DNA of 64,000 nt from a bacterium (GTDB lineage Bacteria > SAR324 > NAC60-12). The notes below the pieces were generated by a model, which was not told the origin of the DNA, did not search any database, and worked only from the letters and a program-made list of their open reading frames with translations. Each line of letters starts with the position of its first letter. Positions within the stretch are counted from its first letter, which is position 1. This document shows positions 1-64,000 of this stretch, piece by piece. The DNA is taken from NCBI GenBank assembly GCA_965205865.1, contig CBDBHR010000029.1:224001-288000 (forward strand), in the 5' to 3' direction. A program made the translations under genes and the position numbers.

Positions 1-533
1 ATCTCGACGTCTGTCTTCGGGTCACCGTGGGGGTGGATCTTATGAGCAGTCCAACCCAACTCTTTGAAATGGATAGCCTCATCCGCATAAGCTTCTTTGC
101 TTTCATGATACGCGGTACTGGAATAAGCCGGCACCTCATCCTTGCAGGTGCCGATCAGCCGGTGAATGGGCATCCCGGCAAGCTTTCCGTTGATGTCCCA
201 TAAACAGATGTCGATAGCTCCAATGATGTGGGTTGAAACCTGGCGACTGCGTTTCCACATTTCCCCCCAGATTTTTCCGATGTCCTGGGGATCGCGTCCC
301 ATGATTCGGGGTTTGATTAACTCGAGCAAACCTGGAACAAAATGATCCGCACCCATTTGTGAGTTTCCCAGAAAAGCATTACCACTGATCCCTTCATCGG
401 TTTCAACCGTTACAATTCCAAGTTGTTTGGTTTGACCAAAAGAACTGCCTATGGGGGTTTTTTCCGGCTGCCCCACTCTCCACGGATCCGAATTCCAATT
501 GAAGAGTTCCACTGTGACATTGGTGATTTTCAT
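1..533 (-). CDS. Mandelate racemase/muconate lactonizing enzyme family protein (enolase superfamily); runs off the window edge
   Basis: Hand translation from ATG at 533 (AAGGAG RBS upstream): MKITNVTVELF...VETDEGISG...GAIDICLWDINGKLAGMPIHRLIG...TAHKIH (KxH/KxK motif). Not in the ORF track because the stop lies outside the window. Confidence 0.85.
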   Translation of the reverse strand, partial: MKITNVTVELFNWNSDPWRVGQPEKTPIGSSFGQTKQLGIVTVETDEGISGNAFLGNSQMGADHFVPGLLELIKPRIMGRDPQDIGKIWGEMWKRSRQVSTHIIGAIDICLWDINGKLAGMPIHRLIGTCKDEVPAYSSTAYHESKEAYADEAIHFKELGWTAHKIHPHGDPKTDVE

Positions 534-585
534 AAAACGCACTCCTTTTTAAGACTAAAAGAAAAATTTTAATCAGTACAAATAT

Positions 586-831
586 TTAAATATGAATCCA
601 GGCACTCACTACAGCCAAGTTCCCTTTTTGGTGATCATGACAAGGTCGAATGACGATTTCAATGTCCCTTTCTAATTGTCGCGCATAACTCATCAATCGA
701 TCTGAGGTAAAGCGATCAAACTGACCCCGCTTTTGTTCCTGATAGAGAGCTTGTCCTATCTCTTTCTTCACCTCTTGGGGGAATCCCGATAGAATTTCCT
801 TGGTGTCTGCCAGTCAGTTGATAAATTTCAT
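586..831 (-). pseudogene. Collapsed toxin-antitoxin remnant: RelE/Gp49-like toxin N-terminus fused to XRE-type (HTH_37-like) antitoxin C-terminus
   Basis: Reads MKFIN*LADTKEILSGFPQEVKKEIGQALYQEQK then RGQFDRFTSDRLMSYARQLERDIEIVIRP. TGA at 816-814 sits where such toxins usually have Trp. Confidence 0.6.
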
Positions 832-967
832 AAAATCAGCTTACAAATTTGAAACATCTTGGTCAACATTAATCTTTTGAATTGCTCATAACGAAAGAGT
901 TAAGACAGACTGAGTTTCGTCCCCAACCTACCAATTGGAATGGGTCGAGGGAATTCAGAGTTGCAGG

Positions 968-1114
968 GGGCCTAGCGCTCCCTGGTATCAGGTCGCCCAA
1001 CCCTATGTCCTTGGATTCAACGGCGAAGTCACCATGGGAGGGATGAACTATGGCCCGTATACCTGGGCCCGTCTCTGGATTGACGAGGACATGAAGAAAT
1101 AAATGGGTAATTAG
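968..1114 (+). pseudogene. C-terminal remnant (~48 codons) of a Dpp/Opp-type solute-binding protein
   Basis: GPSAPWYQVAQPYVLGFNGEVTMGG...WARLWIDEDMKK*MGN* matches the C-termini of the SBPs at 35052 (RLWIDQDLKKEMGH) and 49140. TAA replaces the Glu codon at 1100-1102. Confidence 0.85.
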
Positions 1115-1117
1115 GGT

Positions 1118-2074
1118 ATGAAAGCCTATATCATCCGGCGGATCTTGCTCATCATCCCCACCCTGTTTATTTTGTCCCTCTTGGTCTTTTTCTCGGTGCG
1201 CTTCATCCCAGGCAATGTCATCGACGCCCTTGTGGGTCGGTTGGGACAACAGGCGGGCGTTGTCAACCGGGAAGTGATCTTGAAAAGGCTGGGATTGGAC
1301 CAACCGGTATACGTGCAGTATGGACGCTGGATTAGAGGCCTTTTGCTGCAGGGCACCCTGGGTAAATCCCTGCTGGGTGATCGCACCGTTGAGGCAAAGA
1401 TCGAGGGCCGCTTATCCGTCACCATTCAATTGGGGATCATGTCGATCTTCATCGGGTTGCTGATCGCCCTGCCCGTCGGCATCTACTCGGCGATACGCCA
1501 GGATACCGCCTCGGATTATGCGGGGCGCTCCCTGGCCATCATCGGCCTCTCCACCCCGGATTTCTGGCTGGGAACGATGGTGATGGTTTTCCCGGCCATT
1601 TGGTGGAACTGGTCGCCCTCGATGGAACTGATTCGATTCTCCGAAGACCCCCTGGGGAATCTGCAGATGTTCCTCATTCCCAGCCTGATTGTGGGAACCT
1701 ACCTTGCGGCAACCACCATGCGGATGACCCGCGCTATGATGCTGGAGGTGTTGCGGCAGGACTATGTCCGCACAGCCTGGTCCAAGGGGCTCAGGGAGCG
1801 GCTCGTGGTGATGAGACACGCGGTCAAGAATGCCCTCATCCCGGTCGTGACCTTGATCGGCATGCAGTTGCCGATCATGATCGGGGGTTCCGTGATCATG
1901 GAGAATATCTTTAACCTGCCCGGATTAGGGCAACTGATGTGGTTGGCCCTGCAAGACCGTGATTACCCGGTGGTCTCCGGCGTCAACCTGATTTTCGCCA
2001 CCATGGTGGTGCTGGCCAATCTCCTGATTGACCTGATTTATCCCTATTTGGATCCGCGGGTTCGATATAAATAA
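1118..2074 (+). CDS. Peptide/nickel ABC transporter permease (DppB/OppB-like)
   Basis: YIIRRILL N-terminus, EAA loop QDYVRTAWSKGL, C-terminal YPYLDPRVRY. Confidence 0.93.
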   Translation: MKAYIIRRILLIIPTLFILSLLVFFSVRFIPGNVIDALVGRLGQQAGVVNREVILKRLGLDQPVYVQYGRWIRGLLLQGTLGKSLLGDRTVEAKIEGRLSVTIQLGIMSIFIGLLIALPVGIYSAIRQDTASDYAGRSLAIIGLSTPDFWLGTMVMVFPAIWWNWSPSMELIRFSEDPLGNLQMFLIPSLIVGTYLAATTMRMTRAMMLEVLRQDYVRTAWSKGLRERLVVMRHAVKNALIPVVTLIGMQLPIMIGGSVIMENIFNLPGLGQLMWLALQDRDYPVVSGVNLIFATMVVLANLLIDLIYPYLDPRVRYK

Positions 2075-2088
2075 TCACTGTCGCAATA

Positions 2089-2177
2089 ACGGTAGGGCCG
2101 GGTAACGTCCCGGCCCTACCGTACAAAATGACAATAATTGAACTTTTTTAGTCGGGGCGTTACCCGGTCCTATCGGA
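2089..2177. repeat. GTAG-type REP-like palindrome pair between the permease genes
   Basis: Perfect 14-bp stem ACGGTAGGGCCGGG/CCCGGCCCTACCGT (2089-2122) plus a degenerate partner at 2151-2177. Related element at 43712-43783. Confidence 0.7.
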
Positions 2178-2195
2178 TAAGAGGAATGAACGAAT

Positions 2196-3179
2196 ATGAG
2201 CGAAGTGTCGGATAATCCAACCGCAGGCAGAGAACCCAAGCGGCAGTCCAGGCTGGTGGAATTTTTCAGCCGGCTGATCAGGGAGAAACCCCTGGGGGCG
2301 ATATGTGGCATGGTCATCCTGGTTTTGATTGTGGTCACCCTTTTTGCTGATGTGATGGCGCCTTATCCCTTTGCGGAAGTCCACCCGGCCGACCGGCTGA
2401 CGGGGTCCTCAACCAAATATCTCTTAGGGACCGACTATCTGGGACGAGACTTCTTGAGTCGCCTGATTTATGGGGCGCGTATTTCGTTATTGGTTGGTCT
2501 GGCAGCGACTGTCTTCACGGTAGTGGTTGCTACCTTGCTCGGGGGCACGGCAGGCTTTGTAGGCGGCTGGTTCGACACAACCATTCAGCGATTTGTCGAC
2601 GCCTGGATGGCCTTCCCTGGTCTGCTCTTGTTGTTGACCATGATGTCCATCGTGGGGCAGGGTTTGTTACAGATCATTGTGGTCTTGGGGGTGACGTACG
2701 GTATCAGCAATTCCCGCATCATCCGTAGTGCCGTGATCGGCATTAAAGGGAATGACTACTTTCTGGCAGCGAAGGCCGTGGGCACCCCTGTCCCCCAAAT
2801 CCTCCGGCGCCATGTCCTGCCCAATATAATAGCGCCCATCATCATCATCTTCTCGATCAACATCGGCGTCGTCATCATGGCCGAGGCGGCTCTGAGTTTT
2901 CTCGGCTTCGGGCTGCCTATCAAGATCCCGAGTTGGGGCGGAATGCTCAGCCGGGAAGGACGCAAGTACATGGAAATTGCCACCTGGCTGGCCATCTGGC
3001 CAGGGGTTTTCCTGACGATTGTCGTTTACAGTCTCAACATGTTCGGCGATGCCATGCGGGACCTGCTCGACCCCCGACTGCGAGGTGGTCAGGGAACTTA
3101 CGGCACTGCAACCCTGAAACGCAAAAAAGGCATCCTGGCCGGATTATTCCTTCCTTCCAGAATCAGGACCAAGGATTGA
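2196..3179 (+). CDS. Peptide/nickel ABC transporter permease (DppC/OppC-like)
   Basis: LLGTDYLGRD, GARISL, HVLPN, AEAALSFLGFG, GDAMRDLLDPR motifs. Confidence 0.93.
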   Translation: MSEVSDNPTAGREPKRQSRLVEFFSRLIREKPLGAICGMVILVLIVVTLFADVMAPYPFAEVHPADRLTGSSTKYLLGTDYLGRDFLSRLIYGARISLLVGLAATVFTVVVATLLGGTAGFVGGWFDTTIQRFVDAWMAFPGLLLLLTMMSIVGQGLLQIIVVLGVTYGISNSRIIRSAVIGIKGNDYFLAAKAVGTPVPQILRRHVLPNIIAPIIIIFSINIGVVIMAEAALSFLGFGLPIKIPSWGGMLSREGRKYMEIATWLAIWPGVFLTIVVYSLNMFGDAMRDLLDPRLRGGQGTYGTATLKRKKGILAGLFLPSRIRTKD

Positions 3180-3218
3180 GAATCCACCTTGGCGCTGTCT
3201 GCCGCTGAGTTGGAAAGA

Positions 3219-3275
3219 GGGTCAGGCCTTTGATTATAATGATTAAATTGAAAAGGGTTCAAAAGGGTCTGACCC
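3219..3275. repeat. Imperfect inverted repeat GGGTCAGGCCTTTGA...TCAAAAGGGTCTGACCC
   Basis: Arms at 3219-3233 and 3259-3275. A related half-site GGTCAGGCTTGCATA lies near 21165. Confidence 0.5.
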
Positions 3276-3349
3276 CTCGGGGTCAATCAAGACGGATTTT
3301 ATTCTTTGAAAAATCGATTGAGAGTTTTTCCTCTATTTCTTTCATCTTG

Positions 3350-3440
3350 CGTAACTATTCAGGTTTCTTTAGAGACCTCTTCGATTCAAGCGCGGATTTT
3401 GCGCAGCATAAAATCCGGAAAGGATTTTATGCTCTCGAAA
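3350..3440. repeat. 91-bp dispersed element with GCATAAAATCC-GGAAA-GGATTTTATGC hairpin (copy 1 of 3)
   Basis: Colinear with 14517-14607 and partly with 16970-17035. Confidence 0.75.
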
Positions 3441-3676
3441 TTTCAATAATATATTGATTGTTTTAAGATTTTTCAGGGAAAGTGCCAGGTTTGGGGAGCG
3501 AGAGCAAGGTATCAATGAGAATATCACGACAAAGCTAGCGACATATCAATCGTTTTGCTACAAAACAAGAAGAAAATCGTAATCCTTATTTGTTCGATTC
3601 TCCGGCTTGGCTTCTGATTGTTTCAAACAGGCGCGCGCGCAAGGTTGATGAGAGAGAAACAATAGCAGCATTTGAA

Positions 3677-4786
3677 TTAAATGGAAGCCGATTTGCTTTG
3701 CCAAAACAATGCTAACCGATGATTTTGAATGCAACTTTTTCTCGATTCCAAGGATTCCAGTGAGAGAGTCCCCTTTTTCGGGCAAAATACTGATTCTTGC
3801 AGATCATATTGAAACATCCCATAGGTGTCTAATCCCACGGGCGGATCTGAATCGATGGCTGCTGCCAGGTTTGCCAACATGGTCAGTCCCAGGCTACTTT
3901 CATATGAGGAGCTGATGATAGTGGGAATGCGATGGGAATGCGCATCATGAGCTATTTTCATGATTTTTTCAATGCCTCCCATCAACATGGGTTTGACAAT
4001 CAAAGCTTGCAATCCTTTATGCCATTCAAATTGATAATCCGTATGGCGCAATGTCTCATCCAGAGCAAAACCTATTCCCGTCATACGAGTGAATTCTATG
4101 CATTGGTCAAGTCGGGGAACGGGTTCCTCGATATAAAGAACGTCACAATCCGCCACCTGAGTGCCAAAATAGACTGCTGTTTCTAAATCCCACATGCGAT
4201 TGGCATCCAGCCGTATCTGCTTGTCACCCAGGATTTCGCGAATTTCCTGAACCAATTTGATCTCCTCTTGCACCGCATGTCTTCCCACTTTGATTTTAAC
4301 ACTCTTCAAGTGAGGCAATGAGGCGATTTGAGTAGCTTTGTCCCTTATTTCATCATGCGTCCCTGTGAGGAGCAGAGTCATGTCGAGGGACATCGGACAA
4401 TTGGGACGGAGCAACTGGGCAACCGGACGCTGTTGGATAGCCGAAAGAAGATTCAGCAAAGCCATTTGCAGACCAAACTTGACGGAGGGTATGGTCTCCA
4501 CCCGAGGATCCCAACACTGGTGAGTTTCCTGGAGTTGATTGAGGTCTTCAGGGATCGATTGATTTAAAAGGGATCGGGAATGCAGAATAAGTTGGCGTTC
4601 ACTTTCTGCGAGGGTTTCCTCGCTGAAACCTGGTAAAGGCGCTACTTCCCCATAAGCATGGATGGCCCCGGTACCGGTCAAGCGGACAATCAATCCTTTC
4701 CTCCAATAACACTTTTCCTCCCCAAGAATAAGGGGTCTGAGAAAAGGAAGTTGATATCGAAAAATTTTAATTTCTTGAATGTCCAT
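3677..4786 (-). CDS. menC: o-succinylbenzoate synthase
   Basis: GEVAPLPGFSEETL, KIKVGR, IRLDANRMW, IEEP, ALDE, SSSYESSLG motifs; lies in a men cluster. Confidence 0.9.
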   Translation of the reverse strand: MDIQEIKIFRYQLPFLRPLILGEEKCYWRKGLIVRLTGTGAIHAYGEVAPLPGFSEETLAESERQLILHSRSLLNQSIPEDLNQLQETHQCWDPRVETIPSVKFGLQMALLNLLSAIQQRPVAQLLRPNCPMSLDMTLLLTGTHDEIRDKATQIASLPHLKSVKIKVGRHAVQEEIKLVQEIREILGDKQIRLDANRMWDLETAVYFGTQVADCDVLYIEEPVPRLDQCIEFTRMTGIGFALDETLRHTDYQFEWHKGLQALIVKPMLMGGIEKIMKIAHDAHSHRIPTIISSSYESSLGLTMLANLAAAIDSDPPVGLDTYGMFQYDLQESVFCPKKGTLSLESLESRKSCIQNHRLALFWQSKSASI

Positions 4787-4875
4787 TGCAAGGATTCCGG
4801 AGATTTGGCCGAAAGCAAATGGTCTTTACCATCTCAACCCTGGAGATGATCCAACTTCTCTCTCTAAGTCCGCAT

Positions 4876-5766
4876 TTAATAATGCCATGGAAACTTAAAA
4901 AATTCGCGTTCACGTTTTTCTAAGAAAGCATCTCTGCCTTCTTGCGCTTCAGCAGTTCCATAAGCCAATCGAGTGGCCTCCCCCGCAAATAATTGTTGTC
5001 CCACCATACCATCATCGACGAGATTGAAAGCATATTTCAACATTCTTTGAGCTGTAGGACTTTTGCTCAAGATGATTTTTGCCCATTCCAATCCCAGGCA
5101 TTCCAAATTTCGATGAGGAACGACTTTATTGACCATTCCCATTTCGAACGCTTCTTGTGCCGAATAATTGAATCCTAAAAAGAAGATTTCTCTGGCCCGT
5201 TTTTGGCCAATCAGCCGGGTGAGGTATGCGGATCCGTATCCCCCATCGAAACTGGCAACGTCGGGGTCCGTTTGCCTGAAAATAGCGTGTTCTTCACTGG
5301 CCAATGTCAAATCGCATACCACATGGAGGCTATGTCCTCCACCCACCGCCCATCCGGGTACCAAGGCAATAACAATTTTTGGCATGAATCGGATCAACCT
5401 CTGTACTTCCAAAATATGCAAGCGACCGAGGTCAGTCTTGTAGGCCTTCCCCGTGTTTTCATATTGGTAACCGTCTTTGCCACGTACTCTTTGATCTCCT
5501 CCGGAACTGAAAGCCCAACCTTGATCTTTGGGAGATGGTCCATTTCCGGTGAGCAGCACCACCCCGACGTCACTGGTTTCTCTGGCATGATTCAAGGCAA
5601 CGTAGAGTTCGTCCACCGTTTGTGGACGAAAGGCATTTCTCACTTCCGGGCGGTCGAAAGCGATTCGTACGGTACCTTGGTCAGTGGCGCGGTGATAAGT
5701 AATATCCTCAAAATCGAATCCCGAGACCACGTCCCATCGATTTGGGTCAAAAATCTCTGAAACCAT
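4876..5766 (-). CDS. menB: 1,4-dihydroxy-2-naphthoyl-CoA synthase
   Basis: RPEVRNAFRPQTV, FSSGGDQ, AVGGGHSLHVVCDLT, SFDGGYGS. Start taken at ATG 5766. Confidence 0.95.
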   Translation of the reverse strand: MVSEIFDPNRWDVVSGFDFEDITYHRATDQGTVRIAFDRPEVRNAFRPQTVDELYVALNHARETSDVGVVLLTGNGPSPKDQGWAFSSGGDQRVRGKDGYQYENTGKAYKTDLGRLHILEVQRLIRFMPKIVIALVPGWAVGGGHSLHVVCDLTLASEEHAIFRQTDPDVASFDGGYGSAYLTRLIGQKRAREIFFLGFNYSAQEAFEMGMVNKVVPHRNLECLGLEWAKIILSKSPTAQRMLKYAFNLVDDGMVGQQLFAGEATRLAYGTAEAQEGRDAFLEKREREFFKFPWHY

Positions 5767-5781
5767 AAATCTTCTCACTTG

Positions 5782-7257
5782 TTATGCATTTTGTTGGATC
5801 AATGAAAGTAACGGTTTCATCTTGTTTTGGGTCTCTTCCCACTCCAACCGGGGAACTGAACTTTTAACGATGCCGCTTCCGGCAAAAATATCCAATTGAT
5901 TCCCTTCCAAACAACCACTGCGTAAGACTAAAGCAAAATTGGAATCATCCTTCCCTGTGAAGTAACCCAAACCACCCGTAAAAAAATCTCGTTCAAAAGG
6001 CTCATATTGATGGATTATTTGGCCTCCCCAATCTTTGGGGACACCCCAAATGGTTGGGGGAGGATAGAGATAGCGCAATACGTCGAACGTGCCCACTCCC
6101 TCCTTCAAATAGCCATAAATTTCACTTTTCAAGTGACACGCATACTGGAGACGTAATAAATTTTTTTCGGAAGGTATGATCCATTTTTCATATTCGCAAA
6201 CAAATTTTAAATCCATCAGCATCTGTTCAACAGCCAATTGATGTTCCAGATTTTCTTTGGGATCTTTGAGAAAATTGGAAATCATAGCAGGAGAGGATTC
6301 TATTTTGTTGATTTTAATGGTACCTGCCAATGGTTTGGTGACCAGATGGCGATGCAATTTTTGCAAATGTACCTCGGGAGAAACGCCAAACCAGGCTTTT
6401 CCCGAGTTCCATTGAAAGCAATAATCGTAGACTTGACCATAGCGCCTGGCAAGCCTTGACGAAAGCTGAATCGGGTCTGGAAGAGGAACGGACAGACTTA
6501 TTCTCTTTTTTGTGGAAAGCACTACCTTCGAGGTGCCGGAATTATCCATGGTTGTTAAAATATTGGCGATATTCTTTAAGTATTCAGCTTGATTTGACAT
6601 ATCCTCAATCGAAACTGCATGTATAGGTTGCTGATTGAAAGGATCATCCCATTGGCAAAAGTTAATTTGTTCCATGGAAAACGCAGGAAAGTGAGGATGC
6701 AAGAAGCTTCCTACTTCCATCATTTCACCTTGATTGATTGTCACTTTAGGTAGAGTAAATATGGCGATTTCTTCGTTTTTCGTGAGGGTTTGTGATGCTT
6801 TCCAACCTCCAAAAAAATGAAGGGCCTCTAAATCTTCATTTGCAATGTCAAAATACCTGCCTAAAATTTCTTTTGCTTTTTGGACTACCGAACTCAAGTT
6901 TTCAAAAAGCAAGGGATAGCGCAAAGAGCGGTCAGGGTGTGGAATGCTACGGGTAAAAATGATTGCGTTCTCAATTTTAAACTGGTAATCAATTTGAGTT
7001 TTATTGAACAATACCTTGATTTCAGCGGCAGCGCCAATGGCAGAGAAAGACACCGTATTTGCCTCGATTGGGGAGTGGGGGTCTTTTTGATATTGAAAAA
7101 CACAAAGAAACTCTTCAGACGCCTCAGGCCACAACTCCCTCAATTGTAAAAGCAGACCATAAGGAGAACAGGGTTGAACTCCCGGATAGATTTGCCGGTT
7201 GAACTTGGGCCTGAGATGGGCTTGGAAGGAGAGTTTTGTGGTTGGGGTATCAAGCAA
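5782..7257 (-). CDS. menF: Isochorismate synthase-like chorismate-binding protein (divergent)
   Basis: KVVLS, GVSPE, PLAGT, KENLEHQL, LYPPPTIWGVP, LVLRSG, FAGSGIVKSS, EWEET. Start uncertain: TTG 7257 has AGGA upstream, but the ORF is open to 7368. Confidence 0.75.
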   Translation of the reverse strand: MLDTPTTKLSFQAHLRPKFNRQIYPGVQPCSPYGLLLQLRELWPEASEEFLCVFQYQKDPHSPIEANTVSFSAIGAAAEIKVLFNKTQIDYQFKIENAIIFTRSIPHPDRSLRYPLLFENLSSVVQKAKEILGRYFDIANEDLEALHFFGGWKASQTLTKNEEIAIFTLPKVTINQGEMMEVGSFLHPHFPAFSMEQINFCQWDDPFNQQPIHAVSIEDMSNQAEYLKNIANILTTMDNSGTSKVVLSTKKRISLSVPLPDPIQLSSRLARRYGQVYDYCFQWNSGKAWFGVSPEVHLQKLHRHLVTKPLAGTIKINKIESSPAMISNFLKDPKENLEHQLAVEQMLMDLKFVCEYEKWIIPSEKNLLRLQYACHLKSEIYGYLKEGVGTFDVLRYLYPPPTIWGVPKDWGGQIIHQYEPFERDFFTGGLGYFTGKDDSNFALVLRSGCLEGNQLDIFAGSGIVKSSVPRLEWEETQNKMKPLLSLIQQNA

Positions 7258-7275
7258 CTTTATTCCTTGGATTGA

Positions 7276-9060
7276 ATGAAAAATTTCATTGAAGATTCCT
7301 TTTCCACATTGAACTCGCTCTGGGCGATATTGATCATCGAGGAGCTTTTCCGTTGTGGAGTAGAGCACTTTTGTATATGTTCCGGTTCACGTTCCACCCC
7401 TCTCACCCTGGCCGCCGCCGCTCATCTTGGGGTGAAAACCACGGTACATTTCGACGAACGTGGCATGGCTTATTATGCCTTGGGTTATGCCAAGGCCGAT
7501 CGAAGCCGATTGGCCGCAGTGATTACAACTTCAGGAACCGCGGTATCCAATCTTTTTCCTGCAACCGTGGAAGCGTTTCAGTCCAGTCTGCCTTTGTTAT
7601 TATTGACCGCAGATCGCCCGCCTGAATTACTCGACACGGGAGCCAATCAAACCATCGACCAAAGCAAGATATTTACAGGATATCTTCGTTGGCACGCCAG
7701 TCTCCCATGTCCTGACCTTCGAATTGAGCCTTCCACGCTTCTGACAACCGTGGATCAAGCAGTCTACAAGTGCCGTGAAAGACCCGGTGGTCCGGTCCAT
7801 CTCAATTGTATGTTTCGTGAACCTTTCCTCTCCGAAGAACGGTGTACGTATGTGGATTATTTAAGTCCGATCCAGCATTGGAGCGCCACGCGAACACCTT
7901 TTACAAGTTACCTGAAAAGCCAATCAATGCTGCCACTCGAGGATTGTGTTCGCTTTGCGCAGAAAAAAATCAATCTCAAAAAAGGAATCATCATAACGGG
8001 TGCCTTGCAATCACTCGAAGAAAGTGAAGAGGTTCTCAGTCTGGCAAAAGTCCTCAACTGGCCGATATTTGCGGACATCAGCTCTCACATGCGCATGTTC
8101 AAGGATCCTCGATTGATTACTTATTATGACTTGATGCTATTCAATCCAAACGTGCAATCCATGTTGCGGAATGCGCAGTGTTTTTTACAATTTGGCGTCC
8201 ATTTGACATCAAAACGATTGCTCATGTTTTTAGCGGAAAATCGCAATCAGGATTTAATTCTAGTGGCAGATACTCCTGCTCGTCATGACCCGTCTCACCG
8301 GGTTTCGATGCGTATTGAAAGCAATATTTCCCATTTTTGCCAAAGTCTGCTCGAGTTCATTTCTCCTCTGAAAGAAGATACAGTACCTATTTGGTGGCAT
8401 CCTCTCAAGACAAATTCAAAACAAATGGAAATGGAGATGGATGGTTATTTTTCCAAAGACGCTCAACTGACGGAACCCTCAGTAGCCTGTTTTATTTCGG
8501 AATGCGTTCCTCGAGGCAGTCAATTGTTTTTGGGAAACAGCATGCCTATCCGCTTGATGGATATGTTTGCCACTACGCGTTCCTTCTTGACGGAAGTCCG
8601 CGCTAATCGCGGAGCGAGCGGCATTGATGGCGTTGTTGCTTCGGCTGCAGGTTACGCAACTGCCGGTCGTAAACCAACCACATTATTAATTGGGGATCTC
8701 TCTTTGCTCCATGATATGAATTCGTTGTATCTCGTCCGGAAGACAAAAAACCCCTTGGTAATTGTCGTCCTCAATAACAATGGCGGAGGAATTTTCAGCA
8801 TGCTTCCCATCGCGCAACAAAAAGAATTCTATGAAAAATACTTCCGCACCCCACACCATCTGGACTTCAAGGAACTTGCCCGGTTTTTTAAAATTGCTTA
8901 TGAGGCGCCTCTGACAATTCATGCGTTGCGAAAAGCCTATCTCTCGGCAATTGTCAAAAACCAAACCACCCTGATCGAAGTGCAAACCGACTTCACTCAA
9001 ACCAATCGTGTCATTCACTTTTTTAATGAGAAGCTGAAGCAGCAGGTTTTCGAGGGATAA
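7276..9060 (+). CDS. menD: SEPHCHC synthase (ThDP-dependent)
   Basis: GSRSTPL, DERG, TTSGTA, TADRPPEL, GANQTIDQ, NRGASGIDG, GDLSLLHD, NNNGGGIF. Confidence 0.96.
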   Translation: MKNFIEDSFSTLNSLWAILIIEELFRCGVEHFCICSGSRSTPLTLAAAAHLGVKTTVHFDERGMAYYALGYAKADRSRLAAVITTSGTAVSNLFPATVEAFQSSLPLLLLTADRPPELLDTGANQTIDQSKIFTGYLRWHASLPCPDLRIEPSTLLTTVDQAVYKCRERPGGPVHLNCMFREPFLSEERCTYVDYLSPIQHWSATRTPFTSYLKSQSMLPLEDCVRFAQKKINLKKGIIITGALQSLEESEEVLSLAKVLNWPIFADISSHMRMFKDPRLITYYDLMLFNPNVQSMLRNAQCFLQFGVHLTSKRLLMFLAENRNQDLILVADTPARHDPSHRVSMRIESNISHFCQSLLEFISPLKEDTVPIWWHPLKTNSKQMEMEMDGYFSKDAQLTEPSVACFISECVPRGSQLFLGNSMPIRLMDMFATTRSFLTEVRANRGASGIDGVVASAAGYATAGRKPTTLLIGDLSLLHDMNSLYLVRKTKNPLVIVVLNNNGGGIFSMLPIAQQKEFYEKYFRTPHHLDFKELARFFKIAYEAPLTIHALRKAYLSAIVKNQTTLIEVQTDFTQTNRVIHFFNEKLKQQVFEG

Positions 9061-9080
9061 AGCCGCAAGTTTGGGAGAAA

Positions 9081-10874
9081 TTACAATCCCGATTCTTTCA
9101 ACAATGCCGCATATCGTTTGGAATCCTGCAAAAGTCGGGTCGCATGTCTATTGATCAATTCGGCTCTTCGCGTGGGATCTTCAATGGATGCGAGGGCCCC
9201 CCAAATGGCGGCCAGACTTTCGGTGAATTGGCGCATTTTCTCCGCGAATTCCTGCTGGATAAGTCCTTCTGCCAATTTGTGAAATGTGTCGGCAACCTCG
9301 CGCGGCAAAGACACTGTCGTCGTCGCTTGGGGGGTCGCAAAAGAGGATTCTGTTTTCACTCCTGATTGGGCCAATTCTTCTTCCAGGACCACAATTTTTG
9401 CGCGGAGGTAAGTGTATTCCAGATTATCCAAGAGCGCAGTAATGTCCGATGCGGATCTCGTCCCCCCGATCCATGCGCGAAAGTCTCCTGGCGTCCCCGG
9501 AAATGGATTGACGTAGCGAGCGACATCCAATCCGCTTTCATGGTCGCCATTGGGATGGCTGATTCCTTCAAATCCCAGTAATTGTTTCGTTTTCGCGATG
9601 ATTCTGGCATGTATGTCGGGATTCGTGATATCCGGGTCGTTCACTTTTAGCAAAGTGACTGCCGCCCCACGACGGGATTCATCAGAGACTCCCCATTCAA
9701 AGAGAGGATGAGCCGCAACCCATTCATTCACTTTCCGGCGATTTATCATAGAACGTTGGTTCAGATTGCTCACATTCCCGATGCGTTTTTCCATCTGTAA
9801 CAATCCAAAAGTGGTCTCTGCAAAGGCAGTGTTACTGAAAGTGTTGATGATTCCTCCCAACATTCTATCTTGTACGGCATCGTAAATGGGACCCAGTTCC
9901 GTCGTCTGTTTCCCGGAAAGTGGCATTTGGGGATTTTCGGGGACTGCGATTTTAAGATGTCGAGGAATCGCCCAGCCCGGATTTTTCATATTCTGTTCCA
10001 CTAACTGCAAAGCAACAGGGGTGAAGGAGGCAACAAAATAGCCTGGGATCCCTCCCACTGCTTTCTGAAAGGGCATGAAAATACAACACTTGTCCATGAT
10101 CAGTTGTCCCAACTCTTCAGGCCAGGGCATCGCACCCACCATGGATGTTCCGTCTATTACTGCATGATGCTTCTCAGGATTCTGATCAATCCATGCCAAC
10201 AAGTTTCCGATATCCTGGTCCGAGTAAGTGGTCGCTCCGGTGGTTTCATGACCAACTCCCATGAATAATTGAATGCCCTGGAGCTGCAATTGATGGGGAG
10301 TTGGGATCTGGCCTTCTGTTGCGCTGAAATGCAGCCGGTTTTCTTCCCCTCTTGTAGAAAATCGTAGAAGTTCGATCAGCTGCGCCCCCCAGGACTGACG
10401 AAAAAACCCACCCTGTCGGGCAACTGCAGATTCGGGTCTGGGAGTATCCACAAAGATTCGTTGGAGGGAGTTGTCGGGATGGATTAAATGTAAAATGCAA
10501 ATCGTAAAGCCATTGTGCCCTCCTCCCAGTCCAACAGCCATCCGGTTTTGTTTGGGAAATCGAAAATACCGGTGGATTTCCCGCATCATATCCAGCACCA
10601 CTTTATCCCCCGGATAGCCACGATGCATGCCACGATCGAGTTCCCCCTTCGTGATGGGGCCCACGTCCTGTTTACTATCACTGATTTTGCGGTAATTTTT
10701 CTCCAGCCATCTCTGGAACTCGAATCCCTGGAAACGCCGTTCGGCTTCATCGGCCGTCATATCGGTTATGGGACCCACCCCGAAAAAAGGATTCGACGTC
10801 GGGGAAGGAGGACCCGCAGCGGTTGACTTCACTGATGCTTCCAGTAGATTTTTCAACTTTTCAATCCGATCCAT
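9081..10874 (-). CDS. Divergent PLP-dependent class V aminotransferase (SerC-like) with ~100-aa C-terminal extension
   Basis: NPFFGVGP N-terminus, GGG, HETTGAT, VIDGTS and PFQKAVGG (putative PLP Lys), NTFS. At 597 aa it is much longer than typical SerC. Confidence 0.6.
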   Translation of the reverse strand: MDRIEKLKNLLEASVKSTAAGPPSPTSNPFFGVGPITDMTADEAERRFQGFEFQRWLEKNYRKISDSKQDVGPITKGELDRGMHRGYPGDKVVLDMMREIHRYFRFPKQNRMAVGLGGGHNGFTICILHLIHPDNSLQRIFVDTPRPESAVARQGGFFRQSWGAQLIELLRFSTRGEENRLHFSATEGQIPTPHQLQLQGIQLFMGVGHETTGATTYSDQDIGNLLAWIDQNPEKHHAVIDGTSMVGAMPWPEELGQLIMDKCCIFMPFQKAVGGIPGYFVASFTPVALQLVEQNMKNPGWAIPRHLKIAVPENPQMPLSGKQTTELGPIYDAVQDRMLGGIINTFSNTAFAETTFGLLQMEKRIGNVSNLNQRSMINRRKVNEWVAAHPLFEWGVSDESRRGAAVTLLKVNDPDITNPDIHARIIAKTKQLLGFEGISHPNGDHESGLDVARYVNPFPGTPGDFRAWIGGTRSASDITALLDNLEYTYLRAKIVVLEEELAQSGVKTESSFATPQATTTVSLPREVADTFHKLAEGLIQQEFAEKMRQFTESLAAIWGALASIEDPTRRAELINRHATRLLQDSKRYAALLKESGL

Positions 10875-11345
10875 CTTTTATTTTTTTCTCCTGTAAAATG
10901 AAAATTTCCGTTCCTTTTCGCTACTGAAAATACCCAGCCCTTTCAGCATACCGGTTTGCCGGTTTCGAGAATTAGTGATTAACCCGCAAGCGATTTCAAA
11001 TCTTCTTCCAGGGCAACTTGTTGTTCGGTGGTTAGAGCAGTTCCGGTGGAAAGTTGCTCATGTTTACATCGCAGGGCGATGGGAATTCTACCTTCCGTAT
11101 TGCTTACCGGTCCGCACCTCGCTTGCTCCGGTTTTTTAAAAAAAAAGAAGGTTTTTTCGAGACAGTAATAATATGAATGCTGCCCAATAGTAATTTTTAT
11201 ATTGGTATCTTTCAAAAAGATGGATTAAAAATAGTGCCTGCCAAAAAAAAATTCAAGCTTACAATAAGGTCTTTTTTGGCATTTCTTTTGAATTGGAGCG
11301 TTCCTTTGTTTGAAATAATGGGAAATTCAACATAATTGAGCAGTG

Positions 11346-12764
11346 ATGGATCTCTTTGATCATGTAATTGAAACACCTGCTGCCAAGAGAATCCCTTTGG
11401 CAGCTCGTCTGCGTCCGAGGACCTTGAGTGAGTTTGTAGGGCAAAATGCTATCATTGGCCCTGGCCGGCTACTGCGCAGGGCAATTGAAAGTGACCGGCT
11501 TTTTTCCTCCATCATCCTCTGGGGACCTCCGGGCACTGGAAAAACGACCCTGGCTCAGATTATTGCCAATACCACACGCTCTCATTTTCAATTGATCAGC
11601 GCTGTTCTTTCAGGAAAAGCGGATTTGCGGAAAGTGATTGAAGAGGCAGAGGAACAATACAAGTTCCATGCCCTGCGCACGCTCTTGTTTGTCGATGAAG
11701 TACACCGGTGGAACAAAGCCCAGCAAGATGCCCTCCTGCCTCATGTGGAAGAAGGCACGATTACTTTCTTTGGAGCCACCACCGAAAATCCCTACTTTGA
11801 AGTCAATGCCGCCTTGGTTTCCCGTTCCAGAATTTTTCAACTCAATAGTCTCAGTGAGCAGGAAGTGACACAAATTCTTCTGCGCGCACTCTCCGATGCG
11901 GAACGTGGTTATGGGCAAAGAAAGATCCGCATTGAGCAAGAGGCGTTGGAGCATCTGGTCCGGGTTGCCGGAGGAGATGCGCGCAATGCCTTGAATGCGC
12001 TGGAACTGGCAGTCGAATCCACACCAACCCGGCAGAACGGGCTTGTCCATATCGATCTGGAAGTGGCCCAGGAATCCATTCAGCAGCGGGCCTTGCTCTA
12101 CGACAAGGATGGGGATGCGCATTACGACACCATCAGCGCCTTTATTAAATCGATCAGGGGCTCCGACCCGGATGCCGCTTTGTATTGGTTGGCCAAGATG
12201 ATCTATGCCGGAGAAAGCCCCCGTTTTATCTTGCGACGGTTGTTGATCCTTGCCGGGGAGGACGTGGGATTGGCCTCTCCAATGGGTCTGGTGGTTACCA
12301 ATGCGGCGGCTCAAAGTTTCGAATATGTAGGCCTGCCCGAAGGAATTTATCCCATCGTGGAAGCCACTCTTTATCTGGCCACTGCCCCCAAATCCAATAG
12401 TACCGGCGCGTATTTCACCGCCTATGCTCAAATCGAAAAAGAAGGGCGAGTCGGCGTTCCCGATCACTTAAAAGATGCCAACCGGGACGGAAAAGCACTG
12501 GGACATGGAGAAAATTACATTTACCCTCACGACTTCCCACAGCATCATACCGGTCAGCAATACCTACCGGACAAATTGACAGGGACTTATTTCTACAAAC
12601 CAAGCAGTGAAGGACATGAAGACGCCATAAAAAAGCGCCTTCTCCGTTGGCGCAAAGCTCAGGAAAAAGCCCTGGGAATCGCAGAAACCCAAACACTCCC
12701 GGAACTCTCCGACCCCCAAATCAAGGGAATCAAACAAAAAATGTCCAAACAAGAACCGAGATAA
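11346..12764 (+). CDS. rarA: Replication-associated recombination protein A (MgsA family AAA+)
   Basis: PLAARLRP, WGPPGTGKTT, FVDEVHR, GATTENPYF, ISAFIKSIRGSDPDA, APKSN. Confidence 0.95.
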   Translation: MDLFDHVIETPAAKRIPLAARLRPRTLSEFVGQNAIIGPGRLLRRAIESDRLFSSIILWGPPGTGKTTLAQIIANTTRSHFQLISAVLSGKADLRKVIEEAEEQYKFHALRTLLFVDEVHRWNKAQQDALLPHVEEGTITFFGATTENPYFEVNAALVSRSRIFQLNSLSEQEVTQILLRALSDAERGYGQRKIRIEQEALEHLVRVAGGDARNALNALELAVESTPTRQNGLVHIDLEVAQESIQQRALLYDKDGDAHYDTISAFIKSIRGSDPDAALYWLAKMIYAGESPRFILRRLLILAGEDVGLASPMGLVVTNAAAQSFEYVGLPEGIYPIVEATLYLATAPKSNSTGAYFTAYAQIEKEGRVGVPDHLKDANRDGKALGHGENYIYPHDFPQHHTGQQYLPDKLTGTYFYKPSSEGHEDAIKKRLLRWRKAQEKALGIAETQTLPELSDPQIKGIKQKMSKQEPR

Positions 12765-13089
12765 ATAATTGAGAACCTGCTGAAAATAATTTTTTCATCC
12801 AGTTGACCGGGTTTTTTTCTGTTATTTTGAATAATTAATAATTTCAATGATTTGCCATATAAAACCCACTCTGGGATCCGGGAACTACATAACATGACAT
12901 GCCCCTGGATTCGTGGTCAATCCGGAATAGTGGAAAGGATCGTTGCACGAAGCGCTACTTTCAGGAGAGAGATGGAATCCTGTGGGGGATCTTTAGAGAA
13001 ATTGCATTTTTCACTTTGCAGAGCTAAGCCATTGTGGTAAACATTTCTGTAGCCTATTGACTCACTTTAAATGAGAAAGGAAGAAAGAG

Positions 13090-14475
13090 ATGAGATCAAC
13101 TGTTTCGAACAAAGCCTGTTTTGACGAACTGCGAACACTCTTGGACGAACGATTTTCCACCTCTCACAACGTACGGGAATACCATGGAAAAGACGAATCG
13201 TTTCACACGCCCTTTCCTCCGGAGGCTGTGGTTTTTGCCCATTCCAACGAGGAAGTGAGTGAAACAGTGAGAATTTGCCATCGTTATAAAACGCCCGTTA
13301 TCCCTTTTGGAACGGGAACCTCGTTGGAGGGACATGTGGCGGCGTTGCAAGGAGGGGTTTGCATTGATCTTTCAGAAATGAATCAGGTTCTGCAGGTCAA
13401 CAACGAAGACTTGGATTGCCGTGTACAAGCGGGTGTCACACGTAAACAACTCAACCATGCCTTGCGGGACACGGGCTTGTTCTTCCCAGTGGACCCAGGG
13501 GCAGATGCCTCCCTGGGTGGTATGGTTTCCACGCGAGCATCCGGCACCAATGCCGTTCGATATGGAACGATGAGGGAAAATCTCCTCGGCTTGACCGTGG
13601 TTCTGTCGAATGGACAAATCATCCACACCGGTAATCGGGCCCGCAAATCTGCTGCCGGCTACGACCTGACCCATTTATTTTGCGGTTCCGAAGGAACACT
13701 GGGGGTGATCACCGAGATCCAGCTTCGCCTTTATGGTATCCCGGATGCCATCACTTCGGCTGTTTGTTCGTTTCCTTCTTTGGAAGACGCAGTCAATACG
13801 GTCATCCCAACCATACAATTGGGAATCCCAGTAGCGCGTATTGAACTGCTGGATGAGATTCAGATGGACGCGGTCAATCAGTTTTCGGACTTGGATTACC
13901 CCGCGCAACCCACCCTCTTTTTTGAATTTCACGGCACTGAGCAATCTGCCGCGGAGCAGGCCGAGATGGTTGGAGAAATTGCATGTGAACACGGAGGCAG
14001 TGATTTCCGATGGACCCGGAAGCAGGAAGAACGTAACAATCTCTGGCAGGCCCGTCACGATGCCTATTATGCGGCATTGGCCCTCAAACCTGGAGCCAAG
14101 GGATGGACCACTGATGTTTGCGTCCCCATCTCCCGTCTGGCCGAATGTATCCTGGAAACTAAAAAGGATGTGGAAGCCAGCGGACTGCTTGCCCCCTTGG
14201 TCGGACATGTGGGGGATGGAAATTTTCACATGATATTCCTGGTGGAACCCGACTCTGGGACAGAGACGGAGAAAGCCCATTTTCTCAGTCACCGTATGGT
14301 GATGCGAGCGTTAAAAATGGGAGGTACCTGTACAGGCGAGCACGGTATCGGCTACGGCAAGCTCCAATACATGGAGAGTGAACATGGGGACGCGCTTCCA
14401 GTAATGGCAAGCATCAAAAAGGCATTGGATCCCCACAATCTAATGAATCCCGGAAAAATGATTCCTGTTGCGTAA
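13090..14475 (+). CDS. FAD-linked 2-hydroxyacid oxidase/dehydrogenase (D-lactate dehydrogenase/GlcD family)
   Basis: GTGTSLEG, FPVDPGA, GSEGTLG, HVGDGNFH, TGEHGIG, MNPGK. Confidence 0.9.
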   Translation: MRSTVSNKACFDELRTLLDERFSTSHNVREYHGKDESFHTPFPPEAVVFAHSNEEVSETVRICHRYKTPVIPFGTGTSLEGHVAALQGGVCIDLSEMNQVLQVNNEDLDCRVQAGVTRKQLNHALRDTGLFFPVDPGADASLGGMVSTRASGTNAVRYGTMRENLLGLTVVLSNGQIIHTGNRARKSAAGYDLTHLFCGSEGTLGVITEIQLRLYGIPDAITSAVCSFPSLEDAVNTVIPTIQLGIPVARIELLDEIQMDAVNQFSDLDYPAQPTLFFEFHGTEQSAAEQAEMVGEIACEHGGSDFRWTRKQEERNNLWQARHDAYYAALALKPGAKGWTTDVCVPISRLAECILETKKDVEASGLLAPLVGHVGDGNFHMIFLVEPDSGTETEKAHFLSHRMVMRALKMGGTCTGEHGIGYGKLQYMESEHGDALPVMASIKKALDPHNLMNPGKMIPVA

Positions 14476-14541
14476 CGGGATTGAGGGTTCGGAAAAATGC
14501 TGACTTCTTTATTCAACGTAGCTATTCGGGTTTCTTCAAAA

Positions 14542-14875
14542 ACCCCTTCGATTTTGGCACGCATTTTTCGTAGCATAAAATTCAGAAAGGATTTTATGCT
14601 CTCGAAACTCAGATCCGCCCCCGCATTAACCGTTGATTTGCCCGAACGTAAGGTGATTTCCAAGAATGAATTTACCAGGATTGCGCCGGATTTTATTGGA
14701 GTTTCAAGGCATCGCAAAAGGCACATAGCTCGCTATGTAACTGGAGCGATAACACTGAAGATGCAATAAAAGACAAGTCAGATGGTATATTCATTTCAGG
14801 AAATCGCCTTAATGAGTTGCCATATTCTAAATCTAAAAAGGCCTGATAAACATTGGCAGAGGGAGTAATAATCTT
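14542..14875. repeat. 334-bp direct repeat, copy A
   Basis: Aligns ungapped with 16970-17303 (offset 2428), about 9 mismatches by eye. Confidence 0.95.
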
Positions 14876-15166
14876 TATTTCCAAGGTCTGATATTGCTTG
14901 AAAAAAATATTGACCTCTTTATATCGCTGTAATATAAAGATCTTCATTAAATTTAACAGAATACACTCATGAATGAATGAGTCGCCAATTTTAAAAAAAT
15001 TTTGATAAACATTTGCATAGCGATTTTATAATATTTTATTCCAGGGATGAAAGGACAATAATGCGATCCTTCGTATTGCTCAGGATGACATGAAAGTCTG
15101 AAATTAACCTGTTTCAAGTATAAGAGAATCTTGACAATAAGGTAGCTATGAGAGTAAATTCAAAAA

Positions 15167-15285
15167 CTCAATTCTCAATTCTCAATTCTCAATTCTCAAT
15201 TCTCAATTCTCAATTCTCAATTCTCAATTCTCAATTCTCAATTCTCAATTCTCAATTCTCAATTCCCAATTCCCAATTCCCAATT
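15167..15285. repeat. Heptanucleotide tandem repeat (CTCAATT)14(CCCAATT)3
   Basis: Counted directly; degenerate units continue to about 15306. Confidence 0.98.
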
Positions 15286-15351
15286 TCTAAGTTCCCAGTC
15301 CCAAGTTCTATCCCTGGTACACTGTGGCGAAAGTCCGTACACACCCTCTGT

Positions 15352-15413
15352 GTCATTCCCGAGAAGGCGGGAATCCAGGGTATCGAAACGGACCCTGGAT
15401 TCCGGGTCTTCGC
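15352..15413. repeat. GTCATTCCC-type REP-like palindrome, 3' part truncated
   Basis: GTCATTCCCGAGAAGGCGGGAATCCAGGGTATCGAAACGGACCCTGGATTCC; closely related to 19915-20001. Confidence 0.75.
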
Positions 15414-15790
15414 GGGGGACCTTGTACTTTTCCGACTGGAGCGGGGTCCACTACCACGAGGAGAACCTCGAAATCGAGGAGGTCATGGAGACTCCGGAGG
15501 TGGGGCCCGGCGACCTACTGCTGCTGCGCGTCAACACCATCCACGCGACGCAGACGACCGAGGATCGGCGCCTGGCGGTTTCGCTGCGCACCTGCGATCC
15601 GGCGACGCCAATCGACTGGCATCGAGTGGCCGGTAGTCCCACACCCCGTATGATGCAGTATCTCGGCGGCATGAAGGGGAACCCAGCTCCCAACAAGTTG
15701 TTTTTCCCGGTCTTTCAACACACCCGGGAAAACGACTTCGGCATCACTTTGGGTGACATCGTGCCGACACTGACTGGCGAGCGCGAGTAG
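15414..15790 (+). pseudogene. 3' fragment copy of the PhyH-family dioxygenase at 20059-20970
   Basis: Matches 20594-20970 with 5 mismatches in 377 bp. Lacks the N-terminal part with the HQD metal motif. Confidence 0.92.
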
Positions 15791-15811
15791 CCGAAAATCC
15801 GGGGAGCAATC

Positions 15812-15907
15812 ATGTCTACGCAAGATAACGCTAACAAAAACGAGCAACTGGCTGAGGCTTCTCTGAGCTTCCTGGGATTCGGTCTGCCCGTCGAGTTTTA
15901 CAAATGA
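15812..15907 (+). pseudogene. Chimeric mini-ORF: unknown gene start fused to an internal DppC fragment
   Basis: GGAG RBS, then MSTQDNANKNEQL + AEASLSFLGFGLPVE (15851-15895), the DppC motif seen in the full genes here. Confidence 0.75.
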
Positions 15908-16239
15908 ATCTTAAAATCTTGATAGGTAATGGGGGTTCTTTTCAGGATTGCATGGCGTTCTTCATGGGTCAAAATCCCTGTAAAGGGACTGGAGGAACGA
16001 AGATGCATCGAGTTTTCATCAGTCCCTACCAAAATTGCCATGATCTTTTGACGAGGCTCAGAGTTTAAAAGGGTTTCCCATTCCAAGAGAGGGAGCGAAA
16101 GTTCCCCATTTCTGGCTACTTTCCACCGTTTAAGGTTTTTTAACGGAATCTGCCAAAGGCGACGATCGTTTTCCAATTTTTTGACAATCGCTTTCCCAAA
16201 TTCGATCGACCGTTGATTTAATTGTTCTTGGGCATTCAT
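15898..16239 (-). CDS. Hypothetical protein, probable partner (antitoxin-like) of the upstream nucleotidyltransferase
   Basis: NLKRW...EWETLL...LRSSSPFTGILTHEER motif; starts 9 bp after the stop of the upstream gene. Confidence 0.6.
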   Translation of the reverse strand: MNAQEQLNQRSIEFGKAIVKKLENDRRLWQIPLKNLKRWKVARNGELSLPLLEWETLLNSEPRQKIMAILVGTDENSMHLRSSSPFTGILTHEERHAILKRTPITYQDFKIHL

Positions 16240-16248
16240 CAGACAAAC

Positions 16249-16851
16249 CTAACTCGACTTTGAATTCCTGGAAAATCCCTGGTCAATTCTATCTTTAAGA
16301 ATAGTTCGTAACATTTCGGAAATTTCTTTAAATTCTATCATATTCCATCTTGCTAAAAGCGTCTCTTGATTGATCAATTCCGCCTTAATCATGGCTCTAA
16401 AAAAATTCAGATCTTTTTCTCTTCCGGCAGTCAGTTTCGCAATCATCAAATCATGAATTTCCAGACAGTAAGCAGTGATGCCTTTCGTGTTTGCGTTGCA
16501 TACCTTAATCAACCGTTTGTCCCAATCTTTTGGTAAAGTGGCAGTCGTGATATCTACACCATCGGCAAAATAGCCAAAGGTATCATGAAAGTCCGACATT
16601 TCCCCAATGGTGCCATTCACCAGATTGGTTTTTTGTGTATCGTTGGGGATAAAAAGATCGACTTCCATCGATCCCACTACCGCTGTGACATCAGCAGTAT
16701 CTAAGTTGTGAGATAATTCAAGTTGTTTCAGTTTTTTCTCAATATTCGGGAATTGCGCATGAATGGCTTGAGTGCCAATCACGATAATCTCTTCAACATC
16801 AGCAATTTCACCTGCTGCCCGTATAATATGTTCGAACTCATCCTTTTTCAT
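16249..16851 (-). CDS. Putative nucleotidyltransferase (DUF6036-like, Pol-beta superfamily)
   Basis: IIVIGTQAI (GS/GT motif), SMEVDL acidic pair, GEMSDFHDTFGYFADGV, DLMIAKLTAGREKD. Confidence 0.7.
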   Translation of the reverse strand: MKKDEFEHIIRAAGEIADVEEIIVIGTQAIHAQFPNIEKKLKQLELSHNLDTADVTAVVGSMEVDLFIPNDTQKTNLVNGTIGEMSDFHDTFGYFADGVDITTATLPKDWDKRLIKVCNANTKGITAYCLEIHDLMIAKLTAGREKDLNFFRAMIKAELINQETLLARWNMIEFKEISEMLRTILKDRIDQGFSRNSKSS

Positions 16852-16969
16852 TCACTCTTTCAGACAGTGTTACCGTTTCAATCCCTCTGCATAAATTCTC
16901 ACTTTTTGTATAAACAATACTTGTTTTACTGCTGAGAGACAAGAGTCAACTGACCATTAGAAAAAAAAG

Positions 16970-17303
16970 ACCCCTTCGATTTTGGCACGCATTTTTCGTA
17001 GCATAAAATCCAGAAAAGATTTTATGCTCTCGAAACTCAGATCCGCCCCCGCATTAACCGTTGATTTGCCCGAACGTAAGGTGCTTTCCAAGAATGAATT
17101 TACCAGGATTGCGCCGGATTTTATTGGAGCTTCAAGGCATCGCGAAGGGCGCATAGCTCGCTATGTAACTGGAGCGATAACACTGAAGATGCAATAAAAG
17201 ACAAGTTAGATGGTATATTCATTTCAGGAAATCGCCTTAATGAGTTGCCATATTCTAAATCTAAAAAGGCATGATAAACATTGGCAGAGGGAGTAATAAT
17301 CTT
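16970..17303. repeat. 334-bp direct repeat, copy B
   Basis: See copy A; ends at an ATCTT junction into a dppB fragment. Confidence 0.95.
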
Positions 17304-17472
17304 CTTCAACCTGCCGGGGATAGGCCGTCTGCTGTTGGATGCCCTCCTCGACCGAGATTACCCCATGGTCTCCGGCATCAACCTGGTCTTTGCCTCCGGC
17401 GTGTTGGCCATCAACCTGTTCGTGGATCTGCTCTATGGGTTCCTCGACCCGAGAGTACGCCACCGGGAGTGA
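17301..17472 (+). pseudogene. C-terminal remnant of a DppB-like permease
   Basis: FNLPGIGRLLLDALLDRDYPMVSGINL...YGFLDPRVRHRE; about 80% of the gene is missing at the 5' end. Confidence 0.9.
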
Positions 17473-17474
17473 GC

Positions 17475-18380
17475 ATGCTGCTGAAGAGACTAATCAGGGA
17501 GCATCCGTTGGGTACTGTCGGGGCCGCCATAATCCTGGTGTTGATCCTGGTGAGTATCTTTGCCGATTCTCTGGCGCCCTTTCGCTACGGCGAGATGAAC
17601 CTGGACAATCGCCTCGCCGATCCGTCGAACCAACATCCACTCGGCACCGACCAGCTGGGACGCGACTTCCTGAGCCGCCTGATCCACGGGGCTCGCATCT
17701 CGCTCTTCGTCGGGCTGACGGCGACCACCTTGCATGTGCTGGTCGCGGCGCTGATCGGCGGCAGCGCCGGGTTTCTTGGTGGAAGATTCGATCTGGTGGC
17801 GCAGCGCTTCGTCGATGCGTGGATGGCGATGCCGGGGCTGCTGTTGTTGCTGACGATCATGTCGCTGACAGGCCCTGGCTTAGCGCAGATCATTCTTGTT
17901 CTCGGCATCTCCTCCGGCATCACCAATTCCAGGGTGGTGCGCAGTGCCGTCATCGCCATCAAGGAGAACGACTACTTCCAGGCAGCCCGGGCGGTTGGAG
18001 CCAGCAAGAGCCGGATCTTCTTCCGTCATGTGCTGCCCAATATTATGCCGCCGATCATCATTATCTTCTCGATCACGCTCGGCGCCATCATCGTGGCAGA
18101 GGCCTCGCTGAGCTTCCTCGGATTCGGTCTGCCCCCTGACGTGCCCAGCTGGGGCGGGATGCTCAGCCGGGAGGGACGCCAGTACATGACGATTGCGCCG
18201 CGCCTGGCATTATGGCCGGGTTTGTGCCTGACAATTGTCGTCTACTCCCTCAACATGTTTGGCGATGCCCTCAGGGATCTGCTCGACCCCAGGCTCAGGG
18301 GTGGAGAGGGCAGTTACGGCACTGCAAAGAGGAAACGAAAAAGAGGCCTTCTCGCAAGACTGATCAACCCTTTCCATTAG
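17475..18380 (+). CDS. Peptide/nickel ABC transporter permease (DppC/OppC-like)
   Basis: HPLGTDQLGRD, HVLPN, AEASLSFLGFG, GDALRDLLDPR. Start at ATG 17475 or GTG 17469; the longer track ORF overlaps the dppB remnant. Confidence 0.9.
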   Translation: MLLKRLIREHPLGTVGAAIILVLILVSIFADSLAPFRYGEMNLDNRLADPSNQHPLGTDQLGRDFLSRLIHGARISLFVGLTATTLHVLVAALIGGSAGFLGGRFDLVAQRFVDAWMAMPGLLLLLTIMSLTGPGLAQIILVLGISSGITNSRVVRSAVIAIKENDYFQAARAVGASKSRIFFRHVLPNIMPPIIIIFSITLGAIIVAEASLSFLGFGLPPDVPSWGGMLSREGRQYMTIAPRLALWPGLCLTIVVYSLNMFGDALRDLLDPRLRGGEGSYGTAKRKRKRGLLARLINPFH

Positions 18381-18385
18381 GAGGG

Positions 18386-18713
18386 CTCCCGATTGTTTTA
18401 CCGATAACACTTTTTTCAAGGTCCCAAAAAATGGACCGCCGCCCTCCACTTTCATGACTTTCTCAATGTTCCCGAGGCCCTCAAACCCTATGTCCCTTCC
18501 TTTGAATATCACCTGGTGGATTTATCAGGCATGAGTGATGATCAAATCAAAGAATCCTTGTTTTTGAGAGTGTTTTTAATGATCATGAAACACATCGACT
18601 CACCGAAACTTTCCCATCTTTTAGCCACTGTCATCTGGCCTCTGTTTGAAAAACTATTTGAAGAAGGTAGTGGTTTGAGGTATCTTGAGGATGTGCTCTA
18701 TTATTTATTCAAA
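18386..18713 (+). pseudogene. Rpn/YhgA-like (recombination-promoting nuclease/putative transposase) internal fragment
   Basis: LPIVLPITLF / (frameshift in T run) QGPKKWTAALHFHDFLNVPEALKPYVPSFEYHLVDLSGMSDDQI...IMKHI...LYYLF. Confidence 0.75.
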
Positions 18714-19346
18714 CCTAAGTTGAGCGATTCGTAATAAAAAAAGCTCCCAACCTTGGGAAAAATGTGTTATATTTCAGTGGTTAAAATAAAAAAATTCACA
18801 AAATCTAACACAACCCAACAGGTAGAGAGCTTTATGGGAAAAAATATAACAGTTCAGGATAAAAAGAAACAGATAATTGATGCCAAGCCAACCGATGAAC
18901 ACTTGACAAGTCGTGCCGGATTGGCCTTGTTTGCCCAGTATCTGCAAAGCATTCGGCTGATGCCGATCATCGAAAGGTTGTTTGGTTCGATGCGTAAAAA
19001 TAAAAAAGGAATTGCTGTCTCTGATTTTTTTGTGCAGATCCTCTGTTTTTTCATGGACGGCAGCAGCCGTCATCTCAGTTGGTTCGATCACCTCAAAAGG
19101 GGCGAGGGTTATGCCGCCTTGCTGTCATGCAGTGAGCAAGACCTTGCCTCCTCGCATGCCGTGAAAAGATTTTTTGGAAAGTTCTCTTTTGTACGAGTCT
19201 ACCTGTTTCGTCATCTGCTGCAGATACTGTTTATCTGGAGACTGAAGAAGACTTGTCCAACGGTGATTGTGTTGGGTCTGGATTCGATGGTACTTGATAA
19301 TGATGATGCCCTGAAACGCCATGGTGTCCAGCCGACTTACAAGAAA
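18714..19346 (+). mobile_element. IS1380-family element, left part with truncated transposase
   Basis: LTSRAGLALF, FFMDG, LASSHAVKRFF, LGLDSMVLDNDDA, GVQPTYKK, then similarity ends. Left boundary approximate; likely ATG at 18834. Confidence 0.8.
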
Positions 19347-19362
19347 AGGACAGATGAATTGG

Positions 19363-19530
19363 GGTCAAGAAGGAGAATCCAACTTATTAAAAAAACTCCT
19401 TCAAAAGAAATTTGGTGAAGCCGCGGAATCTTATCAAGCCGTTCTAGCGATTCTCTCCGTTGATTAACTCGAAACACTAGGAGAAAGACTCATCACTCAA
19501 TCGACTTTAGAAGACATTTTTCAAGGGTTT
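19363..19530 (+). pseudogene. DUF4351-like C-terminal domain of the interrupted Rpn-family gene
   Basis: GQEGESNLLKKLLQKKFGEAAESYQAVLAILSVD*LETLGERLITQSTLEDIF, with an internal TAA. Confidence 0.7.
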
Positions 19531-19618
19531 CCCTGGAGTGTATGCTCTCCACCAAAGCTTTCTTCAAATAGGAATTGAAAAGGGCACGCATTTCCCTGTT
19601 CATCGTCGTCGGGGCGCC

Positions 19619-19675
19619 AACATGTTCGGCAACGCGCTGAGAGACCTGCTCGACCCCAGCCTGAGGGGCGGTGAA
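19619..19675 (+). pseudogene. DppC C-terminal fragment
   Basis: NMFGNALRDLLDPSLRGGE. Confidence 0.8.
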
Positions 19676-19914
19676 GCCGCGGAATCTTATCAAACTGGGA
19701 CTCTCTCCGCTATGGAGCCGCTTTAGAAGACAAAGGGTTTCCCTGGAACCAAGGCTAGGAATTGAAATAACCTAAGGACGCCTGACTTCCTAAGACGAAG
19801 AAGGCGCTGTCCAGCGCTGTGGCCGGTCACCGGTGACGAAGTCCAAAACATGATCATTTAGAAAGGTATAGTAACCCGAATTTGGATTGTCCTGGCACAT
19901 TTTTTGGGTGTATG

Positions 19915-20001
19915 TCATCCTCGCGAATACGGGGATCCAGGGTATTGAAACGAACCCTGGATTCCCGGTCCCGGATCAAGTCCGGGATTGCCAGGAATGA
20001 C
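19915..20001. repeat. GTCATCC...GGAATGAC REP-like palindrome
   Basis: Nested stems GGATCCAGGGT...ACCCTGGATTCC and CCCGGATCAAGTCCGGG. Relatives at 15352, 30847, 41027, 54069. Confidence 0.75.
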
Positions 20002-20058
20002 AACCTCGCCAATTTTCATGCCAGGACAAACCTGAATCTGATCACTATAGGTATACTC

Positions 20059-20970
20059 ATGACTGATTTCAAAACAATCACCTCCTCGCTCGAGGAACGG
20101 GGCTTCTGCGTTATCCCGGAATTCCTCAGCCGTGAAGAGATCGACTTCCTCGTGGCAGAATTCGATGCCAGCCCAGACTATTCCCCCCCAACGAAAACCA
20201 AACATGCGGCGCGGCAACTTGGCGATCGGCCAGTTGCCGGTCAAATCGGAGCGCTGCGTGCTAACGCGATGGGACGAAGAGAAACCTTCCAAAGAATAGG
20301 TCCGCGGATGGAAGAATTCGCCCAGGGACTCACCGGAGCCAAGGCCGCGCTCTACCAAATTCTCTATCTCCAGACTCCGGTAACCGATCTTTCCTGTCAT
20401 CAGGATCACGATCACTTCTTCCTGACGGAGTACAATTCGACTCATCTCAATTACTGGATTCCGTTGGTCAAGCCTTCGCGCACCGAGGCGGGACTGCGCG
20501 TCATTCCTTGGGATCGGCTTCGCGAAAAGTCGCCTCGACTCTTCAACCTCTGTCGGCGCTCGGGCGCCAGTAGCCTGTACTCGCTTCGTGACGGGGGGAC
20601 CTTGTACTTTTCCGACTGGAGCGGGGTCCACTACCACGAGGAGAACCTCGAAATCGAGGAGGTCATGGAGACTCCGGAGGTGGGGCCCGGCGACCTACTG
20701 CTGCTGCGCGTCAACACCATCCACGCGACGCAGACGACCGAGGATCGGCGCCTGGCGGTTTCGCTGCGCACCTGCGATCCGGCGACGCCAATCGACTGGC
20801 ATCGAGTGGCCGGTAGTCCCACACCCCGTATGATGCAGTATCTCGGCGGCATGAAGGGGAACCCAGCTCCCAACAAGTTGTTTTTCCCGGTCTTTCAACA
20901 CACCCAGGAAAACGACTTCGGCACCACTTTGGGGGACATCGTGCCGACCCTGACTGGCGAGCGCGACTAG
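20059..20970 (+). CDS. Phytanoyl-CoA dioxygenase (PhyH) family Fe(II)/2OG dioxygenase
   Basis: RGFCVIPEFLS, HQD, NYWIPL, GLRVIP, PGDLLL, IHAT, RRLAVSLR. Start at ATG 20059; the track extension reads through a REP. Confidence 0.8.
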   Translation: MTDFKTITSSLEERGFCVIPEFLSREEIDFLVAEFDASPDYSPPTKTKHAARQLGDRPVAGQIGALRANAMGRRETFQRIGPRMEEFAQGLTGAKAALYQILYLQTPVTDLSCHQDHDHFFLTEYNSTHLNYWIPLVKPSRTEAGLRVIPWDRLREKSPRLFNLCRRSGASSLYSLRDGGTLYFSDWSGVHYHEENLEIEEVMETPEVGPGDLLLLRVNTIHATQTTEDRRLAVSLRTCDPATPIDWHRVAGSPTPRMMQYLGGMKGNPAPNKLFFPVFQHTQENDFGTTLGDIVPTLTGERD

Positions 20971-21285
20971 CTGAGCCGACATTGCCACAGGTTACGGGTC
21001 GGACAGGGAAATTTTGGTTTCACTAAGAAGCAAGGCAAAAAAGATTCATCGGTGGCAGATCAATCAAATAACTGAAGTGGCTGAAAGCCACGGGAAACCT
21101 CTTCCTCATTAAATTTTCAAGAAGATGTGAATTACTTTAATAAGGAGATTTCTCTAAGGGTTGTGGTCAGGCTTGCATATTTGTATTTTTATTCGATAGA
21201 GTTCTTTCCCAAAAAGCAATGGGACCTGGCATGGTTGTCATAAGCAATGAATTGTCGATTTCAAGTGATTACGATCCATACTGTC

Positions 21286-21672
21286 TTATGCCGATATAAA
21301 AAGCCTGGCCAGGATAACCAGAGTCAAGGCCGCATGGATACCCATGACCAATTGAAGAAGTGAAAAGGATTTATCAAAGTTAGTCTTGAAGGAAATAAAA
21401 TCATTTCCGAGAGAAGTCAAATCATTTCCGAGAGAAGTCAAATCACTCTTGAGAGAAGTCAAATCACTCCTGAGAGAAGTCAAATCATTTCCGAGAGAAG
21501 TCAAATCACTCCTGAGAGAAGTCAAATCATTTCCGAGAGAAGACAAGTCTTCCTTTGTCGCTATTTGCGCATCCGAGTGAGAAATTACCGTAACAAGAGC
21601 CTCTGCTTGTTTTTCATTGAATCCGGATGACTTCAATTCCTGAATTGTTGCATGCGTGTCAAGTGTGTACAT
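21286..21672 (-). CDS. DUF1640/CCDC90-like coiled-coil protein with C-terminal TM helix
   Basis: LDTHATIQELKSSGFNEKQAEAL...IATKEDL head, heptad stalk, hydrophobic C-terminus. Confidence 0.8.
   Translation of the reverse strand: MYTLDTHATIQELKSSGFNEKQAEALVTVISHSDAQIATKEDLSSLGNDLTSLRSDLTSLGNDLTSLRSDLTSLKSDLTSLGNDLTSLGNDFISFKTNFDKSFSLLQLVMGIHAALTLVILARLFISA
21398..21544. repeat. Seven tandem 21-bp coding repeats (one heptad each)
   Basis: AAATCA(TTTCC/CTCCT/CTCTT)GAGAGAAGTC x7, encoding DLTSLGN/DLTSLRS/DLTSLKS. Confidence 0.97.
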
Positions 21673-21933
21673 GGTTGTTCCCTTCAATGCTTCAATTCAC
21701 ACCTTATACTTGCTTAGACCTTAACACGCCCGAAATCCTTGTGTCAACAGCGATTTTTTGACAATTGGTCGGCTGGTGAAGCCGTATCAGGCCAAAAATT
21801 CACGTAGGAGTTGACGAGCAAGAAAACCTTACCGGGCGCGTCACAAATTCAACCGCAAGATAGATCACGATAAAGAGTCAATCTTGACCCATAAGTCCAT
21901 AAATGAGCCTTGGGATCTCGTAGACAAGAGTGG

Positions 21934-23115
21934 TTAATAGACTTCAAACAAACCGGCAGCGCCCATACCGCCCCCGATACACATGGTGCAAACCACATAG
22001 CGGGCGCCACGACGTTTTCCTTCGATGAGCGCATGGCCTACCATACGCGCACCACTCATGCCGTAGGGATGCCCGATGGAGATGGCTCCCCCGTTGACAT
22101 TGAGCAGTTCATTGGGAATACCCAACCTGTCCCGGCAATAGAGGACTTGCACGGCAAAGGCTTCGTTTAATTCCCACAGATCGATGTCGTCGATGGTCAG
22201 CCCATTTCTCTCCAGTAACTTTGGCACCGCAAAAACAGGCCCAATTCCCATTTCATCAGGCTCGCAGCCTGCCACGGCAAGACCTAGGTACGCCCCCAGG
22301 GGTTTCAAACCCTTTTGTTCTGCCAATTTACTCTCCATCAAAACGGTCGCGGAAGCGCCATCTGACAACTGACTGGCATTGCCTGCAGTGATCCTGCCTC
22401 CCTCGTAAACCGGTTTCAATGACAGCAATCCTTCCATGCTGGTTTCCGGGCGGTTGCCTTCATCGTTTTCCAGAAGGGATTTGGTCTTTACTGTTTCTTC
22501 AGATTTTTTATTGAAAACGACCTTGGTGGTAAGAAGCGGGACGATTTCATCGTCCAATTTTCCTTCTGCCTGGGCAGCAGCAGTTCTTTTTTCGCTTTGC
22601 AGGGCAAATTCGTCTTGAGCTTCCCGGGTGATTTGGTAGCGTTTGCCCACGACTTCTGCCGTATCTATCATAGGCATGTAAGCATGTTCGGCAATCCTGA
22701 GCACATTCGGATCCTGGGACCTGTATCTGTTCATGTGGTTATTCTGAACCAGGCTGATCGATTCCAGACCTCCACCAATGGCGATGGGAACGCCATCATT
22801 TATGATTTGCTTGGCGGCAGTTGCAATAGCCATCATCCCTGAGGAGCATTGTCGGTCGATGCTCATTCCCGAAGTGGTGACCGGCAATCCGGCTACCAAG
22901 GCACTGGTCCGTCCGATATTGAATCCGGAAGTCCCCTGCTGCATGGCGCAGCCCATGATCACATCGTCCACTTCTTCGGGTTCGATTCCTGCCCGTTTGA
23001 TCGCTTCCCGGATCACATGTCCTCCCAAGGTAGGAGCATCGGTGTCATTGAAAGCTCCTCGATAGGCCTTACCAATCGGTGTTCTGGCTGTTGAAACAAT
23101 CACTGCGTCTTTCAT
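21934..23115 (-). CDS. Acetyl-CoA C-acyltransferase (thiolase)
   Basis: [31 protein letters not shown]. Start ATG 23115. Confidence 0.95.
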
Positions 23116-23561
23116 TTTTTTCCTTTGACTTTGTATGGAAGTTGTTTGAGTTTGACGGGTAACCTGCTTCTGCCAGAAAAAAATTGAGTTGAGTTTCAAT
23201 AGTTAGAAAGGCAGCAAAGTGAGGCATTTTTAAAAAAAATATTGCGTTCAATTTATTGAATAATCAAAATTGATCAAGTTATTTAATCGCATCGAGTCTG
23301 GTTCTCCGCAGCTTTTTGAGTAACTGATCGTTCCCTCACTTTGCGTCTCTTTGGAGCGAGAAGCGTCGAATCGGCAATTGCAAGCAAAGCATGGGATCGA
23401 TTCAAATACCCGGTAGCGTGTTGGCGGGGGATGTTTTTTATTCCGTCATTTCCACCAATATGCAACGGATGATTTGAAAGAGCTTGTGATTTCGTACAAT
23501 ACCCATTAAAGCAAACATCTATTGAAAAAAATAATCTCAACAGAACTCTCCCCAGGACAAA

Positions 23562-24098
23562 ATGGCTTCCCAATCGAATGCACGGATTCTTCCTTTTCAA
23601 GGCGCCCGGCCCCGAATTGCGGCAGATGCTTTTATTGCCGGTAATGCGGTCATAATCGGAAATGTAGAAATTGGCTCCCAATCCGGAATTTGGTTTGGAT
23701 GCGTCCTGCGCGGAGATGTCAATGATATACGTATTGGAGAACGTACCAATATCCAAGATGGTACTATTATTCATGTTTCCCATGGAAATCAGGGGACTTA
23801 CCTGGGAAATGACGTAACAGTGGGACACATGGTGCTCTTGCACGCCTGTACGATCGAGGACCGCGCCTTCATCGGGATGAAAGCATGCCTGTTGGATAAT
23901 GTTTATGTGGAGCAAGGCGGGATGGTTGCTGCCGGCTCTCTGGTAACTCCTGGCAAGAGAGTCCGCTCCGGAGAATTGTGGATGGGAAATCCTGCACGAT
24001 GCAAAAGAATGCTCACGGAAGAAGAAAAAATCGGCTTTGGCAAAACGGCGCCCCACTATGTCGAGTTGGCCGGGCAATACTTGCAGCCCCATTTATAG
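23562..24098 (+). CDS. Gamma carbonic anhydrase family protein (YrdA-like)
   Basis: LRGD, TNIQDG, IH, VGH, LHAC hexapeptide-repeat motifs. Confidence 0.9.
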   Translation: MASQSNARILPFQGARPRIAADAFIAGNAVIIGNVEIGSQSGIWFGCVLRGDVNDIRIGERTNIQDGTIIHVSHGNQGTYLGNDVTVGHMVLLHACTIEDRAFIGMKACLLDNVYVEQGGMVAAGSLVTPGKRVRSGELWMGNPARCKRMLTEEEKIGFGKTAPHYVELAGQYLQPHL

Positions 24099-24156
24099 CG
24101 AGTTCGATTCAACTCGACTCAAATGACCTTTTACCCCGTGGGGTTGCAGTATTTCT

Positions 24157-25932
24157 CTATAAATTCAAATCCGTGACTGCACCCAGAGAGGCGTTGCTGA
24201 CGGTTTTGGCATATTTAGCAAGAATGCCTTTTGTGTAGCGAGGTTGCGGACGCTTCCAGGCTTTCAAACGTCTTTTCAAGTCGGCTGCGGAAATATCGAG
24301 ATTCAGTTGCCGTTTTTTTGCGTCAATGGTGATTTGATCTCCATCCTCAATGATGGCAATCGGACCTCCTTCAATAGCTTCCGGCGTGATATGGCCCAGC
24401 ACAAAACCGTGACTTCCTCCGGAAAAACGCCCATCGGTGATCAAGGCCACATCGTTGCCCAGTCCCCTGCCCATCACTGCCGAGGTAGGCGCCAGCATTT
24501 CCCGCATGCCAGGGCCCCCTTTCGGACCTTCGTAACGGATGACAATCACGTCACCTTTTTGCACCGTGCCATCCAAGATTCGCTGCATCGCATTTTCCTC
24601 CGAATCGAAACAGCGGGCATTGCCCACAAAACTTTCTCCTTCCTTTCCGGAAATTTTCCCCACTGCGCCTTCAGCAGCCAGGTTGCCGTTGAAGATCACC
24701 AGATGGCTATCGTTCTTGATGGGATTCTTAAACGAATAGATCACTTTCTGTCCCCTGGGGTAAGCCTTCACGCCCTTCAGATTTTGTGACACGGTCAGGC
24801 CGGTGACCGTCATGCAATCTCCATGAAGTAGCTTGGCATCGAGCAGCATTTTCATCAAGGGTTGCAGGCCGCCAATATTGATCAAGTCATTCATCACAAA
24901 TTTTCCACTGGGCTTCAAATCGGCCAATACCGGGACTCGTCGTCCAATCCTGGTAAAATCGTCGATTTTCAAGGAAACGCCCATGGTATGCGCCATGGCC
25001 AGCAAATGAAGCACCGCATTGGTTGACCCTCCCAGGGTAATGACTATTGTGATGGCATTCTCAAAGGCTTTTTTGGTCATGATATCCACAGGGCGGATGC
25101 CCTGTTTGATCAGCTTCATCACGGCTGCTCCGGCCTGGCGACATTCCTGAGCTTTGGCGAGGGAAATAGCGGAGGCTGCGGAGCTGTTGGGCAGACTCAT
25201 GCCCATGGCTTCAATAGCCGACGCCATCGTATTGGCCGTGTACATTCCACTGCATGAACCCGGACCGGGAATAGCACTCGATTCAACGGCGCTCAACTCT
25301 TGTTCGTTGATCTTTTTACTGGCAAATTGACCTACCGCTTCAAAAATGGAAATAATGTCCACGTCTTGGTTTTGGTATTGACCCGGCATGATAGTACCCC
25401 CGTACACAAAAACAGAAGGCCGGTTCAGCCTCGCCAAAGCCATCAGGCAGCCTGGCATGTTTTTGTCACATCCTCCGATTGCGACGACACCGTCATAACC
25501 CTGACATCCCACCACCGTTTCAATCGAATCGGCAATCACTTCCCGGGAAACCAGGGAATATTTCATCCCTTCGGTTCCCATGGAAATGCCATCGGAAATG
25601 GTGATAGTATTGAATTGGTTCGACTTGCCACCAGCGCGATCCACCCCTTTTGCCGCAAAGCCGGCCAGCTCGTTTATGTGCATATTGCAGGGAGTGACCA
25701 TTCCCCAGGTAGAAGCAATGCCGACTTGGGATTTTTTGAAATCGGATTTTTTAAAGCCCATCGCGTACAACATACCCCGACTCGCTGCCCGCTCGTATCC
25801 ATCGAGCACGATTGCAGAATGTTTCCGTTCCAATGAAACGGGTGAGGCAGGTTCTTTCTTTGCCGGGTTTTTTTGAGAAGAGGTCACTTTGGAGGATTGA
25901 GTTTTTACAGTGGACGGTTTTGTTTTCGGCAT
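24157..25932 (-). CDS. ilvD: Dihydroxy-acid dehydratase
   Basis: [48 protein letters not shown]. Confidence 0.97.
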
Positions 25933-25993
25933 GGATTTTTCCTTATTTGTTCATATATGGGGAAATGAAACTCCTCAACATTTCCACGAAAAA

Positions 25994-26705
25994 TCAGGCT
26001 AACACAGTTTGGGCTTCACACAAGCGAGTTGCCAGATTGATCCCCTGGGGGCAAGCCGTTGAGGCTTGTGCCAAATCCATTTGATCGAAGCGGCGGGATT
26101 CTGGGGGAATACTCCGGAACAACTCACGTGCCTGTTCTTTTTTCTCATAGCATTCATAGTACATGAGAAAACGCAGGGAATCGGCAATGGCTGCTTGGTT
26201 TCCCACAACCGTCTCGCAGAACTGTGAGCAACCGTTGCAGGCATGTCCCGCAGTCAGTGCCGCTAATTGATTCAATTGATGCCATTCGTTGGCAGAGAGC
26301 AGTTTTTCGGTTTTGGCGGCAGCAATGTTTTCCCGTACCACTCGGATGCTATCCATTTCTGAGACGATTGCATCGACGCGCTCGTCTGCCCAAACAGATT
26401 TCAGTTTTGCTTGTCCCAGTGTGAATTCCTCTGAACGAAACTGCGCCACGGATTCCAGATTACTCGGAACTGAAGCATTGGTTTTCATGGCAATCAATCC
26501 GATCCCTGCTTTTTTACAGGCATCCATTGCGCGATTCAATTCCAAGTCGCCATAGCGCCGAAAATTATAACGGAAGAGGATGGCATCAATGCCTCCTACT
26601 CGTGCGGCTTTGGTCAAAAGTTCCACGACGTTGCCATTGTGGCAGGAAAATCCGAAAAATCTGGTTTTTCCGGACTGTCTCAATTTGTCCCCAAGGCGCA
26701 GAGCA
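25994..26705 (-). pseudogene. Aldo/keto reductase with C-terminal Fe-S motif, 5'-truncated
   Basis: GKTRFFGFSCH, GIGLIAMK, CNGCSQFC...CPQ. Sequence upstream of LRLGDKL is not AKR-like and the N-terminal catalytic region is missing. Confidence 0.7.
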
Positions 26706-26936
26706 GGATGATTCCGGAAATATTTTCCACGAAGGGAATATGTTTGCGTAAGACTCTTCTTTTTTTGGAAGTGAAAACACGATCTTGGGCCATTTTTATC
26801 ACTCGTAGAACTATGGTGCTCGTCGAAACCAAGCCTTTCCCGGCGTGTCAACCGGCTAAGCCAGCGTCTCCAACTTTAACCTATGTACTGCTTGGGAACA
26901 AACCTTAAATAACCTGTAATTATTCCAATGGTGTGA

Positions 26937-27019
26937 GCAAAATTGGGGGACACATGTACACCGCTGCGCATCCCAACTCTACTGTTTTATGCCTGCTGTT
27001 ACGTGTCCCCTAATTTTGC
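26937..27019. repeat. Inverted repeat GCAAAATTGGGGGACAC...GTGTCCCCTAATTTTGC
   Basis: 17-bp arms with one mismatch around a 49-bp spacer. Confidence 0.7.
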
Positions 27020-27205
27020 GTATCCATACTTCTAACTTATTTAAATTTCATTCCTTAATTAAACCATGGATCAAATACCTTCTCCGGAACGCAGTAGCGG
27101 AATTCTCTTCAACGTCTATCCGGTACTGGCAACATACTTGGCAATTCATAAAATCATCCAATCAGCAAAAAAGGGTTGGACAATCCGGAAAATCAAGACT
27201 GGAAT

Positions 27206-27559
<354 letters not shown>

Positions 27560-27586
27560 TCAACAGGTTCAGGATGGATATTTTTT

Positions 27587-28519
27587 ATGGATCAAAGGGA
27601 ACTGTCACGAATCATAAGTCAATATGGTATCTACTTGCAAGTTGAAAAAGGATTTCAACCTGGAACCTATCATGTGTACCTGAGCAACGTACGATTCTTT
27701 TTCACATTTTGTTGCAAGTGTCACGACAAGTTATTTTTATCGGATGACTGGAGACTGTCGGATATTGGGGTGCGGGAACTGGAATTTTTTTTTCGAGAAC
27801 ATTTGCGAGTACGCCACTGGAAGGTCAACACGGTGATTTCCTATCTCACCAGCATTCGTTCATTTTTTCGTTTTTTGCAGGAAAACTCATACCTGAAAAA
27901 AAACCCGATTCGCAATTACACGATGCAAGAGAATGCGCGGGAGTTGGTGATTGCCAATATCACGGAATCAGAAATCCGGCAACTGTTCCAAGAGCCACCA
28001 GAACCAAGTTTTGAAGGTTATCGCAATCGTCTGATGCTGGAACTGTTTTACGGACTGGGTATCACGCCAAGCAAACAAATCCGCATCGTCCAGGTCCGGT
28101 TGGATGAAACGAGACAAACAGTGCGGATCACCTCAGGTCAGCAAACGCGGATGTTGCCGATTGCCAAACCGGCTATGGAAGTCTTGAAGCAGTATCAGGT
28201 AGCGCGCCAAGTAATCATTGACCACAGTGGACAGCCAAGCTCATCTTTTTTAATCAACGAATCCGGAAAGAAGCTGACACGTAAGAGAATGATTGAAGCG
28301 TTTAAAAAGGAATTGGCAAGAATTGGCTTGGTGGGTGAACATGCGCAAATTTTGCGAAATCTGTCCACCAAACATTTTGCGGAACATGGCGCTGATGTGC
28401 GCTCTCTGCAAACCCAAAGGGATATGCAGTCTTTTCACAGGCTGGATCTTTTTAAAGATGAATCCTTCGAAACCATGCTGATCCAATTCAAAAAAATGCA
28501 CCTGCGGGAATCATCCTAG
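27587..28519 (+). CDS. XerC/XerD-like tyrosine recombinase homolog with degenerate active site
   Basis: N-terminal SAM-like domain (YLQVEKG...SIRSFFRFL...NP), RNRLMLELFYGLG, GADVRSLQ, C-terminal HLRE. Start ATG 27587. Confidence 0.85.
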   Translation: MDQRELSRIISQYGIYLQVEKGFQPGTYHVYLSNVRFFFTFCCKCHDKLFLSDDWRLSDIGVRELEFFFREHLRVRHWKVNTVISYLTSIRSFFRFLQENSYLKKNPIRNYTMQENARELVIANITESEIRQLFQEPPEPSFEGYRNRLMLELFYGLGITPSKQIRIVQVRLDETRQTVRITSGQQTRMLPIAKPAMEVLKQYQVARQVIIDHSGQPSSSFLINESGKKLTRKRMIEAFKKELARIGLVGEHAQILRNLSTKHFAEHGADVRSLQTQRDMQSFHRLDLFKDESFETMLIQFKKMHLRESS

Positions 28520-28622
28520 CTCATGATCTTCCTTCTCCGAAGCCTGGTCCTCCATGGAAGCCGCCCGTTTTGTTGAATTTCTTTTAGAAGTCCCCTTACG
28601 CAACCACAAACAATTAACATCC

Positions 28623-29729
28623 TTAATAACATCCCATCATAGTTTCTTCCGCCAACATATCAACGATAGACTCCAAACTACCCGTTTCTTCGAATTTACG
28701 AAGTTGGCGGTCTGCGCTGCTACCTTCTTGGAGGATGGTGCGAATGTATTCTATTTCCTGGCGTGTCCCTAATTCATCGACCACATCGTCAATCAATTCC
28801 AGCAATTCTTCCATCAAAAATCGCAGTGGAACTTCTTTCTCCTTACCAAAATCGATTAATTTTGCATCCAAACCGTCTCTGAGGGCTCTCCATTTGTTTT
28901 CTGCAATGAGACTGGGACGATAAAGCCGCCAAGTTTGATTCTTTTCGCGCAACTGGATCAATTTTGCAACCAAGGTTTGAATCAAAGCTGCGATGGCAAT
29001 TACTTCATCGATTTTGGTGGTGCAGTCACAGACGCGAAATTCGAGGGTTGGAAAGTTAGGGTGTGGACGGATGTCCCACCAGATTTTTGTAGGATCATCA
29101 ATGCAATTGGTTTTGATCAAGGTGTCGATGTGTTTTTCAAAACCTTGATTGGAATCGAAATACTCCGGAAGGCCAGTACGGGGCAAGTCCTCAAAAATAA
29201 CGGTTCGATAGGATTTCAAACCAGTGTTTTGACCCAGCCAAAATGGAGAGGATGTGGAAAGTGCGAAGATATGAGGCAGGGTATAGCACGCTTGGTTCAT
29301 GATATCGATCCGTAAGTCGGGGTCGGGAATTCCGATATGTACGTGCATGCCGAAAATCAGCAATTGCCGACCGAGGATCTGAAAGTCAGCCATCAATCCC
29401 TGATAGCGTTTTTTTTCGGTGATCATCTGGTCTTGCCAGCGGGAAAATGGATGGGTGCCGGCGGCGACAATCTTGCGTCCGTTCTTGTTGGCCGTTTCAC
29501 AAACGATGCTACGTAGCCGGGTGACGTCCTGACGCGCTTCCTTGATGTTGCGGCAAATATTCGTGCACATCTCCACCTGGGACTGGAGCGCCTCGGGTTT
29601 GACCTGGTCCCGGAAAATAAATGTCCCTTTGTCCAGGATTTCAGAAATATAGGAAGTCAATTCCCGTGTTTCCGGGTCGATGATTTGATATTCTTCTTCA
29701 ATTCCAATAGTCAAGTCTTTGATATCCAT
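28623..29729 (-). CDS. Carboxylate-amine ligase (YbdK/GCS2 family)
   Basis: TIGIEEEY, AAGTHPFS, FGMHVHIG, SSPFW, WWDIRP, EFRVCD, ENKWRA. Confidence 0.92.
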   Translation of the reverse strand: MDIKDLTIGIEEEYQIIDPETRELTSYISEILDKGTFIFRDQVKPEALQSQVEMCTNICRNIKEARQDVTRLRSIVCETANKNGRKIVAAGTHPFSRWQDQMITEKKRYQGLMADFQILGRQLLIFGMHVHIGIPDPDLRIDIMNQACYTLPHIFALSTSSPFWLGQNTGLKSYRTVIFEDLPRTGLPEYFDSNQGFEKHIDTLIKTNCIDDPTKIWWDIRPHPNFPTLEFRVCDCTTKIDEVIAIAALIQTLVAKLIQLREKNQTWRLYRPSLIAENKWRALRDGLDAKLIDFGKEKEVPLRFLMEELLELIDDVVDELGTRQEIEYIRTILQEGSSADRQLRKFEETGSLESIVDMLAEETMMGCY

Positions 29730-29801
29730 ACCGCCTTCTCCCCTTTTCAAGCATTCACACTACGCAATTCAGCAGTGTGAGTGATTCACTTTGATCTACC
29801 T

Positions 29802-30614
29802 TCAATCTTTCCATTGAGGTTTCCGTTTTTCAAAGAAAGCAGCGATGCCTTCTTGTGCGTCTTGCGATTTTACAGTTTTCTCCAGCATTTTCTTCAAGTA
29901 AGGCATAGCATCTTCCATGGGCATGAGTTCTTGATGGTAGAAAGCTTCCAATCCCATCTGCATGCTGGTAGGCGCCAGTCTCGACATTTCCCTGGCCAAT
30001 TCCGCAACTCGGCAATCAAGCTGATCTGCCGGGACGACTTCGGTTACCAGTCCGTATTGCTGCGCATGAAGGGCATTCATTGGATTGCCGCGCATGATGA
30101 AATCGAGTCCCGCGCGTCGTGGCATGACCCGGAACAATCCTGCCATCACCATGTAAGGCCAGAGACCTCGTTTGATTTCCGGCGCGCAAAAATACACGTG
30201 ATCGGAGGCAATCACATGGGTTGCATTGCAGATCATGAGGAGAGCGCCTGCCAGCACTGGTCCTTGGACTTTGGCAATAACTGGTTTGTACAGATTACGG
30301 ATGCTGTTGGCGATGTTCTTTTTGTCACTCGATCCGGGTACGGTACTCTTGGATTTTCGCTTCTGTCCTTGAAAAGATTTCAAATCCGCACCGGCGCAAA
30401 ATATATCGCCCTTGGCGGCCAAGACGACTACCCGGATTCCGCGTTCTTGCGCCGCATAACTCAAGGCGTAAATGAATTCGTTGGACAAGGTCTCGTTGAT
30501 GGCGTTTTTTTTCTCAGGACGATTGAGCGTCAGGGTCATGATGTGGTTTTGGACGCCCACCTCTATGGTGTCGAAGATGAGTCCGTCCAGGGTTAATAAT
30601 CCGGCGTTGTCCAT
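29802..30614 (-). CDS. Enoyl-CoA hydratase/isomerase family protein
   Basis: TLNRPEKKNA, FCAGADL, KPVIAKVQG, PEIKRG, EGIAAFFEKRKP. Confidence 0.9.
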   Translation of the reverse strand: MDNAGLLTLDGLIFDTIEVGVQNHIMTLTLNRPEKKNAINETLSNEFIYALSYAAQERGIRVVVLAAKGDIFCAGADLKSFQGQKRKSKSTVPGSSDKKNIANSIRNLYKPVIAKVQGPVLAGALLMICNATHVIASDHVYFCAPEIKRGLWPYMVMAGLFRVMPRRAGLDFIMRGNPMNALHAQQYGLVTEVVPADQLDCRVAELAREMSRLAPTSMQMGLEAFYHQELMPMEDAMPYLKKMLEKTVKSQDAQEGIAAFFEKRKPQWKD

Positions 30615-30630
30615 GGCAATTCACTGATTT

Positions 30631-31208
30631 TAATTAGTAGCCTGTGATTTTCTGTTTTTGCGCCTCGATCTGAAAAATCCCACCAAACCCCCTTTGAAAA
30701 AAAGGGGGAGCAAGAAACAAATGATCCACGTTTTGAAAAATATCCTTGTATTCCTTTTTTTTCAAGGGATGAAGGGTTTTCGTACAAGCACTAATTAACC
30801 TGAGTTCGACATAAATCTTCAATAATATGAGTATCCTAGTGTATATGTCATCCTCGCGAAAGCGGGGATCCGGATTTCAGTCTGGCTGCATATCTCCGGA
30901 TTCCTGCTTTTGCAGGAATGACAAGGTTTCTCTAAGATATGAAGATTCCATAACATATTGAATTTATTAAATTCTTATCTCGAACTCAGGTTAATTAGTG
31001 CTTGGCCGAAAAATACTCAAATTGTTGATATTAAATGACATTTCTTCAATTTCATAGGATGAAGATTTGTCTGATACAGTGTTCAGATGACCAAAATCAG
31101 CAAAAAATGGGATTTTTGATGAGTTCCCCCAAAATCTTCGTTTCTTTAAAATATGTGAATACCATTAAATATCATGTAGTTATCTAATTTTCGGCCAAGC
31201 ACTAATTA
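30631..31208. mobile_element. Chain of three MITE-like modules joined at TAATTA
   Basis: Perfect 25-bp IR 30785-30809/30980-31004, perfect 21-bp IR 30992-31012/31188-31208, imperfect TAATTAGT end at 30631, and internal REP at 30847-30922. Confidence 0.75.
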
Positions 31209-31219
31209 GTTTAACATGG

Positions 31220-31493
31220 AAATCCCCTCCTTTTGGGTGGGGTTTAGTTTCCAGGCATTGCCGTTTGGGCGACTGATGCTACTTTCGATATCGTTGTTTC
31301 CACAGCAATATCATGAAAGGTAGTTATGTGCCGTTTTCGAAAATTATCACACACCCTCTGGCATTGCCAGTTTCATATGGTTTGCTGTCCCAAATATCGT
31401 TACCGTGTCTTGCATGGTGGTATTGGGGCGCTTGTTGAAAAGTGTATTCTCACTTAACGTGTACGGCAATATTGTGAGCTTGTTGAACTCAAT
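31220..31493 (+). mobile_element. tnpA: IS200/IS605-family remnant: subterminal hairpin plus N-terminal tnpA (Y1) fragment
   Basis: Hairpin AAATCCCCTCC-TTTT-GGGTGGGGTTT at 31220-31245. ATG 31326 reads MCRFRKLSHTLWHCQFHMVCCPKYRYRVL...*...ELVELN and is cut before the HUH motif. Confidence 0.8.
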
Positions 31494-31665
31494 GATCTGG
31501 GGGAGACCCCGCCCCACGAGGGACATGATGGTCAACAAAAGCAGCAACCCCGGGAAGGCCATCCAGGCATCGACAAATCTTTGCGCCACCAGGTCCACTT
31601 TCCCTCCAAGAAATCCGGAGAGACTACCGATCAGGACCGCGATGAACACATTGAGCGTAGTCGCC
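31491..31665 (-). pseudogene. Internal DppC fragment
   Basis: ATTLNVFIAVLIGSLSGFLGGKVDLVAQRFVDAWMAFPGLLLLLTIMSLVGRGLPQII. Confidence 0.9.
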
Positions 31666-31841
31666 GATCGTTTCCTGGCGCAGTACCGAGTGGATACCCA
31701 CGGGTGATCGGATACGAATTTTAGATCAATCGCAGATAGCAGTAGACATGTTGAGACAACGCCTTATTCCAGTGAAGCGGATGGACTCAGAATACAGAAA
31801 TTCAGGAAGAAATTTATTGATTTTTTGATGCCTCTCGACTC

Positions 31842-32576
31842 TCACCAATGCTTGATCATCTCGATCTCCGGGTTTGAGGTCGTATATAAGGACAATACCG
31901 GTGTATGGGCGTTCGGCGACTGCGTCACAGCCAGCATGATCATATCAGCCACATCCTCTGGCTGAGCCAGCTTCGACAGATCGTCCTTGTGGTTGTCGCG
32001 TCGCATCTTTGTGTCCGTGGCTCCCGGTTCGACCAGGGTGGCTTTCACTCCATGTGAAAGACCCTCGCTGTTGGTCACCCCGGTGAATCCGCTCACGCCA
32101 AACTTGGCAGCGCAGTAAGCGCCATACCTGGCACCCGGGTGCCTGCCGGCGAGAGAGGAGACGTTGACGATATGCCCATGTCCTTGCTCGCGCATGTGAC
32201 TAAAAACGGCCTGCGTGCAGAGAAATACCCCTTTGAGATTAACGGCCATGTTGAGTTCCCAGAGCTCCTCGGTTATCTTCGGGATGGGCGAGGTACCAGC
32301 CACCCCCGCGTTGTTAACGAGGATATCGACCTTTCCAAAGCGCTCCAGGGTCTTTTGCACCATTGACTGTACTTGCGACTTATTCGCTACATCCGTGGGA
32401 ACCGCAAGCGCTTCCCGCCCTGTTTTTTGAATCTCTTCCGCGACGGCCTCGATCTCTGAGTCGGTCCTCGCCACCAGAACGACGTTCGCCCCCTCGTGGG
32501 CAAAGGCGAGAGCTGTTGCCCGGCCAATTCCACGCCCGGCGCCGGTTACAATTGCGGTCTGATCTTTTAGTTTCAT
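31842..32576 (-). CDS. Short-chain dehydrogenase/reductase
   Basis: TGAGRGIG, NNAG, YCAAK. RBS AAGGAG before ATG 32576. Confidence 0.93.
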   Translation of the reverse strand: MKLKDQTAIVTGAGRGIGRATALAFAHEGANVVLVARTDSEIEAVAEEIQKTGREALAVPTDVANKSQVQSMVQKTLERFGKVDILVNNAGVAGTSPIPKITEELWELNMAVNLKGVFLCTQAVFSHMREQGHGHIVNVSSLAGRHPGARYGAYCAAKFGVSGFTGVTNSEGLSHGVKATLVEPGATDTKMRRDNHKDDLSKLAQPEDVADMIMLAVTQSPNAHTPVLSLYTTSNPEIEMIKHW

Positions 32577-32878
32577 GTTCAATTTCTCCTTCCTTTTTCA
32601 AAATTTAATTGTTTTTGATTCATTTTTATTTGATCTTTCATCATTTCTCCTTTTCAGAAGGGAATGGTTTTTTAATTTTTCGTCTCATCGCGCCTCCTTC
32701 ATTGGAATTGACTGCTACGCCGGTGCGGTTGAAAAAGATTTTTTGGGGAGGAAAAATCGGTTACCACATCGGATAATCAAAAATTTCACAAGATGTTAGC
32801 ATCTGGAAATAGAGGTGTAAAGAGAATTTCAGGATTTTCCAACCAGTCAGTTAAAGATGGTTATTTTCAATTTTCTGA

Positions 32879-33849
32879 TTACCATTTGAAAGGGTTGATC
32901 AGTCGGGTCAGGAATCCACGTTTGCGTTTTCCCGTCTCAGCGCCGTAACGGCCCTCACTGCCCCGCAACCGGGGATCGAGCAGATCGCGCATGGCATCGC
33001 CGAACATGTTGAAACTGTAGACGACAAGCGTCAGGAAAAGTCCCGGCCAGAGCGCCAGCCAGGGCGCTTGCTGCATGTACTCACTCCCTTCCCGGCTCAG
33101 CATACCGCCCCAACTGGGAATCTGGGTGGGCAGCCCGAATCCGAGAAAGCTCAGCGACGCCTCGGCAATGATGACCCCGCCAATGTTGATCGAGAAGATG
33201 ATGATGAGGGGCGCCATGATATTGGGCAGCACATGGCGGACCAGGATTTGGGTGGTGGGGACGCCCACGGCTTTGGCTGCCAGAAAATAGTCATTCTCTT
33301 TAATGCCGATCACCGCGCCGCGGACGACTCGGGAGCCGCCAATGCCACCGGTGATCCCCAGCACAACGATGATCTGGAGGAGCCCCTGTCCCACGATGGA
33401 CATGATGGTCAACAACAGCAGCAACCCCGGAAAAGCCATCCAGGCATCGACAAAGCGTTGCGCAGCCAGGTCTATTTTCCCTCCAAGGAATCCGGAAGTG
33501 ACGCCGATCAGGGCCGCGACGAGCACATTGAGCGTGGTCGCGGCCAAACCGACAATCAAGGAAAGACGCGCCCCGTAGATGACGCGGCTCAGGAGATCCC
33601 GCCCCAGATGGTCGGTCCCCAACAGATACTGGAGGGATGCGCCCTGCAGCCGGTCGGCCAGGTGTAATTTCATATAGCCATAAGGGGCCAGAACATCGGC
33701 AAAGATGGCCACGATAATCAAGAGCAAGATGACCATCCCACTGAAGGTCCCCAGCGGTTTCTCCCGCCACAGTCTGATGAAGAAATCCGCAAACCTGCTT
33801 CGACGTTAGGCTCATGGATGGAGGAGGTTGTTTCTTGGGTGATGTTCAT
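32879..33849 (-). pseudogene. DppC-like permease with a 1-nt frameshift near the 5' end
   Basis: ATG 33849 MNITQETTSSIHEP, then only AA at 33807-33806, then RRSRFADFFIRLWREKPLG in the next frame (paralogs read EPKRR). Could be a sequencing error. Confidence 0.75.
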
Positions 33850-33934
33850 ATTCTTGATTTTTCTATAATTCAGTCCCTCCGGGACTTCCTCTGACAGACG
33901 AATCTCAAACCTATATTTACCAGAAGCATAAGGG

Positions 33935-34891
33935 CTATTCGTAACGAACCCGTGGATCCAAATAGGGATAAATCAGGTCGATGAGGAGATTGAACAGCAC
34001 CACGCCAGTGGCAAAAAACAGGTTGACTCCGGAGATCAGCGGGTAGTCCCGGTCCGTGAGGGCATTCACCATGAGACGTCCGAGCCCCGGCAGGTTAAAG
34101 ATGTTCTCCATGATCACCGCCCCCCCGATCAGGATCGGCAACTGCAAGCCGATCAGGGAGACCACCGGGATGAGGGCATTTTTGATGGTGTGGCGTATAA
34201 TCACGATCCGCTCCTTGAGCCCCTTGGACCAGGCGGTGCGGATATAGTCCTGCCTTAAGACCTCCAGCATCATCGTGCGCGTCAGCCGCATAGTGGCCGC
34301 CGCCATCGCCGTCCCCAGAATCAGGCTGGGAATGATGAGGATGCCTAGATTCTCCAGCGGATCTTCGGAGAAAGGAATCCACTCCATCGGAGGCGACCAG
34401 CCCCACCAGATGGACGGGTAGAGCATCACCATCATGGCCAGCCAGAAGTTCGGCGTGGCCAAGCCGATGACGGCGATGGAGCGCCCAGCGTAATCGGCAG
34501 CGGTATCCTGGCGCATCGCTGAGTAGATACCGACCGGCAGCGCGATCAGCAGCCCGATGACGATGGCCAGTAACCCCAGCTCAAGGGTGATGGGCAATCG
34601 ACGTAATATCTTCTCCTCTACCGCCTCCCTGCTGCCAACCATGGAGTGGCCCAGGTTGCCGTGCAGGAGAATCCCTGCCAACCAACGTCCATACTGCGCA
34701 TAGGCAGGCACGTCCAATCCCAGCATACGCTCCAGAGCCTCACGGTCTACGTCAACCAGGAATTCCGACTTACCCAACATGGCGTCTATGACATCGCCCG
34801 GGATAAAGCGCACCGAAAAAAAGACGATGAGGCTCAAGATGAACAGGGTGGGGATGATCAGCAATAAGCGCCTGATGATATAGGCTCTCAT
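33935..34891 (-). CDS. Peptide/nickel ABC transporter permease (DppB/OppB-like)
   Basis: Close paralog of 1118-2074 and 48149-49111. Confidence 0.93.
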   Translation of the reverse strand: MRAYIIRRLLLIIPTLFILSLIVFFSVRFIPGDVIDAMLGKSEFLVDVDREALERMLGLDVPAYAQYGRWLAGILLHGNLGHSMVGSREAVEEKILRRLPITLELGLLAIVIGLLIALPVGIYSAMRQDTAADYAGRSIAVIGLATPNFWLAMMVMLYPSIWWGWSPPMEWIPFSEDPLENLGILIIPSLILGTAMAAATMRLTRTMMLEVLRQDYIRTAWSKGLKERIVIIRHTIKNALIPVVSLIGLQLPILIGGAVIMENIFNLPGLGRLMVNALTDRDYPLISGVNLFFATGVVLFNLLIDLIYPYLDPRVRYE

Positions 34892-34937
34892 CTCACACTC
34901 CTTATCAGTCGCAAGTTAAGCCCTATTCTAGTATGTT

Positions 34938-35038
34938 CCCCCCTTTCGCAAAGGTGGGCCGGGAGGGCAGGGACGAGGGGGGGATTTCATCGTACAAACC
35001 ACGTAAAATCCCCCTAAGTCCCCCTTTTTCAAAGGGGA
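34938..35038. repeat. CCCCCTTT...AAAGGGG-type palindromic intergenic repeat
   Basis: CCCCCTTTCGCAAAGGTGG, GGGGGATTT...AAATCCCCC, CCCCCTTTTTCAAAGGGG. Related motif at 30675-30710. Confidence 0.6.
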
Positions 35039-35051
35039 ACTTGTTCCAGCA

Positions 35052-36815
35052 CTAATGCCCCATTTCTTTCTTCAGGTCCTGATCGATCCAGAGGCGCGAG
35101 AGGATGAGACTATCCTCATTGGGTCCGAGATCGAATTCACCTTTGTAGCCTTTGATCCACGGATGGAGCGCCCACCACTGTGGACCTTTGGGACCCCATA
35201 TTTGCCAATGATTCTCGATCGTGTACATATCTGCCTCTGCAATCAGCCGCTTTTGCTCCTCAAAGGTGGTCGCGGCCAGGGCGGCGTCAACCTTGGCGTC
35301 CAACTCAGGCCACTGATGCAAGGGGCGGTTCCACTGGGCGTCCGAGCGATACCAGGTTACCGTCATGGAAGGGTTATAAGTGGTGCCCGCAATGCTGCCC
35401 ATGATGCCTTCATAATCACGCGCGAATAGATCCTCGTGATATTTGGCCCAGTCCGTAATTTCATCAATCTCAAGCTCGACGCCAATCTCAGCCCAGTAGG
35501 CGGCAGCGATTTCTGAATAGCCTCCTTGCAAGCCCCCGAGGACCCTCATGCGGGTCTTGAAGCCATTGGGATAGCCCGCTTCCGCCAGCAGCTGCTTCGC
35601 CCCTTCCGGGTCGTACCGATAGCCCTTCTTGACCTCTTCGGGCCACTCTTCAAAGGGGATGTAATATCCTTTCACGCCGATCATCCCCTGGGGGGTCGGA
35701 TCGGCCTCACCCTTAAAGTACGTAGCCGCAACGGTCTCAAGGTCCAGGGCCATCTGCAGAGCCTTGCGCACCCGCAGGTCGTCAAAGGGCGGCTTGCGCA
35801 CGTTTGCAGCAAAGGCATTACCCGACCGAAACCACTGCTTGTACAACACGATGTCGGGGTTGGTCTCCCGGAGGCTATCTGCCGTGTCGATAGAAGTGAT
35901 CGCACCCCCTGAAGGGCCTCTGAGATCAATCTTGCCTGAGCGCAGTGCCGACATACGAGTGGCTTCCTCCGGAATCATCAAATATTTTAACTCGTCAATA
36001 TAGGGCAAACGGTTCTGCGGGTACTTTTCGTCATGACCCCAGTAGTCCGGATTTCGGGTCCGTGTTTCTGAGCTGCCCTCGACCACATCAGTCAGCAGAA
36101 AGGGCCCGGTGCCAGACAGGTTCCTCCAGTCCTTTGAGTCCCCATATTGCTTGATGACCTCCGGCGGCATGATGTATGTGAAGAGGTCGAGGGTGATGAT
36201 GTGAAACGCGGAGAGGAAGGGCTTCTTCAGCTTCATCACAACCGTCGCATCGTCGGTGGCCGTGATCGACTCGAAGGGGATGCCATTGAGGAGGGCAGCG
36301 CCACCAAAGGGAGTCGGTCCGGCCTCGGTGAATTCGCCCATGCCCAGCATACGGTGAAAGGTAAACTCGACATCCTGCGCCGTCAGCAGACGGCCGTTCA
36401 TCGGGGGCTTATTGTGCCAGCGCACGCCTTGACGGATGTGGAAGATATAGGTTTTGTTGTCGGGCATTTCCCAACTTTCCGCCAGTCTCCCTGTGATGAC
36501 AGACATGGGGAACGGGTGTCCCGATTTCAAGTCCCATTCGTCTCTGGATACTCCCCAGTTGCCGATAGCCAGCTTCTCCAAAATTCCCGTGAGTTGAGGG
36601 TCTGTCCAGTTGTAAAAGGGGTCCCAATTCCACTGTTGACCTCCGGTAGCGAAGGTCAGTGTCCCGCCATATTGAGGAGCCTCCACCATTTCACCAGTGC
36701 TGGGGTCTTTGACCATCTCGGCCGCCATGGCCGAACTGACCCCGAGGGTGGTCACCATCAGGGTGAGGGTGAGCAATATTGATTGCATTTTACTTATTAT
36801 TTTGGTTATTTCCAT
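35052..36815 (-). CDS. Family 5 ABC solute-binding protein (DppA/OppA-like)
   Basis: Signal peptide ending AMA, PQYGGTL, LAESWE, FHIRQGVRWH, GTGPF, VRKALQMALD, AKQLLAEAGY. ATG 36815 has an RBS; an in-frame alternative is at 36905. Confidence 0.92.
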   Translation of the reverse strand: MEITKIISKMQSILLTLTLMVTTLGVSSAMAAEMVKDPSTGEMVEAPQYGGTLTFATGGQQWNWDPFYNWTDPQLTGILEKLAIGNWGVSRDEWDLKSGHPFPMSVITGRLAESWEMPDNKTYIFHIRQGVRWHNKPPMNGRLLTAQDVEFTFHRMLGMGEFTEAGPTPFGGAALLNGIPFESITATDDATVVMKLKKPFLSAFHIITLDLFTYIMPPEVIKQYGDSKDWRNLSGTGPFLLTDVVEGSSETRTRNPDYWGHDEKYPQNRLPYIDELKYLMIPEEATRMSALRSGKIDLRGPSGGAITSIDTADSLRETNPDIVLYKQWFRSGNAFAANVRKPPFDDLRVRKALQMALDLETVAATYFKGEADPTPQGMIGVKGYYIPFEEWPEEVKKGYRYDPEGAKQLLAEAGYPNGFKTRMRVLGGLQGGYSEIAAAYWAEIGVELEIDEITDWAKYHEDLFARDYEGIMGSIAGTTYNPSMTVTWYRSDAQWNRPLHQWPELDAKVDAALAATTFEEQKRLIAEADMYTIENHWQIWGPKGPQWWALHPWIKGYKGEFDLGPNEDSLILSRLWIDQDLKKEMGH

Positions 36816-36975
36816 AATTCCTCTTACTATTGAGGTGAAATAAAAAGATTCGCCACACCATTGGGCGAATCGGGATTGCAGTTTTCTCGATTTTATTGTT
36901 ACCATTGTGTCCTCTTACGTTTGAGGTGCCATAAAAGATTCACCCGCCCCGGGGCGAATCGGATTTTCGCAGCAG
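36813..36975 (-). promoter_or_regulatory. Tandem 90-bp leader units, each hairpin + U-tract + RBS + ATG
   Basis: Stems at 36847-36871 and 36937-36960, both followed on the minus strand by TTTT(T)AT, then TAAGAGG and ATG. Confidence 0.5.
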
Positions 36976-37345
36976 ACACCACGTCTGCCACGATCAGCCC
37001 CACGAATCGGGCCAGAAATTTTAAGAGACATAGGGTCCTTTCTTTACTGAGGGTTGAAATAAGGTGCGCTTGGACGCATGGATGAAGAAAAAACGGTTCC
37101 TGGAAAAGAGGATTTTTTTCTTTTTATCTCCCCTTCCAGCAATCCTAATGGTTGGTACAATATCTGCTATAAATTATATATCAAGACATATTTCGCCCTT
37201 TGGTCATTTTTTTGATTTTATTTTTTGGGTGGAATTCCAGAGACGGAAATTATGGAGGATCGGGTGAACCTCCTCCTCATGATCGCGTGAAAAGGTAAAC
37301 AGTGATAGACTGGGGGAGATTCAAGCAATTCTTTGGAGAAAATGG

Positions 37346-39028
37346 ATGAAACTGCCTTATGGGATCAGCAATTTTGCCCGTCTGATTGAAGATGGGTATG
37401 CTTATGTGGACAAGACAGGCTATATTGAACAATTGGAAAATGAACCGGCGCCCTATCTTTTTTTCTTGAGACCTCGTCGATTTGGCAAGTCGTTGTTTGT
37501 TTCCATGTTGAGCTACTACTATGGCCTGGAGCACCAGGAACGATTTGATGCTCTTTTTAGTAAGTTCTACATTGGGACCAACCCCACCCCTCGCGCCAAT
37601 ACCTATGCAGTCCTCAAGTTTGAATTCAGCCGGATTGATACCAGTACCCCGGAAGACACGCAACAGGGATTTCATGCCAATGTGTTGCTGGGAATAGAGA
37701 ATTTCGAGAAACGCTATCAACAGACGTTTATGGACTATAGTGCCTTTGATAATCCGGCTGAGGCGCTCAAACGTTTTTTTGAAACCCATCGGGATAAAAA
37801 GATTTACCTGTTGATTGATGAATATGATCATTTTGCCAATGAAATCTTGAGTTTTCATTTAGAACATTTCAGCGACATCATTAGTCGTAACGGCTTTGTC
37901 AGAAAATTCTATGAAGCCATTAAGGCGGCAACAGGTGATGGCATTGTGGATCGCTTATTTGTGACCGGAGTGACTCCCATCACCCTCGATAGTTTGACCA
38001 GCGGGTTCAATATCGCTCAGAATCTCTCAACCAGAAAAGCGACCAATGCGATGATGGGGTTTACCGAGCAGGAAGTAGTGGATTTGACGGAAGCGACGGG
38101 TTCATTCGGTCAAATGCGGGGAGACACCGCCATCATGTATTTACGTCAGTGGTATAATGGCTATTTGTTTCATGCTAAAGCGCCATCACGAATCTATAAT
38201 CCCGACATGGTCCTCTATTATCTTACCGAATGGCTTCAAGAGAAGGAATATCCCGAGAAGCTCATGGACCTCAATATTGCCAGTGATTATGGAAAAATCC
38301 GGCGTCTGTTTCAACTGAAAGATCCTGATCAGAATTATCGGGTCATCGATCAGCTGATTCACGATGGATTTGTCACCTCTCAATTGACCGGACAGTTTAG
38401 TTTTGAACGAGAGTTTACCCGCCAGGATTTTATCAGTCTGTTGTTTTACATGGGCTTCATCAGCATCAAAGAGGCCCAGTTCAATAATCTACACTTTGTC
38501 ATTCCCAACTTCGTAATCAGAGGATTGTACTGGGAGTTTTTTCTACAATGGATCAAAGAGCAAAACGCCCTGAGTTTTGAAGTGACCGATGTGCGTCAGG
38601 CGGTGATGGAATTAGCACAAAATAATGATCTTCAGCCCTTTCTCAACTTGATTGAAAACACGTTGCAAACCCTCTCCAACCGGGATTTTATCCAATTTGA
38701 TGAAATATACGTCAAGGTTTTGTTTGTCGCTTTTGCCAGTCTGGCCAATCTCTATTACATCCAAAGTGAACAGGAGAGCGAACAGAAGTATGTCGATGTC
38801 CTCTTCCTACACCGTCCTCCTTATTTCCCCACCTACCAGTTTGCCTTTGAGTTGAAGTATCTCAAAAAAAGCGAAAGCGCTCAATTGGAAACCACCGTCC
38901 AAGCAGCCACGGTTCAGTTACAGGGTTATTTACAAAGTGAAGCTTTACTACGGTTGGACAACCTGAAAGCCTATGTGATTGTCTTTGTGGGAAGCGAGGC
39001 AAAAGCAGTTGAAACCATGGAATTGTGA
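37346..39028 (+). CDS. AAA-ATPase-like protein with C-terminal PD-(D/E)XK nuclease domain
   Basis: LPYGISNF, YVDKT, RPRRFGKS (Walker A), LLIDEYD (Walker B), WYNGY, YNP, YVDV...FELKY. Confidence 0.88.
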   Translation: MKLPYGISNFARLIEDGYAYVDKTGYIEQLENEPAPYLFFLRPRRFGKSLFVSMLSYYYGLEHQERFDALFSKFYIGTNPTPRANTYAVLKFEFSRIDTSTPEDTQQGFHANVLLGIENFEKRYQQTFMDYSAFDNPAEALKRFFETHRDKKIYLLIDEYDHFANEILSFHLEHFSDIISRNGFVRKFYEAIKAATGDGIVDRLFVTGVTPITLDSLTSGFNIAQNLSTRKATNAMMGFTEQEVVDLTEATGSFGQMRGDTAIMYLRQWYNGYLFHAKAPSRIYNPDMVLYYLTEWLQEKEYPEKLMDLNIASDYGKIRRLFQLKDPDQNYRVIDQLIHDGFVTSQLTGQFSFEREFTRQDFISLLFYMGFISIKEAQFNNLHFVIPNFVIRGLYWEFFLQWIKEQNALSFEVTDVRQAVMELAQNNDLQPFLNLIENTLQTLSNRDFIQFDEIYVKVLFVAFASLANLYYIQSEQESEQKYVDVLFLHRPPYFPTYQFAFELKYLKKSESAQLETTVQAATVQLQGYLQSEALLRLDNLKAYVIVFVGSEAKAVETMEL

Positions 39029-39092
39029 GAACAAGCTATTGCGTGCTTACCATTTGAAAGTGGAGATCAGCTGGGCCAGGAGAACTTGGCAA

Positions 39093-39149
39093 GGATGACA
39101 TATACACTAGGATACTCATATTATTGAAGATTTATGTCGAACTCAGGTT
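39093..39149 (-). repeat. 57-bp exact inverted copy of the MITE end at 30797-30853
   Basis: GGATGACATATACACTAGG...TCGAACTCAGGTT is the reverse complement of 30797-30853. Confidence 0.92.
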
Positions 39150-39288
39150 TATTACCCATTCGAAGAGGCGTCATTCCTAACGAATGTGAGCAAGCTTAAA
39201 GATCTCTCCCAGTGGTCGAGATAACACGGGGGAATATAAGCTATAAGCAGTGCAGTTAGTGGGCAACAGAGATTGGAGTAGGATTGTT

Positions 39289-40512
39289 TCAGGAACTCGA
39301 GCAATGCTCGGCAAAGACGGCAACATGTTTTCGCGCCAATTGTTCGTCAGCAGGAATGCCCGTCACATTTTGCCGGCAACGTCCTTGCGAAAATACGGGA
39401 TAGAGGTGGGCATTGTAGATGTGTATCGCGGCATCGGATTTAGCAGGAGGATTGCGAAACATACCCGCATATTTGCTGGAATAAAGTGATTCGATAGCCG
39501 TGCTTTTAACAAGCTTGCGCCAGAGGGATTCTGCTTCATGCAAACGTTTCAGGGATTGATGGTGCTCAATCTCAATACGCGCAAAATCATAGACCATTGC
39601 TTTAGCAAAAGCGCGAGTAACCGGATTTTCAAATGCGGAACCGCGGGCACGGAGTATCATATTCAACAAATTGGTGACCTCTTGCTTTCGAGAACGCTCC
39701 GGGCAGAAATACAGCACCAATCCCCCGGGCCTCAATGCAAAGGTCACAAATGCTTTTGTAGGACTGATTGCCAGGACAAAGGGGACACCTGCTTCTAAGA
39801 AGGGTCGAATTTGAAGCTGATAGCTTTTGCTCATGATCTGGTCGAATGAATGGGTTTTGTACAGATGAGCAAATTCAAAGCCGGGATAGGCACGGTCGAG
39901 TACCACAGTGAGGTTTTTATCTGCAGCAGAGTTGACCCGCGCCCGGATCACGTCCGCTCCCCGCACACGTCCTGTTGTATTCATGGGACCTGCCTGGTAA
40001 ATCGGAAGGACTTTCTCTCCATCGCATACTGAGTCTTCATCAAACTCTTCGCATACTAAACGGGTTACCTTGGCAATGGCTTTGTATGCGGGCCATCCAT
40101 AGGCTTCGATACCAATTGTTTTGAGCTGAGGGTCGAGTTGTAATGATAACTCAATAGCGGTCTTTACTGCGCCAGTCCCCGCATCTGACGGCAAGGCCAG
40201 GATAAACTGATCCCAATACTGCCGGGGAATGCGTTGCCATTGCAACACGGCCGCTTTCATCTCACTGAGAATATTGGCGGAATTCATGTATTTGCCCTGG
40301 TGACTGGCTTGTAATTCTTGGGAAACATATTCCTGTAATAGTGAGGAACTGCCCAGAGCCTGCCCCTTTTTGTCGAGGAGGATACCAATCCCATAATTAT
40401 GTCCCTGAAGATCTTGATCGCATAATATTTTTGCAATTTGATTGGCGTCTTTTGCCTCTGTCGCAAGTTGCCGGGACTCTTCGTAAACTGATTTTCCGAA
40501 TTCAAGGTCCAT
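39289..40512 (-). CDS. Divergent PLP-dependent class I/II aminotransferase
   Basis: NYGIG, AGTGA, GWPAY, PMNTTG, LDRAYPGF (DxAY), SPTKAF...RPG. Confidence 0.72.
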   Translation of the reverse strand: MDLEFGKSVYEESRQLATEAKDANQIAKILCDQDLQGHNYGIGILLDKKGQALGSSSLLQEYVSQELQASHQGKYMNSANILSEMKAAVLQWQRIPRQYWDQFILALPSDAGTGAVKTAIELSLQLDPQLKTIGIEAYGWPAYKAIAKVTRLVCEEFDEDSVCDGEKVLPIYQAGPMNTTGRVRGADVIRARVNSAADKNLTVVLDRAYPGFEFAHLYKTHSFDQIMSKSYQLQIRPFLEAGVPFVLAISPTKAFVTFALRPGGLVLYFCPERSRKQEVTNLLNMILRARGSAFENPVTRAFAKAMVYDFARIEIEHHQSLKRLHEAESLWRKLVKSTAIESLYSSKYAGMFRNPPAKSDAAIHIYNAHLYPVFSQGRCRQNVTGIPADEQLARKHVAVFAEHCSSS

Positions 40513-40757
40513 TGATTGTCCTTCCAATCACATGATTTTTTTGAAGCCCAAGTGGTACGCTGTTCACTCATTTTACAAAAAAAATATATGTCCCCTTTTG
40601 ATTGTCAAGGAAAGAAACAGGTTTGATTGAATGTATGAAATTTCAAAAAATTCTCAAACAAAATTGAGGAAACATCTGGCATTAAATGAATAATTTTAGT
40701 AACGTGATCGAATGAGGAGGGATTTTCCCCACAGTTCCCAGAGAAAAAGTAATCACT

Positions 40758-40994
40758 GTGGAAGAACTTTGGCTTTTCTTACAAGGATGTGGAGAGATGT
40801 GGCGTAGATTGGACCAGCAGGAAGAAGTGGTACCAGTGAAGCCGGGAGTATGCATTTCCATTCCAGTAAAAACTCATTTTCAATTTCGATCCTTGGGTAA
40901 TGAGCCATTGACGGCAGTGGCGGTTACCATACCGCCCTGGCCAGGAGATGACGAAGCGTTCGTGGTAGCAGGCAAGTGGGAGTCCGTGTTGTAA
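40758..40994 (+). pseudogene. Cupin-domain protein, apparently 5'-truncated
   Basis: EELWLFLQGCGEMW, IPVKTHFQFR, PPWPGDDEA; the first cupin strands appear absent. Confidence 0.6.
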
Positions 40995-41026
40995 GATGTT
41001 CTGGTGGCCCGTGATTTTCTAATTTT

Positions 41027-41100
41027 GTCATTTCTGGCTTGACCGGAAATCGAGGGGCATACCTCGTTTCATGATTCCCGGATCAAGTCCGCAATTACAA
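41027..41100. repeat. Degenerate GTCAT...CTTGACC/GATCAAGTCC REP-like element
   Basis: Same family as 19915 and 54069. Confidence 0.6.
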
Positions 41101-41150
41101 ATCATGGAGATTGTAAAATATTCAATAAAATATCCATTTAATCGGAAGTC

Positions 41151-42821
41151 ATGAAAAGCGATCTGGAAATTGCGCAAAAAGCAAACATCAAACCCATTGG
41201 AGACATTGCGGCAAAACTGAATATCCCAGACGAAGCCTTGATTCCCTTTGGCCATAGCAAAGCCAAGGTCAGTTTGGATTATGCCAAGAGACTTCAAGAT
41301 CACCCTGATGGTAGATTGATCCTGATGACAGCCATCACGCCAACCCCTGCAGGCGAAGGAAAAACAACCACCTCCATCGGTTTGACCGATGGGCTCAACA
41401 AGATCGGAAAAAAAGCTGTCGTTTGCTTACGAGAACCTTCCCTCGGCCCGTGCTTTGGCGTGAAAGGAGGGGCGGCGGGAGGCGGATTCGCCCAAGTGAT
41501 TCCCATGGAAGATATCAATTTGCATTTCACTGGGGACATACATGCTATCGGTGTCGCGCACAATTTGTTATCAGCCTTGATTGATAACCATATCCATTGG
41601 GGCAATGCGGCAGGTATCGATCCCCGAAGGGTTGCATGGCCACGTGTCTTGGATATGAACGACCGCGCGCTTCGCCACATCACCGTAGCATTGGGGGGGG
41701 TGGCCAATGGTTTCCCTCGTGAAGATGGTTTTGACATCACAGTTGCCTCGGAAGTAATGGCGATTTTTTGCCTGGCAAATGATTTAACTGATTTACAAAA
41801 CCGATTGAGTAAAATCGTGATTGGCCAAAAAAGTAACGGAGAACCTGTAAGCTCTGAAACCATTAAAGCGTCCGGTCCCATGACGGTACTACTAAAAGAC
41901 GCGATTTCGCCAAACCTGGTGCAAACCCTGGAACATAATCCGGCCTTTATTCACGGCGGCCCCTTCGCCAATATTGCTCATGGTTGCAACTCGGTGATCG
42001 CAACCAAAACTGCGCTTAAATTAGCAGACTACGTGGTAACCGAAGCTGGATTCGGCGCGGATCTCGGAGCAGAAAAATTCTTCAACATAAAGTGTCGTAG
42101 CGCAAATCTTGTCCCAGACGTCGCAGTCATCGTGGCGACTGTACGCGCTTTGAAAATGCACGGGGGGATTGGCAAAGATGGTCTTGGAAAAGAAAATGTC
42201 AAAGCCGTGAAAGATGGTTGCGTGAATCTGCGCAGGCATATCGAGAATGTTCGATCATTTGGCGTTCCTGTGGTAGTTGCTATCAATCGTTTCGATGCGG
42301 ATACCGAGGCCGAAATGACTGTTGTACGTGAAATAGCAGCCAGTTACGATGTCAGGGCCATCAACGTCACTCATTGGGCAGACGGGAGCGAAGGCGCGGT
42401 CAAATTAGCGAAAATCGTGGCTGCGGAAGCCGATAGAGGGGCTGGTCGGTTTACTTTGCCATATCCGAATGAGATGCCAATCTGGGAAAAAATCGAAACA
42501 ATCGCCACCCGGATTTACCATGCGGAAGGGATTTCTGCCGATCAAAAAACCATCAATCAAATTAAAAATCTTCAAGATAGCGGCTTTGGCAACCTTCCCG
42601 TTTGTATTGCCAAAACACAATTCAGTTTCTCTACCAATCCCAATCAAAAAGGCGCTCCAACCGGATTCACGCTGCCAGTGCGGGAAATTCGACTTTCTGC
42701 GGGAGCAGGTTTCATTGTTGTGATTTGCGGAGATATCATGACGATGCCCGGGCTTCCCAGAATACCGGCTGCCAATCACATCATGATGAATGAAAAAGGA
42801 GAGGTTGAAGGATTATTTTGA
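41151..42821 (+). CDS. fhs: Formate--tetrahydrofolate ligase
   Basis: [58 protein letters not shown]. Confidence 0.97.
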
Positions 42822-43354
42822 TAAATTTCGAACAAGGATTGCTTCTCCGTCTTTGCGCTTTATTCGGACTCCTTTGATTATGATACTCTCTTTGGTTCAA
42901 CAACGAGCTCGAACTGCAGGTGTTTACTGATTCTTAGAGGTTTTTTATGCATATTTTATTGGTATGAGCAGTGTTTGAAAGAAAATCTTTTCATTTTTAA
43001 AAATTAGGCTATAAGTGTATTCATTTAAAATGAGGGTCATATGTTAGACACTCAAAAATTGGTAAAGGGGCCGAGTGGTCCTCTAACCTGAACGGGACGC
43101 CCAGACTACTGTCAAATAAGTTGTTTGAATTACTGAAGCAACCCCATTTTATCAAGGGGGTACGGGTATTCGGTCAAACACTATGAAATTGCGCAAGTAA
43201 AAAATGTGGGGGTCCCGACGAATTTATTTTGATATTTTCGAGAAAGTCATCTATGAATATATCAGAATATCAAAGAAGCCGCCGAATAATAAATGAAAAA
43301 TGGTTATTCCGCAGCATCCTATTTTGCAAAACAATTTGAAGAGGCGAGTTTGTT

Positions 43355-43615
43355 ATGAATATTTATATAGGCAATTTACCTTATACGATCACTGAAGATG
43401 AATTAAAAGAATCTTTTAATTCATTTGGAGAAGTCTCCAGCGTAAACATCATCACCGATCGATTTTCCGGGCAGTCGAAAGGTTTTGGCTTTGTTGAAAT
43501 GCCCGAGGATTCGGAGGCTGAAGCTGCCATCAAGGCACTGGATGGGCAGGAGATTAAAGGACGTAACCTGAAAATCAACCAAGCCAGACCCCGCCGTGAA
43601 AATCAGCATCGATAA
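43355..43615 (+). CDS. RRM-domain RNA-binding protein
   Basis: RNP2 IYIGNL and RNP1 KGFGFVEM. Confidence 0.95.
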   Translation: MNIYIGNLPYTITEDELKESFNSFGEVSSVNIITDRFSGQSKGFGFVEMPEDSEAEAAIKALDGQEIKGRNLKINQARPRRENQHR

Positions 43616-43711
43616 CCCACTTTTTGATATCTGACCCGAATGGCACTAAGATAAGAAATAATCGTAATGATTACAAAAGTTTAATCATAACGTTGATTAG
43701 AGGTAGAATCT

Positions 43712-43783
43712 GGTAGGGCCGGGTTAACCCCCGGCCGCTGCAAACCGCGCATTTCTTGGCCGGGACGTAACCCAGCTCTACCG
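43712..43783. repeat. GTAG-type REP pair
   Basis: GGTAGGGCCGGGTTAACCCCCGGCC...GGCCGGGACGTAACCCAGCTCTACC; same family as 2089-2177. Confidence 0.7.
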
Positions 43784-43948
43784 TTCTATTAATTCACTGT
43801 TATTATTGATGTTTTCCCTTATCTTAGTGCCATTCATATCTGACCCTGTTTCCTTCCGTTTCTGACCAGCGACAAAAGCGGATACTCTGGTAAATTCAAT
43901 ATGCCGGACGACGGCATATTGGGATCGTAAAGGGAATGTTTCAAATTG

Positions 43949-44392
43949 ATGAAGAGAAAAATGACGTGCAATTTTTTTGCATATGGGACTTTGATGTGTG
44001 AAGACATTCTTTCCGCAGTAATCGGATCTTGCTTGGCCGGTGCGAAAGGAAAACTGAAAGGTTACCGGAGAAAAACAATCAAGGGGGAAATTTTTCCCGG
44101 TATTGTTGCCAGTCCCGGAGAGGTGATCGAGGGGCGGATATATAAAAATTTGTCCGCGGTCGCATGGAAGCGGCTTGATTTGTTCGAAGGGCATCGCTAT
44201 CGCCGGGACTTCGTGGAAGTGGAGCTCTCGAGAGGAAGCGCCGAGCCGTCACAAACTTATGCGCTCAAACCAGAGTTTGCCGACCGGCTCAGTAACGAAG
44301 ATTGGAGTTTTGAAGAGTTTTTAAAATACAATAAGAAAAATTTTGAAGCAAAATACATTGGATTTGAAATACTCCATCAAACAAAAGTATGA
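43949..44392 (+). CDS. Gamma-glutamylcyclotransferase (AIG2-like) family protein
   Basis: FAYGTLM, LKGYRR, FPGI, LDLFEG..Y.R. Start may be 43961. Confidence 0.88.
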   Translation: MKRKMTCNFFAYGTLMCEDILSAVIGSCLAGAKGKLKGYRRKTIKGEIFPGIVASPGEVIEGRIYKNLSAVAWKRLDLFEGHRYRRDFVEVELSRGSAEPSQTYALKPEFADRLSNEDWSFEEFLKYNKKNFEAKYIGFEILHQTKV

Positions 44393-44405
44393 ACCGAGTT
44401 GATAT

Positions 44406-44430
44406 CGTCCCTCCGGAAATCGGAGGGGCG
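44406..44430. terminator. Hairpin between convergent genes, possible bidirectional terminator
   Basis: CGTCCCTCCG-GAAAT-CGGAGGGGCG; no strong U-tract. Confidence 0.45.
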
Positions 44431-44437
44431 GAACTCA

Positions 44438-45451
44438 TCACTCGTCTTCTGCCAGTTTAACGATCATTTTGCCGAAATTTTCCCCCTTGAATAGTCCAAG
44501 GAATGCATCTGGCGCCTGCTCCAGACCTTGCACCACCGTCTCCTTCCATTTTAGTTTTTCCTTTGAAATCCATTCCCCCATCTCTTTGAGAAATTGGGGG
44601 TACATGTCCCAGTAGGAAGAGACAATAAATCCTTGAATACGCAGTTGTCTTCCAATTGCCACGGCCAGATTCGGAGGTCCGGGGATGGGTTCATTGTACA
44701 TGGCAATCATGCCACACAAAGCAATTCGACCAAAAAGATTCATCAAATTCAAAGCTGCCACCAAATGGTCACCACCGACATTTTCAAAATAGACATCGAT
44801 GCCATCCGGACAGGCATCCGCAATCGCAGATTCCAGATCGTCCACGGACTTATAATTGATCGCCACATCCACGCCTGCTTCCTTTTCGAGCCAGGCTGCT
44901 TTTTCATGCGAGCCGGCACTTCCTACAACTCGACATCCCAGATTTTTTCCAATTTGACAAGCAACCGCACCCACAGCCCCGGAAGCTGCTGAGACTAAGA
45001 GGGTTTCTCCGGATTGAAGCTTTGCAATTTTCTTTAATCCGACATATGCGGTCATGCCAGGCATGCCCAGGGTTCCAAGAAAAGCAGACAGCGGTCCCAA
45101 AGAAGGATCGATTTTGGAGACTCCTGCTGCCGGACCCACCGAATGATCCCGCCATCCCAAATGAGTATTGACATAGTCTCCAACGGCAAAATCCGGAGAC
45201 TGGGACGCAATCACTTTACCAACTGCGCCACCGGTCATTGCTTCTCCAATTTTAAATGAGTCCGCATAACTCTTGGCATCTCGCATACGTCCTCGCATGT
45301 AGGGATCGACGGACATGTATAGATTTTTAACCAAGATCTCTCCAGGCTGAGGAACTGGAACCATAGTCTCCACCAATTCAAAATTTTCTGCAGAGGGTAA
45401 CTTTTCCGGTCGGCTCCTCAAACGAATTTCACGACTGTTGATTGTTGACAT
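44438..45451 (-). CDS. NADP-dependent oxidoreductase (CurA/prostaglandin reductase family, MDR)
   Basis: SVDPYMRGRM, LGMPGMTAY, SAASGAVG, YFENVGG, GENFGK. Confidence 0.93.
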   Translation of the reverse strand: MSTINSREIRLRSRPEKLPSAENFELVETMVPVPQPGEILVKNLYMSVDPYMRGRMRDAKSYADSFKIGEAMTGGAVGKVIASQSPDFAVGDYVNTHLGWRDHSVGPAAGVSKIDPSLGPLSAFLGTLGMPGMTAYVGLKKIAKLQSGETLLVSAASGAVGAVACQIGKNLGCRVVGSAGSHEKAAWLEKEAGVDVAINYKSVDDLESAIADACPDGIDVYFENVGGDHLVAALNLMNLFGRIALCGMIAMYNEPIPGPPNLAVAIGRQLRIQGFIVSSYWDMYPQFLKEMGEWISKEKLKWKETVVQGLEQAPDAFLGLFKGENFGKMIVKLAEDE

Positions 45452-45748
45452 TTTAATCTCCTTTATAGAATGGGTAGCCCTTTTGCGAAGGCCCTGAATG
45501 TGAACAAATTGAATGCAACTCTTATATCAAATTGAATTTTTTCTGCAAGGGGAAAAGGGCGCTGGTCATTGACCGGTTTTTATCTATGATGGCAAAATCC
45601 TGGTAGATTTCATTATCCCATTCAGTATCCTATCCATCTGACGATATTTCAAAACGTGTCTAAAATATGACTTTCGCTCCCAGAATAGCAAAGGCATCCT
45701 TCCAGCACAATATAATATTTAGAGGATGTCAATAGATTTTTTTACTCA

Positions 45749-46041
45749 TCTTAACTCCTCAGTGGCGAGTGCTTGTCTCATCCTGGACTTGATCCTCGCT
45801 CTTCTCTATGTCAGTCCTTGAAAATACTGTGCAATCCTGCCCTTCTCGTCACGAAAAGCATGGGATTCAGAGCAAATCATTTCAAGGAGTGATGAGCACT
45901 CGGCACGCGTGAGATCTGAAAATAATCTGCATTAATTGTCAGTCAATCAATCCAATTATTGGAATAATTTTTGTGGTAAGTCAGGAATCTTCAGGATGTT
46001 TTTAAGTCCTTTTAGTAAATCCCTCCACTCTTGTTGATGTT
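45749..46041. repeat. 293-bp direct repeat, copy A (includes transposase 3' end); weaker similarity extends back to 45673
   Basis: Ungapped match to 51774-52066 (offset 6025) with few mismatches. Confidence 0.93.
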
Positions 46042-46349
46042 TTTGCATTATTATCTTGAAAATATCCTTTTTAGGATAAAAAGTGAAAAATGACCTGGAA
46101 TGGGGCATAAAATCACTTTTAATGAAAAAATACCCTCGAAAAATATTAGAAAAATTCTCACTCACACTGCCAACATCAAAAACTTTGAAATTCCTAAACG
46201 TTAAAAGTTTATCGCACATATCAGGATTTCCCGACTTGCAAATGCGAGGGCATAAAGGGGATTGTGCATGGATTTATGGAAATGGAATGTTCGAGGGCCA
46301 AAAACTGGGGAATGAATTCAGGCGGTTTTTGAGAGCTTAGACCAGACTA

Positions 46350-47201
46350 TTATGCGGGGTTCCGCCTCTCAAGGATGTTCTGCATGCGCTTTCGTATGGC
46401 GTCGTCGAATAGGGAGTCCTGCAAGATGTAGAAGCGCCCTTCGCGAATGCCCTGTAGTGTGATGTCGGCGACCTCGCTGGGTGGAGTACCGTCTTTGAAT
46501 TTCTGCTCAAGCCCCTCTCGCTCCGCTTCCGTCATTTCAGGCTCGCACTCGTTCTGTAGCTCTACCGGTCGATTCCTGGCCGAATCAACTATGGCGGTGT
46601 CGACAATGCTCGGGCACAGTACGGAAACCCCTACCTTCAACTCGTCGCGTCGTAGCTGCCGATACAGAGACTCGGATGTGGCCACGACGGCGTGTTTGCT
46701 GATGCCATAGAGTCGATTAGATGTGAACAGACCTGAGACAGAGGCGGTGTTGACGATGTGCACCTCTTCACCCTGCTCGATCATGACGGGCAAGAAGCTC
46801 AGAATACCGTGCACTACTCCCCAGAAGTTGACGCCAAGTACCCAGTCCCAATCTTTGGACGTCGCTCGTACGATGTCGCGCTGATCACCTACTCCTGCAT
46901 TGTTGCAGAGTATGTGTACCCCACCGTAGGCCTCCAAAGTCCGTTTCGCAAGATCGTTGACAGATTCGGCTTTGGAAACGTCGGTCAGTACACCGATGAC
47001 ATCATGTCCCTCATCCTTAAGCTCCTGTACCGACGCTTTCAGAGGGGCTTCTTCTACATCTGCCAGGACAACCTTCATGCCCTCATGAGCGAATCGGGTG
47101 GCTAGAGCACGCCCGATACCGCTGGCAGCCCCAGTTACCACCGCGACCTTGCCTTGAAATTCTCGTCTCTCTTTTCTCTCTCCTTTGCTCTTCCCATTCA
47201 T
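46350..47201 (-). CDS. Short-chain dehydrogenase/reductase
   Basis: TGAASGIG, NNAG, NTAS, YGISK. Confidence 0.93.
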   Translation of the reverse strand: MNGKSKGERKERREFQGKVAVVTGAASGIGRALATRFAHEGMKVVLADVEEAPLKASVQELKDEGHDVIGVLTDVSKAESVNDLAKRTLEAYGGVHILCNNAGVGDQRDIVRATSKDWDWVLGVNFWGVVHGILSFLPVMIEQGEEVHIVNTASVSGLFTSNRLYGISKHAVVATSESLYRQLRRDELKVGVSVLCPSIVDTAIVDSARNRPVELQNECEPEMTEAEREGLEQKFKDGTPPSEVADITLQGIREGRFYILQDSLFDDAIRKRMQNILERRNPA

Positions 47202-47230
47202 GGCATTTTTTCAAACCGAAGTGAACCGCT

Positions 47231-48133
47231 TCACCGATCACTACCCCTGAGCCTCGGGTCCAGCAGGTCCCTCATGGCGTCGCCGAACATGTTTAGACTG
47301 TAAATGACAATCGTCAGGCAAAGACCCGGCCAGAGAGCCAGGTGTGGCGCCATCTCCATGTACTGACGCCCTTCCTTGCTGAGCAGACCACCCCACTCAG
47401 GAATCCCGAGAGGCAGACCGTATCCGAGGAAGCTCAGAGCAGCGGCAGCCAGGATGTTGCCTCCTATGTTTACCGAGAAGATGATGATGACGACAGCGGC
47501 AATATTGGGGAGGACATGGCGGATAAATGTTCTCCATTTTGAGCAGCCAATCGCCTGCGCCGCCAGAAAGTAGTCATTCTCTTTAATGGCGATCACGGCG
47601 CCTCGGGGGACTCTGGAGCCGCCGATGCCTCCGGCGATCCCCAGGACCAGGATGATCTGTGGCACACCCCGCCCCACGAGGGACATGATGGTTAACAACA
47701 GCAGCAGTGCCGGGAAAGCCATCCAGGCATCGACAAAGCGCTGCACCACCAGGTCCACTTTCCCGCCAAGGAATCCTGAAATGCCGCCGATCAGGACAGC
47801 GACCAAAACATTCAATGTGGTCGCGGCCAGACCGACCGTTAACGAAATACGAGCCCCGTAGATCAGGCGGCTCAAGAAGTCTCGCCCCAAGTGGTCGGTA
47901 CCGAGGAGATACTGGGCTGATGAGCCAGTCAGCCTGTCTTCCAGGTGTGGTTCATCATAGGGATAAGGCGCCAAAACATCGGCAAAGATACTGACAAAAA
48001 TCAAGAGCAATGTGATCATCCCGCAGATCGTACCGAGGGGCTTCTCCTTGACCAGCCTGGTAAAGAAATCAGCCAGCCGGGTACGTCTCTTGGGCTCACT
48101 TACTGCTGATGGTATCTCTGTGGCATCACTCAT
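47231..48133 (-). CDS. Peptide/nickel ABC transporter permease (DppC/OppC-like)
   Basis: LLGTDHLGRD, HVLPN, ALSFLGYG, GDAMRDLLDPR. Confidence 0.93.
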   Translation of the reverse strand: MSDATEIPSAVSEPKRRTRLADFFTRLVKEKPLGTICGMITLLLIFVSIFADVLAPYPYDEPHLEDRLTGSSAQYLLGTDHLGRDFLSRLIYGARISLTVGLAATTLNVLVAVLIGGISGFLGGKVDLVVQRFVDAWMAFPALLLLLTIMSLVGRGVPQIILVLGIAGGIGGSRVPRGAVIAIKENDYFLAAQAIGCSKWRTFIRHVLPNIAAVVIIIFSVNIGGNILAAAALSFLGYGLPLGIPEWGGLLSKEGRQYMEMAPHLALWPGLCLTIVIYSLNMFGDAMRDLLDPRLRGSDR

Positions 48134-48148
48134 ACTCGTTTTTCCCCT

Positions 48149-49111
48149 TTATCGATAACGGACCCTGGGGTCTAAATAAGGATAAATCAGGTCAATCATG
48201 AGATTGCCCGCGATAACCGCGGTGGCGAAAAACAGGTTGACTCCGGAGACCACCGGGTAGTCTCTCTCTTCGAGTGCCGTCACCATGAGACGACCCAGCC
48301 CCGGCAGGTTAAAGATGTTCTCGATGATAACGGAGCCACCTACCAGGATCGGCAACTGCAGGCCTATTAGGGTAACTACCGGGATGAGCGCATTCTTGAT
48401 AGCGTGTCTCAGAACGACGACCTTCTCATTGAGACCCTTGGCCCAAGCCGTCCGGATATAGTCTTGCCGGAGCACCTCCAGCATCATGGTGCGCGTCATC
48501 CGCATGGTGGTTGCAGCCAGGGCCGTCCCCAGAATCAGGCTGGGAATGAGGAACACCCCGAGATTGCCCAGCGGGTCTTCGGAGAAAGGAATCCACTCCA
48601 TCGGTGGCGACCAACCCCACCAGATTGCCGGGTAGATCATGACCATCACTCCCAGCCAGAAGTTAGGCGTGGCCAGGCCGAGGATGGCGATGGTGCGCCC
48701 CGTGTAGTCGGCGGCCGTATCCTGGCGAATCGCCGAGTAGATGCCGACGGGCAGCGCGATCAAGAGCCCGATGACGATTGCCAGGACACCCAGCTCAAGG
48801 GTCACTGGCAATCTCCCGATGATCTTCTCCTCTATCGAAACAGTGCCGCCATGCAGTGATTCGCCAAGGGTGCCGTGCAGTAAAATATCTCCTATCCAGC
48901 GTCCATACTGCACGTAGAGCGGCACGTCTAATCCCAGCATACGCTCCAGAGCTTCACGGTCAACCCCCCCCTCAACATAGTGAATCATCCTCGCCACCAT
49001 GACGTCTATGACATCGCCGGGGATGAAGCGGACGGAGAGAAATACCAGGAGGCTCAAGATAAACAAGGTGGGAATGATCAGCAATAACCGCCTGATGATA
49101 TAGACTCTCAT
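48149..49111 (-). CDS. Peptide/nickel ABC transporter permease (DppB/OppB-like)
   Basis: EAA loop QDYIRTAWAKGL, YPYLDPRVRY. Confidence 0.93.
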   Translation of the reverse strand: MRVYIIRRLLLIIPTLFILSLLVFLSVRFIPGDVIDVMVARMIHYVEGGVDREALERMLGLDVPLYVQYGRWIGDILLHGTLGESLHGGTVSIEEKIIGRLPVTLELGVLAIVIGLLIALPVGIYSAIRQDTAADYTGRTIAILGLATPNFWLGVMVMIYPAIWWGWSPPMEWIPFSEDPLGNLGVFLIPSLILGTALAATTMRMTRTMMLEVLRQDYIRTAWAKGLNEKVVVLRHAIKNALIPVVTLIGLQLPILVGGSVIIENIFNLPGLGRLMVTALEERDYPVVSGVNLFFATAVIAGNLMIDLIYPYLDPRVRYR

Positions 49112-49139
49112 GCCACACCCCTCCTCCTTCGTTGGAATC

Positions 49140-51020
49140 CTAATAACCCATCGACTCCTTCAGCTCCTGGTCAATCCAGACGCGGGCGGCGAGGACGGCG
49201 TCAAATCCCAGGTTTCCCAGCCAGTATTCTCCGTTAAGCCCTTTGACCCACGGCTGGTGCAGCGTGAACCACGGTGCTTCCACGCCCCACATTCTCCAGT
49301 GCTTCTCTATATTGTACATATTCAACTTTTCCACTATCCTCTCTTGCTCTTCTTCCGTGCTTGCCGCTGCTGCGGCTTTATACATGGCGTCATAATCTGG
49401 ATCCTCGACTGCGGAGGTGTTGGATTCATGATGAGATTGGTAGCGTGGGACCCCGTAGATAGGCGAAATCGACCTCATAGCCGTTTCCGTAGAGACCATT
49501 TCAAAAGTTCTAGCTTTTCTGATAGCGACGTTTTCCGGACCTGTCACTATCTGAAACTCTAGATCAATGCCAATTTTACCAAGGTATACTGCGACTAATT
49601 CTGCATAGCCCAAATCGTACCGTTCGTAGATGACCAACTTGGTCTTGAATCTGATGCCGTCGCTGCCGCGCTGGTACCCCGCCTCATCAAGGAGATTCTC
49701 GGCACCTTCCGGGTCATACATGTAGCCTTTCTTGAGCTCTTCGGGCCACTCTTCAAATGGGATGCCACCTGCTACATCGTTGGCTATCTGTCCCTGAGGT
49801 ATCCAGTTTCCCACCCCTATGTAGTAGGTCTTGTTAATGGTCTCAAGGTCCACTGCCATATTCATTGCCTGGCGCACCCGGATGTCGTTAAAGGGCGGCT
49901 TACTCACGTTCATGCCATAAGAATTGTTTGACCGGATATAATGCGTGTTTATCACGATTTCGGGGTCGGTCTGCTGCAGGCTCTCCATCTGGTCGATATT
50001 CTTTTGGACTGACCAGCCGCCGGAGCCGATCCAATCGAGCTTACCCGTGCGTAGTGCCGACAGAACTGTTGCGTCGTCAACTATAAACAGCATCCTTAAC
50101 TCGTCAGCATAGGGCAAGCGGTTCTCCGGGTATTTTTCGTCATAGCCCCAGTAGTTAGGATTTTTGGTATAGGTCCAAGAGCTGGCCTCGACAAAGTCAG
50201 TCAGCATCCAGGGTCCGGTGCCCACCAGGTTCTTCCAATCCTTAGAGTCGCCGTATTTCTTGATTACCTCAGGGGCGTATAGCCAACCCATAGCTTGAGG
50301 GTCGAGGAAAGACCGCAGCGCACGGACGTCTGGCTGCTTTAGCTTAACAACAACCGTATATTTGTCGGTGGCCGTTACCGATTCGACCTGCATCGTATCA
50401 AACCCGTCCCAACGGAGGTGGGGGCTACCTTCGGTGAAGCCGCTGCCCAGACCCAAATAGCGGTGATAGTTATACTCTACATCCTTGGCGGTTAGCTCAC
50501 GACCGTTCACAGGTGGTTTATCATGCCAGTGAACGCCCTTGCGGATGTGGAAGGTATAGGTGAGGCGGTCCGGGGAAATATCCCAGCTTTCAGCCAACGC
50601 CCCTGTTATGGCAGATAGAGGAATGGCTCCATTTGTCCAGCCCTGTTCGTCCCTATCTATTGCCCAGTTGCCGATGCCTAGCTTCTCCAGAAGACCATGG
50701 ACAAAGCCCATTGCCGTCCAGCCATAGTTATAATACGTGTCAGCAGTCGGAGGTTGGGAGCCCCGAGGCATGGTTAATGTCCCGCCATATTTTGGCGCTA
50801 CCACCACCTTGCCGGTACTGGGGTCCGTCACATACTTCTTCTCAGCAGCAACGGCTGCCAAACCAGTCCAAAGGACGATCAGACCCAGGATGAGGGCCAG
50901 CAGGGTTGCACTGAAGGTTGATTTGCTTTTTTGATTAAAAACAAGATTAAGAATTGATTTAAAGCCTGCTTTCTTTTCCGAAAGCACGTTGTCGAGGATT
51001 TCTCTAATAATTAGTTTCAT
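49140..51020 (-). CDS. Family 5 ABC solute-binding protein (DppA/OppA-like)
   Basis: Signal peptide ending AVAA, PKYGGTL, LAESWD, GTGPW, VRQAMNMAVD. Start uncertain. Confidence 0.92.
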   Translation of the reverse strand: MKLIIREILDNVLSEKKAGFKSILNLVFNQKSKSTFSATLLALILGLIVLWTGLAAVAAEKKYVTDPSTGKVVVAPKYGGTLTMPRGSQPPTADTYYNYGWTAMGFVHGLLEKLGIGNWAIDRDEQGWTNGAIPLSAITGALAESWDISPDRLTYTFHIRKGVHWHDKPPVNGRELTAKDVEYNYHRYLGLGSGFTEGSPHLRWDGFDTMQVESVTATDKYTVVVKLKQPDVRALRSFLDPQAMGWLYAPEVIKKYGDSKDWKNLVGTGPWMLTDFVEASSWTYTKNPNYWGYDEKYPENRLPYADELRMLFIVDDATVLSALRTGKLDWIGSGGWSVQKNIDQMESLQQTDPEIVINTHYIRSNNSYGMNVSKPPFNDIRVRQAMNMAVDLETINKTYYIGVGNWIPQGQIANDVAGGIPFEEWPEELKKGYMYDPEGAENLLDEAGYQRGSDGIRFKTKLVIYERYDLGYAELVAVYLGKIGIDLEFQIVTGPENVAIRKARTFEMVSTETAMRSISPIYGVPRYQSHHESNTSAVEDPDYDAMYKAAAAASTEEEQERIVEKLNMYNIEKHWRMWGVEAPWFTLHQPWVKGLNGEYWLGNLGFDAVLAARVWIDQELKESMGY

Positions 51021-51221
51021 TTTGACCTTTATTGTTATTTAGGTTGAAGAAATAATAATTCATTTTCGGCTGACGTGATTTCCTCATAGGCTGGCTCCTG
51101 ATAAGAAATGAATGAAAAAAGGACAGACGTCCATGATGTTCCAAATTCCCCCTTGACGTTCCGTTCCCGGAACGGGGAACGAAGGATCTTAAGGATCTCT
51201 CCCTGATGTCGAGATAATATA

Positions 51222-51260
51222 ACATGACTTTCGGCTAAATAAATATTACATGACTTTCGG
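51222..51260. promoter_or_regulatory. 13-bp direct repeat ACATGACTTTCGG x2 upstream of the SBP operon
   Basis: Copies at 51222-51234 and 51248-51260 (26-bp period). Confidence 0.4.
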
Positions 51261-51599
51261 ATATTTGAAAAATAATTTGCGTTTATATTAACAGGCGTAG
51301 AATATCAGTGAGATTGCAGACTAACTTGGTGACTAACCAGTTAAAACACTTCTTATAGCAATAAAGAAATTGACAGTTCATGGTTGTTGATTTAAATAAA
51401 AAATTCCTGGGCAGGCAAACTTATTTCCACTTTATTCACTTCTCCTTCGCTCCCAGAATAGCGAAAGCGTTCTTCCAGCACTACTACAACTTTGTTAAAT
51501 TAAGCAGCTTTTACGCAAAAATTTTCTTGAGCCTGCTTGTGTTTAGGATTATATAAAAATATTTAGAGGATGTCAATAGATTTTTTTTTGCTAATCTTT

Positions 51600-51748
51600 T
51601 GAAAACTCCGCAGATTTTTGAAGAGGATTGAAATAAATAAATGTTTTCAGTGGCTTAGCATTTTTTCCTTAGAAAACAATTAATTATCCATAACTAACTG
51701 ATAATATTATATTTTTTTCTGAAAGAGAAAAATTCTGCGGAGTTTTCA
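51600..51748. mobile_element. 149-bp MITE
   Basis: 15-bp perfect terminal IR TGAAAACTCCGCAGA/TCTGCGGAGTTTTCA. Absent from the paralogous site near 45745. Confidence 0.8.
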
Positions 51749-51773
51749 GTAATCTTAATTTTTTTTTTGCTCT

Positions 51774-52066
51774 TCTTAACTCCTCAGTTGCGAGTGCTCG
51801 TGTCATCCTGGACTTGATCCTCGCTCTTCTCTGTGTCAGTCCTTGAAAATACTGTGCAATCCTGCCCTTCTCGTCACGAAAAGCATGGGATTCAGAGCAA
51901 ATCATTTCAAGGACTGATGAGCACTCGGCACGCGTGAGATCTGAAAATAATCTGGATTAATTGTCAGTCAATCAATCCAATTATTGGAATAATTTTTGTG
52001 GTAAGTCAGGAATCTTCAGGATGTTTTTAAGTCCTTTTGGTAAATCCCTCCACTCTTCTTGATGTT
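51774..52066. repeat. 293-bp direct repeat, copy B; weaker similarity back to 51446
   Basis: See copy A. Confidence 0.93.
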
Positions 52067-52996
52067 GTCCATTTCTTGACGCACGAGAGCAGCATCAATT
52101 TGAGCAAACCTCTCAACCAAGCTGCTTTTGCCTTTGAGCAAGATGTTCATCTATTGAGGATTGCTCAGGTTTTGGATGAGGGGTGTATCGGCGAGGATCG
52201 CTTTAAAGCTTTTCGTCAGGGAGGAGGTGCCACTTCTTTTACGTCCCTTACGTTTCTCTTCTCTAAAAAATTGCTCCATGGCATTGTTAGTGCGTTGTGG
52301 TTGGATCCATTGTTTGCTATGAGGGGTCTTCACTTCAATGGGATCGATGAAGAGTTTATCCCAATATTTGTCCATTTGCTGAGCCATTTTTTGGTAACCT
52401 TTGTCCTTTTCAGTGAAGGCGATGAACTCTTTTGATTGGCGAAATTCTTTCACTTTTTGTTCAATCTCCCGCAGATCGATAGTTTCGTCTCCCCGATCAT
52501 TGAGCCCTTGATCTGCTTGGGGCAATGCGATTCTCATGCGCCCTCTCAGTTGATCAAATACCGCACTCTTTTCGGTCACCTGCCGGGCCACATTGTGCAA
52601 TTCTGAGTCCCTGGCAATACTGCTGAAAATCCGCATCATTTGAGCAAATGCGGCCTTTTTAGGCAGATGCTTCTTGAGAGACTCAGCCAAAGGAATCACC
52701 ATTTTTATGCGTTGATAAAACAACAAGTGTTGTCGATCGAAGGGAAACCCTAATCCTTTCAGTTCTCTTTTGAATGCTAACATCCAGGCCACCATGAGGT
52801 AGGTTTTCACGACTGCTGAGAGTGATTCTTTGGGAACTCCCTGCTGATGTTGCTCCATAAAATGCGCGATCTCTTCCTGAAATTCAGGCCTTTGATTGAT
52901 GATCTGGAAGAGTTCTTTTTGAGCGGATCGAAAAAACGTGGCTCTCTCCAGCTCATCGAGATGCTGGCTTAAAGCGCCAAGGGCCTCAGAGCCCAA
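51981..52996 (-). pseudogene. Transposase-like gene, C-terminal half, with nonsense and frameshift
   Basis: GFPFDR, YWDKLF, PQRTNNAMEQFFR. After the TAG at 52153-52151 the frame continues MNILLKGKSSLVERFAQID. N-terminal half is deleted. Confidence 0.65.
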
Positions 52997-53646
52997 AATT
53001 TTTTAACAAACCATGGGAAAGCAATAAATTTCTGACTTCCTCTCCGGAGATGTTTATTCCACGCCGACGGACCCGCCGTGTTAATTGATCTAAAGTATCT
53101 GATGGATGCTGAATCAACTCTACTAAAATGATCACTGCATTAGCATGAGAGGGTAAGTGTTCTTTTGCCTGAGACTGTCGCCGCTCACTCTGCCTTTGTT
53201 TCTGAGCCGCATAAACCATTGGGTTGCTCGAAAAACAGATGTATCTGCCGGCTTCTCTTTCTCTCAATAATTCTGAATGCTCTTTATAAGGAGGAAAGTA
53301 TTTGCAGCAGTGAACCTCCAAAGGATTCACTTAAATCTTTTGCACTGAGGCCAGATGATGATTGCTCAACGAGAGCAATAATGCTAGATCTTAGACCACC
53401 GTGTTTGGAAAATCTCATCTCTTTGTATTTCCATATCCCCTCAGAATTAAACTCTGGGATCTCCGGTAAAACGTAATAACAGCCATTATGGTTATAACTA
53501 CGATAGGTTTTCCACTGTTTTAAACGCCTTTCGATGGTCCGTTGCGATAACTGGAAAAACTCTTTCAGTTCTGCAATTGTGAGCACTTTTCTCTTTTGGA
53601 AAAAGGCCACTATGTTTTTCTTTATTGGTTTGTCTGTTCGGTTCAT
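52986..53646 (-). pseudogene. Winged-HTH-like accessory gene of the transposon remnant, frameshifted
   Basis: LTIAELKEFFQLSQRTIERRL (HTH), SYNHNGCYY, FSKHGGL. Split into track ORFs 53284-53646 and 52986-53330. Confidence 0.6.
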
Positions 53647-53651
53647 TTTAT

Positions 53652-53706
53652 ATTTTGGCGGGGTATAGATAATTCAGTAAAAAAATTATCTATACCCCGC
53701 CAAAAT
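53652..53706. promoter_or_regulatory. Perfect 23-bp inverted repeat directly upstream of the HTH gene
   Basis: ATTTTGGCGGGGTATAGATAATT-9 nt-AATTATCTATACCCCGCCAAAAT. Confidence 0.7.
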
Positions 53707-54231
53707 TTAACAAATGACAACTCCAATGGGGGATGATCCTCTGTTTTCCAAGTCAAAATACACTATCTACTCAATTTTTTGTCATAAAATGTATCTATTT
53801 CATTGATGGTCTCACACATTTTTAGACCATCGATTGCCCTTATTTTTCAAGGGATTGCAGGGAAATCTACCAGGATTTTGCCTTCATAGGTTTTTATAGC
53901 AAGTAGAGAAAGACGGATAACAATCTTTATCTCATGATAATCCGCCATCTTTCATTCCGGGGAGATTAAATTTCCATTTGAAGTAACAATTTTCCTGCTT
54001 GACATCTCCAGGGGCTATTGTTAGTCAATTTACTTTCCTTACTTTAGTAGCCTGTGATTGTCTGTTTTGTCATTCTTGGCTTGACCGGGAATCCGGAGCT
54101 TCAGCCACTTGTTGTTGGAAGGGATAAAGCCTATGGGCGGCTTGCTGGAGGCTAGCGTGGCCGCATTGAGCGGCTGGCCGAACAGATCCTCAAAAAATTG
54201 CTGGCATCGATCAAAGGGCAGAAACTGATAT

Positions 54232-54508
54232 TGTGGTTACTCGGACTCGGATGGAGTACGAGATGAAAAATTATTAAAATCACTGGCAGTTCTAAAATAC
54301 AACAGAGAAAATCACACCCAACCAATCAAACAGCGATGCAAACAAGGAGGGTCATGACCGGGAATCCGGAAGCGTGCCACGCTATGTGGTTACTCGGACT
54401 CGGATGGAGTACGAGATGAAAAATTATTAAAATCACTGGCAGTTCTAAAATACAACAGAGAAAATCACACCCAACCAATCAAACAGCGATGCAAACAAGG
54501 AGGGTCAT
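54232..54508. repeat. Exact 124-bp near-tandem direct repeat
   Basis: 54232-54355 equals 54385-54508; the 29-bp spacer starts with REP-derived GACCGGGAATCCGGA. Confidence 0.95.
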
Positions 54509-54580
54509 TGTCATTGAAAAGGCGTTGTCACATTATTTCCAAGGCGCTTTGAAAATACGTATCATAGAGGGAGAGGAACC

Positions 54581-55810
54581 ATGAACAACCTGCAGATATC
54601 AGAAGAGTACAAACCTGTTTTAGAGAAAGTAAAGAACTTCATCCATGATGAAATAGAGCCACTGGAGGATGAATTTCACAGTGAAATCGGAAGAGACGGA
54701 GACCGCTGGCAATTTACCGCTCGCATGACCGAAATTTTGGATGGCTTGAAATCCAGGGCGAAAGAAGTAAGGCTCTGGAATTTTTTCTTACCCAATGCGA
54801 GCTTTCCTGGAGCCCCCAGGATTTCCAATCTGGACTATGCCTACTTAGCCGAGCAGATGGGAATGAGCAAACTTGCATCTGAAGTTTTCAATTGTGCCGC
54901 GCCGGATACCGGAAATATGGAAGTACTGGAGCGCTATGGAACTGAAGCGCAGAAAGAACAATGGCTGACACCCCTGATGAATGGGGAAATCCGCTCCAGT
55001 TTTGCCATGACGGAACCCGATGTGGCTTCCTCCGATGCCACTAATATTTCCACTAGTGCGGTACTGGAAAGAGATGAGTGGGTGATCAATGGAGAAAAAT
55101 ATTTTGCTTCAGGCGCCGGCGATCCCCGCTGCAAGATCATCATCTGCATGGTGCAGACCGATCCGGAAGCTCCGCGGCATTCCCGCCAATCTCAGATTTT
55201 GGTACCACGGCATACTCCGGGAATCGAAACGATGGGATGTATGCATGTTTTTGGCAGCGATGACGCTCCTCACGGACATATGCATTTACGCTTCAACAAT
55301 GTTCGCGTCCCCAAGGACAACATTATTCTTGGTCCGGGACGAGGGTTTGAAATATCCCAAGGTCGTTTGGGACCCGGTCGCATCCATCATTGCATGCGCT
55401 TGATCGGTCAGGCGGAAAAAGCATTGGAACTTCTTTGCAAACGAGGCCTGTCACGGTTTGGATTTGGTAAAGAATTGATCAAGCTGGGAGGGAATTACGA
55501 CATAGTGGCAGATTCAAGGATCGAAATCGAAACTGCCCGTTTACTTACTTTGAAAGCGGCTCGCATGATGGATTTGTATGGCAACAAAGAAGCAAGAACC
55601 TATATTTCTCAAATCAAAGTCTATGTGCCAAATATTACATTGAAAGTCATTGATCGCGCCATTCAAATGTATGGTGGAACGGGAGTCTCCCAATGGACCC
55701 CGCTCGCCCGTATGTGGGCCAGTGCCCGCACATTGAGACTGGCAGATGGTCCGGATGAAGTCCATCGCATGGTTGTCGCCAGGCAGGAATTACTCAAGTA
55801 TCAAAACTGA
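54581..55810 (+). CDS. Acyl-CoA dehydrogenase
   Basis: NCAAPDTGNMEVL, FAMTEPDVASSDA, GPGRIHHCMR, RLADGPDEVH. Confidence 0.95.
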   Translation: MNNLQISEEYKPVLEKVKNFIHDEIEPLEDEFHSEIGRDGDRWQFTARMTEILDGLKSRAKEVRLWNFFLPNASFPGAPRISNLDYAYLAEQMGMSKLASEVFNCAAPDTGNMEVLERYGTEAQKEQWLTPLMNGEIRSSFAMTEPDVASSDATNISTSAVLERDEWVINGEKYFASGAGDPRCKIIICMVQTDPEAPRHSRQSQILVPRHTPGIETMGCMHVFGSDDAPHGHMHLRFNNVRVPKDNIILGPGRGFEISQGRLGPGRIHHCMRLIGQAEKALELLCKRGLSRFGFGKELIKLGGNYDIVADSRIEIETARLLTLKAARMMDLYGNKEARTYISQIKVYVPNITLKVIDRAIQMYGGTGVSQWTPLARMWASARTLRLADGPDEVHRMVVARQELLKYQN

Positions 55811-55816
55811 TCCTTC

Positions 55817-56593
55817 ATGAGGAAACTCACCTTTTCCGCCATTCCCGGTATTCCCCTCATTAAACCGGGTGATGATTTGATCGCCATAATTGTAGATGCT
55901 CTCCGTCAAATTGGCGAAACGTTGCAGGACCATGATGTGCTGGTAGTTGCTCAGAAGATTGTTTCCAAGGCGGAAAATCGATATGTTTCTCTAACGGAAA
56001 TCAAACCTTCTGCAGAAGCAATCGTATTAGCTGAAGAAGTGCGCAAGGACCCACGCCACGTACAAGTCATTCTTTCTGAGTCAAAAGAAGTGATCCGTAA
56101 AAAACCTGGCGTATTGATCGTGGAACATCGATTGGGATTTGTCCATGCCAATGCCGGTGTCGACCGTTCCAATATCGAATACGATCATGAAAAGGAACAA
56201 GTGCTGCTGCTACCTCGTGATCCGGATGCCAGTGCTCGAAAACTGAGGGAGGGTTTGGAATGCTTTTATGGGAGCCGCTTGGGCGTGCTCATCAATGATA
56301 CGAGTGGACGAGCATGGCGTAATGGTCTGCAAGGCCTGGCCATTGGAGTGACCGGTTTCACCGCCCTGGAAAATCATATTGGCAGCCGGGATATTTTTAA
56401 TCGAAAATTGGAAGTAACGGAGGTTGCAACTGCGGATGAAATGGCTGCAGGCGCTTCGTTACTGATGGGACAGAAAGACGAGAAAACTCCAGTCGTAGTG
56501 GTGCGGGGTTATCATCCTTCCGAGCCTGTAGAGGAAACCCTGAGGGGTATCAAACCTTTGCTGCGTCCCAAAGATCAAGATTTATTCAGGTGA
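55817..56593 (+). CDS. cofE: Coenzyme F420-0:L-glutamate ligase
   Basis: GIPLIKPGDDL, AQKIVSKAENR, ANAGVDRSN, LLPRDPDASA, DTSGRAWR, DLFR. Confidence 0.93.
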   Translation: MRKLTFSAIPGIPLIKPGDDLIAIIVDALRQIGETLQDHDVLVVAQKIVSKAENRYVSLTEIKPSAEAIVLAEEVRKDPRHVQVILSESKEVIRKKPGVLIVEHRLGFVHANAGVDRSNIEYDHEKEQVLLLPRDPDASARKLREGLECFYGSRLGVLINDTSGRAWRNGLQGLAIGVTGFTALENHIGSRDIFNRKLEVTEVATADEMAAGASLLMGQKDEKTPVVVVRGYHPSEPVEETLRGIKPLLRPKDQDLFR

Positions 56594-57573
56594 TTCTCGT
56601 GGGCGGACCTTTTGAAAAAAAATACCTCGCCATTTCAGGAGGCGTGGGAGGAGCCAAACTGGCCTTGGGATTGTCGAAAATCCTGGCCCCGGATCAACTG
56701 ATGGTTGTCGCCAATACCGGGGATGATTTCGAGCACTTGGGTTTGCGGATCTCACCGGATTTGGATACGTTGATGTACACGTTGGCGAAACTCAACAACC
56801 CGGAGCAGGGATGGGGCTTGGCGGGAGAAAGTTGGAATTTCCTGGAAGCCTTGGAATCCTTGGGAGGCGAGAGTTGGTTTCAACTTGGCGACCGGGATAT
56901 GGCCACTCACGTAATACGCACCCGTCTTCTCTCAGAAGGTCGGAGTTTGACGGAAGTCACCCGGTATCTCTGTCTGCAATTGGGAATTCAGCATCCCATT
57001 GTTCCCATGACGGACGACATCGTAGCCACGGTAGTCGAGATTGCCGGTGGTGAACAACTCACTTTTCAGCACTATTTTGTAAGGGAGCGCTGTCAACCAG
57101 TTGTCACCGGTTTTCATTTTGAAGGCATCGATCAAGCTCGAATCAGTCCACTTTTTCAAAAAATGTTAAAGGATCCCCATCTGGCTGCTATCGTGATCTG
57201 TCCTTCCAATCCATGCATCAGCATAGATCCGGTATTGTTCCTCCCCTGCGTACGGCAGGCGCTGCAAAACGCTTCGGCCCCTGTTGTTGCAGTTTCTCCG
57301 ATTGCGCAAGCAAAAGCCGTCAAAGGCCCAACTGCTAAGATATTGAAAGAACTTGGAATGTCAGTTTCGGCAACAACTGTGGCCCGGTATTATCAGGATT
57401 TCCTGGACGGGTTTGTCTTGGACACTCAGGATCAAACCCTTGCTGAAGAAATTGAAATGCTTGGAATGGAGGTGACAGTCACCAATATTATTATGAAGAC
57501 TCTTGAAGATCGGATAAAACTGGCCAGGGAGACTTTAGAGTTTGCTGGTCAATTGCTTGAGAATTCCGGGTAA
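56590..57573 (+). CDS. cofD: 2-phospho-L-lactate transferase
   Basis: SGGVGGAKL, NTGDD, SPDLDT, WFQLGDRD, FQHYFV, PSNP, KGPTAK. Confidence 0.94.
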   Translation: MILVGGPFEKKYLAISGGVGGAKLALGLSKILAPDQLMVVANTGDDFEHLGLRISPDLDTLMYTLAKLNNPEQGWGLAGESWNFLEALESLGGESWFQLGDRDMATHVIRTRLLSEGRSLTEVTRYLCLQLGIQHPIVPMTDDIVATVVEIAGGEQLTFQHYFVRERCQPVVTGFHFEGIDQARISPLFQKMLKDPHLAAIVICPSNPCISIDPVLFLPCVRQALQNASAPVVAVSPIAQAKAVKGPTAKILKELGMSVSATTVARYYQDFLDGFVLDTQDQTLAEEIEMLGMEVTVTNIIMKTLEDRIKLARETLEFAGQLLENSG

Positions 57574-57703
57574 ATAAATTAATGTCGACGATAATTTTTG
57601 TCATTATGAAAGAATGATTCCGGATGACTTGTGAAAAGTCGTGTCATTCTACCAAACTGAAAGAAACCTGGTGACACCAGTTTCATTGAATGAAAGGAAA
57701 GGG

Positions 57704-60211
57704 ATGGATCATGATCTGAATTCACTGCTGGAAAATGCAGTTTCCGGCAAAATGTTGAGCGATACGGAAGGAATACAACTATCTTTTGCTGTGCTGTCCC
57801 CGCTCTTACTCGAAACCGCAACGGCGTTGAGAGACCAAAAACACCACGATCAAGTTTCCTATTCACGCAAGGTTTTCATCCCTCTCACCCATTTGTGCCG
57901 CGATTTTTGCCATTATTGTACATTTGCCCAAAAACCCCGAAATGTGAAATCTCCCTACCTCACTCCCGAGGAAGTTCTCAAAATTGCGGAAGATGGAAGA
58001 GAGGCAGGATGCAAAGAAGCGCTTTTCACTCTGGGAGACAAACCGGAACTCCAATACAAGGCGGCACGAGACGGTTTGGCAAATCTGGGACACGAAACCA
58101 CGCTTTCCTACCTCGCGGATATGGCGGAAATGGTTTTTAAGGAAACCGGTTTGTTACCACATTTGAATCCCGGATTGATGAATGTCGAAGATCTGGCAAG
58201 CTTGAGACGTTGCTCCGTTTCCATGGGAATCATGCTTGAAACTTCTTCAAATCGTCTCGGTAAAAAGGGGGGGCCTCACTATGGCTCTCCCGACAAAATT
58301 CCTGCCCGACGTCTCGAAACCATTCGCTTGGCGGGAGAAGCAGCCATACCTTTTACTTCCGGGATCCTGATCGGGATTGGGGAAACCCGGCAAGAACGTA
58401 TTGAATCACTACTGGTATTGAGAAATCTGCATCGGAAATATGGGCATATCCAGGAAATTATTATCCAGAATTTTCGTGCCAAACCCAACACCAGAATGGC
58501 TCAGGCTCCTGAACCTGATTTGTCGGATATGCTTTGGACTCTGGCGGTGGCGAGAATCCTATTTGGCGCGGAAATGAACATCCAGGCCCCACCCAATTTG
58601 AATCCCGGAGCGCTCCCGCAAATCATTGGGGCAGGCATCAATGATTGGGGAGGCGTATCCCCGGTGACCCCGGACTTCGTTAATCCGGAAGCCCCTTGGC
58701 CTCATTTGAAGACCTTGGAGAATGAAACGCTTCAAGCCGGGAAAATTTTATTGGAGCGTCTTGCTATTTATCCCGAATACGCGAAAGCTGCGGAGCAATG
58801 GCTGGATCCTGAATTGATTGCTCCCGTATTGCAAATGAGTGACGGGCAGGGATTTGCTCGTACTGAAGATTGGTCGGCAGGGGTGGTCGTCGATCCTCCT
58901 CGATACGATCTGGAGCGATTGAAACGGACCATTTTGTCCCCGCCCAATGAACGCGTACAATCCATTCTTGATAAGGCAACTCGTGGAGAGGATTTAACAG
59001 AAATAGAAATCGTCCATCTTTTTCAAGCAAGGAGTTGGGACTTTGCGCATATCTGCAATGCGGCAGACCAACTACGAAAGCAGGTAATGGGAGAGAAAGT
59101 GACTTACGTCGTTAACCGCAATATCAATTACACCAATGTCTGTTATTTTCGCTGTCAGTTTTGCGCCTTTTCCAAGGGAAAGATGAGCGAAAACTTAAGG
59201 GGCCGTCCTTACAATCTGACTTCCGAAGAGATCATGCGCCGAACCCGTGAAGCCTGGGAACGAGGAGCAACGGAGGTTTGCTTACAAGGCGGGATTCACC
59301 CGGAGTATACAGGACAATCCTACCTCGATATCTGTCATGCGATCAAAGAGGCAGTTCCGGAAATTCACATTCATGCATTCTCTCCCTTGGAAGTCTGGCA
59401 GGGAGCGCATACCCTCGGGATTGGTATTGATGAATTTTTAATCCGCCTGCGCGATGCCGGATTGGGAACGTTACCAGGGACGGCTGCGGAAATATTGGAT
59501 GATGAAGTGAGAGCCACTTTGTGCCCCGATAAAATTAAAACCGATCAATGGTTCAAAGTGGTTGAAACGGCACACGATCTGGGAATCAAAACCACCTCCA
59601 CCATCATGTTTGGACACATTGAGAATTATGTCCATTGGGCCCGTCATTTGCTACGGGTGCGAGCCTTGCAGAAACGAACCGGTGGATTTACGGAATTCGT
59701 GCCATTGCCTTTCATTCACATGGAAGCACCGATTTATCTCAAAGGTCGAGCCAGAAAAGGTCCGACATTTCGGGAAGCAGTTTTGATCCACGCCGTGGCT
59801 CGACTGGCATTGCATCCTCACGTCAAAAGTATCCAAGCCTCGTGGACCAAACTGGGGCATAAGGGGGCTCAGATCTGTTTGCGGGCGGGAGTCAATGATT
59901 TGGGAGGGACATTGATGAATGAAACGATCACACGCGCTGCCGGAGCAAGCCATGGCCAAGAGACTTTGCCGCAACGGATGGAAGAATTGATTCGCTCGAT
60001 CGGGCGTATTCCGGAGCAGCGCACCACCGACTATAGCGAGGCGCCATCAGGACAAGTTATTCGCTCCTTCAATGCTCCGGTATTGGAAGAAGCGCTTTAT
60101 GCTTCTGCAAAACGTTTTGAACGTAGAGAGAAAAAGCCTCTTTATCGACCCGGATTGGATGAGGAAACATCGCTACTGCGAACTGAGATCACCAGCGCCG
60201 ATATTGTATAG
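57704..60211 (+). CDS. fbiC: Bifunctional FO synthase (CofG-CofH fusion)
   Basis: Two radical-SAM motifs CRDFCHYC and CYFRCQFC, NDWGGVSP, PGTAAEILDD, NDLGGTLMNE. ATG 57704 follows AGGA. Confidence 0.95.
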   Translation: MDHDLNSLLENAVSGKMLSDTEGIQLSFAVLSPLLLETATALRDQKHHDQVSYSRKVFIPLTHLCRDFCHYCTFAQKPRNVKSPYLTPEEVLKIAEDGREAGCKEALFTLGDKPELQYKAARDGLANLGHETTLSYLADMAEMVFKETGLLPHLNPGLMNVEDLASLRRCSVSMGIMLETSSNRLGKKGGPHYGSPDKIPARRLETIRLAGEAAIPFTSGILIGIGETRQERIESLLVLRNLHRKYGHIQEIIIQNFRAKPNTRMAQAPEPDLSDMLWTLAVARILFGAEMNIQAPPNLNPGALPQIIGAGINDWGGVSPVTPDFVNPEAPWPHLKTLENETLQAGKILLERLAIYPEYAKAAEQWLDPELIAPVLQMSDGQGFARTEDWSAGVVVDPPRYDLERLKRTILSPPNERVQSILDKATRGEDLTEIEIVHLFQARSWDFAHICNAADQLRKQVMGEKVTYVVNRNINYTNVCYFRCQFCAFSKGKMSENLRGRPYNLTSEEIMRRTREAWERGATEVCLQGGIHPEYTGQSYLDICHAIKEAVPEIHIHAFSPLEVWQGAHTLGIGIDEFLIRLRDAGLGTLPGTAAEILDDEVRATLCPDKIKTDQWFKVVETAHDLGIKTTSTIMFGHIENYVHWARHLLRVRALQKRTGGFTEFVPLPFIHMEAPIYLKGRARKGPTFREAVLIHAVARLALHPHVKSIQASWTKLGHKGAQICLRAGVNDLGGTLMNETITRAAGASHGQETLPQRMEELIRSIGRIPEQRTTDYSEAPSGQVIRSFNAPVLEEALYASAKRFERREKKPLYRPGLDEETSLLRTEITSADIV

Positions 60212-60304
60212 TAAGAAGCGGTTTTGGGCTGGCAAAAACATTTTTAAAAAACTGTCCTTATCAATTAACGTAACAACCATCCCCGACTCTTTTTGGAGAT
60301 CAAA

Positions 60305-62662
60305 ATGGAAACACTACGTGTTGCAGGTCTCGAGGCGCCTGTCGACATCTTGACCGATTGTTGGGGCATCGCGCATATCTATGCCGAAAACCAGCACGAC
60401 CTGTTCTTCGCCCAGGGCTTTAACGCAGCCCACGATCGCCTCTTTCAGCTCGAGATCTGGCGGCGGCGCGTGCTGGGACGCATGGCTGAAATTCAGGGTC
60501 CCAAGGCTTTAAAGCGCGACGTTGGCGCCCGGCTGTTGAGTTTCCGCGGTGATTTGGAAAATGAATATGCCTGCTACCACCCGGATGGAAAGACGATCAT
60601 CACCTCTTTCGTAGACGGCGTAAACGCCTATATCCGGCAGGCGCTGGAAGATCCGGATACACTCCCGCTCGAGTTCCGGCTACTCGGTATCACCCCCGAA
60701 CCTTGGACGCCTGAAATTGTATTGGGCCGTATTGGCGGCATCTTTCACAATCTGGAAACCGAAGTGTTGATTGCCAGAGCGCTCAAGACCATGTCGCCCG
60801 ATACGATTCGGATGTTGCTGCACCTCCATCCCGGCCAGCCTGAGGTGAAAGTTCCGGACGGGATCGAGCTCGATGCAATTCCCGACGACGTACTCATGTA
60901 TTATCTGGCCGCGCGAGAGGCTGTCGAATTTTCGCCGGAAGACATCGTGAATCCGAATGATCGAGCTCCGCAGACGCAAACCGACGGCACAGGAAATTCG
61001 AGCGGTTTGAACAAATCCCGAGACGAGGGCAGCAACAACTGGGTCATCAGCGGCGTCAAAACGTTGTCACGACAGCCATTTATGGTCAACGACCCTCACC
61101 GGTTGATCAAGGCGCCGTCGTTGCGGTACTGGGTGCATCTGGTTGCGCCGGGTTGGAACGTGATCGGTGGTGGCGAACCTCATTTACCCGGCGTCTCAAT
61201 CGGACACAACCAATACGGCGCATGGGGGCTCACAATTTTCCCTACCGACTGCGAAGATCTGTATGTCTACCGCACCAATCCCGACAACTCCAACCAATAT
61301 TGGTATCAGGACGGCTGGGAGGAGATGTCTGTCGAGCGCGAAACGATCCCCCTCAAGGACCAAGCTGACGCTGAAGTCGAACTCAAATATACCCGACATG
61401 GCCCGGTATTGGCCGAAGATCGCGAGCGACGGTATGCTTTCGGTCTGCGCGCGGCGTGGCTGGACGTCGGCGGGGCGCCCTATTTGGCCAGCCTTCGCAT
61501 GGACCAAGCCAAGACGTGGCAGGAATTTCGTGACTCCTGCGCCTATTCCCACGCGCCGTCGTTGAACATGGTCTGGGCGGATCTTGCAGGCAATATCGGC
61601 TGGCAGGCGGTCGGGTTTGTGCCACGGAGACCCAATTGGAACGGTCTTACCCCCGTCCCTGGCGACGGTCGCTTTGAGTGGGACGGCTATCTGCCTGTCC
61701 ACGACCTGCCGCACCGCGTCAATCCGACCGAAGGGTTTATTGCGACTGCAAACCAGGAGAATCTCCCCCCCGGTTACAAAGAGCGGATCAGCTTCAACTG
61801 GATCGAGCCTTTCCGTTATGCGCGGATTGTGGAGGTGCTATTCGCTGGAAAGCAGCTGACTGCCCACGACATGATGCAACTACAGAATGACGAGTATTCG
61901 ATCCCGGCACGCGAACTCGTGCCGCTGTTGGAGAATCCGGATTTGCCGGATTCCAACGACACGCTGTTGCAAACGGCGGTCGAACTGTTGCGGAACTGGG
62001 ATTTCGTTTTAGACAAGGCCTCGGTTGGCGCGGGTATCTACGCGGCCTGGCAGCGGCAACTATGGGCGGCGTTTTTGGAAATCCATGTGCCTGAAGAACT
62101 ACGCGAGTCCTTCACCGACATAGTCATAACCCCACTGATTCAGAATCTGCTTGCCCCGGACGGTAGCTTTGGCCCCAATCCGACAATCGGCCGGGATCGT
62201 TTCGTTCGAGAGAGTTTTGCCGCAGCGGTCCAGGATCTCACTGCGCGCTTCGGGCCTAGTCCCGACAAGTGGACGTACGGGCGGATCGACTATCACTCAT
62301 TCACCATCAGACACATGCTGGGCAACGCGGTGAATGCCGAACTGCGCGGTCTACTCGAGGTGGGTCCGTTCCCGCGTGGCGGCGACAGCTTTACCGTCAA
62401 CAAAACTGGTAATGACGACGAGCAAACCGTTGGCGCCTCGTTCCGGCTGATCGCCGACCTCGGTGACTGGGACCGCTGTTTGGGCATCAATACGCCAGGA
62501 CAGGCCGGTGATCCGGCCAACGAGCACTATCGCGACTTGTCCGGCCTGTGGACCGATGGCAAGTATTTCTCGCTGCTGTATTCCCACGATAAAATCGCGG
62601 CGGTCTCAGAACGGAAGACCGTGCTCCCTCAGGAGGTGAAAGTTACCGGGCAACATCGCTAA
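60305..62662 (+). CDS. Penicillin acylase family (Ntn) amidohydrolase
   Basis: WGIAHIYA, FAQGF, DRLFQL, GSNNW (Ser nucleophile), NDPH, TRHGP, ATAN, PGQAG. No signal peptide evident. Confidence 0.92.
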   Translation: METLRVAGLEAPVDILTDCWGIAHIYAENQHDLFFAQGFNAAHDRLFQLEIWRRRVLGRMAEIQGPKALKRDVGARLLSFRGDLENEYACYHPDGKTIITSFVDGVNAYIRQALEDPDTLPLEFRLLGITPEPWTPEIVLGRIGGIFHNLETEVLIARALKTMSPDTIRMLLHLHPGQPEVKVPDGIELDAIPDDVLMYYLAAREAVEFSPEDIVNPNDRAPQTQTDGTGNSSGLNKSRDEGSNNWVISGVKTLSRQPFMVNDPHRLIKAPSLRYWVHLVAPGWNVIGGGEPHLPGVSIGHNQYGAWGLTIFPTDCEDLYVYRTNPDNSNQYWYQDGWEEMSVERETIPLKDQADAEVELKYTRHGPVLAEDRERRYAFGLRAAWLDVGGAPYLASLRMDQAKTWQEFRDSCAYSHAPSLNMVWADLAGNIGWQAVGFVPRRPNWNGLTPVPGDGRFEWDGYLPVHDLPHRVNPTEGFIATANQENLPPGYKERISFNWIEPFRYARIVEVLFAGKQLTAHDMMQLQNDEYSIPARELVPLLENPDLPDSNDTLLQTAVELLRNWDFVLDKASVGAGIYAAWQRQLWAAFLEIHVPEELRESFTDIVITPLIQNLLAPDGSFGPNPTIGRDRFVRESFAAAVQDLTARFGPSPDKWTYGRIDYHSFTIRHMLGNAVNAELRGLLEVGPFPRGGDSFTVNKTGNDDEQTVGASFRLIADLGDWDRCLGINTPGQAGDPANEHYRDLSGLWTDGKYFSLLYSHDKIAAVSERKTVLPQEVKVTGQHR

Positions 62663-63920
62663 CCGCGTCATCCGTCTGTTCGACGGCGAGATGAGCACCC
62701 CGGCTGCTGCGGAAAGCGATTTCACGACCCGGGGCGGGATGGGACGGTATCAACAGGCTCAGCCCCAGTGACACGACGGCCATGGCGGCTCCGATGAGGA
62801 AGACCGCGGTACGTCCCGTCTCGTCCGCCACCCAGATAAGACCCAATATCCACGGCATGGTGACCGCCGCGATGTGGTTGATGGTGAAGGACACCCCCGC
62901 CGTCGAGGCGATGTCCGCCGGATCAGCAATCTTACGGAAGTAGCTCTTGATCGCGATAGCGAGGGCGAAGAAGAGGTGATCGAGGATGTACAGCATGGCA
63001 GCGATCCACGCCGTCTCGACGAAAGCGTAGGCCATGAAGATGCCGATCAGACCGGTGTACTCCAGGATCAACGCAGGTCGCTCACCCCACCTGATGATGA
63101 GCCGGCCCACGCGCGGCGCGAGCCAGATCGCGATAACATGATTGAGCGCGAAGAGCGCTACCACCATCTCCGGACGGTATCCAAACTCGGCGACTATCAG
63201 GAAGGCCGCGAATCCGACGAAGATCTGGCGCCTGCCGCCGGACATGAACTCGAGCGCGTAATAGAGCCCGTAGCGACGGCGCAGGACCACGCTCATCGCC
63301 TGGAAGCTGTCGGCTTTGAATCGCGGAAAGAAAGTCCAACAGAAAAAGCCGAGCCCCATGCTCAGACTCCCCGCGATCAGGTAGACAACCCAATAGGGCG
63401 ACGCCAGGAACTCGAAAGCGGCATAGACGAGACCATAAGCAAGAAGCGAGGCCACCGACGCCGCAGCCGCCATGCGGCCAAGCACCAGCGGCAGCTCCTG
63501 CTTCGTCGACCATTGCATGGAGAGTGACTGCTCCATGGTGGCGAGGAAGTGGAAGCCGATCGACATCAGGAGCGTCGTGAAATAGATACCCCAAACCACA
63601 GGTAGGAGGCCGGTCAGGGCCACGCCGAGCCCCATCAGCGTTAGCGCGAGGATGGTGAAGGTCTGCTGGCGCCAGATCAGCAGCAGGTAGACCACGGTGA
63701 AGGCGAGGAATCCCGGGATCTCGCGCACTGATTCCAAGATCCCTCGTTCCAGACCGGTGAACGCGACTTTCTCCACGGCAAAATTGTTGATGATCACCAT
63801 CCACGGTTCGAAAGCGATGGGGATCGCGGCGGCAAGGATGAGGAGCAGAATTTGTGGACTGCGCCAGCCGTCTTTCAGGACCCCGTGCCAATCAGCATGG
63901 AGTGGGTTCCATCCCACCAT
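62643..63920 (-). CDS. MFS transporter
   Basis: About 12 hydrophobic segments; REIPGFLAF, RRQIF, SFTINHIAA. Confidence 0.85.
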   Translation of the reverse strand: MVGWNPLHADWHGVLKDGWRSPQILLLILAAAIPIAFEPWMVIINNFAVEKVAFTGLERGILESVREIPGFLAFTVVYLLLIWRQQTFTILALTLMGLGVALTGLLPVVWGIYFTTLLMSIGFHFLATMEQSLSMQWSTKQELPLVLGRMAAAASVASLLAYGLVYAAFEFLASPYWVVYLIAGSLSMGLGFFCWTFFPRFKADSFQAMSVVLRRRYGLYYALEFMSGGRRQIFVGFAAFLIVAEFGYRPEMVVALFALNHVIAIWLAPRVGRLIIRWGERPALILEYTGLIGIFMAYAFVETAWIAAMLYILDHLFFALAIAIKSYFRKIADPADIASTAGVSFTINHIAAVTMPWILGLIWVADETGRTAVFLIGAAMAVVSLGLSLLIPSHPAPGREIAFRSSRGAHLAVEQTDDAVSDVAR

Positions 63921-64000
63921 TGTTCTCTATTTCAGTCGGTTTGTTGCATCAACGCGCCAGGCAAAGGCGCCTGGATGTTTGCAGTTTAAAGGCATGCAAG

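Follow-up and report, generated by a model that had tools for sequence, protein, structure and literature searches.

An Xer-fold protein lacking the catalytic tyrosine, encoded head-to-head with glnB in SAR324 bacteria

The Xer-like gene and its setting

SAR324 is an abundant uncultured ocean group. The window (the whole stretch of SAR324 DNA analysed here, 64,000 nucleotides) carries a gene for an Xer-fold protein lying head-to-head with glnB (Table 1). The Xer-like reading frame consists of 310 codons followed by a stop, with no internal stop codon. A longer frame of 366 aa can be opened from an ATG at 27419, running antisense to glnB and overlapping it; we place the start at 27587 because the orthologs begin at the same methionine (in the context MDQ or MDK) and because the extension from 27419 overlaps glnB. 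In public records the members of the family are named 'tyrosine-type recombinase/integrase', 'XerC' or 'N-terminal SAM-like domain protein'. The public names on the close relatives are those of the SAR324 cluster, and all relatives of the gene come from MAGs or metagenomes.

Table 1. Features of the glnB/Xer-like locus, in window coordinates.
Feature	Position	Strand	Basis
glnB (PII signal protein, 112 aa)	27206..27544	-	PF00543, 113.7 bits
Candidate promoter inside glnB, facing the Xer-like gene, TCCACA-18-TATAAT	27384..27413	+	Consensus only, 10/12 positions
Spacer between the glnB and Xer-like start codons, 42 bp	27545..27586	.	Sequence
Gene for Xer-fold protein without catalytic Tyr	27587..28519	+	ORF and translation, 310 aa
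Candidate promoter inside the Xer-like gene, facing glnB, TTGCAA-18-TATGAT	27611..27640	-	Consensus only, 9/12 positions

The protein has both domains of the tyrosine recombinase/phage integrase fold: Pfam detects PF00589 at 42.4 bits (cut-off 27.1) and the N-terminal SAM-like domain PF13495 at 27.7 bits (cut-off 27). Its best NCBIfam matches are the XerD and then the XerC equivalog models, and it falls below the cut-off of each (110.6 bits against 329.6 for the XerD model TIGR02225; 99.2 bits against 335.15 for the XerC model TIGR02224); the TIGR02225 cut-off was reached by no match in any of 88 genomes of the phylum. AlphaFold2, run on 12 family sequences, gave a model with a mean pLDDT of 77.6, the weak stretches being the inter-domain linker (residues 115–123) and residues 264–282. 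When this predicted structure was searched with Foldseek, the top PDB match was XerD (PDB: 1a0p, E 1.8e-8), followed by an integron integrase, XerA and Cre, and the ten best matches were tyrosine recombinases only. Whole-chain TM-scores for these matches are low (0.40–0.45), as would be expected if the two domains sat at a different angle. The ESM Atlas returned just unnamed or integrase-like clusters. The median pI of 11 family members is 9.4, compared with 9.85 for 29 canonical Xers, and the N-terminal domain of the family contains an insertion, absent in canonical Xers, with the family-conserved residues W55, R63 and E66. An earlier sequence-only reading of this locus had described an uninterrupted 310-aa frame with the domain order of an Xer, which translation, Pfam and Foldseek all bear out, and the motifs that it quoted (GITPSK, TSGQQTR, AQILRN, QRDM, RLDLFK, SIRSFF, RNRLMLELFY, GADVR and HLR) are present without exception.

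A scan of one genome per species identified 14 SAR324 loci with the Xer-like gene and, as judged by tblastn with the window's neighbouring proteins, glnB lies head-to-head with it in all 14, although at one of them (L015) just the first 20 residues of glnB are seen before the contig ends. The spacer between the two genes measures 19–83 bp across the 14 loci, and no neighbour but glnB is constant among them. A convergent ORF of 201–232 aa follows the Xer-like gene in 12 of the 14, and in the three that were scanned it encodes a 3'-5' exonuclease (PF01612); the convergent ORF is missing in the window and in its two closest relatives. The neighbours in the window are the housekeeping genes ilvD, a GCS2 ligase gene and an enoyl-CoA hydratase gene, in agreement with the housekeeping setting, 42 bp from the glnB start, that had been described; an aldo-keto-reductase-like gene adjoining the Xer-like gene is truncated at its 5' end, which fits the further remark that dead genes lie nearby. 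The glnB of the window has a canonical T-loop with Y51 and no special feature, and is transcribed away from the Xer-like gene.

Since a 42-bp spacer is too short for two promoters, each promoter must sit within the opposite gene. The candidates in Table 1 come from a scan of the region that gave six sites against 3.2 ± 2.2 in shuffled sequences, barely above background. Metatranscriptome contigs from two studies, belonging to strains 90–99% alike, cover glnB at a depth of 4–20, and pieces of the Xer-like gene are covered in three of four RNA runs at a depth of 2–4, compared with 10–20 for glnB. These signs of expression are weak and DNA carry-over is possible; these data are contigs, hence free of strand, transcript ends and expression level, and the uncovered parts prove nothing. 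One RNA-library contig spans 27203–27618, taking in glnB, the spacer and the first 32 bases of the Xer-like gene. With spacers of 19–83 bp, an operator in SAR324 would have to overlap coding DNA. We found no inverted repeat or invertible segment common to the intergenic regions, no sigma-54 promoter motif, and no common 10-mers above shuffled controls except ribosome-binding leaders. Between 26500 and 28900, the one match of an Rfam scan, to isrK, stayed below threshold at 19.8 bits (gathering score 50), and a tRNA scan produced none.

Active-site residues, conservation and distribution

The active-site motif of tyrosine recombinases is R-K-H-R-H/W-Y (PMC5357621). We assigned the equivalent residues in the Xer-like protein from a MAFFT alignment with five canonical Xers and from a HMMER alignment between E. 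coli XerD (PDB: 1a0p) and the family profile. The first arginine (ArgI) is replaced by T160, the beta-hairpin lysine by Q186, HisII by Q254, HisIII by M280 and the nucleophilic tyrosine by F289, leaving the second arginine (ArgII, R257) as the only one of the six residues that is kept; the final tyrosine of the chain is Y203. The same positions were compared in 14 ortholog sequences, namely the window and 13 loci, with locus L017 excluded for its split copy. The nucleophile position holds Phe in six and Leu in eight, and Tyr in none; the ArgI position holds T, P or S in 13 and R in one; the HisII position Q, T or N in 12 and H in two; and the HisIII position M, V, S or L in all 14. The beta-hairpin lysine is retained in seven of the 14 and ArgII in every one. 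Twelve of the 14 have no tyrosine anywhere downstream of ArgII, and so there is no conserved substitute nucleophile. In Cre, the tyrosine and the lysine are described as the two residues strictly needed for more than 5% activity (PMC2943603). On sequence grounds, recombination of DNA by the SAR324 Xer-like protein is excluded, the nucleophile having been lost. The pattern proposed in the sequence-only reading, with R, K, both H and Y lost and one Arg kept, holds in both alignments to canonical Xers, and its view that the active site is apparently dead accords with the lack of a shared replacement tyrosine. As a statement about the family, the loss of the tyrosine stands for all 14 sequences; the losses of the lysine (kept in seven), HisII (kept in two) and ArgI (kept in one) do not extend to every member.

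The reading frame is whole in the window and in 13 of the 14 loci, the copy in L017 being split into ORFs of 109 and 154 aa. Nei-Gojobori dN/dS, calculated for unsaturated pairs only, lies between 0.075 and 0.26, and by domain it ranges from 0.05 to 0.30 in the N-terminal and from 0.08 to 0.34 in the C-terminal domain. An alignment of 19 family members, the most distant of them at 30% identity, has 49 invariant columns, and the invariant scaffold residues include R148, E152, Y155, R257, H263, G268, D270, H305 and R307. By these measures the Xer-like gene is under purifying selection in both of its domains and is not decaying. The comparison of orthologs and dN/dS, which had been named beforehand as a check on a dead but functional protein, thus came out in its favour, with the nucleophile lacking in 14 of 14 orthologs and dN/dS far from 1. 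'Domesticated pseudo-recombinase', the term proposed at that stage, is a fair description of a conserved Xer fold that has no nucleophile and is under purifying selection.

A word-index search retrieved 12 relatives at 33–81% identity before the scores fall to those of ordinary Xers. The distribution was counted from a search of 88 genomes of the phylum, some of them incomplete, with presence set at E<=1e-28. Orthologs 31–81% identical are present in 44 of the 64 genomes of one SAR324 order, which comprises two families (28 of 45 genomes in f1 and 16 of 19 in f2), and in none of the 24 genomes of other families; six of the matches show one stop within the aligned range. No strong match was seen in the other 20 genomes of the order, some of which are rated 93–100% complete, and either the Xer-like gene is dispensable in the order or the search overlooked it.

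A deeper branch of the family and the tyrosine-bearing Xer of this genome

A profile of the 19 members was searched against 1.84 billion representative proteins, giving 78 matches at E<=1e-30. Outside the SAR324 clade these include about 15 'intermediate' proteins, which are without the tyrosine, and 12 proteins that we call the RY group. ArgII is present in 10 of the 12 RY proteins and the tyrosine (in the motif DRY) in nine, the ArgI position is R in six, K in five and P in one, and none has the lysine, HisII or HisIII. Pfam does not detect the catalytic domain in the two RY members that were scanned. The proteins are named 'N-terminal SAM-like domain-containing protein', 'site-specific integrase' or 'XerC', and the few organism names on record are those of 'Deltaproteobacteria bacterium' or 'bacterium' MAGs. 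The RY branch thus keeps Arg-Arg-Tyr in most members and belongs to uncultured bacteria other than SAR324. Identity of the Xer-like protein between SAR324 and these deeper lineages is 25–28%.

Scanning metagenomes with the RY alignment yielded 18 loci. In 11 of them, which are all those having enough upstream DNA, glnB is divergent upstream at a distance of 139–330 bp; two pairs are near-identical (L070/L071 and L064/L072), so about nine of the 11 are independent. Six of the other seven loci end inside the gene or at most 190 bp upstream, and the seventh, L079, has 25% identity, gave no match with the dead protein and probably represents an ordinary Xer. The two RY loci with DNA reaching far enough, L069 and L070, have glnA after glnB, and in L069 the order is glnB-glnA-smc. 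The head-to-head arrangement is thus found at 14 of 14 SAR324 loci and at 11 of 11 informative deeper-branch loci, a much stronger link to glnB than the sequence-only reading had claimed. This genome has three PII genes, one followed by ptsP, one followed by glnD, and the third paired with the Xer-like gene. The paired SAR324 glnB is 76–80% identical to the glnB of the RY group, compared with 69% and 61% to its own two paralogs; by these identities the paired glnB is a distinct ortholog group, and its greater closeness to the RY glnB places the pairing before the tyrosine was lost. The paired-type glnB and the Xer-like gene are missing together in two genomes, G048 and G060: no Xer-like gene was found in either, and the ptsP-linked paralog is the only PII found there with the window glnB as query. 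Two others (G002 and G006) carry a paired-type glnB-glnA operon with no Xer-like gene upstream, which indicates that glnB does not need the Xer-like gene.

A careful maximum-likelihood tree was built from 80 proteins, the 15 intermediate ones among them. In it, the 38 rows of the family lie on one side of a branch supported at 100/100, apart from the canonical Xers and from the genome's own tyrosine-bearing Xer. The latter groups with XerD-like proteins in a quick tree of the same rows (SH-aLRT 95). We define the glnB-linked Xer-like family by this clade together with a head-to-head glnB, the pairing being counted on the SAR324 and RY loci, and the window gene has both features. By this tree and the conserved pairing, the Xer-like gene is an old glnB-linked lineage and not a recently disabled XerC or XerD; the idea of a disabled copy of this genome's own XerC or XerD gives way to that of a separate clade.

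The genome contains four integrase-fold genes, encoding a 302-aa XerD-like protein, a 392-aa integrase, a 185-aa fragment-sized integrase and the dead Xer-like protein. The 302-aa protein reaches 248.8 bits with the XerD model and 218.8 bits with the XerC model, and an XerD-like recombinase is matched in 58 of the 64 genomes of the order, as a single copy in 56. Its active site is unusual: in 30 of 30 orthologs ArgI is Lys, HisII is Arg (masked in one) and HisIII is Tyr, the hairpin reads KRER in most, and all 30 retain the tyrosine nucleophile. In another family of the phylum the Xers carry the canonical Arg-His-Arg-His-Tyr, one of the three with Arg in place of the hairpin lysine. The same unusual XerD-like site is seen in G005, G006 and G048, genomes where the dead protein was not found, and this occurrence, together with the tree, argues against an obligate heterodimer of the dead protein and the tyrosine-bearing Xer. 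The earlier suggestion of a non-catalytic partner for an active Xer is weakened to the same extent. A count of active Xer genes and dif sites had also been proposed: the first part yielded the one tyrosine-bearing XerD-like Xer described above, and the second yielded no dif above controls, with neither the classical dif pattern in five genomes nor a palindromic XerD-arm pattern in 64 genomes exceeding the counts of reversed-pattern controls. Along the large contigs of this 30-contig assembly, cumulative GC skew was too weak to place the terminus, and k-mers common near the order's Xer gene gave nothing interpretable.

Possible functions and related systems

We tentatively favour, with somewhat less than even confidence, a role for the Xer-like protein as a non-cutting, site-specific DNA-binding and DNA-bending protein that acts on the shared control region of glnB (or glnB-glnA). 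Fold, charge and the selective constraint on both domains speak for a protein that binds DNA but does no chemistry on it, and the glnB control region suggests itself as the target because the divergent glnB is the sole invariant feature of the genomic setting. Where a divergent gene pair is conserved across many genomes and one of the two encodes a DNA-binding protein, the pair often consists of a regulator and the gene it controls. A specific DNA site would be clamped between the SAM-like N-terminal domain and the former catalytic C-terminal domain, as happens with Xer and Cre, and two or four copies of the protein may bridge sites. Binding in or beside the shared control region would then set transcription of glnB (glnB-glnA in relatives) and of the Xer-like gene itself. 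We infer the DNA binding, the location of the target site, the regulatory effect and the tie to nitrogen control from fold, charge and gene order; gene order alone cannot distinguish regulation of glnB from PII binding or from simple co-regulation.

PII binding would make GlnB a partner of the Xer-like protein, controlling its DNA binding according to the levels of 2-oxoglutarate and ATP/ADP, so that the protein would be a nitrogen-status output on DNA and not merely a regulator of glnB. PII-PipX-NtcA and GlnK-TnrA are analogous systems. This possibility draws on the same conserved head-to-head order in SAR324 (14/14) and the deeper branch (11/11), on the paired glnB as a distinct ortholog group (76–80% across branches against 61–69% to its own paralogs), and on the N-domain insertion with W55, R63 and E66, which could be a new interface. 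We consider it unlikely, however, since the paired PII has an ordinary T-loop with no special feature, and since genes for a regulator and its target are more typically laid out divergently, and not as an operon, than are genes for two subunits.

XerC and XerD occur together in most bacteria, a system that works with FtsK at a dif site near the terminus. The genomes of this order hold one tyrosine-bearing XerD-like protein (58 of 64), to which this genome adds the dead protein, and a non-catalytic factor in chromosome maintenance could be envisaged, for example a silent partner of that single Xer at dif. XerD is described as a sequence-specific unloader of SMC (PMC12322038), xerD adjoins scpA/scpB in Bacilli (PMC8136486), and smc follows glnB-glnA in one deeper-branch locus (L069). 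The family is, however, a separate old clade not derived from the order's Xer, and that Xer, with the same unusual site, also occurs in three genomes in which the dead protein was not detected (G005, G006 and G048). Among the neighbours glnB alone is conserved, and no segregation gene is; the smc of this genome lies on another contig than the Xer-like gene, and pattern scans found no dif-like site; a role in chromosome maintenance therefore also seems improbable to us.

That the protein is still an enzyme, acting through other residues or with a partner's tyrosine supplied in trans as in Flp, might be argued from the retention of ArgII (14/14) and of the beta-hairpin lysine (7/14), and from the deeper branch, which keeps the tyrosine in nine of 12 and has R or K at the ArgI position in 11. 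We regard this as very improbable, given that 12 of the 14 sequences have no tyrosine after ArgII, that ArgI (T/P/S), HisII (Q/H/T/N) and HisIII (M/V/S/L) are variable, unlike a rebuilt active site, and that the tyrosine is strictly required in Cre, as described (PMC2943603). A functionless, decaying remnant is hardly credible: the absence from 20 of 64 genomes of the order, the split copy in L017 and the six matches flagged with one stop would fit it, but the frame is whole in the window and 13 of 14 loci, dN/dS is 0.075–0.26, 49 columns are invariant across 19 members, and the glnB pairing is kept over two deep branches.

A more far-reaching proposal, which we consider quite improbable as a whole, is that this old, undescribed Xer-derived family is a DNA-level output of PII signalling. 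The protein would bind GlnB directly and would clamp or bridge DNA in a 2-oxoglutarate/ATP-dependent manner at glnB-glnA, and possibly at other loci, with the Arg-Arg-Tyr branch marking a step from a recombinase, perhaps a switch of the glnBA promoter, to a DNA-binding protein.

Tyrosine recombinases are usually annotated by fold alone, and the SAR324 Xer-like protein is so labelled even though, to judge by its residues, it cannot recombine DNA; this calls for caution in counting 'Xer genes' when chromosome dimer resolution is inferred for such genomes. The persistence of the glnB pairing at 25–28% protein identity points to an unrecognised link between a putative recombinase-derived DNA-binding protein and PII nitrogen signalling. 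If the favoured role as a non-cutting DNA-binding protein is correct, the few known domesticated tyrosine recombinases would gain a natural chromosomal example, and PII research a new candidate regulator or target in SAR324. A search of the full-text literature, with subscription journals mostly outside it, found no glnB-linked Xer-like protein and no SAR324 Xer proteins. Dead domesticated tyrosine recombinases are known, but a chromosomal family so firmly tied to glnB seems not to have been described.

The protein shares its two-domain fold, its length and its scaffold motifs with XerD and XerC (E. coli XerD, PDB: 1a0p), but it keeps ArgII only, has Phe or Leu at the nucleophile position and scores about one third of the equivalog cut-offs, and its family forms a separate clade with its own Trp/Arg/Glu in an N-domain insertion and with a glnB-paired gene. 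The short 'XerD' of streptococci and lactococci is likewise Xer-like and without catalytic residues, and is not known to be needed for XerS/difSL recombination. The Xer-like protein is not a member of that group (23.4 bits on NF002685 against a cut-off of 178), and differs from it in length (310 aa compared with a 245-position model) and in taxon.

The closest counterpart in logic, and a precedent for the favoured role, is TnsF of Tn6022, an inactivated tyrosine recombinase kept as a non-cutting selector of DNA targets, which recognises and bends a specific DNA site and has an active relative in Tsy TnsF (PMC10293859). It differs in architecture and setting: as described, TnsF is a protein of about 500 aa that carries zinc fingers at its N terminus as well as tandem core-binding domains, is without the pocket that holds the catalytic tyrosine, targets comM and is carried by a Tn7-type transposon (PMC10293859), whereas the Xer-like protein has a plain Xer architecture and is chromosomal and glnB-linked. 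XerD of B. subtilis, which unloads SMC at specific sites (PMC12322038), resembles the proposed role in going beyond recombination, but is a complete recombinase, and a link to SMC is seen in one locus only (L069) of the Xer-like family. The ALOG domain of plant developmental regulators is described as a reused DNA-binding part of XerC/D-like recombinases (PMC3537659); it is eukaryotic and corresponds to the N-terminal domain alone, whereas the Xer-like protein keeps both domains, each of them under selection.

The tyrosine-bearing Xer of the order

The order also encodes a XerD-like protein, a putative recombinase separate from the Xer-like family; 58 genomes have a match to it, and in 56 of these it is single-copy. 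The nucleophile tyrosine is retained in all 30 of 30 orthologs, and the remainder of the active site is non-canonical in a conserved manner, with lysine at the position of Arg I, arginine at that of His II and tyrosine at that of His III; the hairpin reads KRER in most orthologs. Xers from another family of the SAR324 phylum differ in this respect, having retained the canonical Arg-His-Arg-His-Tyr set. The same non-canonical active site is found in three genomes in which a search did not find the dead protein (i.e. the Xer-like protein that lacks the catalytic tyrosine).

Coordinates of the features discussed (G000:C4, a contig of the window's genome; loci are prefixed L)
Feature	Location	Strand	Remarks
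XerD-like Xer of the order, 302 aa	G000:C4:55549-56454 = L001:1429-2337	-	
Orthologs of this Xer	L032-L061, L080-L082		
Aldo-keto-reductase-like ORF, 285 aa	window 25994-26851	-	Pfam 18 bits, below cut-off
Repeat of ~165 bp, inverted ends	window 26890-27060		between glnB 3' end and the reductase-like gene
Split Xer-like gene	L017:6001-6803		SAR324-type locus
Tandem 19-bp units, three to four	L076:1803-1869		glnB/Xer-like intergenic region
GGATTGATTCA, two copies 35 bp apart	L075:2885-2930		glnB/Xer-like intergenic region
27-nt repeat, copies 140 bp apart	L070:2053-2219		glnB/Xer-like intergenic region
Class-V aminotransferase genes	L062:1566-2798; L070:3184-4335	as Xer-like gene	

Surroundings of the Xer-like gene

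Immediately 3' of the Xer-like gene, 12 of the 14 SAR324 loci (L007-L018 listed) carry a convergent ORF of ~218 aa, the product of which is a 3'-5' exonuclease (PF01612) in all three cases scanned; in the window's genome, a homolog of this ORF is located on a different contig from the window. At one SAR324-type locus, L017, the Xer-like gene is divided into two ORFs of 109 and 154 aa beside an intact glnB, and either the copy is broken or the assembly may be at fault here. In the deeper branch, two loci have a class-V aminotransferase gene 3' of the Xer-like gene and on the same strand.

The glnB/Xer-like intergenic regions of the deeper branch contain repeats, each confined to one lineage. 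Those of L076, L075 and L070 are candidate operators, but none is common to different lineages. Two more PII paralogs are encoded in the window's genome, at L019 (G000:C30) and L020 (G000:C11), and each has its own fixed partner: a GAF-PEP-utilising ptsP-like gene lies 3' of one and glnD 3' of the other.

Repeat element and reductase-like gene beside glnB

The ~165-bp repeat recurs in more than 60 copies of 82-98% identity over the contigs of the window's genome, and is found in RNA-library contigs at very high depth with many and different flanks. In appearance it resembles a miniature inverted-repeat element. The adjoining aldo-keto-reductase-like ORF aligns only with residues 162-409 of its 409-aa counterpart in a genome of the same genus, and appears to be 5'-truncated.

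Tandem recombinases and a structure entry

The profile search of representative proteins also returned a set of longer proteins, 534-870 aa in length (P0062, P0063, P0081 and roughly 30 more), in which two complete tyrosine-recombinase units are arranged in tandem within one polypeptide. Two PF00589 stretches, with summed scores of 273-287 bits, are present in the three scanned, and these tandem-unit proteins may be fused Xer pairs. A further entry met in the searches was PDB chain 9i5v_14 (401 residues), which bears the molecule name 'Ribosome-associated translation inhibitor RaiA'. In the alignment, residues 8-300 of this chain read as a tyrosine recombinase of the canonical type, the LRH, LLGH and Y motifs included, and the RaiA name looks to be misassigned in the PDB copy searched.
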